In this document: piece by piece, positions 1 to 64,000 of the stretch
Position numbering within the stretch: position 1 is the first letter of the stretch
Layout of the letters: the number at the start of each line of letters is the position of its first letter
Assembly: GCF_964213995.1 (NCBI RefSeq)
Contig: NC_135801.1
Location: 37,696,001-37,760,000 of the forward strand
Source: Mustelus asterias
Taxonomy: Eukaryota
DNA length: 64,000 nt
Direction: 5' to 3'
Notes under the pieces: generated by a model
Database searches by the model: none
What the model saw: the letters and a program-made list of their open reading frames with translations, nothing else
Told to the model about the DNA's origin: nothing
Position numbers and translations under genes: made by a program

Positions 1-660
1 AAAAATCCAAAAACTTCTTAGCAAGAAAAACTCAACTGATTAATCTAAATATAACCTATTCAATTTAGTTCTGTCTCTGTCCAAAAACCTGTGGATGTAG
101 GCTCACTTGTCAATTTAGAATTCTAAGCTCAATTGCCTAGAGATCTTTCAATAATTGCTAATTACTTTTCCTCATTTATTGGTACATCACTAATGGAAGG
201 TTATAGCAGAGGCAATAGTAGAAGATCAAAAGCAATCTCTTCACAGTAATTTGTAATTGAAATTTTTGTTTTAAAAATGTCTACCTCAACATTACCTTGT
301 GGACTAAAATACTGAAAACAGTGGAAATGCTAAATTCAGTCACCTGATTTAAGGTCAAGCCACAAGCGAATCCCGTTCTCAATTGCAACAATGCACAGGG
401 GTGTAAGAGATATCAAAGAGATAATCATATTAACTACAGGTTATATTTAACATACTTGAGAGTTCAACCTACTTATTCTATATCTAGTATTTTTAAAATT
501 ACTACCCTAGAAGTATTGTTAAATTCTTAGAAATATTTTTTTAAAAAGTCACTTTATACAAAATTAAAAATACTTCTGAATACATATCTAGAGAAAAATA
601 AAGAATATTAAAAATTGTTAGTAAATTTTTAATTGTGAATATATTATTAGTCATGTAGAC

Positions 661-970
661 ATAATTCTCAGCCTTTTGGCTAAGATCAAGTTTAGTATCG
701 ACATGCTGTGCTTGTTTGAAGTCATTAGGTTACATTTTAGCTTCATTTGAAGCAATTTTTAAAAGTGGCATCTTGGCCTTTTGGCTAAGATGCAAATAAG
801 ATCAAGCTTTGGAGGAGGAGCTATGCCTACTCCAATCGGCTTGGATCATGTAGATCAAGCCCAAGACAGGAGGTGAGAGCCCTGTCTTGTCAGCTTGGAT
901 CGGGAACGTCTCAACTTGTTGAGACTCTGAATTGGACTTGATTTGATTGAATTGGAATAAAAACAAAAAA
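661..970 (+). mobile_element. U2 snRNA-headed short interspersed repeat, copy 1 (candidate SINEU-like element)
   Basis: TTCTCaGCCTTTTGGCTAAGATCAAGTtTAGTATC matches U2 nt ~6-40; second U2 fragment TCTtGGCCTTTTGGCTAAGAT at 771-791; hairpin-rich body; ATTG-type/A-rich tail; homologous copy at 41709-41982. Confidence 0.8.
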
Positions 971-1475
971 AGACTTAAGTACTGGGAATGAATACATTCA
1001 ACAACATGGAAAAGGTTTAGGAATGTAACCGAGTGCCAAAACACAGTTTTGGTACTATGATTCATCATGTGTTTACTGATCTGCTGTGCTGTTATAGAAA
1101 GGGATAGAGCAAAGACCATTAACCTCTCCCAAAGAAAGTAACATTTTAAATTTGGTAACACTGGCATTGTTACATATTTCTCAATGGCTAGTTATGTAAC
1201 AGCATTTGAAAAAAATCTCAAATTTATCTTCTTGCCCTTCGTAGCCAATTAGCACGGATACATACCAGAAAGTACGGTGAAAAAGGAGGAAATAAATATT
1301 CCTTCAAAAATTGAAAGAAGTTTCACAAAGTTTAACTGTATCTTTTTGCATTTACTAGCTTCCTTTGGTGACTTCAGCTGAGAGTGACATGAGAAATACA
1401 ATTTAGCACTGACTGAATCCCCAAAAATGCAAGCCAACAAAGTTGTACACAACAATCATTTAAGTGGACAAATTC

Positions 1476-2404
1476 CACAAAGATAAGTGGAAAAGTGAAT
1501 CGTGTGGAGGACGGAGAAGATCTGCAGAGAGATTTGGACAGGCTGAGTGAGTGGGCGAGGATATGGCAAATGGAGTATAACGTTGAGAAATGCGAGGTTA
1601 TACACTTTGGAGGAAATAATAACAAATGGGATTACTATCTCAATGGAAACAAATTAAAACATGCTACCGTGCAAAGGGACCTGGGGGTCCTTGTGCATGA
1701 GACGCAAAAGCCCAGTCTGCAGGTACAACAGGTGATCAAGAAGGCAAATGGGATGTTGGCCTATATCGCGAGGGGGATAGAATATAAAAGCAGGGATGTC
1801 TTGATGCACCTGTACAGGGCATTGGTGAGGCCGCAGCTGGAATACTGTGTGCAGTATTGGTCCCCTTATATGAGGAAGGATATATTGGCATTGGAGGGAG
1901 TGCAGAGAAGGTTCACCAGGTTGATACCGGAGATGAGGGGTTTGGATTATGAGGAGAGGCTGAGGAGATTGGGTTTGTACTCATTGGAGTTTAGAAGGAT
2001 GAGGGGGGATCTTATGGAGACTTATAAGATAATGCGGGGGCTGGATAGGGTGGAGGCGGAGAGATTCTTTCCACTTAGTAAGGAAGTTAAAACTAGAGGA
2101 CACAGCCTCAAAATAAAGGGGGGTCGGTTTAAGACAGAGTTGAGGAGGAACCTCTTCTCCCAGAGGGTGGTGAATCTCTGGAATTCTCTGCCCACTGAGG
2201 TGGTGGAGGCTACCTCGCTGAATATGTTTAAAGCGCGGATGGATGGATTCCTGATCGGTAAGGGAATTAAGGGTTATGGGGATCAGGCGGGTAAGTGGTA
2301 CTGATCCACGTCAGATCAGCCATGATCTTATTGAATGGCGGGGCAGGCTCGAGGGGCTAGATGGCCTACTCCTGCTCCTATTTCTTATGTTCTTATGTTC
2401 TTAT
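1476..2404 (+). mobile_element. Young 5'-truncated CR1 LINE (HER1-like family A): RT C-terminus plus 3' UTR
   Basis: Uninterrupted ORF 1495-2304 (WQMEYNVEKC, LVRPQLEYCVQYWSP, RRMRGDL); (TTCTTATG)n tail. Confidence 0.95.
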
Positions 2405-3013
2405 TAACACTAATGAACTGATGTGGTGCTGAAGTTATAATAGCACCCTGTATAGACAAGTAGAAGTATCCAATTCATGCTGCAGAGCAACTAATGGGTG
2501 GTTTGAAATGAGGTTATTAGGGGTGGCATTTCAAAAGAACTTTAAATTAATGCGGAGAAAGACTATGTTGAATATATTCTTAACTCAGCCAGGGTGCCCA
2601 TCTTTCCCTGCATATATGCCAGGTAGAATGAATAATCTAAAATTGAGTTTCGCCAAGCATGAATGTAGAATACGAAACTGAAGCGATTTATAAACAGCAC
2701 CCATGTTGCAGCATCCCTTTGTATTTAATATATAAAACTCCATTATTAGCATTATGCTCAATATTAATTCTTGAACCAACACCACAATATTAAGACCTAT
2801 CATGTCATTATTGCTGGAGTAGCAAAGATGGAACTTTATCCATCATTAAATACAAGTTATTGTTGAGTGGAAAATTAGAGGTTAACAACAGCATAGCTAT
2901 TGTTCAACTGAAATCAGACTTCTCAGTGTACAAAACTGCACTTTAAAAAAAAAAGTTGATTAGAAACATACGTTACAGAATAATGTAGCTTAATAACATT
3001 TCTATTTCCTTAC

Positions 3014-3142
3014 CTTCAATTCACAGAAACGCTGATCAACGCCATGTTGACACAAGATGACAGATTTGGGCCTTTCCAATTCGTATTCTTGACACATGAC
3101 GTGAAAGATGAATGTCTGCCCCCACTCCAGCAGAGTTGCCAG
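3014..3142 (-). CDS. BLTP1: BLTP1 coding exon, last seen in window (LATLLEWGQTFIFHVMCQEYELERPKSVILCQHGVDQRFCELK)
   Basis: Read manually in a frame not listed in the ORF track: acceptor ttttctgtag|CTG, donor GAAG|gtaagg; 129 nt, phase 0-0. Confidence 0.95.
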
Positions 3143-4132
3143 CTACAGAAAATAAAGGTATCACAAACTTTGTTGGAGTACACAGACAAGAATAGAAAGT
3201 CAGAGAATATAAAGATAGAATACAGCAAAGTAGCTTGATCAATTCTACACCATTTTCTTGGTTATGTGAAAGAAATACAAATTATTCCTTGAATAAATGA
3301 CACTTGCCTTTTTTACACTAGGTTCACACAGTATCATAGAATGATTACAACACACAGATATTCAGCCCTTCAGTGCTGGCTCTCTACAAGGGCAACTCAG
3401 ATAATACCAACCCCCCATCCTTTACTGTAACTACAATTTTGCTCTCTTCAGGTGCTCATCCAATTACCTTTTGAAACCTACGATTGATTCGGGAAGAGTA
3501 GGGAGTAGGGGTGGAGGACCTGGGGGTAAGGAGGAAGATCCAGTTGTTGTGACCCACATAGGTATTAATGACAAAGGTAGCATTCGGGAAAACGTTCTGC
3601 CAAGGGAGTATGAGCAGCTAGGGGCTAAATAAAAAGCAGAACCACAAAGGTAACAAGCTTTGAATTACTACTCGAGCCACAAATAAACTAGTATAGCGTA
3701 AATAAGATCAGAGTGTTGAATGCACGGCTAAGAATTGTGCGTGGAAGAAACTGGGCATTGGCACCGTACAAGGTTCTTCATTTGAACTGTGCTTTGACAC
3801 TGTCCTGCTAAATCGCATAACTAATCATATAGCTGTAGTGAGGGGGAGGATGCACACGAGGGGTGATTTGGAAAGTTAACAAAGGACATGGCAATAGTGC
3901 AGGGAAATGATAGCCAGAGTGTGACAAGAAAGGGCAGAGCATACAAACATAAGGACACACCAGCAAATAGGGTCAGGGTAGCAGAAAATGGTCAAAAGAC
4001 AGAATCAAAGGCTTTTATGAATGCTATGTGTAATATCTGGATAGGAAGAAAGAGTAAGAGGTGAGGTAGCTCTGTTAATGAAAAATTAGGTCAGTACGGT
4101 TGTGAGAAATGATCTGGCTCAGAAGATCACAA

Positions 4133-5314
4133 TGATAAGGTGCCCCATAAAAGGCTGCTGAAGAAGATTAGGGCACACGGAGTTGGGGGTAGTGTGTTAA
4201 AGTGGATTGGGGACTGGCTATCCGACAGGAAGCAAAGAGTCGGAATAAATGGGTGTTTTTCCGGTTGGAGGAAGGTAACTAGTGGCGTGCCGCAGGGATC
4301 GGTACTCGGGCCGCAACTATTTACCATTTATATAGATGATCTGGAGGAGGGGACGGAGTGTAGGGTAACGAAGTTTGCAGACGACACAAAGATAAGTGGA
4401 AAAGTGAATCGTGTGGAGGACGGAGAAGATCTGCAGAGAGATTTGGACAGGCTGAGTGAGTGGGCGAGGATATGGCAAATGGAGTATAACGTTGAGAAAT
4501 GCGAGGTTATACACTTTGGAGGAAATAATAACAAATGGGATTACTATCTCAATGGAAACAAATTAAAACATGCTACCGTGCAAAGGGACCTGGGGGTCCT
4601 TGTGCATGAGACGCAAAAGCCCAGTCTGCAGGTACAACAGGTGATCAAGAAGGCAAATGGGATGTTGGCCTATATTGCGAGGGGGATAGAATATAAAAGC
4701 AGGGATGTCTTGATGCACCTGTACAGGGCATTGGTGAGGCCGCAGCTGGAATACTGTGTGCAGTATTGGTCCCCTTATATGAGGAAGGATATATTGGCAT
4801 TGGAGGGAGTGCAGAGAAGGTTCACCAGGTTGATACCGGAGATGAGGCGTTTGGATTATGAGGAGAGGCTGAGGAGATTGGGTTTGTATTCGTTGGAGTT
4901 TAGAAGGATGAGGGGGGATCTTATGGAGACTTATAAGATAATGCGGGGGCTGGATAGGGTGGAGGCTGAGAGATTCTTTCCACTTAGTAAGGAAGTTAAA
5001 ACTAGAGGACACAGCCTCAAAATAAAGGGGGGTCGGTTTAAGACAGAGTTGAGGAGGAACTTTTTCTCCCAGAGGGTGGTGAATCTCTGGAATTCTCTGC
5101 CCACTGAGGTGGTGGAGGCTACCTCGCTGAATATGTTTAAAGCGCGGATGGATGGATTCCTGATCGGTAAGGGAATTAAGGGTTATGGGGATCAGGCGGG
5201 TAAGTGGTATTGATCCACGTCAGATCAGCCATGATCTTATTGAATGGCGGGGCAGGCTCGAGGGGCTAGATGGCCTACTCCTGCTCCTATTTCTTATGTT
5301 CTTATGTTCTTATG
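4133..5314 (+). mobile_element. Young 5'-truncated CR1 LINE (family A) nested in the old CR1
   Basis: Open frame 4140-5213 with SGVPQGSVLGP and KFADDTK; (TTCTTATG)n tail; nearly identical to 1476-2404. Confidence 0.95.
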
Positions 5315-6310
5315 TACAATCAGTCTGGGTGGAAATAAGAAATAGTAAAGCAAGAAGTCAGTGATGGGAGTGGTTTATAGGCACTCTAACAGAGCTACAA
5401 TGTAGGACAAAGTATATATCAAGAAATAATGGGGGTCTGTAATAATGGGGGTATTTAATCTTCATACACATTGGATGAATCAAATCGGCAGAGGTAGCCT
5501 TGAGGATGAGTTCAAAGAGTGTGTTTGGGACAGTTTCCTCAGAACTATAAGTTCTGGAACCAACCAGGGAATGGGATATTTTGTGCAATGAGACAGGATT
5601 AATAATCACATTGTAAAGGATCTTCTAGGTAAGAGGGATCATAGCACAGTTGAACCTCACATTCAGTTTGAAGGTGAGAAATTTGGGTCTGAAACTATTG
5701 TGTCAAAACTAAATAAAAGCAATTACAAGAGTATGAAAGCAGTTGGCTAAAGACTGAGAAAATAGGTTAAAAGGTAAAACTGTAAGAGAAGTAATGACCA
5801 TCATTTAACGAGATATTTCATAATATATTCCACTGAGAGAGAAATGCTCCATGAGACAGATATACTATCAGTGGCCAATGAAGTTAAGGATAGCATCAAA
5901 TTGAAATAAAAGGTGCACAACTCTGTGAAGATTAGTTGTTGGCCAGAAGATTGTGAAAATATTAGAAACCAGCAGACTAAAAAAGAACAGGTAAAACAAA
6001 AATGAGAATAAAGTAACAAGGAATATAAAACCAGACAGTAAGAGCTTTTACAAGTATATAAAGAAAAAGAGATTAACTCAAGTAAACATTCATTCCTTTG
6101 AGGATGGGACTAGGGAATTAATAATGGGAAACAAGGAAATGGCAGAGACTTTGAACAATCTATCTTCACGGTAGAAAACACAAAAAAATCCCAATAGTAG
6201 TAGAAATTCAACAGCCTATAAAGGGAAGAACTTAAAACAATTACAATCACTAGGAAAAAAAAGTACAAGAAAAACTAATGGGAGCAAAGGTTGACAAGGT
6301 CTCCTGGACC

Positions 6311-6434
6311 CTCACCTGATGAAGGAGCGGCGCTCCGAAAGCTCGTGCTACCAAATAAACCTGTTGGACTTTAACCTGATATTGTGAGACTACTTACCGT
6401 GCCCACCCCAGTCCAACGCCGGCAACTCCACATC
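6311..6434 (+). mobile_element. Short Penelope-like pLTR fragment carrying a hammerhead ribozyme
   Basis: Hammerhead core followed by AATAAA; homologous to 48206-48334 (-). Confidence 0.8.
6313..6347 (+). ncRNA. Minimal type I hammerhead ribozyme
   Basis: CAC-CTGATGA-A-GGAGC(GGC)GCTCC-GAAA-GC-TC-GTG: conserved core, 5-bp stem II, palindromic AGCT stem III, stem I CAC/GTG. Confidence 0.75.
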
Positions 6435-6979
6435 TTGGCTGAAAATATAATGTATGCATTGGTTGTTCTTTTTCAAAATTCCCCAATTTGGGAAAGACCC
6501 ATGCAGATTGGAAAATGATAAATGTAATACCATTAGTCAAGAAAATGGGAGACAGAAAGCAGGAATCTACAGGTCAGTGAGCCTAACATCTATCATTGCG
6601 AAAATTCTGGAATCCATTAATAAGGAAGTAGTAGCAGGAAATTTAGTAAACTATAATACAATCAGGCAGAGTCAACACTGTTAATGTAAAGGAAGTAATT
6701 TTTGACAAATTTTGGGCATTCAGGGAGGATGTTGCAAGCAGGATGGTAACGGGGAACCAGAAAATGTAGTATTCTTGAATTTCCTAAAGCCATTCAATAA
6801 GGTACCACAAAAGGTTGCTACACAAGAGCTCTTGCTGAAGGTAACATGTGAGCACGGATGGCGGAGTTGCTAAACAACAGAAAACTGTCATGATGACTGG
6901 GTAATTTTTAATTGGCAAACTGTAAACAGTGGAGTACCACAGGGATCAGTGGTGACGTCTTAACTATTTACAATATATA

Positions 6980-7192
6980 AAAAGGTAAAATTGCCATAGT
7001 CCCAGATGACCATAGGATGCTCTTCCTTTTGATGGGAAGGGCTGACTGGTAGTAATTTAACCTGAAGATCACCACACCTCAGGTGAGGGGAAAGGTTGAG
7101 AAGGCAGGCCTTCATGAATAATCTCAGCTGGTATTAAACCCATGCTGTTGGCGTCGCTCTGCATCACTAACCAGCTCCAACTGAGCTAAACC
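6980..7192 (-). mobile_element. tRNA-derived SINE (family distinct from HE1-like)
   Basis: Minus strand begins GGTTTAGCTCAGTTGG (A box), B-box-like GGTTTAATACC, ends CCTATGGTCATCTGGGACTATGGC; related internally deleted copy at 20250-20348. Confidence 0.75.
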
Positions 7193-8373
7193 AAATCCCT
7201 TCATAATACATATCAATGACTTGGATGAAGGCACAGACTGTAGTGTAGCCAAACCTGCTAAAAATACAAGGATAGGAGAGAAGGACATCAAGAGTTTGCA
7301 AAGGGATATAGATGAGTAGGCAAAAAAACTGGCAGATTAAGTATAATGTGGGAAAATGTGAAATTGTCCACTTTGACATGGAAGGATAGAAAAGCAGAAT
7401 ATTATTCAAATAGAGGGAGATTGCAGAACACTGTTAGAGAGGGATCTGAGTGGATTTGTACATAAATCATAAAGTCAACTTGGAGGTACGGCAAATAATT
7501 AGGAAGACAAATAGGATGTTGCCTTTTATGAAAAGGGATTGGAGCAGAAAAGGCAGGAAAACCTTGCTACTTCTGTACAGGGCATTGATGAAAACACACC
7601 TAGAGTATGTGTACAGTTTTGATCTTATTTTGAGAGAAATACTTGCATTGGAAGCAGTTCAGAGAAGGTTCACGAAGCTGATTCCTGGGATGAATGGGTT
7701 GTCTTATGAGGAAAGTTTGAGTAGGTTTGGCCTATGCACACTGGAGTTAAGAATAAGAGGTGATCTTATTGAAACATGCAAGATTGAATGAGCTTGACAA
7801 AGTAGATGCAAAGAGAATGTTCCCTTTCATGGGGATAATCTAGAACAAGGAGAAATGTCTTACTTCAAAGAGTTAATTGTTGGAATTCTCTACCCCAGAG
7901 AGTAGCATCACCTGGCTCAGCCATGAATATACTCAGATTTTTGATTTACAGGAAGTGAAGGTTTATGGGACCACGGACTCAAAGGGCCAAATCACCTAGT
8001 GCTGCTCCTATTTCTTATTTTGCCTCCACCAACCTCTCAGGCAATGCATTTCAGATTCTGATCGCTCGCTAGACACAATTTTTCCTCATGTCACCCTTGA
8101 TTCATTTGACATTCACCTTACTCTTCAGCCAATGGAAACAGTTTCTCTCTATCTATTAGAGCCCTCACGATTTTGAACATCTCTGTCAAATCTCCTCTCA
8201 TCCTTCTCTTCTCTCAGAAGACAAGCCCCATGCATGCATGTAACTGAACTCCCTCATCCCTGGAACTATTCTTTTAATGTCTTCATAGTCTTCCTTAAAT
8301 GCAGTACCCATGAATTGACACAACACTCAAGTTAAGGCCAAACTACAAAGGCTCATCATAAGTTCTTTGCTTT

Positions 8374-8713
8374 TAGAACCATAGAATCCCTACAGTGCAG
8401 AAAGAGGCCATTCGGCCCATCAAGTCTGCATCAAATCTCCAAAAGAGCATCTTATCCAGTCTCACCCCCACCCTATCCCCCTGCATGCACCATGGCTAAT
8501 CCACCCAACCTGCACATCTTTGGACACTAAGGGGCAATTTAGTGTGGCTAATTCATCTAATTTGCACATCTTTGGGCTGTGGGAGGAAACCAGAGCACCT
8601 GGAGGAAACCCACAAAGACGCAGGGAGAACAGCCAAACAGATAGTCACCCATGACTGGAATTGAACCTGGGTCCCTGGCACTGTGAGGTGAACAACTCTG
8701 CTACCGTGCTGCC
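8374..8713 (-). mobile_element. HE1-like V-SINE with CR1-type tail, inside a decayed minus-strand CR1 (~8025-8915)
   Basis: tRNA head GGCAGCACGGTAGC...GGTTCAATTCC, V-domain GTGGGTTTCCTCCAGGTGCTC, tail CACTGTAGGGATTCTATG. Confidence 0.85.
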
Positions 8714-8919
8714 TTGTACTCTATGGATTTATAATTATAACGCCTAAGGTCCTGTATGCCTATTTAATCATTTTCTCAATTTGCCCAGCTACCTTCAATG
8801 ATTTATACACATATACCCCAGGTCTCAATTCCTGCACAGACTTTAGAATTGCACCCTTTTTTAAATTGCCTCTCCTGCTTTTTCCTTCCAAAATGCATCA
8901 TGTCACACTTCTATGCTTA

Positions 8920-9692
8920 CATTTTGGTCCACTCTTCTATCACCTCAACACCCACTCCCACAGCACCTTCCCATGCACGCACAGGAGATACAACAGTTGC
9001 CTACTACCTCCTCTTTCTACCCACCATGGTCCATACATTTCTTTTAAGTAATACAGCAATTTTGTTTGCACTTCTTTCAATTTAGCATGCTGTATTTGCT
9101 GCTTATGATGCTTTCTTCTCTACATTGGGCAGACCAAACACTGATTGGGCGATTGCTGTGCTCAACATCTCTGTTCAGTCCTGAGCTATTATTCTCTTGC
9201 CATTTTAATTCTCCATCATAGTCCCACCTCCCCACATTGTTTCACAATGAAACTCAATGGGAGCTCAAGGAACGGTACCTCATCTTTCAATTATACACTT
9301 CACAACCTTCCAGATCAACATCAATAAATTTCACATCATAACCACTGCTCCCACTTTTTTGTACGAGGTTCTGCTGCTGCCATTTACAGCGCCTCTGGAC
9401 TCATTTTAAAATTCCTTTACTCGTTCCATGACAGCCCGCTGTTTTCTTGCATCTTCATCCCTCTTATGTCATCATTTCTGCCCTCCACCCTATTATAGAC
9501 ATTCCCTTTTTTTCTACCCTCCTCCTCCACCCACCAATCCTACTTTCCCTGCCTCTGTTAAAAATCTGCATGGAAATTGTTATCTATTCCATTTCTGATG
9601 AACAATCATCATTCCGAGATGTTAATTCTGTTCCTTTCTCTCCACAGATGCTGCCTGACCTGTTGAACATTGCCAGCATTTTCTGTTTTTTC
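8920..9692 (+). mobile_element. Degenerate Penelope-like element 3' part (GIY-YIG remnant plus pLTR)
   Basis: 9118-9175 translates LYIGQTKH*LGDCCAQHL; decayed hammerhead CTGATGAA...cGAGAtgtt at 9595-9623; terminal CTCTCCACAGATGCTGCC motif shared with 21375 and 37912. Confidence 0.65.
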
Positions 9693-11492
9693 CAAATGCA
9701 TACTTATTTTAAAACTGCAAATGCATGAATTACTTGTAAAGTTACTCGAGAAGAGGTAATGCTTCGCCCAAATTACTGTATTCTTCATCAGAGTATAGAG
9801 CAAACACCTAGCAACACCTGCCTACTTGCTACCTGCTGCTATTTAATAAAAACCAAAGCAACAAGTTGCAGCAATTAATCATGAGAGACCACCTACAAAC
9901 AATCTAAATTGTAGCATACCAACAGAGTTGATTAATCTGCTACAGTTCACTTGCGTCTTGATAAGTAAAATTGATTGTGACAGATATATACATCACAAAA
10001 GCTAACCAGCCTGCCACTCGCTGTCAATTTTTTAAATAAACCAGATAGTTAGCATGTGAAACTACTACATCAAAAAAAATTAGCAACAGATATCAATTTG
10101 TTTTCGCTGCAATTTTCTTCATATTCAAGTTTCCTCTAAAATTCTTCCAGAAACATTGACCTTTATGATTTTACACAAAGTCAGCACAAAATTCTATAAA
10201 GCAATAAACTTGCCTTCAAAGAAATCCTTTAACATGTTTTCCATAAAAGTCAAAATGAACAACGAAATTAGAATGGAAGCAAGAGTACAATGTAAAATCT
10301 TCCTTTATGATTTCAGTTTGAATTCCTTCCTAGCCCTTTTCAATTTTGTTTTACTTTGGACATCCAACAATGCCCACTATTCTACATTGCAAAAGAGAAC
10401 CAATCTATCTGCACCCCGCTGTCTGCAACTGGCCACCGGTAATAACAAAGTGATTCAATATGACATATTTTACGTGCACACTCCAAAGAGAGATCATTGG
10501 GAAAGCTTAGAATATGGAACAGATTAATTACATAGACTCTGTCCTATAAATGTATACAGATCAGCACTTGCAAGTGAATTGGAGTTCAATATTGTAAAAT
10601 TTACTGTTTAGAAGCTTTTAATTTCATACCACGTGGTATGTCAGAATTCCACCATTGTTGCAAACACTATTTGAACAACAGAAGATTCAGCCATTTGTAA
10701 AAGAAAATTGCTGCACAAGATTTCTGCATGCATCCAGAAACATTGGGTTTTAAAGATCACCCATATAGAGAAAGGAAATTTAATGTAATTGAAATATGTT
10801 TGTGAGATGTACATTGGGAAATTTAACCATTTAAAGGACAAGTTCAGTCTACAATTAAAATCGATTCTGACTAAACTATCGGCCATGGCAGAAGATTTTT
10901 AAAATATAAAAACTGGAAAGCACTAGACTGAGGAAAAACAATTTTAAAAAATGAAAAAGTTGGTAGAAATACCGAAATTGTTGATTACATTTCAAACTAT
11001 AAAATGTTTTTCAAAATACATGTGCAGTAAACAAAGAGGCAAAGACAGAAAGAATTGTGCAATAAGGCGGCTATATGGAGTTGGACATCTAGAAGGATGG
11101 AATGGCAGTTAAGTAGTTACTTTATATATCTTTATCTAGGAAAGAAGGTAAGTTACTAAACCTACTATCAGATTTTCAGGTAGAGCAGAGAAAGGATTGG
11201 ATAATTTGTGAAAAAGAACAAAAATATGCTATTAAAAAGTTAAATACTCTTAGGATAGACAAAAGTACTTGGCCAATTTATAAATCTTAGGACATAGGAT
11301 TAAAATTAACCAGCATTTTTAAGTTAATTAACAAAACATATTTTTAAATGTGAACACAATTATGCCACAAGACTCATAGTAGTAAACATATGCTGCTGTA
11401 ACTGATTTTAATAGATAGATCAAAGTAGAATTCTTTGGAAGGGAAAAAAGCAACAAATTCTAACTTTGTCTTCCACACATTTGACAAACTAC

Positions 11493-11669
11493 CTGTGGCA
11501 AGGTTACTTTAGCAGTAAGCAGACCCGCTTGCACATCAATCAGCCATGAATATTCCAGTGTTGCACTGCCTAGAGGTAGCCCCTCCGCTGAGAACATGGC
11601 ATGGGCTCGTAACTGCAATCCAGACAGGCTGATATGACCTTCACGAAGTAGTCCATCCACGGATGGCCT
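11493..11669 (-). CDS. BLTP1: BLTP1 coding exon (RPSVDGLLREGHISLSGLQLRAHAMFSAEGLPLGSATLEYSWLIDVQAGLLTAKVTLPQ)
   Basis: Acceptor ctttttttcaacag|AGG, donor ACAG|gtagtt; 177 nt, phase 0-0. Confidence 0.95.
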
Positions 11670-12569
11670 CTGTTGAAAAAAAGAGCAACGTCACCACTAT
11701 TTACACAGTGCTGTTAAAATCAAAATCATGAAATGAATTGATGTCATCATCTAGTATATTTTGCACGAATTGAAAAATCAAGTGTTCAAACTATCGTAAC
11801 TTAAGTACTTCAAGCAAATTAAAAATTAATCACACTCTCAAACAAATATAGCAATTCTCAATGTTTCAGTTTTTAAAGCATATTAGGAGCTGAAAAAGTT
11901 TAAGTTAGCAAAAGCAAAAAGGTAATTCTTACACAAACTTACACAATATTCAGTACTCTAAATCAAACTACAAAGGCATAGGGTGATTTTGCCTCAAGCA
12001 GGATATGCAATGACAAACAGAATTTTTGCTTCGTAGAATTTTTAACAGTCTTGTTTGATGTATTTTCAACATGAGATCAGCTAACAATTTCTCCAAGCTG
12101 TCTGAGTAATTTCCTTTGTGTAGGGACAAAGTTAGTCCATGAATGAAAGATATTTCTCCTAATTCAAAGAAAAAAATATTCTACTAATTCAAGGGCTTTC
12201 TTGTAGTTTATTATGCATCTACAATATAAAGGGGGTGATTAAAACTGTATAATCTCTTCAACAATTTGCTCTTTCAATATGAGACTCAGATGTAGCTCCT
12301 AATGGAAATAGAAAGTAATCTAAAGAATTGATGTGCTGTGGAAAGAATAGGCTAAAAATCTATCTGACACATTCTTGATGATTCAGTTGCACTGGAGGTG
12401 GGCAGCACGTAAATTTAGCAGTCCCACTTCATATTTGTAGCTCATGTCCGAGTGGGTTTCTTGCTGCTGGTTTCTCCTGCACCGATGCCAGGTGTCCCTG
12501 CACTCTGCAGGTGGACAACAGCATTGTGCTGAAAGCATGTGGTGCAACAAACCTGTATTCCATGTGTAT

Positions 12570-13445
12570 ATGGTGATGGAATCTATCTGCCATTCTCGTC
12601 TACATGCTACAACTATCTAAGTGTTTTTAAAAGGTATACCATCCTCGTTCCCCTCCCCACCCTCCTCCCAACCCACCTCCCAAGTCCCTCTGTTCCTGCA
12701 TCCCCTTTAAAATTACATCATCTGGTTTATATTGCCTCTCCTCATTATTCTGCCAAAATCAATAAATTTACACTTCACAGTGTTAAACATCACCTGTCTT
12801 GGGTCTGCCATTTCACCAATTTGTCTTTTTCCTTGTGAAGGTTGTTACCATCCCCCTCCCTGTTCATTACATTTTGAAGTTTTGTGACCTCTGCAAACTT
12901 TAAAATTAGGCCCTGTATACCCAAATCCAGGTCCTTAATTTCTGTTGAAGAGCAGAGCTCCTAACACTAAACTCTGGAAGATTGCATTCTGCTCTCCAAT
13001 TCGAAAAATAATAACCACTGTTTTCTGCTTTCTGTCCCTTAGCCAGTTTTTTATACATCTAGCCCTGCCCTTTGAATCCCATAGGTTTCAGCTTTTGTCT
13101 TGAAAATCAACAGCCACAACCAATAACTATGTTCCCCTCAACAATCCTACTTCATCAAAGAACTCAATCAAGTTTGTCAAACATGATTTGCCATTACAAA
13201 TTTGTGTTAGCTGCTAAAAGAATGAATTTCTTTTGAAATGAAAATCTGGAACATGCTGCCAAATAGAATGGCTGAGACAAGTGACGTTGATGTATTTAGG
13301 GAGTGACATGTTGTACACTTGAGAAAGAGATATAACTGGGGCAATGTGGAGACAGCCAGGTAGAGTGTGAGGATGCCCAAGTGGATTATAAATACTGGCC
13401 AGTTGAGCCAAATGGCCTATTTGCAAGCAGTGCATGCTATGTAAT
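12570..13445. mobile_element. Highly decayed CR1 fragments (minus ~12570-13215, plus 3' end ~13215-13445)
   Basis: Residual similarity to RT (tctgcaaactt, aaacatgatttgcc) and CR1 3' UTR (gagccaaatggcct). Confidence 0.5.
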
Positions 13446-14884
13446 TTCATGCTCATATTTATCTGCAACTTTACATAGATGCTTAACGGTTTTCGAAATT
13501 AGTGCTTGTTACTTGAGTCATAAAGGGAGACAAAAGCACATGACTTTCTTCAAAAATGTAGCTGCTCACCTTCATACTTGCCCCCAAAAATTGATAGGTG
13601 ACCATCAAAGTAAAATTGTATCTGATACATCTTGATGGCTTACTGGGCAAGGAATTGCATATAATTTGTAATATGCTGTTGTTTGTAGTTTTGAAACTTA
13701 AGAGTCAAGAATGAGTACAAGAACAATTTTTAAAAAGTAGGGACCAGTTATACACTACTCAGAGTTTATAGTTTCCTCCAAGTTCCCCCCCTTAGATTAT
13801 TTGTTTAGATGATTTTGGCATTCAGCAATTCTTTGCTTTCAGCCTAGTTCCAGAAATATCAAAGTTGAGTTAATGTAAAAAAAAACCTTTCTGGTTAGAC
13901 AGAGAATAGATTGCAGAAACAAACAAGAGAACGCTGGTCTGGCAGCATCAATAGATTGCACAACATGAGCTATACTTCATGTTAGGTTTTGGGATCTAGA
14001 AGACGACAATAAAATCCTTACTTTTATCTTTCGGCCTTTGGCACCAACAGAAATAACCTTGGTGCTGGTACAAGATCAGCCTTCTTTGCCTCCCTCACTT
14101 TCTGTCCTGCCCAATCTATTGCGCCATTCCTCCTTATTATAGAAATATGTTTTTCCCTCAATTTTCTCACACGCTACATACTATATTGTCTATCAAATAC
14201 CAGGACAAGTAATCATCTGGTTTTACCCTTTAAGGAACCACTGAAAAAATGTCTGCTTCACTGCTACAAATCCATTTTCCTCTGTTAACATTGAATATGG
14301 TTGGTAAATGGATCTCAAGTCAGATGATGAAGAATTAAACTAGATTCCAATCCTTTTCTGAATGATAGGTTTATTTACAGAATGCAGCACTACATAGAGT
14401 GCAAAAAAGGCCCTTCAGCCATTGGGTCTGCATCGACAATAACTACCACTAAAGTCGCGCTAATCCCATCATCTATAAAATATCTTATCCTATGTTTACA
14501 AGTCCTTTCTAATGTCCTTCTAATTCATTCATTCCCTCCATCACCATAATCATATGTCTGCCTTCTACCTGTCACCTTCAGTGTTCGAGCCTTCTCCATT
14601 TATATGTGATCCAGGTGTTTAATTAAACAATGCCCCATGTTCATGTACCTTAACAATATAATTAACACACCATTAGCAATGGTCTCACAGTGAACCATAG
14701 CAATTGATAAAAACAGGGAAAAATATATTGCCAAGAAAATTGCCTGTTATTTTCCTTTGGACTATCAGTTCATATCATAATTAGAAGTCTGCTGATTCTC
14801 TCCACAGTGGGAGGTTATTGTTTGTGCTATATTATGGTTTTAATTTACAGATATTAACTTAAGCTTCTTTCAGAAAATAACATT

Positions 14885-15450
14885 ATTTCATGAGATGTGG
14901 GCATCGCTGACCAGGCCAGCATTTATTGCCAAACCCTAATTGCCCCTTAGATAGGATGGTGAGCCGCCTTCTTGAACCGCTGCAGGCTGCATGGTGTAAG
15001 CAGACCTTACTGTGCTGTTAGGGAGTTCCAGGATTTTGACCCATCAACCATAAAGGAACAGTGATATAATTCCAAGTCAGGATGGTGTGCAGATTGAAGG
15101 GCAACATGTGTTCCCATGCATGGTGGTGTTACCATGCATCTGTTACCTTTGTCTTTCTAGGTGGTAGAGGTAATGGGTTTGCAAGGGGCTGTCAAGGTGA
15201 GCTACTGCAGTGCATCTCGTAAATGGTTCACACTGCTGCCCCTGTGCATTGGTGATGGAGGGAATGAACATTTAAGGTGATGGATGGGTTATCCGACAAG
15301 CAGGCCTCTTTGTTCTGAATGGTGCCAAGCTTCTTGAGTGTTGCTAGAGCTGCATTGATCCAGTCAAGTGGAGAGTATTTCATCACACTCCTGACTTGTG
15401 CTTCATAGATGGTGGATAGGCATCAGGGAGCAGGAAGAGAGGTACAGGGA
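14885..15450 (-). mobile_element. Decayed CR1/L2-group LINE 3' end (family B)
   Basis: Shares GATGTGGGCATCGCTG...CATTTATTGCC...CCCTAATTGCCC terminus and body with 39260-40250 and 55785-56200. Confidence 0.7.
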
Positions 15451-15724
15451 TGTAGTACTGAAGTGATTTCTGACATGACATGCAAGTGTCTCGTACTTTG
15501 GAGGACAAAAGTGACTTTGGGCCAATGGTTTCCAAAGCTCTCCACCACTAGAGTAAAAAGGCATAATGATGGGCAAAGGGTAAAACAAAAGGAAATTTTA
15601 AGAAAAATTGATTATTGCCTTAATAACCTGATCAGAATGCCATATGCTGGTTTCTCTTATCTCAAGCCTAACAGGAATTTTCCTTTATGCATTATTTAAT
15701 AAAATTTTCAATTTGTTTTTATAA

Positions 15725-16625
15725 AGATTCAAGCTCACAACGTCGACTCAGTCACGGGTTTCTGCCATGGATCTTCATGTGACTGAACAGGCCACTTCTT
15801 GATCTATAGATTTTTGGGCACATGGGGCAGGACATACCACAAGATAGTGGGATGGGAAATGCAGGATTTGCTTTCTCTTCTTGCCTTCTGTGCTGCCACT
15901 CTGCCTCATCATTAAGGTGTTTGGACTCAAAGTAGGATGCAGCCTGATGAACAAGTTATTACCATTTTGAATGACTGGTAGCAAGCTCCTCCCAGGATTG
16001 GTGACAGGACCTGACAGTGGTGATTCTTTTCGACCATCCGGTCATATTGTCCAGTCATCGCAGTTGATTTTGAAGAAGCTTTGTCTGAATGCTTGCTTTA
16101 AGAACAATAGTGTTTGTGTGACAGTCTGCCCATTGAATCCAGATGATGTGGTGAAGCATTGCTCTTAGGTGTCACTGATATAAAGTCCAGGATCTAACTG
16201 CAGTACAGGAACGTGATAATGTCAACCACTCTGTTTACTGGGACTTTGTTGACTTGCAGAGCACTTTGTTGTCAAATACTGACTGCTGTAGTTTGTAGAA
16301 GCTGTGTTTGCACAGCTGATCCAGTGTTGGATCTCCTTCTCAATGCTGGCCTTTTGAGAGGTGGCTGCCAAGTTATGGGAACATTTCCCAGAATCTCTCC
16401 TTCAACACTTATGTGAGGTGCAGTATTTTTGCTGACCAAGTGTGGGTTGATTTTTGAGTTTTGTTTTGGTAACATTCAAGGACATGCCAAGTCTCTTGTG
16501 TGCAGAATTGAAGAGATCAAGAGTGGCTTGCCAATCTGGTGCAGAATGAACAACAACAATGCAGTCATCTGCAAACTGCAGATCATGTACATGCATCATA
16601 GTCAGTTTAGTGTCAGCAAGGAGGA
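15725..16625 (-). mobile_element. RTE-clade LINE remnant
   Basis: DLQFADDCIVVVHS...QATLDLFNSAHKRLGMSLNVTKTK and ISVEGEILGNV are RTE-type RT motifs; frameshifted. Confidence 0.75.
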
Positions 16626-18281
16626 AACTATGGTTAAAGCGCTTTTCCGCCTAATACTGACACCAAATGGGAGTTCTTTTTTCTGTCAAATCACTAGGAT
16701 GAGTACAAGGATTTTCGATGCAAACAAAAATCTGCCAGTTTTACTAACAGCTAGAGTCACTTTAAATTATATATTCCTTTGGTTTTTCTTTCAACTATTT
16801 AAAAATGAGAGATCTACCAAAAATAAACTATGCAAAAAAAATCCAATTATTAGCATCGAGCCAAATCAGTAAGACAGCTGCAAAACATATAATAAGCTTT
16901 TCAATGGAATGAAGCATGGAAGCATCAGTGTAAAGTGCATAAAACTCTCTCAATTATACTATAAATAATCCAAGCTATAGAAATTTAAATAAGATTGAGA
17001 AAGATAGCTTGTCTATAGCAAGCAGCATTGGATGACTTCACACCATTTAGAATTACTATATGCTCTCCATAGAAGTATAATGTTAAACCCTTAAGCTGGT
17101 ATCACTACATTGCAGCAAATAGACATGAACTTGGAGATAGAGATAGATAAATCTTGAAGGATATATCAAGGAGCAGCAGCAGTTTTCAAGTTCAAATTTG
17201 CCCATCGATAGAACTACGCAAAAACAGTTCAAGATAAAAATAGTCAAAATGCTGTCATTTATCAAATGAAAGTTCTAATTGAGAAGGGATGCAAGCTTTA
17301 TCACTGGACAAATATGCCAATCAAAAGGAGTACAACAATTTTTACTGACAACATCTACTATACAATCTAACGTAATTAAAATATTCTTATAGTTATGTTT
17401 GAATATAATTTGTGGCACCTAAAAAAAGGGAAGCTTTTAACTTTGGCTCATTTCGAAATCATTACAGCAATTATAGCAAATAAAGACCTCACCAGGCTGA
17501 GTATAAATGCAACAATCTCAAATTATTGAAGCAGGACGAGCGAAGAATGCTCTGAAAAACAGCTTGCTATTTACCTGTTATAATATGCCTGATCTAACAT
17601 AATTCATTACAAATTTTATACATTGTGTCACATTGTTTATCCAAGAGAAATAATTACTTCCTTGATAATTGTTGGGGTTTTTTTCATCTGTATAAATTGT
17701 CAGATTGTCAAATGCAACATGCAAAATCTGGGAGGTTTAGAACTTCCACTGTTAACCCTGCCAAAGCTGGTAGAGTCGGGTGGAGAGTTGGCAGGGAAAG
17801 AGATGAATGCCTCTACTAGAATTAGTGAGTCCAGAACATCTCTTTCTTCTGGATACACTGGCCAGCCTCTTAACATTGTGAGTCACCACCTTCTATATCA
17901 ATTCTTGTAAGGAGCTGGCAGAATTGTTGTATTTTACAAGATTGGTATGCAAAACTAAATAAATATTGGGGAATCAGGGTTCCAGCCTATATTCCATCCT
18001 TCTCCCAAAGTTACAACAGAATAGCCAAAGATTTTCAACCTTGATGGTTTTATAACTTATATCTTGATAAATCTTGTGAACAGTAGTGTTGTGTTTTTTA
18101 ATTGCTCAAGTGTTACATACTTAACTATAATGCTACATTTAGCCAGCCTTGCTTTCGCATCTTAACATGAATAGATAAACTAATAGCTGAAGAAAAAAGA
18201 ATGGGTTTTTACATTTTGGATGCCCACAAACATAATAAATTACTGGTACAGATGATATAGGAGCTGTTTTAGGCTTCTTAC

Positions 18282-18419
18282 CGGGTAGTTGTCACTCACA
18301 AAAACATAAACGGGTGACAATATAAGCTGCAACATTGTCTCTTTGTATCCCTTCTTCATTTCAAAACAAAGCCTTTCCAGGAATACTGTGGGACACTCTG
18401 AACCATCACTGCTGCAATG
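18282..18419 (-). CDS. BLTP1: BLTP1 coding exon (HCSSDGSECPTVFLERLCFEMKKGYKETMLQLILSPVYVFVSDNYP)
   Basis: Acceptor tgtttcag|CAT, donor CCCG|gtaaga; 138 nt, phase 0-0. Confidence 0.95.
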
Positions 18420-19034
18420 CTGAAACATATCACATTTGAGATATTTTCTACAGAATAAATCAAGACTATAATTTCTTAAAGATGGACCATTGTAACATTT
18501 GTTGGACTTTATATATTACAGGAGCAAAGTAACATAAACAATCTAGCTTTATAAATCTATAGAAAGAGTTAATATAAACCTTCCATATGATTAAAGATTT
18601 TTTACACAAGATCACATGTGCTATGGAACACAAATTACTAATGAAACTTTGATCTCCAGTTTAGATACTCCAAACACAGAAGTCTATCCGAATAAATGCT
18701 TTCCTTGCATAGCGGAAGAGGTTTTACCATTTGCTTATACAAAGGTTATTCCACCAAATTAATTACTGTATTCCATTATGTGCTTTGCTTTTCCTTCAGA
18801 GGGAGGAAAATAATTAATATAGTTTTTGACAAGGGACAAGGAGAGAGTCAGAGCGAATACCAGATTGCTCCGTCACTCAAAACAGTGCTTTTGTGATACT
18901 CCTCAATGTTTGTGGAAAAGGAGACTGTATGTTCCTGCAAAATTGATAGAACATTGAATACACTGACCTTTTGATTTAAACCAGTATTATTTTACACGCC
19001 TAATTTGCTTGTCAATATTTCACTTTTGATGTTA

Positions 19035-19637
19035 GAACAAAGAACAGTACAGCACAGGAAACAGGCCCTTCAAGCCTGTGTCGCTCATTGGTCCAACTAG
19101 ACCATTCGTTTGTATCCCTCCATTTCCAGACTGCTCATGTGACTATCAGGTAAGTCTTAAATGATGCCAGCGTGTCTGCCTCCACCACCCTACTTGGCAG
19201 CGCATTCCAGGCCCCCACCACTCTGTGTAAAATACGTCCCTCTGATATCTGAGTTATACCTCACCCCTCTCACCTTGAGCCCGTGACCCCTCGTGATCGT
19301 CACCTCCGACCTGGGAAAAAGCTTCCCACTTTCACCCTATCTATACCCTTCATAATTTTGTACACCTCTATTAGGTCTCCCCTCATTCTCCGTCTTTCCA
19401 GGGAGGACAAGCCCAGTTTACCCAATCTCTCCTCATAGCTAAGACCCTCCATACCAGGCAACATCCTGGTAAACCTTCTCTGCACTCTCACTAAAGCCTC
19501 CACATTCTTCTGGTAGTACGGCGACCAGAACTGGACTCAGTATTCCAAATGTGGCCTAACCAGCGTTCTATACAGCTGCAACATCAGACTCCAGCTTTTA
19601 TACTCTATACCCCGTCCTATAAAGGCAAGCATACCAT
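19035..19637 (-). mobile_element. Fairly young 5'-truncated CR1 LINE 3' end
   Basis: VQRRFTRMLPGMEGLSYEERL...RMRGDLIEVYKIM; tail CTGTACTGTTCTTTGTTCTA; possible ATGTT target duplication. Confidence 0.9.
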
Positions 19638-20249
19638 ACCATGTTCTCTCATAATCAACTACAATTTCCTTGAATGTGTAAAGCTGAGTTAAGTGCATTA
19701 AAAGGTTAAATATAATATATGGTTAGATGTGGTCAATTTAACTCACATCACATATGCATATTTTGCGTACAAGTGAAACCATTCCAGTGATAATAGCTAT
19801 ATCAGATAAATAGGCTGAATTTTGCTGATTCTTCTTTCATTCTTATACAGTACAGATCAATACACTGGAAATAAAAGTTTTAAGAGATACTAAGCAATTA
19901 CACTATTTAGCATGTAATGTGCTGCCATTACCCAATCTCAAGTTCTGCATTCAATACAAAACCATACACAGGGCATTTTAATTTATTGCATTATGTTTGT
20001 TACTTTTCTATTCATAAAATATCTGTTCCAAATATTATACATGCTATGACAAACAAAGCAGATTTGAGCACGTTATAAATGCAATAAAGATGACTCAGAT
20101 TAGATCATAAGCCATGTAAATGAATGTTGAGCAGTTCAGTTAAATCAACCTGACCTAGCGATAGGTCGCTGCTTTAAGCTGTATATGGGGCAAGCTACTA
20201 CTGCAATGTTCAGTGAAATAACATCTGGCATCACTATATTTCACATCAA

Positions 20250-20348
20250 GGTAGGTTAGCTCAGGACTGGATGGCTGTGTTTGTGATCATCAGATTAAAT
20301 CACCACCAGCCTATGGTCATCTGGGACTTTGACGACTTTACCTTTATT
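20250..20348 (+). mobile_element. Internally deleted tRNA-SINE related to 6980-7192
   Basis: GGTTAGCTCAG head joined to TTAAATCACCACCAG-CCTATGGTCATCTGGGACT tail. Confidence 0.65.
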
Positions 20349-20849
20349 TCATATCACATGGCATATCACTGCATCTCAAATCACAGTTCACATGAAGGGG
20401 TATAAAATTATACATCCGTTGTCTCTTATAACTACTTGGTCCAGGGGAAGGAAACCATCCTGAAAATGGAATGTTAACACTCCTAGAATTCCACTTACAT
20501 ATATTACATAGAAAGCAAATTTCAGGATATATTTCACAAAACAAACATTTCTACGTTTAATTTATGTGATAAACCCACATGAACTTCACTGCTTTTGACT
20601 ATTACATTAGCTCAACCTTAGTGTGTCACTACTTAGTGGCACATAGCAGTCGATATGTTATATATGCAATGCATTCCAACCCATATCGATCTTTTATTTA
20701 TTATACAGACTTGATAACATACTGTTTTAAAGAAAATATGTACCGCAATTAATAAGATGGTTTCAACAACAGCGATACAAACTGAAGATTCAATGAAAGT
20801 TTGCTTTAAGGCACAAAGTAAACATCGCTCCTGTTCCAATTCAACTCAC

Positions 20850-21080
20850 CACTGGAAGTCTTCCATGCACTTTGTACAAATTAATAAAAACAGAGATATC
20901 CCATGGGCGAAGTGTAAGTGGATGAACGTGCTTGCCCCCACTCTCGACTTCCTTCTTTTCACTTTCTTCAACTCCAACTGCTGGCCATCCAGAACTAGAA
21001 GATGTTGACAAAGACAGCACAGGGCTTGTGGCCACTTCTTCAAAATCAGTATACATGTCATCTTCCCCAAAGTAGTTTTC
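20850..21080 (-). CDS. BLTP1: BLTP1 coding exon (ENYFGEDDMYTDFEEV...HPLTLRPWDISVFINLYKVHGRLPV)
   Basis: Acceptor ttatcttaaaag|GAA, donor AGTG|gtgagt; 231 nt, phase 0-0. Confidence 0.95.
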
Positions 21081-21374
21081 CTTTTAAGATAACAGGACAT
21101 ATTAAACCTATCAGTAAAGTACAACCAGTTACACTTAGCAGAATCAAGGGTAACTTTCCAGCAACTGCTCAATAGCTTAATATTTACAACTATATATTGT
21201 CTTAAGTAGTCTCAAATAGTGCAGTTTTGTTACTAGGTAGCTAAAAAATTACTACCAATTTATTAATTTTAAATGCTACTTAATCCCATCATAAATTATT
21301 TGGGAACCATGTGCAAAGATTTTTTGTAACTGTCTGCATAGTTACTGGCTAGGTGAATCAATGAAAGGAAATGG

Positions 21375-21555
21375 AAAGTGCTGGAAACACTCAGCAAGTC
21401 TGACAGCAAATATGGAGAGAAAAATAAAGTTAAGATTTAAAGTCAAATATGACTGTGTACTGGGCTTGAAACATTACTGTTTCTCTCTCCACAGATGCTG
21501 CCAGACCTATTGAATATTTTCAGACTTCCAGCATCCGCAGTACTTTCCTATTATT
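21375..21555. repeat. Imperfect palindrome of two inverted copies of a Penelope-like terminus
   Basis: Left arm CTGGAAACACTCAGCAAGTCTGACAGCAAATATGGAGAGA is complementary to right arm TCTCTCCACAGATGCTGCCAGACCTATTGAATATTTTCAG. Confidence 0.7.
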
Positions 21556-22685
21556 GACTCAATGAAATGGCTGAACCCCAGCCTCTAGAACTTTAAGCTT
21601 AGGTTTTGGTCTCCCTCCACCTTGGAACATGCTCCTCCTATCGATGGTCAAGAACATGTTCTTCTGGATCCAGGCCATGGACTCCAGGGCCTTCCGACCT
21701 GCCTGATGGGCATGAGTACAACAGCGAAGGAGAACGCTGTGAGGAAGATGGTGCTGACTACAGCCCCACTACACAGACAGCTGTGACAAGCTCTGCAGGA
21801 AGGAGGAGGCTGAGGCAGAGAAGCTATTCAGAAAAGGACAAACAAACGTGACCAGTAAAAAAATTAACACAATCTGCTTGTTTTAAGGGATCACACGTAT
21901 TAACATGAGTGAGCACAGGCGAACTCAAATTTGCAAAAATATGCCAACTATATCTTGGGCATGCATATTGTAGTTTCATTTTAAGCAATTAGGAAAAACA
22001 AAAATCCTGTTTATTTTGGTTCTTTACCACATCACTGAAAATGCAGAAGATTTATTTACATTAGGCCAACTCTTCAAGTCTCTGATCATTAGAGACTGGA
22101 CATACAACTGAAGATCTGAGTCAGGACCCTGTGGAAGTAGTGATCTACGGACCCATGTGGAAATTGCCTGGGAAGTTTAAATTTGATGGGCAATTCACCT
22201 GCTATGAGGGACCCTCTGTGAATGTCTCCATCTCTAAGCTAGAGTTGGAGACTTTGGAGAGATCCATGGGACTTACCTTGATAGTTACCCAGAAAATATT
22301 AGACAGATTAAAACCTGGTCTAATACCCAGGTAGCTCCACAACCAAGCCTCCCAATCACTCCCACTGATCACCTGACAACACCCTGACCCAACTGACTGA
22401 CTGAACCAGCCCCTCCCAACTATCCGTCTACCATCCCTGACCACCAAACGACTCCCTGACTCACTCACCCAACTCCCCATTCACTAACTTTCATAAAGAC
22501 TGGACTTTTAAACCAAAAGTTAGCGCAGTAAAAAGGGATGTTTCCCGTCTTCCCCTAACTCTACTTGACTCTGATAATGTTCCCATGGGGACGCTCTGCT
22601 CAGCATTTCCCTGACAACCAGGATCAGGCCTGGAGAATCATCATGCGCAGCAACTCTGCATTCAGCATTGCAGTGCTCAGACTCA

Positions 22686-22975
22686 GAGTCATAGAATCCC
22701 TACAGTGCAGAAGCAGCCCATCAAGTCTGCACCAACCACAATCCCACCCAGGCCCTATTCCCATAACCCCACATATTTACCCTGCTAATCCTCTGACATT
22801 AGGGTCAATTTAGCATGGCCAAATCAACATCTGTGGGAGAAAACTGGAGCACCTGGAGGAAACCCAGCAGACACGGGGAGAATGTGCAAACTTCACACAG
22901 ACGGTTACCCGAGGCTGGAATTGAACTCTGGTTCCTGGCGCTATAAGGCAGCAATGCTAACCACTGTGCTGCCCC
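22686..22975 (-). mobile_element. HE1-like V-SINE, CR1-type tail
   Basis: GGGGCAGCACAGTGGTTAGCA head, TTTGCACATTCTCCCCGTGTCTGC core. Confidence 0.85.
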
Positions 22976-24801
22976 TCACTGAAGACTTAGTGCTTTGTTT
23001 ATTTCAGGTTTGTGTTACCTACTGGAACTAAAAATCTTGGATTGGGAATGAACCTCCTAATAATATATATTTTGAATGGGAAAACCTGCTTCAATATAAG
23101 TAGTTTTAATTTAAACAGTGGTTTTCAGGAATGTATCTACTAGTTAAATGGGGTATTGCTGTATACTTTCATTATTAAAATAAATTGTGATCATATCCAA
23201 GTTAAAAAAATCCAATATCTACGATTGCAAATTTGGATCTCCAATGGTGCCCACTTAGGTTTAATGGCATTTGTGGTCTCAAGTAAACAGTGTTTTACTT
23301 CCATCTGTGTTGACTCATGCTCCTCTACACACAGCATAACCATAATGACGTGAACTGAGTATTTGCATCTCCAGCAAGTGTAGTATTTAATCTCTCCAAG
23401 GCTGAACCAAGCAAATACCTGGTGAGACAAGGCCTGATAGAAATCAATAATTTGCTTTATTTCACAGCAAGGTGAATGTTAACTGACGACAGTTGTAATC
23501 ATACATACTTAATTCTAACAGCATAACCCATCTTTGTGTAATGATACAAAATTTTAAAAATTGCGCCACGTTTTTTAATCTCCCCCTTACTTCAACTTCT
23601 CCAGCATTTCTCATGGAGAAAATGAAGCTTTTACATGATATTTCTCTCAAACTTCCAAGTCCAAAAAGCCCCTTAAACTGTCACATTTTTCTCTCTCTTT
23701 CAAACTTGGATCATAGGACTTTCCAACACAACAACTGTGGGCTATTTTACAATTCCTCCTCCAAGTAACATGCCTCATGTTGGCAACCATGGACTTCCAA
23801 TGTATTGGTCCATGATTACACTTGGCAAGGTACTGTTGTTGCCTTATGCGGTATGTCTGAGCAGGAAACTCTCCTGCATTCACTAACTGCCATCAGGTGC
23901 GTTGGAAGGATTTACCTGTTTGATTATATTATGAGAGCACTTTCCATGGCCCTCAAGTCAAGAAGTGGGGCTTGAATCTCAAGCTTCTGGCCCACATGTA
24001 AGGATGCTACCCAGTCTGTCACAAGACCTCCCAGTTTAAAATTACCACACAAACTAACAAATTGCGCATCATTTATGCTCTGGAGAAAAAACATCTATTT
24101 TGCATTGTCCAGGTGTCTTTTAAAACTTGAGAATACACTTTGCTTAAAAGAAAAACATTTTTAAAGAATTTATGAAACTGTTGCACAATTATGCCAATAG
24201 TTTTAATTTAAAAAATTCACTGTCATAAATGTGATGAGCATCAGCAATGCTTAGCTAGGCGACTTAAGTGAGGGTGATCTAGCTCAGCAGTTTCTCCTTT
24301 CATGCATACTATTAAGTGAACTTCAGAAGTAAAATTGTTCATCAGCTGCCACTTCGATAGTCTCACTCTCCCTGGGATATGGAGGGAGGGAAAAAGAAAT
24401 AGAGGGAGGAAAGCAAGCAGAGAGGAAAGATTTATATTCTTGTTTACTATGTTGCAACACTGCTGTAACTGTTGAAAGTGTTTGACAGCAAAGCAACCAT
24501 GGTTAAAAAGAATGCTGGCACTTGTCACCAAGCCTCACTGGTGAGGTACAAGACAATGACCAGTGTTCATGTAATCTGTCACACCATTTGGGAGGGCAAG
24601 GAGCAAAATAAATTAGTAGGAAAAATAAGAAGTGTTTTTCTTTGCTAATGGACACTCCTGCAGCGTGATATTTATTCTCTGATCCTGATGAAGTAGGAGA
24701 GTGGAGCAAGGCCACAAAAAGACTTAAAAACAATTAATATTGAAATTCTGTCTTAAACTGAAAAGATGCTTGAATTGGCATGAGAAATTAATAGTCTGTA
24801 C

Positions 24802-25001
24802 CTTGATGGATAGCAACGCCTTCAGGAGTGGCCCATACAGAATGATTTGAGAATCGGGAGACATTTCTAGTTCCACATGTAGTTTATCAGGTGCAAGTTC
24901 AGATGGATCGATACGTAATCTTTGTGAAACTGAAGGAGAATGCAAAGTTCGTTCAGCAGCCTTCTGTGATGATCTTGATGTCAATTGCTGCATTTCAAAT
25001 A
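24802..25001 (-). CDS. BLTP1: BLTP1 coding exon (LFEMQQLTSRSSQK...IDPSELAPDKLHVELEMSPDSQIILYGPLLKALLSIK)
   Basis: Acceptor ttctttttaaag|TA, donor CAAG|gtacag; 200 nt, phase 1-0. Confidence 0.93.
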
Positions 25002-25145
25002 CTTTAAAAAGAAATGATATTCTTTAAAAAAATATACTCTAAGATAGACAGGGTTACTGTCGAAACCAAACTTTGAATTGCCAATAATCTCAGCTACCCT
25101 TATTGATCCTTAATAATTTCCACCACCATTAACCAATCTACAATA

Positions 25146-25450
25146 TCATTGAATCTACAGTACAGGAGGCCATTTGGGCCATCGAGCCTGCACCGACAAC
25201 AATCCCACCCAGGTCCTATCCCCGTAATCCCATATATTTACCGTCCTAATCCCCCTGACACTATGGGGCAATTTATCATGGCCAGTCAACCTAACCCGCA
25301 CATCTTTGAACTGTGGGAGGAAACCGGAGCACCCGGCAGAAACCCACTCAGACATGGGGAGAATGTGCAAACTCCATAGTCACCTGAGGCTGGAATTGAT
25401 CCCGGGTCACTGGCATTGTGAGGCAGCAGTGCTAACCACTGTGCCGCCCC
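25146..25450 (-). mobile_element. HE1-like V-SINE, CR1-type tail
   Basis: Same head, core and tail as the other copies. Confidence 0.85.
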
Positions 25451-25616
25451 ATGTTGCATGATATGTATTCACCACAATTGCTTAAAATTAAATCACACAC
25501 TATTTAATTTGAAAGTGTACCACTCAAATACAAATCTTTTGGCTCCTCAAGTCTGTTGGGGCATTTTTACTCCAGAAACCATCTAATCAAGCCTCACTTT
25601 CCTGCTTTTTAACCAT

Positions 25617-25753
25617 GGGTTGGAATTCTCTGACATCACAATGGCTGGGATTGTCTGGTCCCGCTGCAGTGAATCGAGTTTTGGCTGAGCACCAAATTCG
25701 CCGTTCTCGCTGGCAGCAGTGGCTGGGCGAACGAGGGCAGAGAATCCCGGCCG
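25617..25753. mobile_element. Small MITE-like element (possibly PIF/Harbinger type)
   Basis: GC-rich 137 bp in AT-rich DNA with imperfect terminal inverted repeats GGTTGGAATTCTCT / AGAGAATCCCGGCC. Confidence 0.6.
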
Positions 25754-25984
25754 ATGCCTTTTAATAAACTTTATCAAGCAAGTATCTAATTGTGTTTAAA
25801 TAGCAAAACCTTCGTCAAATGACTGTTAGAAAAATCCACATTCTAACTGCCTTTTGTGAAGAACATTTTTATAAACTCCCTGCTTTTCAAATTTTGTGGT
25901 TAGCTTCTCATTATAATCCCAATGACAGCACTCCCTCGTTTGACCACAGCTGGAGCAACGTGAACAACTACGGTCATCATATCA

Positions 25985-26490
25985 TACGAAGGATGTATTG
26001 GCTTTGGAAGGAACGCAGCATTGAATTTACTAGAATGATACTGGACTTCAAGGGATAAATACAAGGAGGGGTTAAACAGACTGAGGTCATATTCCCTGGA
26101 ATTTAGAAGGTTAATGTTTGATTTGATCCAAGTTTTAAAGATATTAAGGGAAACAAGATAGGGTAGGTTGATGGAAATATTTCCACTAGTTGGGGAGTCC
26201 AGGACTAGGGGGTACAGTCTGAAGATTAGAGCCTGGCCCTTCAGGAATGAAATTAGGAAATACTTCTTCACCGAGAGCATGCCAGAAATTTGGAACTAGC
26301 TTCCGCAAATAGCAACTGATGTTAGATCAATTGTTCATTTTAAAATTGAGATTGATAGATTTTTGTTGGCCAAAGGTGTTAAGGAAAATAGAATAAAGGC
26401 AGGAATATGGAGTTAAGTCACAGAGAAGCCATGATCTCACTGAGTGTTGGAACAGACTTGGGGAGTTAAATGACCTATCCCTATTACTAA
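25985..26490 (+). mobile_element. Decayed CR1 3' end; further decayed minus-strand CR1 pieces extend to ~28270
   Basis: GAAGGATGTATTGGCTTTGGAAGG, GGACTAGGGGGTACAGTCT and AGCCATGATCTCACTGA motifs. Confidence 0.75.
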
Positions 26491-28353
26491 GTTGAAGCAA
26501 TTTATCACCACCTTAATCTTCTGAGCTGTAAGTAAACAAAATATAATTTCAAGTGACTTTCGTAACCTTACCCCTCACAAATCCATGTTGTTTTTCCAAC
26601 ACTTTCACACCCTTCATATAAAGAAGTGCCCAAAAACCGAAAAGAATAGTCTGGCAAGAGCCTTATTATGATCTTGTTCAATTTTAGTATACTTCATGTA
26701 CTCTATATTTTTAGATACTAAAACAAGGATTCCATTTCCCTTTACATCCACGTCCTTTGTGCTGCCACTTAGTATAGAATCACAAAAATTTAAAGCACGA
26801 GACCATTCGGCCCGTCATGCCTGTGCTGGCCCTTTGTAAGATTAGTCATAATCATCCCTCATCTTCGCTCTTTTTATCCATAACCCCACATGTTGCTCCT
26901 GCTCAAGTACCTATCCAACCACCTTTAAAAATTATTCATAAAATCAGGTCAACTCTGATTGAAAAATGACTTCATCTTTCTTCAAGTTCTTTAGACAATG
27001 GTTCTAAATCTTTGGCCTTTGGTTATTGATCCATTCGCCAGATCAAATAGTTTTTCTCCATCAATTCTATCAAAACCTCTCATCATCTTGAAAACCTCTA
27101 TTTGGTCACTTCTTAATCTTCTCTCTTCCAGGGAGAATAATCCTACCTCTTATAATCTACCCTCATAACGGAGGTGTCCACTTCTTGAAAACATTCTGGC
27201 ACATGTATAACATTTCTTAAAGTCACAGAGCCAAGCAATAGCCTTGTCAGTGGCATAATGGAGTTCTTTAAGATCCTGTCTTCAAGATTAGTCAGCACAC
27301 ACTCCTTGACAAGAGAGTCATGGTTTGAACTGCAAGACAATTGCAGCCTGGATAGTCTTGCTGATCCCACTGACGTTGGGTGAATGCACAGAGGCCTAGG
27401 CCAGTCTGGAAATGGTTTAAAAGGATCCACTGTTGCCATGGGAGATCAAAGTTCAGCGGACAGGCCGCAGGATCTATGATAAGATATGATGACACGTGAC
27501 ACTAATAAATCAAATCAAAAAATCGTTTCTAGTGGATGTTTTCCCCTGGCAATCCTCCTGCCATAGGTCTTTAGCTGGTACTTCACAGTGTGGTGGATTT
27601 AAACGTATGGGGTGGTGTGAGGGAAGGCATATCACTGATATAAACCAGTATCATACTGGTAAATCTTTTTTGTATTCCCTCCAGTGCATTTATATCCTTT
27701 GCTTGCCCCATGGTCTTCATGCTCTTAAATATTCATTAATCCATTGTGTTTTATCAAAGGCTTTTTGGAAATCTAGATATATTATATCTACTTCACTACC
27801 CTTGTCTACTCAAATTATCTCTTCAAAGAACTCAATGAAGCTGGTCAATCAAAACTTCCCTTTTGAAATCCAGGATGCCTATTCATTATTATACTTTTGG
27901 TTTCTTGACCTTTTTAATTTTCTCCTTCAGTAGGAATTGCATTATTTTTCCTACTACTGATGCTAACTGGTCTACAGTTGCCAGACATGTTCTATTGCCC
28001 TTCTTAAATATAGGTTATAATGCCAGTTATCCTCCAGTCCTCTGGCACTACACCTTTCTCTAATGAATTAAATATTATTAAATGAATTATTAAATATCTG
28101 CAACAGTTCTTCTGCTGTTTCTTCTAGCCATTATTTTAAAATGCACAAATGCAATCTGTCCAGTCCAGTGGTTAATCCCCTTTGGGTTTTATTAGTTTAT
28201 TTAATATTTCTCTTCATTGTATTTTAAATGTGGTTATATCATTTCTAATCTCATCTTCCAATGCTTGATCAATGAACAACCTCCCCCTGTTCCTATATTC
28301 CTTCCACCTTTGGAAGGAGCAAAGCAATGAATGAAAGATGAATAATTTCTTAC

Positions 28354-28460
28354 AGCTTTGTTTCAACTGCTCATCAGCTTTCTGAGGGTAGATGGGATGC
28401 CAGGTATAGTCAATGCAGAGTAGGATATTTGGAACAGACCAGCAGTCAATCCAATCAATC
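28354..28460 (-). CDS. BLTP1: BLTP1 coding exon (IDWIDCWSVPNILLCIDYTWHPIYPQKADEQLKQS); not in the ORF track
   Basis: Read manually: acceptor ttatttatag|G, donor AAGCT|gtaaga; 107 nt, phase 2-1; IDYTWHPIYPQKADEQLKQS matches KIAA1109 as recalled. Confidence 0.95.
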
Positions 28461-28984
28461 CTATAAATAAGAAGTCAAGCAATGTCTTAGGCAACGATCT
28501 ACAGTCACAAACAAATATCGAAGTGCAAGTTATTTTTCAGAAATTTAAAAATATCTAGCATTTTAACATAAAAATACTGGTACTTGTTCATGTTCCTGGG
28601 AATTGCTCACAGCTAGTCTCGTAGTTAAACGTAGACTTACATTTATATAGCACCTAATAATCACCTAATCACGTTTGAGAAATATCAATGTGCTTCAAAA
28701 AGTTACTTCTCAAGCAGTCTGGGCTGTCATATAGATTAGTGTGCACAAAACTTGATTAAACAATAATGAAAGGAATGATGAGATCATCTTGTTTTGTGGC
28801 GGTCGCAGTTGAGGGACTTCTGATGACCAGGTTGCTGGGAGAATGTCCTGCTCTTTCAAAGAACATTAAGGTTTTTTTTTTTCACATCCACCCTCGTAAG
28901 CAATCTGGACCTAGGTTATATAATTCATTCAACATATTAGATATTTGACACAGACCAGCAGCACTCAATCAATCCTAATAAGTA

Positions 28985-30340
28985 ACCATATAAAAGTGCC
29001 CACAGGGAAAGTAGATACATTGGTTTTGATCTTCTATAAATCCCTGGTTTCTAGAACAATCCTTGTAGATCAGAATGTAGCAAATGTAACCTTGACGTTC
29101 AAGAACGGAAGGAGAAAAATGCTAGGATCCATTATTAAGGATAATTATTAATAATAACAGGGTGCTTGGAAAAATCACAATGATTAAGCAGAGTCAACAT
29201 GGTTTTCAGAAAGGTGAATCACGTTTGACAAATCTATTAGAGCTTTTTGGGTATTATTAACAGGATAGATAAAGATTGAACTAGTGGATTTACAGAAAGC
29301 TTTTGATAAGGTGCAGTACAATGGATTATTACACTAGACAAAAGGTGCAGGAATGATCATAGATTATCACTAATGATTAGCTAATGGACAGAAAATAGCC
29401 ATTTCATGATAGCAGGGTATAATTACTGGAGTGCCACAAAGCTCTGTGCCTGGGCCTCAGCAGTACACAATCTATATCAATGACTTGGGTGAAGAGCCCA
29501 AGTGCGATATATCCAAGTTTACTGACAATACAAAGCCAGGTGGGTAAGTAAGCTGTGAAGAGTATGTAAAGAGTCTGCAAATGGACAAACTGGACAAGGC
29601 AATCACAAATGGAGTATAATTTTTCGAAATGCGAAACTACCCACGTCAAAAAGAAGGAAAGGAAATCAGAATATCTTTTTAAGAAAGGTCAAGGACTAGA
29701 TAAAGTTAGTATTCAGAGGAATTTGGGTGTTTTTGTGCATGCATCACAGAAAGTTAACACACAAGTACAGTAGGGAAGATCGTATGCCCTTTGTGGCAAG
29801 AGGATGTGAGTAGAAGAGTAAGAATGCCTTTCTGCAGTTATATGTCGCTTTGGTGAGACGACAGCTGGGACACTGGGTAAATTTTTGGTTTCCTTAGAGG
29901 AAATGTGCAATGAAGATTCACTGCTTGATTCCTGGGATGTGGGGACTGTCCTACAAGGAGAGATCGAGTAGAATGGGCCTATAGTCTCTGGAGTTTAGAA
30001 GACTAAGAAATTATTTCATTAAAATATATAAAATTCTTAGAAGTCTTGGCAGGGTAGATGTGGAAAGGTTGTTTCCTGACTGGATAGCCTAGAACTAGGG
30101 GTCATAGTGTTAGAATAAGGGGTCAGCTGTTTAGAACAGAGATGAGGAGAATATCCTTTACTCAAAGCTGCGGATGCTAAACTATTAATTGTATTCAAGA
30201 CCGTGGCTGATAGATATTTGAGCAGCAAGGGAATCAAGGGAAATTAGAGTTGATGTAAAAGCTCGACCAGGTTCTAATAAATACCGGAGGAGGCTTGATG
30301 GGGTGTATGACCTACTCTTGCACTCACTTCTTAGGTTGAA
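28985..30340 (+). mobile_element. Decayed CR1 LINE (RT to 3' UTR)
   Basis: NVANVTLTFK, AAAGCTTTTGATAAGGTG, GGAGTGCCACAA motifs; many disablements. Confidence 0.8.
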
Positions 30341-31347
30341 TGTCTGTAAATATGCAGCATTCTTTCAGGATTCTCTGGAGAATCAGTCCAGATTATGAAC
30401 TAAATGCTGGATTGAGATGTTTAGCTCCTAATCTGGCATTACAAATTTTAAGTCTGCCTTAGAAATCCTCTGGAGTAAGGCAGTGTGTATGTAGTCTATA
30501 TTTTGCTTTCAAGAGTTTACCTCTATGGTCAAAAATCTAGCAAACTTTGACTGCAAAAAAATGATTCCCTTGCAATTTGAATTGGGTACTGTGTCTTTTG
30601 TACATGTCCTCAGATACGCTTCGCCCACCTTATTAAAGGAGGACACCACCACTTGAGGGGAGGCTAGGCGCGGATCATTAAATTGTGTTATTTCACAGGC
30701 AGGAAGTGAACACAAGGAGTAATCGTCAAGGAAAATTCTACTTGTTAATTGTATCTTACTTTGCTCCTCAAAATTAAAACTATCTGGCCACTTCTGTTTA
30801 GTCACATTTTTCTCTATTGTCCACAAGACCTGACTGCCTACAATTCTTGCTTGCAGCTCCAGGCCATGGGCCTCATCTCATAGGAAATTGTTCTTAACGC
30901 AACTGCCTACCAAACATAGGCTAATTGTTTCTGTTCTTTCCAATCATATTCAGCAGAAGACAATGTCTTTGGCACCATCCTGTGCAGGGATTCACCAGCA
31001 GTCCTGGCAATCAAACTGATCAGATCCCCATCCCAAAAGTACATTTCCTCATGTTGTGCGCACAAAAATAACATTAACCACAATGGGGGTGAATAGACAC
31101 CTACAATAAGATTACAAACTGCTCCTTAGTCCTTAGTTATCTTGGCTAATGGACCTGGAATGTGACAATAGATACCCTCTATGTTAGCTTTAAATAAACT
31201 GCAAAATATGTCATGCAAACTGGCTAAGTTAGCATTAATACATACTTGTTAATGTTTGCAGCCTATGGCCTTTCTTTTTAAAATTTCTGTGAATTCAGTA
31301 TTTTAAAATACAACTTTTAAGCGTAATTCAATCCCAAATTCCATTCA

Positions 31348-31696
31348 TCATAGAAATCATAGAAACCCTACAGTGCAGAAAGAGGCCATTCGGCCCATCG
31401 AGTCTGCAGTGACCACAATCCCACCCAGGCCCTACCTCCATATCCCTACACATTTTACCCACTAATCCCTCTAACCTACGCATCTCAGGAAACTAAGGGG
31501 CAATTTTAGCACAGCCAATCAACCTAACCCACACATCTTTGGACTGTGGGAGGAAACCGGAGCACCCGGAGGAAACCCACGCAGACACGAGGAGAATGTG
31601 CAAACTCCACACAGACGGTGACCCGAGCCGGGAATCGAACCCAGATCCCTGGAGCTGTGAAGCAGCAGTGCTAACCACTGTGCTACCGTGCCGCCC
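31348..31696 (-). mobile_element. HE1-like V-SINE, CR1-type tail (well preserved)
   Basis: GGGCGGCACGGTAGCACAGTGGTTAGC A box, GGTTCGATTCC B box, (TTTCTATGA)n tail. Confidence 0.9.
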
Positions 31697-32408
31697 ATTA
31701 ATTCCATGAATTAAAAGAAAAAAACTTCTGAAACATGCCTCCTGCTTAGTCAGCTCACAATGCTATTGTTACAATACAGAGAAGTGGTCGACATAGGTAT
31801 CTCCTGAATCATTTATAGGCTAACTGGCATTGTCAGAAGCTTCCCTAGATTGCTTGGTTCCTTCAAATGTAAAGAGGTCGGATTATCTGAAAGCAATAGA
31901 GACCAAAAGAAATGGCTCACTTTTGTGAGGGACTAAGACTTTTTAAAAATATAGAGAAATATGCTCATTGCTATCTCTAAAAAATGCAAACTGGAAATGG
32001 TTGAATCCACACCTGTTTGTGACTCTGAACAGAAAAAGTTAACTGACAGTATCGGGAAAACTTGCATATTGTTATTTCTGAAGAGCCACTATCACTGAAC
32101 AAATTCAAAGAGTGCTACACAAAGGCCCTCTGCATTTCATAAACCAGGCTGTTAAGACAAAGGGACCCCCAACCTTCCTTTCAATTGTAAATGAATGAGA
32201 TATTTAACAATCTCAGGGACCCAGACAAGGGATACATGCCCTTTGTCAAAGACAGTGTGAATAGTCCTGTGACATATTGCCTTGCTGAACTGCAAACTCC
32301 TGGGGCACGATCTTAGAAAAAATATTCTAAGTGCCGAACAAGCGAGAAAACAGGAGAGAGTTGCGCCAGATTTTTCGGCAACCTGCAAGTCTCAATCATA
32401 TGGCACTT

Positions 32409-32748
32409 TCATAGAATCATAGAATCGTACAGTGTAGAAGGAGGCCACTCTGCCCATCGAGTCTGCACCGACCACAATCCCACCCAGGCCCTATTCCCTT
32501 AACCCCATGTATTTACCCTAGCTAGTCCCCCTGACACTAAGGGGCAATTTAAATTTAGCATTGCCAATCAACCTAACTTGCACATCTTTGGAGTGTGGGA
32601 GGAAACCGGAGCATCCGGGGGAACCCCACGCAGACATGGAGAGCGTGCAGCCTCCGCACAGACAGACAGTGACCCAAGCCGGGGATCGAACCTGGATCCC
32701 TGGCACTGTGAGGCAGCAGTGCTAACCACTGTGCCACCCATCCGCCCC
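32409..32748 (-). mobile_element. HE1-like V-SINE, CR1-type tail
   Basis: A box, B box GGTTCGATCCC, V-domain, tail ATTCTATGATTCTATGA. Confidence 0.9.
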
Positions 32749-32863
32749 CATCCCCATCTGCAGAGTTGCTTTCCCTCCCCGATCACCCCTGTCTGTAGAG
32801 TTCCCTTGCCTTGGAATTAATCTTGTTGTAAAATTTGAATTGCTTTTTGAAAATTTTCCCAAT

Positions 32864-33950
32864 GTGGCCGATTGGATAGGTAACTGGCTGTCTGATCGAA
32901 GACAGAGGGTGGTGGTGGATGGAAAATTTTCGGATTGGAGGCAGGTTGCTAGCGGAGTGCCGCAGGGATCAGTGCTCGGTCCTCTGCTCTTTGTGATTTT
33001 TATTAATGACTTCGAGGAGGGGGCTGAAGGGTGGATCAGTAAATTTGCTGATGACACCAAGATTGGTGGAGTAGTGGATGAGGTGGAGGGCTGTTGTAGG
33101 CTGCAAAGAGACATAGATAGGATGCAAAGCTGGGCTGAAAAATGGCAAATGGAGTTTAACCCTGATAAATGTGAGGTGATTCATTTTGGTAGGACTAATT
33201 TAAATGTGGATTACAGGGTCAGAGGTAGGCTTCTGAAGACTGTGGAGGAACAGAGAGATCTTGGGGTTCATATCCACAGATCTCTAAAGGTTGCCACTCA
33301 AGTGGATAGAGCTGTGAAGAAGGCCTATAGTGTGTTAGCTTTTATTAACAGGGGGTTGGAGTTTAAGAGCCGTGGGGTTATGCTGCAACTGTACAGGACC
33401 TTGGTGAGACCACATTTGGAATATTGTGTGCAGTTCTGGTCACCTCACTATAAGAAGGATGTGGAAGCGTTGGAAAGAGTGCAGAGGAGATTTACCAGGA
33501 TGCTGCCTGGTTTGGAGGGTAGGTCTTATGAGGAAAGGTTGAGGGAGCTAGGGCTGTTCTCTCTGGAGCGGAGGAGGCTGAGGGGAGACTTAATAAAGGT
33601 TTATAAAATGATGAAGGGGATAGATAGAGTGAACGTTCAAAGACTATTTCTTCGGGTGGATGGAGCTATTACAAGGGGGCATAACTATAGGGTTTGTGGT
33701 GGGAGATACAGGAAGGATATCAGAGGTAGGTTCTTTACGCAGAGGGTGGTTGGGGTGTGGAATGGACTGCCTGCAGTGATAGTGGAGTCAGACACTTTAG
33801 GAACATTTAAGCGGTTATTGGATAGGCACATGGAGCACACCAGGATGATAGGGAGTGGGATAGCTTGATCTTGGTTTCAGATAAAGCTCGGCACAACATC
33901 GTGGGCCGAAGGGCCTGTTCTGTGCTGTACTGTTCTGTGTATGTGTATGT
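32864..33950 (+). mobile_element. Young 5'-truncated CR1 LINE (family C) nested in a decayed minus-strand CR1 (~32750-35270)
   Basis: Open RT frame to 33868 (SGVPQGSVLGP, KFADDTK); 3' end GGGCCGAAGGGCCTGTTCTGTGCTGTACTGTTC. Confidence 0.95.
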
Positions 33951-36514
33951 TTATTCACCACCATACCTTTCAGTCTATTTTCCCAATAAACTTGTGCTAA
34001 TTCTCCTGTCATACATATGTAACTGACTATGTTTTAAGATTTTTGTTTGGAACTGGAATATGTCACTTTCAAACTTAATATGAAATTCAATTCTATTACA
34101 ATAACTTTTCCCCAAATGATCTTCTACTAGGTTACTAATTAACCCTGCTTCATTGTACAATGCTAGAATAAGGTTAGCCCTAACTGGTTCCTTCATACCT
34201 TGTGCCAGGAAACTGTTACAAAAGGATTCTACAATCATCTTCCGACCTCTGGCAATTTGTTTCGGCCAATCTAAATGAAGATTACATTCCCCTGCGATTA
34301 CTATAATACCTTTGCTACAAAGCTCCAATTATTTCTTGTCCTAGTATAAACGACTCTCACAATACCGATTCTATTTCCTGATATTCTAAACCTAGATCCG
34401 TTCTCATTAAGGTACTTATGTGAAACTTTATTATCAGAGCTACTTTTCCCTTTTCGACACGTTGCGTACTCTGGAATATTTAACTCCCAGCCATGGTCAA
34501 TGTCTCTGTAATGGTGATTAGATCTAAATAATGTACCTACCTTATTATGAATACAGTGTGCATTCAGATGAAGAGCCTTTAATATTTTTTCACTACTTAC
34601 CTTATTCATTGATGCACTATTTCATTAAACTTTTTGTCCATCCCGTCATCTTTCCTCTTCAGATTTCTAAATCTCCCTTCACCTGAACCCCCTCCCCATA
34701 TCCATCCCACCACCCTCCACATCCTCCCTAATCTTTTCGTTAACAGTCTTATTCACAGCTCTTGTTTGAATTGTAGTCTACCCCAAAGGAACAACTCCCT
34801 TTTTCCCCAGTACTAGTGCAGGAGCCCCATAAATCAAAGTTCCTTCTTCCTACACCATTCTGAATGACATGGTGAATTCTCTAATCTGCCCAATGCCAAT
34901 TGGTACATAGATCAATTAACAATCCAGACATATCCACCTTTATGGGTCTGTGTTTTAACTTGCATCCTAACTTCTCAAACACCTCAGCAGAACAACATTC
35001 CTGTTTCAATCTGAGTAGTTGGTTTCAACGTGTACTATGACAACTGGACCCACCAATCCCACTCCAGCCGAAATGTCATCTCTAACCTTAGTACCAGACA
35101 TGCAACACAACCTTCAGAACTACCAGTCACAACTGTGGAGTGCATTATCCATTGACTACAATGTCCCTATCTTTCCCACATTCCTTCTCACTGCACCTGA
35201 ATGGCTTCCTGCACCATAGTGCTATGGTCAGTTTGTATGTCCACCCTGCAATCCTTTTTAGCATCCACACATTGTTCTGTAAAAACTGAGACAATGTAAA
35301 TATCATACACCTTCATAATTTACTTTTAAGCTCAAAATGGGCTCTTTCATTCATAACCCATCTCTTTTTGATCATTTTAATTTCTTCCAAATTTGTAAGA
35401 ATCCTCCACATTGTTTCAATACAAACAACTCAGATTAGAGTAAGGCAGTAAGTGGATCAGAGGCCTTAATGTAACTGCCCTACCAGTCCCTGCTTAGATT
35501 CTGCCAGGAAGTTAAAATCAGATCAATGTCTTTACTCCTACTTGGTTTGGACCGAATGTAAAACTCAACTATTAGATAGTTAAATATATTTCACTGGTTA
35601 GATTTGAACTGCTATTAACTTAGGCCACGTCTCCTTTTATTCAACTAAAGTTACCTTATTTCCATTTTAGCTGAAGCTTTGTTTTCCTTTACTTTCAATG
35701 GACTTCAATACATGAAGGCTACTAATTTCCAAATATTCTCCCAGTTTTATGTTACTTACCAATGTTATCCTTTTTTAACCAGAACCAGTTGTTTTGATCA
35801 CAAGTGCTTTTCTTATCTTACTTTTATTTCAGAATAGTTACAATTTTCCATATTATCCTTATCACAGCAAACTTCGCTCAAATCTGCAAATTTCATCCTC
35901 AATATCTTGTTCCCTACTGGCAATCTATAAAATGTTCTAATATGAGAACAGGTCACCTATTATTGCAGAATCGAATAGAGACTTCGTCACCTGAGTAACG
36001 GCACCAATTCAAGATAGTCTTTCATTTGCTGTAACAGTGTCCTTGTTTAGTAATACCAACCCTTTTTCCCCCATTTGGTCCTGAAAAACTTTCAACTTTG
36101 AATATCTGCAGTTTCACGACCACTCCAATTTCTAAATTTTCCACAAATTCTTTAAACTTATGACGAAGATTTTTTGCAATGGTGAGAAGAAAGCATTGTC
36201 TATGAAATAATACTGGTGCAGAATCCCAAAATCAAAAGTATAAGACACTAACATCCGAGGTTACAGATTTCAATGTAATAAATTTAACAACTTTAAAATC
36301 AACAAATCAATGTTTTATTTAATTTCAGAGATTGCCAGAAATGAAAGAAAACAGCAGAAATAAACAGTTAACAATAAAATAATGAACAAAGCCTGCAATT
36401 CTCAGCAATCTTCAAATAAACAGACAGCCAACAGACCTCCTCAAAGTATTATTTCAATTCCATAAAAATAGGTTTGAAGCACATTAAACAAAAAAAAATT
36501 AAGTGGATACTCAC

Positions 36515-36693
36515 TCTGGCTGAGTAACATTGCGCCATTTTAGTTTTCCTGTTTTATGAGTAGATTGAGTCTCATTTGAAGAAGAAGTTTGAGGAGTTAC
36601 TTTGTTGGGCTGGGAATCATTTACTAATGTAACGGTCGCATACCTACTAGGGTGGCAGTCTGGGAGAAATAAACGTAAATCCATATTTTCTGC
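36515..36693 (-). CDS. BLTP1: BLTP1 coding exon (AENMDLRLFLPDCHPSRY...KLKWRNVTQPE)
   Basis: Acceptor tttacag|GCA, donor CCAGA|gtgagt; 179 nt, phase 0-2; LFLPDCHPS and KWRNVTQ motifs of KIAA1109. Confidence 0.93.
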
Positions 36694-37248
36694 CTGTAAA
36701 TGTAAAATAATTACACAAAATGTATACTTCAACGAGGTAGGAAGATTTATGTCAAGCAACTTATTTTGTATACAAAATCACTTCTACTTTTAAAAGTTCA
36801 ATTTATGTATCACATCTAACATCACAGAATTTTACAGAATGAATTATTTTCAATACAGGGATCATTGTTGCAGGGGCAAATAGAAAAGTATGGCATGTTC
36901 TTACAAATGATAGCGAGTTAAATAACTAGTTTAGCCAGTTTTGATGGTATTGCTTGAGAGAAATGCAGACTACAGCACCAGGAGAAATTTCTATTCTTCT
37001 TGGAATCATGCCATAGGATCCTTAACATCCTCTAAACTGTCAGAGCAGACAGACAAGCCCTCATCCAAAGAGCAGTATCTATAGCAATGCAGTACTTTAC
37101 TGAAACAAAACTAGATGATGGAGTCAAATCGTGAAGTGAAGGTAAAATATACAAACGTTTTATTCCAATCAAACAGTGCTACCAGTTAAGCCAATCAAAC
37201 AGTAACATCAATCTTAAGATGCCATTATACTGCAATGCTAATTTCACT

Positions 37249-37570
37249 TCATAGAATCCCTACAGTGCAGAAGGCCATTCGGCACATCGAGCCTGCACCA
37301 ACAACAATCCCACCCAGCCCCTATCCTCGTAACCCCATGTATTTACCCTGTTAATCCCCTTAACCTACACATCTTGGGACACTAAGGGGCAATTTTGCAT
37401 GGCCAATCAACCTAACCCGCACATCTTTGGATATGGGAGCACCCAGAGAAAACCCACGCAGACAAAGGGAGAACGCACAAACTCCACACAGTCACCCGAG
37501 GCCGGAATTCAACCCAGGTCCCTGGTGCTGTGATGCAGCAGTACTAACCACTGTGCCACCATGCCACCCC
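37249..37570 (-). mobile_element. HE1-like V-SINE, CR1-type tail
   Basis: Same head, core and tail as the other copies. Confidence 0.85.
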
Positions 37571-37649
37571 GGCAACTTCAGTGCAACTCATAGCGGAACT
37601 AAATCATACTGCATTCAAATCAGGAAAGAAAATGTTCTAATATGCTCTT

Positions 37650-39245
37650 ATCAAAGTCACAAATTACATCCTTTGTGACTGTGGTAAAGGTCCCTCCTTG
37701 TCCTTCTTGATCTGCCAGCAGCCTTCAACACACTTTATTTTCCACTGCCTCTCCACTCGTGTCCAGCTGGGACTCCTCTAAGTATCTTCTTGTCTTTCTA
37801 ATCATCTCAAAGTATCACTTACAATGGTTTCTCTTCCTGCTCCCATAGTTACCTCTAGTGTTTCCCAGAGATCTATCCTCGGCTTCCCCATGTTTCTTAT
37901 CTATATAAAAGTAAAATACTGAAGATGCTAGAAATCTGAAATAAAAACAGAAAATGCTGGTTAAATGCAGCAAGTCTGGCAGCATCTGTGGCGGGAGAAA
38001 CAGAATTAATGTTTTGAGTCCATGTCCTAATTAGCACCAGGTCCTGTCACCCATCACCCCTGTGCTCACCGACTTACACTGATGATCGGTCAAGCAAAGT
38101 CTTAATTTTGAAATTCTCATCCAGTTTCTAAATCCCTCCATGGCTCTACTCCCCACCCCCAACTTTTAATCTCCTCTTACCACTTAACACTCCGCAAAAT
38201 ACACTTTAATCTAGTTCATCACATTAAAGGTGCTTTTCAAATATGAGTTGTTGTAATGGTTTGTTTTCACCTTGTGTGAAAGAAAAGGTACATGCCAACA
38301 AAACCCTGCCAGATTGAAGTACAGAGTGCACAGATTCTTTCAGGTTGGACTATGTCCATAATCTCTTGTCCCATGTAGAGCAGACAGGCATTTTAACTGA
38401 ACGCCAAAACAGTAGGATACATTGATCCACAACAAAAGTTAATTAATTTCCCCCATAGGGACTTCCACTGGGAGCCACAGTACACAGTGAAGCACAGTAA
38501 GCTCAATTCTAAGGCCGTGATTCCTTAACTTTAATTTATAATCATCGCCTAATATTTCTGGATCCATATAAAGGGTCAGAAAACATGACCTCACTACACT
38601 GTTTCAAGTATTCACCAGGAAGTCAGTAATGAATCAAAGTAAACGCAAAAGAGTGAACTTATACCATTCCCAGCCAAGCGATAACAACTTGCATTAATAT
38701 AGCATCTTCAACACAGTGAAGTATCTCATGGCATCTCACAGGAGCATTATCAGATAACATTTGACACCTAGCCACATAAAGAAATAATACGGCAGATGGT
38801 CAAAAGCTTGGTTAAAGAGATATGTTTTAAGTACCATGAGAAGTAGGAAAGTGAAGAGGTTTAGGGAGTTCAAAAGTTAGGATTTCAGCAGCTGACAGCG
38901 CAGCCACCAATGGTGATGCTCAAGAAGCCCTTACTGGAGAAGCACACAATGGCTGCGGGCCCAGAGGAGGTCACAGTGATTGGGAGGTGAAAAGCCATCT
39001 AGGCACTTGAAACAGAGATGATTATTTTAAAATCGAGGCACTGATTGGGAGCCAATGCAGCTCAGCAAAAACAGGGGTGATCAATGAATGAAACTTGGTA
39101 TGAGTTAGGATATATGCAGCAGGGTTTTGCACGACTACAAGTTTATCAACGGTGGTAGTTCAGGGACATATCAGGAATGCTTTGCAACAGTCAAGGCTAG
39201 ATGTAATAGAAGTACGGGTTTCAGCAGCAGATGAGCTGAAGCAGC
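37650..39245. mobile_element. Decayed L2-like fragments in both orientations, with a Penelope-type terminus at 37912-38020 (-)
   Basis: CACCCATCACCCCTGTGCTCACCGACTTACACTG (+) and ACTGATTGGGAGCCAATGCAG...ACAGGGGTGAT (-); AACTTGCATTAATATAGCA tail. Confidence 0.55.
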
Positions 39246-39259
39246 TGTTAATATAATCT

Positions 39260-40250
39260 ATTCTTTCATGGGATATGAATGTCACTGGCAAAGCCAACAT
39301 TTGTTGCCCATCCCTAATTCCCCATGAAAGGGTGCTAATGAGCCAGCTATTCAAACCTCTACAGTCCATCTGGTGCAGGTACACCTACGCAGCTGTTCAG
39401 ATGGACATTCCAAGATTCTGATCCAGTGACACTGGAGGAACGGTGATATAGTTCCAAGTCAGGATGGTGTGTGGCTTGGAGGGGAATTTTCATAGTCATA
39501 AGCATCTGCTGCCCTAATTCTTTTAGGTGGCAGAGGTCACGGGTTTCAAATTTGCTGTTGAAGATGGCCTGTCAAGCTGCTGTGGTGAATCTTGCATACA
39601 GTACACACTGCTGCCACTGTGCACCAGTAATGGAGTGAATGAATGTTTAGGTTGGTGAATAGGGTGTCAATCATATGGACTTCTTTGCCTTGGATGTTGT
39701 TGAGCTTTTTGAGCATTGTCAAAGTTGCATTCGTCCAAGCAAGTGGAGAGTATTCCATCATACTTCTGATTTGTGCCTTGTAGATGGTGGACAGGCTTTG
39801 GGGAGACTTGCTGCAGGATTCCCAATCTCTGACCTGCTCTTGTAGCCACAACATTTATGGCTAATCCAGTTCAATTTCTGGTCAATGGCAACCCCCCAAG
39901 ACGTTGATGGTGGGGGATTGGGTAATGATAATGCCATTAAATGTTAAAGGGCGATGGTTAGACTCTCTTTTTTTCGAGATAGTCATTGCCTAGCACTTGT
40001 GCGGCACAGACGTTAGTTGCCACTTGTTTCTCAAGCCTGAAACCTGTCCACATCTTGCTGCTTATGGGCACAGACTGCTTCAGTAAGTGAGGAATTGAGA
40101 ATTGTATTGAACACTGCAATCATCAGCAAACATCCCCACATATGATGGAGGAAAAGCAGCTGAAGATGGTTGGGCCTAGGACACAACCGTGAGTTACTCC
40201 AGCAGCAATGTCCTGAGACTGAGATGATTTGCCTCCAACACTCACAACCA
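39260..40250 (-). mobile_element. Decayed CR1/L2-group LINE (family B)
   Basis: RAGQRLGIL, SLSTIYKAQIRSMMEYSPLAW, AGVTHGCVLGPTIFSCF motifs. Confidence 0.8.
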
Positions 40251-40374
40251 TAACGGCTAATGCGTGCTGTTGTTTGTCATGCCCATTTCCATTCTTCATT
40301 GAACCAGGGTGGATTTCCTTGGCTTGATGGCAATGACAGAGTGATAGATATGCAGGATACAGATTGCCGTAACA

Positions 40375-41350
40375 GGTAGACGCTAAGAGGTTGCTTCCCT
40401 TGTGGGACAGTCTAGGATCAGAGGACATAATTTCAGACTAAGTGGTTGTCCATTTAAAACAGAGCTGAGGAGGAATTTCTACTCTTAAGAGGGTAGTTAA
40501 TCTGTGGCATTCTTTACTGCAGAGGGCTTTAGAGGTTGGGTTGTTAAGCATGTTCAAGTCTGAGATAGACAGATTTTTAATCGTAAGGGAATCAAGGGTT
40601 ATGGAGATAGAAGATAAGGCAGGAAAGTGAGTTGAGGATTATCGTCAACCAGCCATGATCCCACTGAATGGCAGAGTAGACTTGATGGGCTGATTAGCCT
40701 ACTTCTGCTCCTATGTCTTATGAACTAATCTATCCATCTCATTCTTGACTGTATTCAATGATGGAAAGTCCACAACACCATGGGATAGACAATTCCGAAG
40801 GTTCACAACACTGAATTAAGAAATTTCTCCTCATCTCAGTCCTAAATTATCAACCACTTATCTGAAGGCTGTGCCCGTGTTCCGGATTCCCAGAGAGTAT
40901 AGGCTCAGATTATTCAGCCTCTCATTTTAGAACAACACTCTCATTCTAGGAATCAATCTACTTAACTATCACTGTACCTCTTCAAAGCCAAGTATAACTT
41001 CTCTTAGCCATGGAAACCAAAACTGTAAACAGTACTCCAGTTATGTTCTTACCAAACTTATACAACTGTAGCAAGACTTCCTTATTTTTGCGCTCCACAC
41101 TCCTTGCAAAAAAGACAAACATGCTACTTGCCATCCTAATTGCTTCGATATTCTAACTTTGTGTTCCTTGTATGAACGCACTCAAAGTTCTCTGCAAAAT
41201 CAACACACCTTTTTTAAAAACTTGCTTTTTGCTCAAAGTGAACAACCTAACACTTGGCAACTCATTTGTACATCTCTTTGTAGCCTTTTGTGTCTTCCTC
41301 AGAAGTTACACCTAACTTTCTATCATCAGCAAACTTAGATACATTTCTCC
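40375..41350. mobile_element. CR1 3' end (+, ~40375-40722) abutting a decayed minus-strand CR1 (~40725-41350)
   Basis: AGAGCTGAGGAGGAATTTC and CCTACTTCTGCTCCTATGTCTTATG on plus; complementary motifs downstream. Confidence 0.75.
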
Positions 41351-41708
41351 AGGTGTGGGGGGTGGGGGCGGGGAACCACACACAAATCCCCTGGTAAACT
41401 GAACATGTGAGCAAAAAACTTACCATTATTTATAGTCTTCTAATATTGTTGGTCGATGAATAGACATTTGAATATTACTGTTTATTAGGCATTAATTAAA
41501 ACTTAGATTTATTGGTGGTATTCTTTGGCCTATATGGTCCATTGGACTGCATATAAAATTTTGATTGAAAAAGATTGTGGGGAAAGTTGGTTCTATCGAT
41601 TAAAAGAGCTCGCTCGCTACCGCTTTGTTCCCAGGGATGGGGAAAAAAAACAAGCAAAAAATGTTTTGTGCCATAACAAAATTTGCATAACAAAGTCAAT
41701 CAAGTCTA

Positions 41709-41982
41709 TTTTTTAAAATCCAATTCAATGTCTCAACAAGTGAGACATTCCCGATCCAAGCTGACAAGACAGGGCTCTCACCTCCTGTCTTGGGCTTGAT
41801 CTACATGATCCAAGCTGATTGGACTAGGCATTGCACCTCCTCCAAGGCTTGATCATATTTACATCTTAGCCAAAAGGCCAAGATGCTGCTTTTAAAAATT
41901 GCTTCAAATGAAACTAAAACGTAACCTAATGACTTCAACCAAGTACAGCATGTCGATACCACACTTGATCTTAGCCAAAAGG
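41709..41982 (-). mobile_element. U2 snRNA-headed short interspersed repeat, copy 2
   Basis: Reverse complement reads CCTTTTGGCTAAGATCAAGTGTgGTATCGACATGCTG... and is colinear with 672-930, with scattered substitutions and unrelated flanks. Confidence 0.8.
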
Positions 41983-42059
41983 ACTCTGTATTTATCCTGT
42001 CAATTTACACATGTTAAATGATTATTGATGAGTAGCAGTCTAAATAAAGTGGAACATAC

Positions 42060-42157
42060 CTTCAAACAAAATTTTGTGTTGCATGTTTCAGGAACAAAGT
42101 CATTGAAAGGTAATGAGAAGTCAATATTCAGTGTTTCTCCACATGCCGCTAAATATA
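42060..42157 (-). CDS. BLTP1: BLTP1 coding exon (VYLAACGETLNIDFSLPFNDFVPETCNTKFCLK)
   Basis: Acceptor ttctgttgcag|TA, donor GAAG|gtatgt; 98 nt, phase 1-0; continues the frame of the previous exon (G|TA = Val). Confidence 0.95.
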
Positions 42158-43374
42158 CTGCAACAGAATAACAACAGTAGTGCAATTAGAAATCCCTGAA
42201 GACTTTTGAATATATTAAATCTGATTGCAAATCTTTTGAAGTTGTTCAGTAAGTAAACAGGTTCTTCTGCATACAGTTGGAAGCTTTGTCCCCCAACATA
42301 GAAGGTTTGAACATAGTTCACAGAAATCAGAAACAAACATTCTACTTGAATATCAACCTTTAAACCTTGCATTTCCGGATACTTTCCAAGTTCTGTTTTC
42401 TCAAACAAAATTCAATCAAATTAGCCTGGCAAAGTGATATTAAATTTAGATGTTAACAGTTTTAGACAATGCTCATATCCAGTTCAGAACAAAAAAAATA
42501 TGGACTAAGAGGCACCAAATTAAAAAAAACGTCAGTAGTGTAGTTTTTCTCTTTGTAAAAGCTACACTTTGATGTGCACAAATCAATACCAGTGGATTCC
42601 CAGCAGCAGAGCTTGAATTCAAATCCTTAAAATGACTGAATTTTAACCTGTCTTCTCAAATATCTTAAACACAGCCTCTGTTTCCAACCAACCTCTCCTG
42701 CAAAAGCAATTTGGATTTTTATTTACCTCTTAAAGTTATTGGGCTTTAAATTTAAAGTCAAATCACAAACTTATGACTTCAGTTGTAAAACAATTTTAAT
42801 GTTCAAGATCAGATTTACAATTAAATTTGAGCCTTTTTTAATTTGTGATCTCTATTGTATGTGTCTTACCGTTACCTTCTCATAACGTGATTGGTGATTG
42901 CAAAAAAAATCTGCAGTCTCAACCATGCTGAGTTGAGCTTTTTATTTATCAGGGGGCCCTTGAAATTCAAAATGGCAGATGAAAAAAATTAGGTGTCCTA
43001 CTGAGCATTATAACAAATATCGAAAAGTCTGCACCCTTCCTTCTCTGTCCTAGAACTGACCTACTTAATTCATTGTATTGGAAATGTGCCAGTGAAGAGA
43101 AGTCCTTAAGGTATGATTCAGCACAAAATTGAAATGTTCACTTAGCATATTAGTTTGAATACCTGACTCTGGAGACATTGCCTGTACTGTACTTGATTGT
43201 TGCTGTTGAATTTGAACAGCCTACATATTATACACGACAAATTATGATTTTTTTGACATTTTTTAAATACAAGCATAATTGGTTAAATTGGAATCAAAGA
43301 AGAATATCCACCTAGTTAATACAGCCATGATGATCATAGAGAAACTCAAGCATTTTTACTATAATATGCTCCAT

Positions 43375-43752
43375 CACAGCCTCCCATCCATTAACTCTGT
43401 CTACACTTCTCGCTGCCTCGGCAAAGCAGCCAGCATAATTAAGGACCCCACGCACCCCGGACATTCTCTCTTTCACCACCTTCTGTCGGGAAAAAGATAC
43501 AACAGTCTGAGGTCATGTACCAATCGACTAAAGAACAGCTTCTTCCCTGCTGCCATCAGACTTTTGAATGGACCTACCTTGCATTAAGTTGATCTTTCTC
43601 TACACCCTAGCTATGACTGTAACACTGTATTCTGCACTCTCTTGTTTCCTTATCTATGAATGGTATGCTTTGTCTATATAGCGCATAAGAAACAATACTT
43701 TTCGCTGTACGCTAATATGTGTGACAATAATAAGTCAAAGCAAATCAAATAG
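43375..43752 (+). mobile_element. Rex1/Babar-clade LINE 3' end
   Basis: RCLGKAASIIKDPTHPGHSLF...SGKRY...TNRLKNSFFPAAIRLLN; tail GTGACAATAATAAGTCAAAGCAAATCAAAT. Confidence 0.8.
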
Positions 43753-44799
43753 AGCATTTTCAACTTCATTCTGGTGGATTGCACAATCTGAGGCTTCGCT
43801 ACCTCTGAATCGGTTCCAATGTAGTTTATGTGGGTAGTTCAAATGCATCCTATGTGCGAATATGAAAGAACCACTTCAGATGAACTTAGATATTGATATT
43901 GATTTTCATATTATGAATCAGACATTTTTTTATTAATAATTTCAATAATTTCTCAAAGGTGTAATTTTTTCAAACTTAAAATTGTGATGAAATAGTGATG
44001 CAAGTTATTGAGATTTATATTTTTTAAATTGATTTTAATTACCGGACATCTGAAAATCTGCATATAACATTCCAAAACTCAAAAAAACTTCAACTCAATG
44101 AAATATTCAATTTTTACTTTGAAAAATATATTTTACACTTTTAAGTTTGCATTTGTTCCTAATGGGTAAATTATACACCAGTTTAGAGTAGTATTTTGAG
44201 TTGTTAGTTATCAGATACTCAGTTTAAGAACCCAATAAGTTATAAATGATTTTACATTTAACTGAGTGAAGTGACATATAACTCCAGCACATATAACTTC
44301 ATCCCAGCATGCTTGCTGTGGTTCTTTGAAAGAGCCACCAATTATTCCACTCCTTTCCCACAACACTGCATTTTCCCCTTATCTAGAAATCCAATTCACC
44401 TTTGAAAGTTTCAATTGAATCTGCTTCTAGCACTATTTCATACATTGCAACCTAGTCGTAATAACATGCCGAGTAAAAACAAAAATCGCCATTTCTGCTC
44501 AACATTTTTTTGCCAATTAAAGTCTCAGTCCTCTAGATACTGGTCTTTCCATCAGCGGAAAGAGTTTCCTCCTGATCTAATCCATCAAAATCTCTCAATT
44601 TTGTACACCTCTATTAAATCTCCTGAATCTTCTCTGCTCCAAGGAAAATAATGCAACTTCTCTCGTCTATCCACATAACTAAGTTCCCTTTATAGCAAAC
44701 CGCCGCTGCATCCTCTCCAAGGCCTACACATTCTCATGTACTCAATATTGTAAACAATACCCGGGCTGAGGACTAACCAGTGATTTATAAAACTTTAGT

Positions 44800-45600
44800 A
44801 TTGTTGAAAAAAAGACATTGCAAGGGAAATCAACAAATTTATATTGTATGAGAGTGCAGATTGGTTGGCAAGTGGACTCTGATTGGTAGAGGTGATGCCA
44901 ATGAGAATACGCCAGTTGAATGATGACTGACAATTAACTGCCGAGCATTGTTTGCAATTTAAACCGGGCAACTTGACTCTTAATGGCCAAGGTAGTGCCT
45001 GAGGAGTGAACCAGCGAACGGTTGTTACTTATTTTGTAGAGCTGAAACAGGCACAACGTGTGTACATGTTCCATTTTTCTGCAAAGAACAGAGCCCTGTG
45101 TACTGATATATGTAGTTTCCAATATACGAAAAAACACCACAATGCGCACCTGACTGACAATCATAAATTGGATGTCAGCATAATGCTTAGCACGAGGATT
45201 ATTTAACAAATGTTGGCCAATCGCGGAATTGCACCTAATGTTGAACACTGTGTTTTGACTTTTGCAGGCATAGGCTGGTTAGGCACAGCGTGTACCTTGC
45301 CTGTTGCGAACGTAAAAAAAGGAACATGGTGTTTGATATGATCCGCCAGTCTTTGGGATGTATGGCCTACATACCTAGCATTACACTTACACTGAAATTC
45401 ATAAACCGTATTACTCATTTGTGTGATAGCCAGGTAGTTTTTCTGGCTCAGCGGCAGCACCCAGTTAGTGGAAAATATTATTCATGCTGCCAATGCATAA
45501 TAGCAGCATGGGTCAGTATGAGTCAGCCAGCCTCACCTGTTGTTCAGATTTTTGAGATACCTTGCCCTTCCTGGGTAATCGGAGGTAGATTGGGCACTTT
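44800..45600 (-). mobile_element. Penelope-like element remnant (GIY-YIG endonuclease region), next to a decayed CR1 (~44300-44800)
   Basis: VYEFQCKCNARYVGHTSQRLADHIKHH and SAIGQHLLNN...ILETTYI in two frames. Confidence 0.8.
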
Positions 45601-45603
45601 TCA

Positions 45604-45950
45604 GGGTGGCACATTGATTGGCACTGCTGCCTTACAGTGCCAGGGTCCCAGATTCAATTCCAGACTTGGGTAACTGTCTGTAAGGAGTTTGCACATTCTC
45701 CCCATGTCTGTGTGGGTTTCCTCTGGGTGCTCAGGTTTCCTCCCACAATCCAAAGATGTGCAGGTTAGGTGGATTGACCATGCTAATTTGACCCTCAGTG
45801 TCCAAAGATGTGTATGTTATGGGGATTAGTGGGGTAAATATTTGGGGTTACAAGGAAAGGGCCTGGGTAATTTGCTCTGTCAAAGAATCAGTGCAGACTC
45901 GATGGGCTGAATTTCCTCCTTCAGAACTATAGGGTTTCTAGATTCTATGA
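45604..45950 (+). mobile_element. HE1-like V-SINE, CR1-type tail
   Basis: B box GATTCAATTCC, V-domain, tail GACTCGATGGGCTGAA...GATTCTATGA. Confidence 0.85.
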
Positions 45951-46082
45951 AAAGTGACGGCCTTAAGCCTGCCCCTGATCAGATCATTTTACGTTATATA
46001 TCGCATGAGCCCAGACAATATTTTCCAATATCTGGCTCATTCTACAATCCATCTTGTACATGTGAATGTATAGTTGTAAATT

Positions 46083-46358
46083 GTGGCACAGTGGTTAGCT
46101 GGACCAGGACCCAGGTTTGATTGCCAGCTTGGATCACTGTCTGTGCAGAATCTGCATGTTCTCCCAGTGTCTGCGTGGTTTTCCTCCAGGTGCTCCGGTT
46201 TCCTCTCAGTCTGAAAGGCCTGCTGGTTAGATGCATTGGCCATGCTAAATTCTCCCAAAATAGGCGCTGGAGTGTGCCGACTAGGGGATTTTCACAGTAA
46301 CTTCATTGTAGTGTTAATGTAAGCCTACTTGTGACATCAATAAATAAACTTTAAACTT
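46083..46358 (+). mobile_element. V-SINE variant with alternative (non-CR1) tail
   Basis: HE1-like head and core, then GACTAGGGGATTTTCACAGTAACTTCATTG...GTGACATCAATAAATAAACTTTAAACTT. Confidence 0.85.
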
Positions 46359-48205
46359 AGCACTGGCAGAGACAAGGAAGTAAACTTTTCTTCCAATTTG
46401 GATAGAAAGGTGGTTAGTGAGGAAAGACCAAAGAATGGAAGGAAAGAAAAACCCCAACATATCAACACAAAGCAAATTAGTTGTTAAATTTGGTGAAATG
46501 CAAAAAGAAAATTCAGGATTACTGAAATGTTTCTAGCAGAATTATGGAATAGTTTAGACTAATGGCCCAATGTATGACAAAACTCAAGTTTATTTAGCTG
46601 ATGGCAGTTCGCCACCAATGTAGGACACACATGCTCAAATTATCCCAGATCCTTACTGCTGAGAGGGCACGTGGACTTTCATTCAGAATTTCTCCAATAT
46701 CCATTTGGCTGACTATCATTAGCACTTTGTAAACATGTATATGAGATCCATGCACGTTTCTAAACATGCCTATTCACAAAAGAAATTTCAGCTTTTGACA
46801 AACAGTACATGCTTACAATTTATTAACTTGTTAGATACAGGTAGCAATTTTAAGCTCCAAGGACAGGTAAGTTGTGAGACCAGAGTGGGAGATAGTCGCA
46901 GAGTCATACTGTTAAGAAAAGGCCCGTTGGTCCATCGAGTCTCCAATAACTTCCACTAAAGTCAGGCTAATTCCATTTTCCAGCACTTGTCCCATATCCT
47001 TGAATGTTACGATGTTTCAAGTCTCTGAATATCCTGCCTCAAAAAATTATGCCCTTCACGATTAACCCCTCAAACAAGGGGAATAGCTGCCTCCTATTCA
47101 CCCTGTCCATACCCCTAATAATCTTATAGACCTCAATCATGTCACCTCTCAGCCTTCTCTGCCATAAAGAAAACAATCCAAGCCTTTCCAATCTCTCCTT
47201 ATAGCTCAAAAATGCTCCATCCCAGGCGACATCCTGGTGAACCTCCTCTGTGCTCCCTCTAGTGCAATCACATCCTTCCTATAGTGAGGTGACCAAAATT
47301 GTACACATTACTCCAGCTGTGACCTAATCAACATTCTGTACAGCTCTAACATTACCTCCCTGCTCTTATATTTTATGCCGCGGCTGATAAAATATGCCTT
47401 CTTAACTATCCTATTCACCTGCTCTGCTGCGTTCAGGGATCTGTGAATAAGTACCCCAAAATCCATCTGTTCCACTGAGCTTCCTAATGTTCTGCCATTC
47501 ATTAAAAATTCCCTTGTCTTGTTATATCTCCCAAAGTGCATCACCTCATACTTATCAGGGTTAAATACCATCGGCCACTGCTCTGCCCATATGACCAACT
47601 CATCAATATCTCCCTGTAACCTATTACCTTCTTCTTCACTATTAACCACGCTACCAATCTTAGTGTCACCTGAAAACTTGCTTATCATTCCCCCCCCCCA
47701 CATTACCATCTGTACTATTTATGTATATAACAAACAATAAGGGTCCCACCATTAAACCTTGTGATATGCCACTGAACACCAGCCTCCATCCACTCAAAAA
47801 GCCTTCTATCACCATCCTTTGTATCCTATTAGTAAGCCAGTTTCGGATCCATCTTGCCAAGTTTCCCTGAATTCCATGTGCTTCAATCTTCTCAATCAGT
47901 CTCCCATGTAGGGCCTTGTTAAAGGCTTTGCTAAAATCGATATAAACTACATCAACGGCACTTCCCTTATCCACACAATCACATTTTCAAAACTTCCATC
48001 AAATTTGTTAGGCATGTCCTCCCTCTGACAAAGCCATGAGGACTACTCCTAATTAATCCATGTCTTTTCAAGTAGAAATTAATTTTCTCCTTCAGAATTT
48101 TCTCACCACTGATGTGAGATTCACCAGTCTGTAATTTCCTGGTCATCTCTACCACTCTTCTTGAAAATTGGAACCATCCTCCAGTCCTCTGGCACTTCCC
48201 CCATG

Positions 48206-48398
48206 ATGTGGAGATGCCGGCGTTGGACTGGGGTGAACACAGTAAGAAGTCTCACAACACCAGGTTAAAGTCCAACAGGTTTATTTGGTAGCAAATACCA
48301 TAAGCTTTCGGAGCGCTGCTCCTTCGTCAGATGGAGTGGAAATGTGAGTGGTATTTGCTACCAGATAAACCTGTTGGACTTTAACCTGGTGTTGTGAG
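48206..48398 (-). mobile_element. Penelope-like pLTR with partial inverted copy and a 12-bp flanking direct repeat
   Basis: Homologous to 6311-6434; 48348-48402 is the inverted copy of 48247-48300; ACTTCCCCCATG at 48194-48205 and 48399-48410. Confidence 0.85.
48298..48334 (-). ncRNA. Minimal type I hammerhead ribozyme
   Basis: Minus strand CCAT-CTGACGA-A-GGAGC(AGC)GCTCC-GAAA-GC-TT-ATGG. Confidence 0.78.
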
Positions 48399-49617
48399 AC
48401 TTCCCCCATGGCCAGAGAGGAATTAAAAATGTGTGTCAGAGCCCCTGCAATTTTCTGCCTCACCTCCCACAACAGCCTGGGATGCAATTTATCCAGGCTT
48501 AGGAATTTGTCCATTTTTAAGCCCGTAAGAGTCTCCATTACCTCCTCATTTCCTATGTCAAAAGGTGCAAATTCCTCAGTCCCTTTTCTTGAATTCTGTA
48601 CCTAAATTCTCCTTTTCCTGAGTGAAGACCAATGTGAAGTATTCATTTTAACACCCTTCCAATGTCCTGCAGTTTCACTCACAGATCGCCCCTTTGGTCT
48701 CTATTGGGCCTCTTTCCCTGATTAATCTCTTCCCCTTAATGTGTTTATAGAATATCTTAGAATTCTCCCTAATCTTGTTCGCAAATCCTTTTTTGAGCCC
48801 CCTTTTTGCTCCTGAAAATGTTAGGATTCTCAAACCTAACCTGCCTTCAACCAACTCATCTCTGGTTTTAACAGAGGTGAATTAGAGGGTAGGCAACCAA
48901 TCAACTCTCAGGAGGCAGGCCGGTCATTAAAATCTTTTAAGGAGGCTGCATTTCCGGAGCGTTTTTTTCAAAACTCAGACCAGGATTCATAGGCCTCAGG
49001 AATCCAGCAGGTAAAAGGAGGTAAGAGTAGCAGAATCCATTGGATAAGCGTTTTCAATGCACTGCTTGAAGGCCAGAGAAGCAGGAGTGTTCCTCCAGAC
49101 CCCAAACTTTCCTTTACATAAATCAACCCCCCGTGATCAGCTGACTCCCACCCTGCTTCATGGCATCTGCTTTCCAACTGGTTTCACACCCAACAGCAGC
49201 AAGGCAGCTTTTCATTTTCACAGTTTAGCAAAAAAAGTAGAGGACATCGGCAATTAATTTATGGAAGGTGTGTAGTGAAGTGATACTTTGAGGTTTCCTG
49301 TCCAAAACATCCTCCTACACTCCCTTCTCACTCTATTCTAGCACTTGGTAATTATTGGGACCAATGAGTTTGAGAATTAAAAAAAACTTGCATTTATAGC
49401 ATCGTTCTTATTCTTAGAATATCCCAAAACACTTGCAGCTAATTACCTACTTATAAATATGTCACTATTGTACTGCAGGCAAAAACTGAAATGAATTTGT
49501 GCACAACTATATCCTATAAACAGCTTTGAGTTAAATGACCAGATAATCTGTTTTAGTAGTTATTTGAAGGATAAGTCTTACCAAGGCACAGGATGAACAC
49601 CCTGCTCTATCTGAGAG

Positions 49618-49910
49618 AGTTTAAGTTTTTTTATTAGTGTCACAAGTAGGCTTACATTAACAATGCAATGAAATTACTGTGAAAATCTCCTAGTTGCCAC
49701 ACTCTTAGCATCTGTTCAGGTAAACTGAGGGAGAACTTAGCATGGCCAATGCACCTAAACCAGCATGTCTTTCGGACTGTGGGTGGAAACCCACGCAGAC
49801 ACGGGGAGAAAGTGCAGACTCTGCACAGACAGTGACCCAGGCCGGACTTGAACCCAGGTTCCTGGCGCTGTGAGGCAGCAGTGCTAACCACTGTGCCACC
49901 GTGATTGCCC
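49618..49910 (-). mobile_element. V-SINE variant with alternative tail
   Basis: Same organisation as 46083-46358. Confidence 0.85.
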
Positions 49911-49914
49911 ATAA

Positions 49915-52470
49915 GGAACATAAAGTGACTCAGTAAAGCAAACACAAGAGAGAAATTAATTGAACTAAAAACTGACAAATCCCCTGGAGCTGATGGCCCA
50001 CGTCCCATGGAGTTGAAAGAACTGGCTGAGGAGATAATGAATGCAATGTCTTTGATCTTCCAAAAATCCCTAAATTCAAGAATGGTTTCTGTGAATTGGA
50101 AGATAACACATGTAAACCCTCTTGTTTAAGGAAGGAGAAATTAGAGAACCATAGGTCAGTTAGCCTGACACCAGTAGCACAAAAAATGCGAGAACATGTT
50201 TTTAAGGATGTGGTAACAGAGCACCTTAAAAATTGTAGTATGATTAGGTAGAGTAAACAAATATTGAAAGAAATTCATGTTTGATAAATATGTTAGGCGT
50301 TTGATAAGGTCCCCCATGGTCGGCTTATGATGAAAGTGAGGAGGTGTGGGATAGAGGGAAAGTTGGCCGATTGGATAGGTAACTGGCTGTCTGATCGAAG
50401 ACAGAGGGTGGTGGTCGATGGAAAATTTTCAGATTGGAGGCAGGTTGCTAGCGGAGTGCCGCAGGGATCAGTGCTTGGTCCTCTGCTCTTTGTGATTTTT
50501 ATTAATGACTTAGAGGAGGGGGCTGAAGGGTGGATCAGTAAATTTGCTGATGACACCAAGATTGGTGGAGTAGTGGATGAGGTGGAGGGCTGTTGTAGGC
50601 TGCAAAGAGACATAGATAGGATGCAAAGCTGGGCTGAAAAATGGCAAATGGAGTTTAACCCTGATAAATGTGAGGTGATTCATTTTGGTAGGACTAATTT
50701 AAATGTGGATTACAGGGTCAAAGGTAGGCTTCTGAAGACTGTGGAGGAACAGAGAGATCTTGGGGTCCATATCCACAGATCTCTAAAGGTTGCCACTCAA
50801 GTGGATAGAGCTGTGAAGAAGGCCTATAGTGTGTTAGCTTTTATTAACAGGGGGGTTATGCTGCAACTGTACAGGACCTTGGTGAGACCACATTTGGAAT
50901 ATTGTGTGCAGTTCTGGTCACCTCACTATAAGAAGGATGTGGAAGCGCTGGAAAGAGTGCAGAGGAGATTTACCAGGATACTGCCTGGTTTGGAGGGTAG
51001 GTCTTATGAGGAAAGGTTGAGGGAGCTAGGGCTGTTCTCTCTGGAGCGGAGGAGGCTGAGGGGAGACTTAATAGAGGTTTATAAAATGATGAAGGGGATA
51101 GATAGAGTGAACGTTCAAAGACTATTTCTTCGGGTGGATGGAGCTATTACAAGGGGGCATAACTATAGGGTTTGTGGTGGGAGATACAGGAAGGATATCA
51201 GAGGTAGGTTCTTTACGCAGAGAGTGGTTGGGGTGTGGAATGGACTGCCTGCAGTGATAGTGGAGTCAGACACTTTAGGAACATTTAAGCGGTTATTGGA
51301 TAGGCGCATGGAGCACACCAGGATGATAGCTTGATCTTGGTTTCAGATAAAGCTCGGCACAACATCGTGGGCCGAAGGGCCTGTTCTGTGCTGTACTGTT
51401 CTATGTTCTATGTTAGGTTTTTATGGGTGTAACTAGTAGGAATGGTAAGAGAAAACGGTGGATGCAGTACATTTGGATTTTCAGAAGACAAATGGTAAAG
51501 TACTAAATAAGAGTTAGTGCTTATTGGACTGTCAGGTTGGTCAACTCTAATTAGTGGAGTACGAGAAGAATTGGTGCTTGGGCCTCAGCTATATACGATC
51601 TATATCAATGAATTATAGGGATCCAGCATAGTATATATGTATATATAATATATAATTTGTTGATAGTACAGACTCAGGTGGGAAAGAGCAGTAAGGAGGC
51701 AGTAGAGAGGCTGTGAAGGGACACACGACCAGTTAAGTGACTGGACAAGAAGGTGGCAGTTGGATTATGTGAGGAAGCGCAAAATTATCTACATTGGTTA
51801 GCAAGAATCAAAAGACATTATTTTTTCAAGTTGAAAATCCAGTAAACATTGTTATTCATTCCGGTCTGGGGATGTGCATGAATTACAAAGTTAACATGCA
51901 GATACAGTAAATAATTAGGAAGCCAAATGGTGTGTTAGTCTTTACTGCAACGAGTTTGCACTAAAGGGCAAGGGAGTCTTGCTGCAATTGTACACAGCTT
52001 TCTTGAAATGATATCTGGAATACTGTATCCAACTTTGGTCACTTTACCTCAAGAAAGATATTGTTGCCTGTGAGGGTGAGCAAGGAAGGGTGACTAGATT
52101 GATTCCTGGAACGAGAGAACTGTCTTAGGAGGAGAGCTTGAGTAGAATAGGCCTATATTCTGTGACATTTAGAAGAATGGGAGATGATCTCATTGTAATC
52201 TATAAAATTAAGTAAATTTGATAGGATAGATGTTGAAAGGCTGTTTCACCTGATCGGAGTGTCTAGAAAAAGGGGCAATTCCCTAGAGAGCTGTTGATGC
52301 TCAGTGCATGAATATACTTGAGGCAGACTGGATGATTTTGAACGCTAAGGTCCGCAAAGAATATATGGATAGGACAGGAAATTACGAGTTTTTGAAGAAG
52401 TTCACACATAATTTTAGCAAATGGTAGAGAAGGATCAATGGGCCTTCTGTTGTTCCCATTTCTTATGGTC
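49915..52470 (+). mobile_element. Old decayed CR1 hosting a young CR1
   Basis: ACAAATCCCCTGGAGCTGATGG, CAGTTAGCCTGACA upstream; host resumes after 51414 with GTACATTTGGATTTTCAGAAG. Confidence 0.75.
50296..51414 (+). mobile_element. Young 5'-truncated CR1 LINE (family C)
   Basis: ORF 50327-51334 nearly identical to 32864-33868; (TTCTATG)n tail; TATGTTAGG on both sides. Confidence 0.95.
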
Positions 52471-53245
52471 TTGTGGGATTTTTATCTCTACCTGAAAAGT
52501 AAGCAATGCCTGAACCAAAGGGTCAATTCAGCTTACTATTCTAATAAGCAGCTAAAGAAAGCGTTTTTAGTGCACAGTCATCAGCTGCAACTTAAGCACA
52601 CCAGTCTCTGAATCTTGACCATGTTCAACTCCTAGCCTGGCAGACAATGAACGTATCTACCATGATTTTGGTTCCCAGTGAAACCAATAGATGAAACATT
52701 GCATAAATCAGTATGTGAACTAAGTATTGATAGCACCCATCAAGTAGTACTCCAGTTTTGCTCAAGGGGAACATAAAGGAAAAAAATAGCGGGCAAAAAA
52801 TAAGCCTGGGAAAGAAAAAACAATTTAAATCTTTAACCTGTTCTATTTGCCACCAAAGTGAAATTTTAATTTGAAAATAAGGTATTACCTTAGATGGGCA
52901 TCTGGCAATGCTCAAGCAAAACGCTACCTAAACTACAATATCAGATGGCTGAAAATCAATATTCCACTCATTTTTCCAGAATGACCAATACTTCACAAAT
53001 AAAGGAAAAGCACTGGCTTGCGTTCAGAAGAACATATTGAGTGCTTCTGTATCATATAAATCCTTATTAGGAACTATTTCTAAAGATCATCTCAAACATA
53101 TTGCCTGCAAAAGGGTCAAATTTTACAAGGTTGTGTTTCTCTTATTTAAAAGAAAGAAAATTTTAAGTCAGTGCTTTCCGTTGATAATTAACCACGATCA
53201 AAAATTTCAAACAACATTTTGTCCCTTCCATATCATCAGTTTTAG

Positions 53246-53625
53246 GGAGATGGTGATGTGGTAGTAGTGTCACTAAACTAATATTCCAGAGTCTCAGGGG
53301 ACACGGGTTTGAATTCCACCATGGTAGCTTGTGGAATCTGAATTCAATAAATACAATCTGGATTATAAAGCTAGTGTCGATAATGGTGACCTTGAAACCA
53401 TCACTGATTGTTTGAAGAACTTATCTGGTTCACTAATATCTTGTAGGGCAGGAAATCTGCCACCCTTACTTGGTCTGGCCTATATGCAAGTCCAGGCTCA
53501 CAATATATGGTTAACTTTTAACTGCTCTCTGAATTGGTCGAGCAAGCCACTCAAAAGCAATCAGAGATGGGCAACAAATGCAGGCTTTTCCAGCAACGCC
53601 CACGTCCCATAAAAGAATAAAAAGA
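53246..53625 (+). mobile_element. tRNA-derived SINE with family-B LINE tail
   Basis: B box GGTTTGAATTCC; 3' GATGGGCAACAAATGCAGGC...CGCCCACGTCCCATAAAAGAATAAAA matches the family-B LINE terminus. Confidence 0.75.
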
Positions 53626-53905
53626 TTTTCCAAGCTTTCCTAATGCAATTAAATCCATAGATAAACTTTTCTTTCTTTTAAGGATCTTGCTGAATAGTGT
53701 TCAGGACAATCAACAAGTATAGGTTATCCTAAACATCACACATAACTACTTGAAACAGTTCAAATGGCAAACTAAAAATGGAAACATCAGTATCCATGGT
53801 CACAGTCAGATTTAATTTCTAATCTCCTGATAAAGCTGATGGTCAAGTATACATAAAATTATAACAAGATTCAACTATCTTTTGTGAAGGGTTATATATT
53901 CTCAC

Positions 53906-54061
53906 CATTTTCTTGTTGTTTGGTAGAGCAATCTATCCAGTTGTGTTGGTTTGCTGCCCATATCATCTCAAACTGATGGAACATTACTTTCAATTTCCAA
54001 GTGTATGGAACAAATGAGTAGATGTCAGGGGCATTATCACTTGCCCAATCCTGTATTAAAT
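53906..54061 (-). CDS. BLTP1: BLTP1/KIAA1109 coding exon, first seen in window (DLIQDWASDNAPDIYSFVPYTWKLKVMFHQFEMIWAANQHNWIDCSTKQQEN)
   Basis: Translation matches vertebrate KIAA1109 as I recall it (DLIQDWSSDSPPDIFSFVPYTW...WAANQHNWIDCSTKQQEN). Acceptor ttttcaaag|AT, donor AATG|gtgaga; 156 nt, phase 1-1. Confidence 0.95.
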
Positions 54062-55350
54062 CTTTGAAAACAGAAATACACAAGAGTCACATATAGTTGT
54101 AAGATATTTAAAATGTTAACAATTGCTCAAGAAAACCCTGAACTTCTTTCAAACATACCTGGGAGCCTACAACTCTAACCAATTGCAATCCCTGAGATTT
54201 AATTTAAAGGACTATCAATTTTTAAAACTGTGTTTGAAAATCTGAGAGATAGTTTATTCTGATGACACTGCAAGGCATCCCAGAAAAGCCCTGTGGTGAA
54301 AAGCTGCAAGTGAAGGATACAAAATGGAGAGAAGATACGAGTAATGGAATACAAGCGAAGAAAATGGTCTCTCAATTTCAATTGGATACACTTAGAAATG
54401 ATCCATCAGCAGGAATGTAATTGAGGTGGATGCTCTCGTCCAGAAAGTCAATTGGTGAAGATAATCTTGACGCACTTGTATATTTATTCACAGATTTACA
54501 CATTACAAACTAATACCTCCTAACCCAATGACGGCAATTTTAGCATATCTCTTAATAGCAGCTCAAATGAATCTCCAGCTAACGCCCAACACTTGCATAC
54601 AATGAAAACGCAATTAACAGTTTACAAGTCCAGAGTACTAATCAGTAACCATATATTAAGATGCTGTCAGTTCTAAAAAATAGTTAAAACTCTTGATATG
54701 AACAAATTTGAAGAGTTGCATCTCAAAACTTATTGCTTTTTAGAAATGTGTTTGCAGTTATGTTGCAACGTCACTCATATCATTCCTGCCAAAATAATTC
54801 TGTTATACAAATTTGTATCTCTTTTTTTTAAATTAAGCATTGCACTATACTATTGAGAAAGATCCTGATTGATTAGAGGGTATCCAAGGACATTAAAAAC
54901 AAGGAAGATAATTTTAAAATTGAGGCATTGCTTAAGTAGGAACAAATGTAATTACCAAACACAGGGGTGACATGTGAACAGGATTTGGAGATGAGCAAAA
55001 ACAAGGGCTGGATGACCTTAGGTTTTCACACAAGGTCAGATCTGGGACTTCAGCAAGGAGTCATTGAACAGTCAAGTCCAGAGGTAACAAAAACACACAA
55101 GATTTTAGCAAAATTGGGTGATATCATGGAGGTGAAAATAGGCAGTCTTAGTGATATGCGAACATTTGATCAAATGCTCAGTTTCAAGTCAAAGATGACA
55201 CCAACGTTGCAAATGTCTGGTTTAGCCTAAGATGCCTGGGAAAAGAATGGAGCCAGCGAGGGAACGGAGTATGTAGCAATAACAGAAGACAACATCTTTG
55301 CTCCTCCACTATTAAATGAGGAAATGTCTGCTTATCCAGTACTGAATGTC

Positions 55351-55650
55351 TAAGTTTAAGTTTTATTTATTAATGTTACAAGTAGATGTACATTAACACT
55401 GCAATGAAATTACTGTGAAACCCCCCTAGCCGCCATACTCTAGTGCCTGTTCGGGTACACTTGAGGGAGAATTTAGCATGGCCAATGCACCTAATCAGCA
55501 CATCTTTCGGACTGTGGGAGGAAACCGGGGCACTTGGAGGAAAATCACGCAAACACGGAGAGAATGTGCAGACTCTACACAGACAGTCACCCAAGCCAGA
55601 AATTGAACCCTGGCGCTGTGAGGCAGCGGTGCTAACCACTGTGCCATCGC
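55351..55650 (-). mobile_element. V-SINE variant with alternative tail, within decayed L2-like sequence (~54880-56580)
   Basis: Same organisation as 46083-46358. Confidence 0.85.
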
Positions 55651-55784
55651 AAGCAGCCTAATAATATAGAGTTGAAAGAGGTGTTGGTGAGGTAGAGCTG
55701 GGTTTCAGTACCATATGTGAAAACTAATGGTTTTTCTTTAGGTGGTATCGCTGATAGGAGCAATTAGATTGAACATTCTTGAGT

Positions 55785-56200
55785 TCTAGACATTGGCAAA
55801 GCCAGTATTTATTGCACATCTCTAATTGCCCTAATTGATTGCCCAAGTCAGCGTGATGTGAGACTTGGAAGGAAACTTGCAGGTAGTGTTGTTCCAAGGC
55901 ATCTGCTGCACTTATCCTTCTAGGTGGTAGAGGTCACAGAATTATCTGCTGTTATCAAAGGAGCATTGGTGAGTGGCTGCAGTGCATCTTCTAAAGGGTA
56001 CACCCTGCTGCCAGTGTGCATTAGTGGTGGAGGAAGTGAATGTTTAACGTGATGGATCAGGGGCTAATTAAGCGAGCTGCTTAGTCCTAGATGGTGTTGG
56101 CTTTGTGAGTGTTGGAGCTCCACTTATCCAGGCAATTGGACAGAATTCCACATCACACTCTTGACTTTTGCTCTATGGATAGTGGTCAGGATTTGGGGAG
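55785..56200 (-). mobile_element. Decayed family-B LINE 3' end
   Basis: GCCAGTATTTATTGCACATCTCTAATTGCCC and CTAGGTGGTAGAGGTCAC shared with 14885 and 39260. Confidence 0.7.
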
Positions 56201-57529
56201 TAGGGAAGGGAGAATAAAGAAGAGATCTTAGAGGGACACTTGAGAAAACAATCCAAAAGTGGGAAGAAAAGTTATCACAAGAGATACACCAGCTACAATT
56301 AAATGAGAATCAAACCAAGTGTGTGAGATCCACTCAGCTAGAAAACAGTGGATGGGGGAAGAGGAGAATGGCAAGATCGACCACGTCAAAAGCTGCAGGA
56401 CAGACCATTGACAAGGAAGGATAGTTTACTTTTCAGACAGTCACATAGGATATAATTTATGGCATTGATAAAGAGTGATTTCAATATTGTGGTAACAGCA
56501 AAAACTTGTTCTAACATGGAGTTCTGGGAAAGGAAAACACAGATTTGGGACAACACATTCAAAAACTTTAATCTGTCTGGAAATATACGCACGTAATAAA
56601 ATTAAAGAGGCCAGCCACTGTGGTCAGACGTGTTCTGCTTGATCATAGATAACAAATGAAAATGTTTATATTCAAAAATTGTCTGCACTACAGGGTGAAC
56701 ATTGATTCTTTTGCCAGCTTTTAGTTATTGACAGGAAGAGATACTGACCAAGCAGCCTTTCCTGCCTGGTTCCCACATGCCCAGTGGCACTTTTACCATG
56801 AAGCAGTTTTCCACATTGTCCAGAGAAATGGCTAAGTAACACTGATAAAGAACAGCACTAAATATTTTCATAATGGAGGCACTGGAAGAGGAAGCTGCAG
56901 TTACTGTTTAAAAAAAATTAACAAAGGCTCAACCGCTTGTTTCATCTGCTTAAAAGATGAAGGTGATTCATTTCCTGATTTAATTAATAACATAGCATTG
57001 ATCCTTTGATGTGAAAGGCTAGTTACCTTCCATTATACATCTTTTTATACAATCAACAGACATTCAAAACAGCGAGACTTTCAGGAATATGCAGCAATCA
57101 ATTTGTCACATTGATGCTGTTTCCGATTGCTATTTGCATATATGTATTAAGCTGCTGAGATGGTTTAGGGACTTCTACATCAAGCAGTTCATATAATTGT
57201 TGGTTGAGTTAAAAGCAGGTGGTTAATCAGAATTAAAGCAAGATAAAAGCACTGTTTCCATCCTGTGACAAATAAAGAAATATCTTTATTTCAGATAATT
57301 TTCAGCATAGCTAAAATGAAAGTCGTCCTTCTTCAGCAAATTCAACTTAGAAGGCTTTAAATTGGTGCGTCAAATCGCTATAGCCTCTGGACTCAAGCTG
57401 ATCAATTTCTTGGAGGTTTGAGAAAAACCATCATGTTCACTATACATTAACTTCATTTCAAGCCAATCAAAGGTGTGATTTCAATTAATGTCAAGTAGCA
57501 AACATGTAATGGAAAAACACGTGGAAACG

Positions 57530-59680
57530 GTTTACTGCAAATAGAGTAGCCAGCACACATTTTGAAAGGGCAGGTTATTTATTTCTTATTTAATTCTTTG
57601 AAGAATTAACAGAAAGGTCAAACAAGTAAATTCATGACCAAGCTCAGGATATGTTGAGCCAGGGGCAATAGCTGGCTACAAAATAAAAAATAAAAAATAG
57701 AGGGTCAGAGGTAGCTTTTCAGACTGGCACAATGCAGGAAGTGGTGTTCCATAAGAATTGGTTCCGGGGTCACTGTTGCTCACCAATTATCTATTTACAT
57801 AAAAGATTTGGAATTGGAAATTGGAAGTATCATTTCAAAATTTGGGGGTGACATTAAATTGGGCAGGTAGCTAATACAGAGAAGGTGTACATAAAATACA
57901 GAAAACATTAACAAAGTCACAGAATGGATATATAATTGACAAATGAAATAAGTATAAGGATCTGTGAAGTAGTGGTTTTGATAGGAAGAGCAAAGAGGGC
58001 ACATACTCCTCAGAAGAAACAAAAATCACTAATAATAGCAACATAAGTTAATAAGATTGTTAAGTAGTTAATAAAGCACTTAGTATCCGAGGCTTTATTA
58101 ATAGTAGCATAGAGCACAAGATCAAGGAGGTTATGCTGAACTTGTACAGAACATGAGTTAAGCCTCAGCTGGAGTACTACATCCTGCTCTGGGTGCCGCA
58201 CAAAATGCAAATGCATCGGAGAGTGCGCAGAAAAGATTCACGTGAATGGTTCGAGGGGTGAGGAACTTCAGTTATGAAAATAGTTTGGAGAGGTTGGGAC
58301 TCATTTCCTTTGAGAAAACAGAGGAGATTTGATAGAGGTATTCAAAATCATGAGGGCCTGGATAAAGTAGATAGGGAGAAACTCTTCCACTCATAGAAAG
58401 ATTCAGAAGTGAGGGCACAGATTTAAAATAATTGACAAACAAAGCAAAAGTGACACAAGAAAAGGGTTTTCAACGAGTGATTAAGGGATGGAATATGCTG
58501 TCTGAGAGTGTGGTGGAGACAGGTTCAACCGAGGCATTCAAAAGGGAATTAGGCTGTCATCTGAAAAAGAAAAATGTGCAAAGTTACAGGAAAAAGGTGG
58601 GGCACTGACATTAGGTGAGTTGCTCATTTGAAAATCTGGTGTAGACACATGTACATTACGTCAAACACAATATTTTCGCCAACCATCTCTGTTACCTCAT
58701 CAAAAACTCAAATTGGTAAATACGATTTTCCCTTAACAAATTCATTCTAGTTTACTTTAATTAATTCACATTTGATGAAGTAACTGCTAATTTTGTCCTG
58801 GATTATCATTATTAAAAGTTTTCCCACCACAGATGTTAAACTGACTGGCCTGTAGTTGCTGGGCTTACGCTTACACCATTTTTTAAGCAAGGGTGTAACA
58901 TTCTGAATTCGCAAATCTGCTGGCATCATCCCTATAACTAAGGAGATTAGAAGAGTATGATCAGTGTCTCGCAATTCTCATCCTTACTTGCCTCAATATC
59001 CTCAAGATTCATCTCATCTGGTCCAGGTGCGAGGCAGCCTATCAAGTATCTCCTCAACGCATCATTCAACCCCAGGTACTACCAGCCATTCCAATATATG
59101 CTCTTCAACAATTTTTAACCCAGTGTCTCAACTACTTCCTCTTTCACTAAGAGCTTTGATTGGACCACACTTGCGCTCTAGTTTCCATATTATAAAAAGA
59201 TACAGGAACACTGTAGAAAGTGCAAAAAGGGTACTATAATGATAACAGAACTGAGAGATTATGCTTAACAGGAAAGACTGAACAGCCTGGCACTCTTGAT
59301 TTTAGAAAAGAGGGATGACCTGATTGAGGTTTAAGATAATGAAAAGATCTGATAGAATAGGCACAAAAATGTTTCTATCGGTGGGGTAATCCTGAACTAA
59401 GTGTCATAAATGTAAGTTAATTTTAAATACATTTAATATCAACTTCAAGAGAAATGTATTTGCCAGAGTGGCTACAATGTGGAACTACCTAAGAAGTGGT
59501 TGAGACTACTAGCATTGATTTGTTTAGGGGAAGCTAAAATAAACACATGAAGGAGAAAATAACAGATGGTTACGTTGAAGGGGTTAGAGGAGATGGGGCA
59601 GGACAAGGCTTGTGTGGAGCCTAAACACCAGCATGAAGTTTTTGGACCAAATGGTCTCTTTCTGTGCTACAAATACTATG
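57530..59680. mobile_element. Cluster of decayed CR1 fragments (+ ~57530-58650, - ~58660-59150, + ~59150-59680)
   Basis: AAGCCTCAGCTGGAGTAC on plus; NVTPLLKK...PSNYRPVSLTSVVGKLL on minus; CR1 3' UTR near 59640. Confidence 0.75.
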
Positions 59681-60669
59681 CAATACCTAGAGATTACTAC
59701 CCTATTTCAAATGGTGCATGAGTTGATTGAAAAGGCTGGTTAAAAAAAAAAAGAGAAGTCCAATAGCATAAATCACGGCACAGATTGTTCTTTTTTGTTC
59801 TAACAAGAGATCTGAATGCTCTGGGTGTATTCAAAATTTGCACCTTCGACGTATAACATCACGTCATGAAGAGCCACAAAAGAATTTTAGGCAAAAGTCC
59901 TGCTGCTTATCAAGCTGCAAGAAGTACTTTCTCAAATGGGAATTTTAACCTCTTGTGGAGCAATTTTATTTTTATTGTTAAGTACTATACTCTCAGCATC
60001 TTACTGTTTCAATGTATTATTCAACATATGAATTCGTTAGTTTTAACTTGTATGCCTTAGTATTTTGTGCTGTACAAAAGAACCCAAAGTACATGATGAG
60101 CATCATGTGTGATGTCCAGTGTTTGATAGAACGATTAGAGTGGTGAACTACAGATTTCTTAACCTTTGATAAGCATGGATAATTTTACATTCCAGGGTCA
60201 AGTTAAAATACAAAAGATAACCAAAAGGGATGGGTGAACAGTGCAAACCACTTGATAGAAATTATAGTGTCTGCTTAACCAAGGAATCAGGCTATTTTGG
60301 TAAATATTAGTTAAAATTTAAAGAGTGAATTTACACGGGGTGCTTTAATCAGCAGCTGTATATTTTGCAGAAATTCTGCAGTAATGTGAGAGATGGTTCC
60401 TTTATAAATACTGATCAAAACAAAGTATATGCACAAATTAATTCTTCACATCTGTCTACAAATAAAGGCTGTAGGCAATTCCCAAACTTGGACTGACTTA
60501 GGAATGCAACGCGTGGAGGTTAATAAACCATACAGCATGAAAAAATTCAAAACAATGACTTGAGCAAATGGTGCGCAAAGGAGTGTCAACAAAGTGAACA
60601 AGGAAATAAACATGGTTTTCTTGATACATTTTAAATAGTTAAATGAGCTACATAAATACAGAAATTGTA

Positions 60670-62869
60670 ATCATAGAGTCATAGAGGTTTACAGCATGGA
60701 AACAGGTCGTTCGGCCCAACTTGTCCATGCCGCCCTTTTTTTTAGAAACCCGTAAGCTAATCCCAATTGCCCACATTTGGTCCATATCCCTCTATACCCA
60801 TCGTACCCATGTAACTATCTAAGTGCTTTTTAAAAGATAAAATTGTACCCACCTCTACTACCACCTCTGGCAGCTTGTTCCAGACACTCACCACCCTCTG
60901 TGTGGAAAAATTTGCCCCTCTGGACACTTTTGTATCTCTCCCCTCTCACCTTAAACCTATGCCCTCTAGTTTTGGACTCCCCTACCTTTGGGAAAAGATA
61001 TTGATTATCTACCTTGTCTATGCCCCTCATTATTTTACAGACCTCTATAAGATCACCCCTCAGCCTCCTACGCTCCAGAGAAGAAAGTCCCAGTCTATTC
61101 AGCCTTTCCTTATAACTCAATCCACCAAATCCCAGTAGCATCCTAGTAAATCTTTTCTGTACTCTTTCTAGTTTAATAATATCCTTTCTATAACAGGGTG
61201 ACCAGAATTGCACACAGTATTCCAAGTGTGGCCTTACCAATGTCTTGCACAACTTCAACAAGACGTCCCAACTCTTGTATTCAATGTTCTGACCAATGAA
61301 ACCAAGCATGCCGAATGCCTTCCTCATCACTCTGTCCACCTGTGACTCCACTTTCAAGGAGCTATGAACATGTACCCCGAGATCTCTTTGTTCTGTAACT
61401 CTCCCCAACGCCCTACCATTAACTGAGTAAGTCCTGCCCTGGTTCAATCTACCAAAATGCATCACCTTGCATTTGTCTAAATTAAACTCCATCTGCCATT
61501 CGTCAGCCCACTGGCCCAATTGATCAAGATCCCGTTGCAATTGGAGATAACTCTCTTCACTGTCCACTATGCCACCAATCTTAGTGTCATCTGCAAACTT
61601 ACTAACCATGCCCCCTATATTCTCATCCAAATCACTGTTCTATCAAAGGTAGGGTTCTGAAGACTGTGGAGGAACAGAGAGATCTTGGGGTTCATATCCA
61701 CAGATCTCGAAAGGTTGCCACTCAAGTGGATAGAGCTGTGAAGAAGGCCTATAGTGTGTTAGCTTTTATTAACAGGGGGTTGGAGCTTAAGAGCCGTGGG
61801 GTTATGCTGCAACTGTACAGGACCTTGGTGAGACCACATTTGGAATATTGTGTGTAGTTCTGGTCACCTCACTATAAGAAGGATGTGGAAGCGCTGGAAA
61901 GAGTGCAGAGGAGATTTACCAGGATGCTGCCTGGTTTGGAGGGTAGGTGTTATGAGGAAAGGTTGAGGGAGCTAGGGCTGTTCTCTCTGGAGCGGAGGAG
62001 GCTGAGGGGAGACTTAATAGAGGTTTATAAAATGATGAAGGGGATAGATAGAGTGAACGTTCAAAGACTATTTCCTCGGGTGGATGGAGCTATTACAAGG
62101 GGGCATAACTATAGGTGGGAGATAGCGTGGTGGGAGATACAGGAAGGATATCAGAGGTAGGTTCTTTACGCAGAGAGTGGTTGGGGTGTGGAATGGACTG
62201 CCTGCAGTGATAGTGGAGTCAAACACTTTAGGAACATTTAAGCAGTTATTGGATAGGCACATGGAGCACACCAGGATGATAGGGAGTGGGATAGTTTGAT
62301 TTTGGTTTCAGATAAAGCTCGGCACAACATCGTGTGCCTCAGGGAACAGTGGGCCCAGCACTGATCCCTGAGGCACACCGGTGATCACAGGCCTCCAGTT
62401 TGAAAAACAACTCTCTACAACCATCCTCTGGCTTCTGTTAAGAAGCCAATTTTGTATCCATTTAGATACCTCACCCTGGATCCCGTGAAATTTAACTTTA
62501 TGCAACAACCTACCATGCGGTACCTTGTCAAAGGCCTTGCTAAAGTCCATGTAGACAACATCAACTGCACTGCCCTCATCTACCTTCTTGGTTACCTCCT
62601 CAAAAAACTCAATTAAATTTGAGACACATGATTTTCCACTCACAAAGCCATGCTGACTGTCCCTAATCAGTCCTTGCATCTCTAAATGCCTGTAGATCCT
62701 GTCTCTCAAAATACCTTCCAACAATTTACCCACCACAGATGTGAGGCTCACTGGCCTGTAGTTCCCAGGCTTTTCCCTGCAGCCCTTTTTAAACAAAGGC
62801 ACAACATTTGCCACTCTCCAATCTTCAGGCACCTCACCCGTGACTATCGATGATTCAAATATCGATGCT
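60670..62869 (-). mobile_element. Fairly young CR1 LINE (family D) split into 60670-61634 and 62346-62869
   Basis: 62346-62869 encodes PEDWRVANV...NYRPVSLTS...DFSKAFDKVPH...GVPQGSVLGP; 60830-61630 continues DENIGGMVSKFADDTK; (CTCTATGA)n tail. Confidence 0.92.
61634..62334 (+). mobile_element. CR1 family C fragment inserted antisense into family D, lacking its normal 3' end
   Basis: Near-identical to 50718-51369; one stop (TAG at 61855-61857) and one indel near 62115; ends at AACATCGTG. Confidence 0.92.
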
Positions 62870-62944
62870 GACAAACATTGCATTCCTCCTGGGCCTTTAT
62901 TATAAGCGAGTTTGAATACAGGAGTGAAGAGGTTCTTATGCAAG

Positions 62945-63700
62945 AATACAAGAAATAAGAAAAGCAATAGACCACATGGCCTGTCAAATCTGCTCTGCCA
63001 TTCATTATGATTATGGCTGATCATGGGTTTCAACTCCATTGTTCTGCCTACTCCCCATATCCCATGATTGCCTGAGACACCAAAAGTCTGTCTAGCTCAA
63101 CCTTAAATATATTAAAAATGGAGCATCGACAACCCTTGGGGGCGACAGAGAATTCCAAAAACTCACAACCCTTTCTCCTCATTTCTCATCTCAGTCCAAA
63201 ATGATCGGCCCCTTATCCTGAGACTGTGCCCCTATGCTTTAGATCCCCAGACCAGTGGGAAGAATCTTTCAGCATCTACCCTATCAAGCCCCTTGAAAAT
63301 CTTATATGTTTCAATGAGTTCACCTCTCATTCTTCTAAGCTCCAGAGAATACAGGCTCTCACCAAAAGTCAACCCACTCATCCCAGGGACCAATTTAAGG
63401 AAGCTGTGCTGTACTTCATCCAATGCAATTATATACTTTCTCAAACGTGGAGACTATCTGCATCTTATGGTCACTCACGTAACCCAGTCCGACATCATCA
63501 GCAAACTTAGATGAAGTGACAGAGTAATGTATATAATTCATTACTATAACCTGTGAATAGTTGAGGCCCCAGTACTGATCCTTAGCAGCATTCCACTATT
63601 CACTGCCTGCCAACTTGGAAATATTCCATTTATGCCCACACTCTGCTTCCTGTCTATTAACCAATGCTTTAACCATCCGAATTTTTACCCCCAACTCCCA
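62945..63700 (-). mobile_element. Decayed CR1 3' part
   Basis: LYSLELRRMRGELIETYKIFKGLDRVDAERFFPL; 3' UTR CAGCCATAATCATAATGAATGGCAG. Confidence 0.8.
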
Positions 63701-64000
63701 TGAGCTCTGAGAATCATGGAATCCCTACAGTGAAGAGGAGGCCATTTGGCACCAACTCTCAGACCCAGGCCCTCTCCCCATTCTATCCCCATATTTTATT
63801 TCAAAATTTATTTCACTCAAGGGGTAGAATTTTAACAATGGCGAGCAATTGGCACTCGCCATCCCAAGTCGGCACCAAATGATTCTTGCACTGACTGCTA
63901 TTTCACATTTAGCTTGGCGCTGACTAGCAGTGGGCAGGTCTTCTATCCACCCTTGGAAGGAAGTTCTGCCTGAGAGAGCAGTCAGTCTTCAACCGAGCGA

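What the first reader, a model, noticed from the sequence alone, without database searches (positions are those of the whole stretch)
661..970. Candidate U2 snRNA-headed SINE family in a shark genome (two dispersed copies)
Seen: a ~300-bp unit starts with U2 snRNA nt ~6-40 (TTCTCaGCCTTTTGGCTAAGATCAAGTtTAGTATC), switches to non-U2 sequence, repeats a second U2 5' fragment at 771-791, and ends in an ATTG-type/A-rich tail. A colinear copy sits 41 kb away on the other strand (41709-41982) with different flanks, so the chimera was amplified as a unit and is not a one-off U2 pseudogene. No tRNA A/B boxes, ORF or TIRs are visible. Established: SINE heads come almost always from tRNA, 7SL or 5S RNA; snRNA-headed SINEU elements are described from crocodilians. 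Inference: an independent origin of a U2-headed retroposon in cartilaginous fish; two copies in 64 kb suggest high copy number. How it is transcribed is unclear because U2 promoters (PSE/DSE) are external.
Basis: partly seen in the sequence, partly recalled or inferred. Interest (0 to 1): 0.88.

Follow-up and report, generated by a model that had tools for sequence, protein, structure and literature searches.

The report
Shark SINE that hijacks U2 genes
A short mobile element with at least 7,000 copies in this probably shark genome is built largely from pieces of the U2 splicing RNA, and several copies sit inside U2 genes right behind the gene's upstream DNA, so it likely borrows the U2 promoter and is likely copied by a U2-targeting retrotransposon, which would explain how such promoter-less elements spread.

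Summary
Confirmed and extended. The two window copies (92.5% identical) belong to a ~305-330 bp retroposon family with at least 7,037 copies, many subfamilies, A-rich tails, 10-20 bp target-site duplications, 5' truncation and A-to-G hyper-edited copies. Heads start most often at U2 +1 and end at nt 37-40, the cut site of a Keno-type (APE+RT) LINE that occupies this genome's U2 arrays. SINE copies sit at that same U2 site. At five loci the SINE is fused without a seam to 230-300 bp of U2 upstream DNA. Dispersed retrocopies carry U2 upstream or downstream DNA inside their duplications, so their template RNAs came from U2 loci. SINEs also nest directly behind dispersed LINE tails (3 of 19). The body is not foreign: it is a fold-back antisense copy of the head plus diverged U2, linked through an older family that is a mutated near-full U2. 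The branch-point-reading sequence is deleted, mutated or predicted to be masked everywhere. Verdict: a SINEU-like family outside crocodilians, with genomic evidence for the unsolved question of how such elements are transcribed. No RNA data were obtained, and Dfam/Repbase could not be checked.

The parts
665..699 (+). U2-derived head, U2 nt 6-40 (33/35 identical; this copy lacks nt 1-5 and has a change at nt 33)
703..731 (+). Antisense (fold-back) arm complementary to U2 nt 11-39; predicted to mask the branch-point recognition sequence
740..764 (+). Short hairpin and A/T run; origin not detected (no match to U2 41-191, z=-0.1 for the 41-108 segment)
768..793 (+). Second U2 piece (nt 4-27), closed by an extended stem
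799..847 (+). Hairpin module 1, a duplicate of module 2 (z=5.8)
852..901 (+). Hairpin module 2, homologous to the single module of older family C, which aligns to U2 nt ~22-61
908..925 (+). Terminal hairpin, aligned through family C to U2 nt ~66-82 (stem IIb by my recall of U2 structure)
929..956 (+). ATTG-type repeats, aligned through family C to the U2 region just before the Sm site
957..971 (+). A-rich tail; a weak 7/8 direct repeat at 657-664 and 971-978 may be the TSD
41703..41982 (-). Second copy, 5'-truncated to U2 nt 13, related subfamily, no clear TSD

Best explanation
This is a non-coding retroposon family made from U2 snRNA pieces whose copies insert into U2 genes at the same site as a Keno-type LINE; it is likely transcribed from the host U2 promoter at such loci and likely reverse-transcribed by that LINE's protein. 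Shown: copies inside U2 genes with the 3' junction at U2 nt 38 and a seamless 5' junction to U2 upstream DNA; retrocopies carrying U2 upstream or downstream DNA inside their TSDs; nesting with LINE tails at non-U2 sites. Inferred: (1) the LINE's AP endonuclease nicks U2 at nt 37/38 and primes on the A tail; (2) the cDNA copy of the U2 head anneals to the target's U2 5' end, which puts the SINE at U2 +1 behind the external promoter; (3) Pol II makes RNA from U2 +1, or by read-through along the array; (4) most RNAs are inserted off-target as promoter-less dead copies, and rare on-target insertions or promoter-carrying cassettes renew the sources, giving many subfamilies with a fresh head; (5) selection removes or masks the branch-point recognition sequence.
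For: Copy number 7,037 vs control 1. TSD score >=10 in 28 of 80 copies vs 16 of 400 mismatched pairs. Of 109 copies chosen by a 3' motif, 87 have a head, the commonest start is U2 nt 1 (19), 47 start at nt 1-5, and 81 of 87 heads end at nt 37, 39 or 40. The LINE in the U2 arrays has zinc-knuckle ORF1 and APE+RT ORF2 and ends at U2 nt 38. SINE tail joined to U2 nt 38-52: 10 matches at 9 places, control 0, against only 102 U2 nt 38-66 sites in the genome. Seamless fusion to U2 upstream DNA at five loci: L066 297/300, L141 227/230, L147 224/230, L143 217/230, L146 211/230 identical to upstream DNA of intact genes. Of 13 exact matches to the type-2 upstream/U2 junction, 7 continue into SINE, 2 into LINE, 4 into U2. 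L205 is the window's subfamily plus tail, U2 38-191 and 3' flank within a 14-bp TSD; L144 has 93 bp of upstream DNA within a TSD; L143 and L147 are TSD-flanked array cassettes. A SINE lies directly behind 3 of 19 independent LINE 3' ends, against a chance of about 4e-5 each; see also L024 and L134. 4 of 96 copies carry 11-22 sense-strand A>G changes with 0-1 T>C. Precedent for annealing-based uniform 5' junctions: R2 (PMC3774820, abstract).
Against: No transcript was observed. No promoter-linked copy of the window's own subfamily was found, and the type-1-linked copy in L066 has an internal deletion. SINE and LINE share no significant UTR similarity beyond the U2 head (z=0.3 and -1.6). Dispersed insertion sites show no U2-like consensus, only A at -1 (32 of 43) and -2 (22 of 43). 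Promoter-carrying cassettes imply read-through RNAs that start upstream of the promoter, so not every template starts at U2 +1. The promoter elements were judged by position and recalled consensus only. Other Tx1 or Utopia-type LINEs were not searched for.
Confidence: 0.8

Rival explanations
1. The U2-embedded copies are by-products. The bulk of the family was transcribed from unrelated flanking promoters or host introns, as Kojima proposed for SINEU, and only uses Keno-type enzymes.
For: No promoter-linked source for the window's subfamily. None of 41 full-length 5' ends in the dispersed sample matched U2 upstream DNA by 4 nt or more. Both window copies probably lie in BLTP1 introns.
Against: 5' ends pile up at U2 nt 1-2 with unrelated flanks, as expected of a U2 +1 start. 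L205 shows that an RNA of the window's subfamily ran through a U2 gene to its 3' flank. Several different subfamilies are found at U2 loci.
Confidence: 0.1
2. Transcription is from U2 loci, but a different LINE (another Tx1 family, L1, or an RLE-type Utopia) supplies the reverse transcriptase for most dispersed copies.
For: No shared 3' UTR with the Keno-type LINE; no site consensus off target; Utopia cuts the same U2 site (PMC4640811, passages).
Against: Keno-type tails are themselves dispersed (707 exact 3' ends) and share insertion sites and TSDs with SINEs. In the U2 loci fetched, the LINE pieces identified at the cut site were Keno-type, although my queries could not have recognised Utopia.
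Confidence: 0.06
3. It is a conventional Pol III SINE in which the module start acts as an internal B box.
For: The module starts match a loose recalled B-box pattern in subfamily A.
Against: The match is absent in the subfamily B copy scanned, no sense-strand A box was found, T4-T5 runs lie at nt ~14, 96 and 119, and no tRNA was detected.
Confidence: 0.03
4. The copies are independent U2 chimeric pseudogenes or segmental duplications.
For: Extra U2 5' fragments are added in front of some copies (L028, L144, L153, L154).
Against: Thousands of copies share one internal mosaic, with subfamily-diagnostic loops, unrelated flanks and individual TSDs.
Confidence: 0.01

Closest known systems
SINEU-1/-2/-3 of crocodilians (Kojima 2015, PMC4494074; parts 1-4 of 5 read, supplements unavailable)
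   Same: snRNA-derived head, under 500 bp, A tail, TSDs, repeated 5' addition of snRNA pieces, tandem copies sandwiching a TSD, internal oligo-T, no LINE sharing the 3' end, Tx1-type partner related to Keno; SINEU-3 is also all-U2 and keeps only the first 32 nt of the head.
   Different: Host is probably a shark (the paper found no SINEU outside crocodilians). No U1 part. The favoured target is the U2 gene itself, not Mariner-N4. Copies fused to U2 upstream DNA are present, whereas the paper left transcription open. It has a fold-back antisense arm and duplicated hairpin modules.
Keno (U2-targeting Tx1-clade LINE; as described in PMC4494074 and PMC4640811 passages)
   Same: The partner LINE here has APE and RT domains and its 3' end abuts U2 nt 38; the SINE uses the same site.
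   Different: The finding itself is non-coding. The LINE here also carries a U2 1-33/35 head and has 707 or more mostly dispersed 3' ends. Its tree position next to named Keno elements was not tested.
R2 SIDEs and R2 elements with 28S 5' leaders (PMC3414825, PMC3774820; abstracts read)
   Same: Non-autonomous element living in its partner's target gene and co-transcribed from the host promoter; target sequence on the RNA 5' end is proposed to give uniform junctions by annealing.
   Different: SIDEs are LINE deletion derivatives released by a ribozyme. This element derives from the target RNA gene, showed no ribozyme match in Rfam, and has spread genome-wide.

Membership tests
SINEU (snRNA-headed SINEs) | 5' head derived from U1 or U2 | tested here: met
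   Head identical to U2 nt 1-40 in intact copies; ends at nt 37-40
SINEU (snRNA-headed SINEs) | Short (<500 bp), non-coding, 3' A tail | tested here: met
   ~305-330 bp with A-rich tails
SINEU (snRNA-headed SINEs) | Amplified as a unit by retrotransposition (TSDs, 5' truncation, subfamilies) | tested here: met
SINEU (snRNA-headed SINEs) | Recurrent 5' addition of snRNA pieces | tested here: met
   Internal U2 4-27 piece; extra U2 fragments in L028, L144, L153, L154; family C head on a diverged U2
SINEU (snRNA-headed SINEs) | Mobilised by a Tx1-type LINE | tested here: inconclusive
   Shared U2 site and nesting with an APE+RT LINE; no biochemical test and no tree
SINEU-1/-2/-3 (crocodilian families) | Sequence homology beyond U2; preference for Mariner-N4_AMi | not testable with these tools
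   Consensus sequences and supplements not available
Classical Pol III SINE (tRNA/7SL/5S) | Head with an internal Pol III promoter and no early oligo-T | tested here: not met
   No tRNA, only U2 in Rfam, no conserved A/B boxes and T4-T5 runs inside
SIDE (internally deleted LINE) | 5' and 3' ends homologous to the partner LINE | tested here: not met
   LINE 5' and 3' UTR vs SINE body z=0.3 and -1.6; only the U2 head and a ~10-nt tail resemblance are shared
Keno (partner LINE) | AP-type endonuclease plus RT | tested here: met
   Pfam Exo_endo_phos, RVT_1, zf-RVT; 1,144-aa open frame in L157
Keno (partner LINE) | 3' junction at the fixed U2 site | tested here: met
   LINE tails abut U2 nt 38-40 in the C24 and C21 arrays
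Keno (partner LINE) | RT phylogeny groups with named Keno/Tx1 elements | not tested
   Homologues found (38-47% to amphibian and unnamed proteins) carry no element names

The most novel reading that the evidence does not exclude
A self-renewing parasite of the U2 gene. A SINE lineage born from a mutated U2 retrocopy survives by being re-inserted seamlessly into U2 genes by a U2-targeting LINE, which gives it a fresh head and the external snRNA promoter each time. It has evolved an antisense arm to hide the branch-point-reading sequence so that its RNA does not disturb splicing. This would be the general answer to how promoter-less snRNA-headed SINEs are transcribed.
Probability: 0.55. Interest if true: 0.88.

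Novelty: new variant of a known kind. Interest (0 to 1): 0.78.

Why it matters
Kojima 2015 calls SINEU transcription an open question because snRNA promoters are external. Here named loci (L141, L143, L146, L147, L066) hold the SINE at U2 +1 behind U2 upstream DNA, which makes the question directly testable by RACE or reporter. The finding also extends snRNA-headed SINEs to a second vertebrate class. It shows a traceable series from U2 to family C to the present mosaic, and suggests a constraint on retroposons built from spliceosomal RNA: lose or mask the branch-point recognition sequence. The site-specific, seamless insertion is also relevant to targeted-insertion tools.

Tried and rejected
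Sequencing-run search: no RNA holder listed; rows with a small share were not used. No reads were laid, so expression is untested. Searches for a promoter-linked copy of the window's subfamily found none; the second hit (L111) has only a 7-nt match to U2 upstream DNA and may be chance. SINE as an internal deletion of the LINE was rejected; a 26-nt resemblance between the LINE 5' end and the module is not significant (E=2.6; z=1.5). Direct alignment of the A/B 3' part to U2 is weak (z=1.8-2.9); only the route through family C is strong. Covariation within 31 A/B copies is weak: 1 of 67 pairs has a two-sided change and 12 of 500 shuffles reach the paired percentage. The first TSD script used too narrow a window. 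The third had an inflated control from SINE-internal words (63 of 141 vs 21 of 141), so one search is the one cited. The tree step failed on duplicate names; only its clustering was used. One of three rows of the antisense print came out empty and was replaced. Literature searches were swamped by unrelated papers. The Rfam MIR2118 hit (E=0.27) was treated as chance. Helitron, LTR and ribozyme readings were dropped: TSDs and A tails are present and Rfam shows only U2.

Full report
OBSERVATION. Window 665-699 equals U2 nt 6-40 at 33 of 35 positions when set against this genome's own U2 gene. Rfam gives U2 at 661-858, E=4e-7. A second U2 piece (nt 4-27) lies at 768-791. The copy at 41982-41716 is 92.5% identical over 268 bp. 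The window lies in a BLTP1 gene on the minus strand (6 of 54 longer open frames scanned hit BLTP1_N). One exon's only hits were 2 Scyliorhinus proteins among 18 candidates at 82%, which fits a shark host but is a limited search.

A REAL FAMILY. The DNA search gave 2,679 candidates; 40 were scored and gave 41 matches, 40 of them 95-100% identical. An exact 32-mer has 2,072 hits, control 0. A 22-mer with up to 2 mismatches has 7,037 hits, control 1, about one per 520 kb. Ninety-six near-full copies fall into 24 clusters at 93.5% identity (the sample is biased to the window's subfamily, here called A; the others are called B). TSD scores of 10 or more occur in 28 of 80 copies against 16 of 400 mismatched pairs. 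TSDs are about 10-22 bp with no consensus beyond A at -1 and -2. Thirty-three of 108 copies are in tandem, often sandwiching a TSD. Four of 96 copies carry 11-22 sense-strand A>G changes with 0-1 T>C; I read this as ADAR editing of a structured RNA before reverse transcription (inference).

ENDS. Among 109 copies on contig C1 chosen by a 3' motif, 87 have a scored head, 21 were scored as truncated into the body (a few wrongly) and 1 had none. The commonest start is U2 nt 1 (19), then nt 2 (10), and 47 start at nt 1-5. Heads end at nt 37 (19), 39 (40) or 40 (22) in 81 of 87.

THE PARTNER. U2 genes form a 1,833-bp and an 8,035-bp array on C24 (type 1) and a 448-bp array on C21 (type 2). The 8-kb unit and the C21 array contain a LINE with a ZCCHC3-like/zinc-knuckle ORF1 and an APE+RT ORF2, a U2 1-33/35 head, and a 3' junction at U2 nt 38. 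This fits Keno as described (PMC4494074 text; PMC4640811 passages). Its tree position was not tested, and its homologues carry no element names. Its 3' end has 707 exact hits, mostly dispersed. In 20 fetched loci (19 independent), 3 have a SINE directly behind the tail and 1 is a mixed cassette; chance is about 4e-5 per site from the density. L024 and L134 show SINE and LINE pieces stacked at non-U2 sites.

SINES IN U2 GENES. A SINE tail joined to U2 nt 38-52 occurs 10 times at 9 places, control 0, although U2 nt 38-66 occurs only 102 times. Five loci have U2 upstream DNA fused without a seam to the SINE at +1: L066 (297 of 300 identical to a type-1 gene; body internally deleted), L141 (227 of 230, within the C21 array), L147 (224), L143 (217) and L146 (211). 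Of 13 exact type-2 upstream/U2 junctions, 7 lead into SINE, 2 into LINE and 4 into U2 (two of the 7 are near-identical). Retrocopies record their source. L205 is a subfamily-A copy plus tail, U2 38-191 and about 38 nt of type-1 3' flank, all inside a 14-bp TSD. L144 has 93 bp of type-2 upstream DNA inside its TSD. L143 and L147 are TSD-flanked array pieces that carry a whole spacer. Against this reading: no promoter-linked subfamily-A copy was found, and 0 of 41 dispersed full-length 5' ends had a 4-nt upstream match, which is also what a +1 start predicts. The two upstream types share a block near -65 to -48 that resembles a PSE (consensus recalled).

THE BODY IS U2. An older family C (2,072 candidates) is a U2 1-34 head on a diverged near-full U2. 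Two single copies align to U2 41-191 at z=8.5 and 5.7 (0 of 1,000 shuffles) and a third at z=3.2. A profile of 30 copies hits type-1 U2 at E=2e-9, type-2 U2 at 0.012, and A and B bodies at 1e-10 and 1e-9 in a 5-sequence target set. Modules 1 and 2 are duplicates (z=5.8). The 29 nt after the head are antisense to U2 11-39: duplex -24.5 to -28.2 kcal/mol against -10 to -12 for shuffles, 0-1 of 2,000, with stem differences mostly G-U wobbles. Three copies fold better than all shuffles (z=-4.4, -5.9, -5.7). Covariation is weak within A/B. Across 14 hand-picked module segments 5 of 12 pairs change on both sides, 24 cells against 9.2 +/- 2.3 (the sequences are related). The branch-point recognition sequence (nt 33-38, position recalled) is cut off in family C heads, mutated in its body, and predicted paired at 4-6 of 6 positions in three A/B copies against 1 of 6 in U2. 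That selection drove this is inference.

MECHANISM. Shown: family, ends, shared target site, seamless fusion, transduced U2 flanks, nesting with the LINE. Inferred: nicking and reverse transcription by the LINE, annealing of the head copy to the target (as proposed for R2, PMC3774820 abstract), Pol II transcription from U2 +1 or by array read-through, and renewal of sources by on-target insertion. A Pol III route is unlikely: T4-T5 runs are inside and no conserved boxes were found.

WHAT IS KNOWN. Kojima 2015 (parts 1-4 of 5 read; supplements unavailable, so SINEU sequences could not be compared) reports SINEU only in crocodilians and leaves transcription open. Searches of the held library listed no paper on a shark snRNA-headed SINE. 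Passages of PMC5381603, PMC5499810, PMC7245038 and PMC4758252 mention none. PMC3414825 was seen as abstract. Subscription journals, Repbase Reports and Dfam were not searchable, so a catalogued consensus may exist (my estimate about 30%). Earlier scan notes mention U2-headed inserts in arthropods; these are unchecked leads.

VERDICT. A real SINEU-like family, probably of independent origin in sharks, with genomic evidence for U2-promoter capture. New variant of a known kind; interest 0.78; mechanism confidence 0.8.

Noticed in passing
window 11463-36777, minus strand: Six exons of BLTP1 (KIAA1109) N-terminal region; the SINE copies probably lie in its introns.
   Followed up: partly
L122:821-1010, L018:1820-2040, L298-L327: Older U2-headed family C, 2,072 candidates: a fresh head on a mutated near-full U2; two copies end at the U2 nt 38 site (L207, L210).
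   Followed up: yes
G000 C24 44.81-44.94 Mb (L061, L132): An 8,035-bp unit of intact U2 gene plus an interrupted Keno-type LINE is tandemly amplified about 16 times.
   Followed up: partly
G000 C21 28.05-28.08 Mb (L156-L159): A second U2 gene type (about 89% to type 1) in a 448-bp unit, heavily occupied by LINE copies; L157:1689-5120 minus is an uninterrupted 1,144-aa APE+RT frame.
   Followed up: partly
L116, L118, L119: 7 of 41 U2 genes in the 1,833-bp array align 16 bp longer and at about 88% identity; variant or damaged genes.
   Followed up: no
L110:1634-1938, L081:1230-1544, L154:1197-1498, L091:947-1213: SINE copies with clustered sense-strand A>G changes, probably fossil ADAR editing.
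   Followed up: partly
L171/L172 (C1 112.24 Mb): Tandem chimera: SINE 5' half, U2 4-94, then an unidentified LINE-like 3' segment, inserted at the SINE's internal U2 piece.
   Followed up: no
window 1476-2404 and 4385-5313: Two 929-bp LINE-like 3' fragments 99.1% identical, 2.9 kb apart.
   Followed up: no
window 8374-8713, 22685-22977, 25145-25449, 31348-31696, 32407-32747, 37249-37569, 45601-45952, 46084-46360, 49618-49904, 55350-55649: About ten copies of another ~330-bp repeat at 72-80% identity; no tRNA called by ARAGORN.
   Followed up: no
window 32865-33940, 50364-51406, 61643-62344: Three copies of a younger repeat, 92-96% identical.
   Followed up: no
window 48246-48403 and 62332-62378: Self-complementary (palindromic) repeats; the first belongs to a family seen in many fetched loci.
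   Followed up: no

Follow-up and report, generated by a model that had tools for sequence, protein, structure and literature searches.

A SINEU-like family of U2-derived retroposons in Mustelus asterias that probably inserts at the U2 target site of a Keno-like element

The stretch of Mustelus asterias DNA analysed here (64,000 nt, hereafter the window) contains a repeated unit that begins like U2 snRNA and leaves it at about nt 40, near the position at which Keno elements enter U2 genes. What is this unit, and why does its likeness to U2 end there? The initial annotation proposed a non-autonomous derivative of a U2-targeting retrotransposon, transcribed from a hijacked U2 promoter. In our analysis, the window probably contains two dispersed copies of a SINEU-like, U2-derived family that inserts at U2 nt 38/39, the site of Keno, and that is likely transcribed from the U2 promoter and likely copied by Keno enzymes. 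The repeat unit is a retroposon of ~300 nt with a poly(A) tail and flanking target-site duplications, and its features in the window are as follows.

657-664 (+): probable left target-site duplication, 8 nt with one mismatch to 971-978; short, and weak alone
665-699 (+): U2 head, 33/35 identical to U2 nt 6-40, with stem I and the branch-point recognition sequence
697-702 (+): head-body junction, the loop of a predicted 5' hairpin; hypervariable between subfamilies
702-731 (+): antisense arm; its predicted pairing with U2 nt 11-40 includes G-U pairs and is interrupted by two 2x2 internal loops
752-766 (+): single-stranded Sm-site-like run, 13/15 to nt 115-129 of the genome's U4; not significant over the whole element
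766-794 (+): second U2 fragment, corresponding to U2 stem I (nt 4-27), with additional pairs that close it; CGGC precedes it in most copies
795-851 (+): middle hairpins with a word like U2 nt 23-31 and a variable loop; weak likeness to the 3' module (E 0.02)
852-955 (+): 3' module common to an older short family, whose profile matches 858-954 (E 1.4e-11)
956-970 (+): AATAAA and A-rich tail
971-978 (+): probable right target-site duplication, pairing with 657-664
41709-41982 (-): second copy, of the same subfamily as copy 1, starting at U2 nt 13, with a shorter 3' end and no clear duplication

The head of copy 1 was aligned to the genome's own U2 gene (L031; E 3e-12). After U2 nt 40 this copy continues with GACATGCTG, where true U2 has TGTTCTT; in copy 2, on the minus strand, U2 nt 13-40 occupies 41982-41955 and GACATGCTG again follows. 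The replacement of TGTTCTT had been noted correctly for both copies, but copy 1 reads TTTAGTATC, not GTAGTATC, at the end of its U2 similarity. The start had also been placed too early, at 661: positions 661-664 are not U2 and are probably the left half of the 8-nt duplication. The bodies of the two copies align without gaps except for one base and are 93% identical over 242 nt. Rfam scores 661-858 as U2 (50.6 bits, above the U2 cut-off), with an alignment that is real over the head only. Elsewhere in the window, two near-identical LINE 3' fragments (1476-2404 and 4385-5313) lie 2,909 nt apart and are 100% identical over the compared blocks, as young insertions or a local duplication.

Both copies belong to a large dispersed family. 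A genome search with 661-970 returned 2,682 candidates, and the 40 scored ones are 95-100% alike and lie on many contigs. A pattern spanning head and body has at least 2,771 exact matches in the genome against none for the reversed pattern, so the join of head and body is not due to chance. We sampled 60 loci (the 30 best hits and the first 30 in genome order), of which 59 could be parsed. The sampled copies end in A-rich tails, and flanking duplications scoring at least 8 accompany 25 of 58 copies, as compared with 2 of 285 shuffled pairings. Sixteen of the 59 parsed copies start at U2 nt 1, and none of the 59 retains the U2 upstream flank (best match 13/30 letters). Their flanks look unrelated to each other, the site-specific target seen being U2, and the bulk of the family lies outside U2 genes. 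Within the window subfamily, the best hits show a median likeness of 97.5% (406 pairs, a figure biased towards best hits). Many subfamilies have succeeded one another in the manner of a SINE, and their shared body and diagnostic junctions (36 aligned copies, 100 listed junctions) indicate propagation as a unit, not independent chimeric U2 retrocopies. Subfamilies are often stacked head to tail, with the target duplication repeated between copies (L158-L160, L269, L149, L152-L153, L170). A classical Pol III SINE was rejected as an identity: Rfam scores only U2, and TTTT runs lie inside head and body. When 795-1080 was used as a query against four public runs from four organisms, 41-170 contigs in each of the four matched the body (795-975) and not the flank; the family therefore has relatives in other species.

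The genome's true U2 genes were located in arrays on C24 (units of 1,833 and 8,035 nt) and on C21, the latter with a different upstream flank. Each 8,035-nt unit on C24 contains a 5.6-kb element whose ORF1 carries ZCCHC3-type RNA-binding domains and a zinc knuckle, and whose ORF2 pieces carry an APE-type endonuclease, a reverse transcriptase and zf-RVT (Pfam); in the L061 copy, ORF2 is split into several frames. Its protein relatives are Tx1 elements, including one named transposon TX1 149 kDa, and none is named Keno. The poly(A) of the element adjoins U2 nt 39, and U2 39-58 is duplicated. Since PMC4640811 places the start of the 3' flank at U2 nt 39 for Utopia as well as for Keno, we term the element Keno-like. 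The U2-targeting element that the initial annotation expected is therefore present in the U2 arrays of this genome. The insertion site given there for Keno, roughly nt 37-38, agrees with a shared site whose 3' flank begins at nt 39, but the duplication made here by Keno is U2 39-58. The Keno-like element itself starts with a U2 5-35 head, also at a non-U2 insertion; a short antisense arm comes next, and its internal loop falls on the same U2 bases as in the short element. The tail of the Keno-like element has at least 316 matches genome-wide, so its specificity is relaxed.

Several features of these arrays are of interest in their own right. At L061/L146 (C24:44.81-44.94 Mb), the Keno-interrupted U2 unit has been amplified into 15-16 near-identical 8,035-nt tandem units with one intact U2 each, and some of the Keno copies lack ~350 nt of an inserted repeat. 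The U2 genes at C21:28.05-28.08 Mb (L075, L136-L139) are of a second type, with ~89% likeness to that of C24 and an unrelated upstream flank; they form 448-nt units that are heavily invaded by Keno and the SINE. About nine units of the 1,833-nt array (C24:43.02-43.05 Mb; L124-L127, L130-L133) carry a variant U2 gene, with one or two repeats of nt 19-37/27 in place of nt 38-49. The replacement lies at the Keno site, and we read it as a scar that later spread across the array. The gaps in the 1,833-nt array were also considered as SINE masters; this was rejected, as these stretches proved to be U2 genes in which nt 19-37 carries small duplications. On C1418 (L286:2184-2700, L288:1-1240), two U4 genes enclose a full-length Keno, which has a U2 head and a flanking duplication, and a SINE copy in inverted orientation; neither insertion is within a U4 gene.

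Does the short family use the Keno site? An A-run meets U2 39-61 at 29 distinct places (70 overlapping matches). The sequence before the junction is the Keno tail at 21 of them (15 in one tandem array), the body of the SINE at six, a SINE-like tail at one and another repeat at one. The six SINE-body junctions come from several subfamilies, and the family inserts as Keno does, with poly(A) followed by U2 nt 39, as the initial annotation had anticipated for the target site. No Utopia was seen at the examined junctions. Distant family members and an unrelated repeat likewise end at U2 nt 39 (L073:1525-1735, L144:5640-5790, L145), so other RNAs use the Keno site too. Away from U2, a family copy lies within 1.5 kb of eight of the first 30 Keno-tail loci, with several abutting, where chance would give fewer than one such neighbour even if the family were ten times as large as counted.

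Some family members lie directly behind a U2 upstream flank. The type-2 upstream flank followed by U2 1-34 was found at 17 places, which continue into the SINE at ten, into Keno at three and into intact U2 at four; at least 75 nt of the flank is kept in six of the ten SINE-linked places. For the type-1 flank, two loci (L065:1551, with 300 nt of flank, and L089) run from the flank through U2 head, body and poly(A) into U2 from nt 39 onward. Promoter-linked copies belong to different subfamilies and often abut Keno; they include loci at C24:43060550, C14:62230k and C21:28064k. For the window subfamily, recognised by its GACATG junction, searches with exact or one-mismatch patterns gave 0 of 17 and 0 of 4 places where a copy directly follows a U2 flank, and the link through L068 is indirect. 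The initial annotation had called for copies with true U2 upstream or downstream flanks, and both kinds exist, the latter at L068. Hijacking of the U2 promoter is well supported by this genome anatomy; judged from their position, such copies would be transcribed from an active U2 promoter.

Dispersed copies record a further round of the same process. At L271, L278/L279, L270, L280 and L281, a U2 5' piece ending at nt 40-50 is followed by 4-90 nt of U2 upstream flank and then by a full element, and at L271 and L278/L279 the whole chimera lies within a target duplication. L181, a copy of the short family, likewise starts with a U2 5' piece ahead of a full element. At L068, where the element is 94-95% like the window copy, a 14-nt duplication encloses not only the element but also U2 39-192 and then ~40 nt of type-1 downstream flank, and the end resembles the snRNA 3' box. 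These chimeras contain the 5' or the 3' part of a former host U2 gene.

The same family and the same Keno partner could also be explained by heads acquired through template switching onto U2 RNA and by read-through transcription from unrelated promoters, with the U2 insertions a by-product of Keno's target preference. This explanation would suit the location of most copies outside U2 genes and the fact that no master of the window subfamily was found linked to a promoter; for crocodilian SINEU, Kojima (PMC4494074) favours template switching and flanking promoters. We nevertheless consider it unlikely: the extra heads precede 4-90 nt of U2 upstream flank (L270, L271, L278-L281), which is absent from mature U2 RNA, full-length copies begin at U2 +1 without a common upstream extension, and L068 is a read-through into the 3' flank of a host U2 gene.

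Why U2 similarity ends near nt 40 is best seen in the predicted structure of the head. The arm at 702-731 can form 24 of 30 pairs (including G-U) with U2 11-40, a value reached by 4 of 2000 shuffles, and the arm of copy 2 forms 25 of 30 (2 of 2000 shuffles). Folding places the junction in the loop of a head hairpin (z -4.3), and all of the 57 folds show head and arm paired. In the predicted helices, 98% of cells pair, as compared with 27-45% in slid controls, and non-majority letters make up 38% of loop columns versus 4% of stem columns. Two subfamilies lengthen the junction loop with new stems. Two-sided covariation was found in 2 of 62 pairs, a count matched by 229 of 500 shuffles, and in none of the head hairpin. 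As a plain inverted DNA repeat, by DNA identity, the arm is not significant (537/1000). The ungapped 30-nt pairing test failed on the L065 copy (1247/2000), in which the loop is shorter. The 5' end of the Keno-like element folds alike, with a shorter arm.

Stopping near nt 40 holds for the window subfamily but not for the family: in the first 30 matches in the genome, identity with U2 ends at nt 34 (4), 37 (8), 38 (1), 39 (11) or 40 (6), which is no fixed insertion boundary. The breakpoint varies because the junction is the variable loop of the predicted hairpin. As this loop drifts freely, the nearness of the breakpoint to the Keno site reflects an origin there and not a precise cut. The nt-40 breakpoint would be the tip of the predicted hairpin, and the antisense arm would hide the U2 head. 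Candidate origins of the arm are a fold-back at the nick or second-strand priming on a U2-headed RNA.

The body also leads back to U2. An older, short U2-derived family of ~235 nt consists of U2 1-34, an antisense arm and a diverged U2 41-159 (profile E 4.2e-10); it retains the U2 Sm site and a hairpin like stem III, and has a 3' end of its own. Besides the query, 40 scored hits were 87-92% alike (loci L135:821-1010, L179-L202). Because the profile of this family also matches the 3' module in the window, the element can be described as a U2 gene that was interrupted and rebuilt around the Keno site and is now preceded by a newer head module. The 3' module contains, in order, a second antisense arm paired in the prediction to diverged U2 nt 40-60, a diverged stem IIb and U2 ~80-100. 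Direct profile searches of the 3' third against U2 gave no match, and the pairwise scores were reached by 8-32 of 1000 shuffles. Taken together, the body appears to be a patchwork of U2, its 3' third going back to U2 nt 41-100 by a transitive link through the older short family. The second U2 fragment reported initially is real, with a core at 775-791 (U2 nt 11-27), and fits an earlier round of head addition. The CGGC in front of it resembles the type-1 U2 upstream flank, and the internal stem I after CGGC fits an older head. Two other sources of the body were tried and set aside: Rfam gives only U2 and no other family at a useful score, and the long- and short-family profiles have no match to the genome's U1 or U4. 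The best pairwise scores against U1 and U4 were reached by 9-263 of 300 shuffles, the sole word being the 13/15 match to the U4 Sm site.

The body had been suggested to derive from a U2-targeting element, which leads to the proposal that the unit is a non-autonomous Keno (or Utopia) with an internal deletion and that its U2 head marks a fixed insertion boundary. Keno does resemble the unit in its U2 head and in a short antisense arm whose internal loop lies at matching U2 bases, and older subfamilies have a tail word of 7-12 nt (AAAGTAT) in common with Keno, which the window subfamily lacks. The origin of the body in the Keno UTR was rejected: when aligned to the 5.6-kb element, in a comparison that covered young Keno and its 83-97% relatives, only the U2 head and the A-rich tail match. 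With a 3' third that traces to U2 through the short family and a breakpoint that varies from nt 34 to 40, this proposal is largely refuted and we regard it as very improbable. It is likewise most unlikely that the source is a functional host variant-snRNA gene with the dispersed copies as its retropseudogenes. Conserved stems with variable loops, the Sm-site-like run, the U2 Sm site and stem III of the short family and the similar sequence in public runs of other organisms would agree with such a gene. Against it, neither a tandem array of the family nor a conserved single locus was seen, the copies linked to promoters are of different subfamilies and in many cases adjoin Keno, and subfamilies succeed one another as in a SINE.

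The closest known design is SINEU, described only from crocodilians (Kojima 2015, PMC4494074), where it is mobilised by the Keno-related Tx1-Mar and targets a Mariner (Mariner-N4_AMi). As in SINEU-1 and SINEU-3, the shark elements have a U2-derived head, a length below 500 nt, poly(A) and frequent tandem insertions. Repeated 5' addition of U2 pieces is seen both here and in crocodilian SINEU-1, and the short shark family is structurally like SINEU-3, an internally altered U2 that forms a family (PMC4494074). Both also have targets in common with a Keno-related Tx1 partner, whose enzymes would mobilise the shark family. The differences concern the target, which is Mariner-N4_AMi in crocodilians (PMC4494074) and the U2 gene itself, at nt 38/39, in the shark, and the structure: relative to SINEU as treated in that source, the shark family has copies behind real U2 flanks and an antisense arm after the head, and no U1 piece was detected. 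The family is SINEU-like by design, and its origin is likely independent. With Keno, the short family shares a 3' flank from U2 nt 39, as does the Keno-like element (PMC4640811 and PMC4494074 for Keno); it differs in being non-coding and not built from Keno sequence. Utopia (PMC4640811) has the same nt 39 3' junction, variable 5' junctions and 20-bp duplications in reptile families, comparable to the U2 39-58 duplication here. It differs by its restriction-like endonuclease and was not seen at the junctions examined. Our literature search, which included PMC5381603 and PMC8869645, found no report of such a family in sharks; Repbase and Dfam lay outside the search and may hold it.

A combined life cycle can be proposed on these grounds. 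A copy inside a U2 gene would be transcribed from U2 +1, giving an RNA that begins with the U2 head. Keno ORF2 would reverse-transcribe this RNA, mostly into relaxed sites across the genome, where the copies would have no promoter and be dead; both window copies would be of this kind. Occasionally, a copy would land at nt 38/39 of another U2 gene. There the head may pair with the target and restore a seamless, promoter-linked master, or the head may be added behind the 5' part of the target, which would give a new head and leave the old one inside. Borrowing a promoter from a multicopy target gene is known from R2, which is co-transcribed with 28S rRNA and whose RNA contains upstream target sequence that helps to form the 5' junction. 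R2 differs in being a long autonomous element of Pol I rDNA, whereas here a short non-coding passenger uses a Pol II snRNA gene and most copies are off target. We advance only tentatively the full form of the cycle, closed within snRNA genes, in which a promoter-less SINE homes to U2 nt 38/39 through Keno enzymes and regains promoter and head, while its antisense arms mask the branch-point and U6-pairing head of U2 and its own diverged Keno target, so that splicing would be spared.

How SINEU is transcribed is named as an open question in PMC4494074, U1 and U2 promoters being upstream of the RNA. With loci directly behind U2 flanks and fossil chimeras at hand, this question is now testable. 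The family would extend snRNA-derived SINEs from crocodilians to cartilaginous fish, would show a non-autonomous element using the site-specific target of a LINE and would explain false U2 annotations, of which the window copy above the Rfam cut-off is an example. In one U2 gene type, a parasite follows 13 of the 17 promoter sites found, which is a considerable burden for a gene family central to splicing. If the closed cycle is true, snRNA-derived SINEs arose independently in sharks, and their transcription would have a direct answer.
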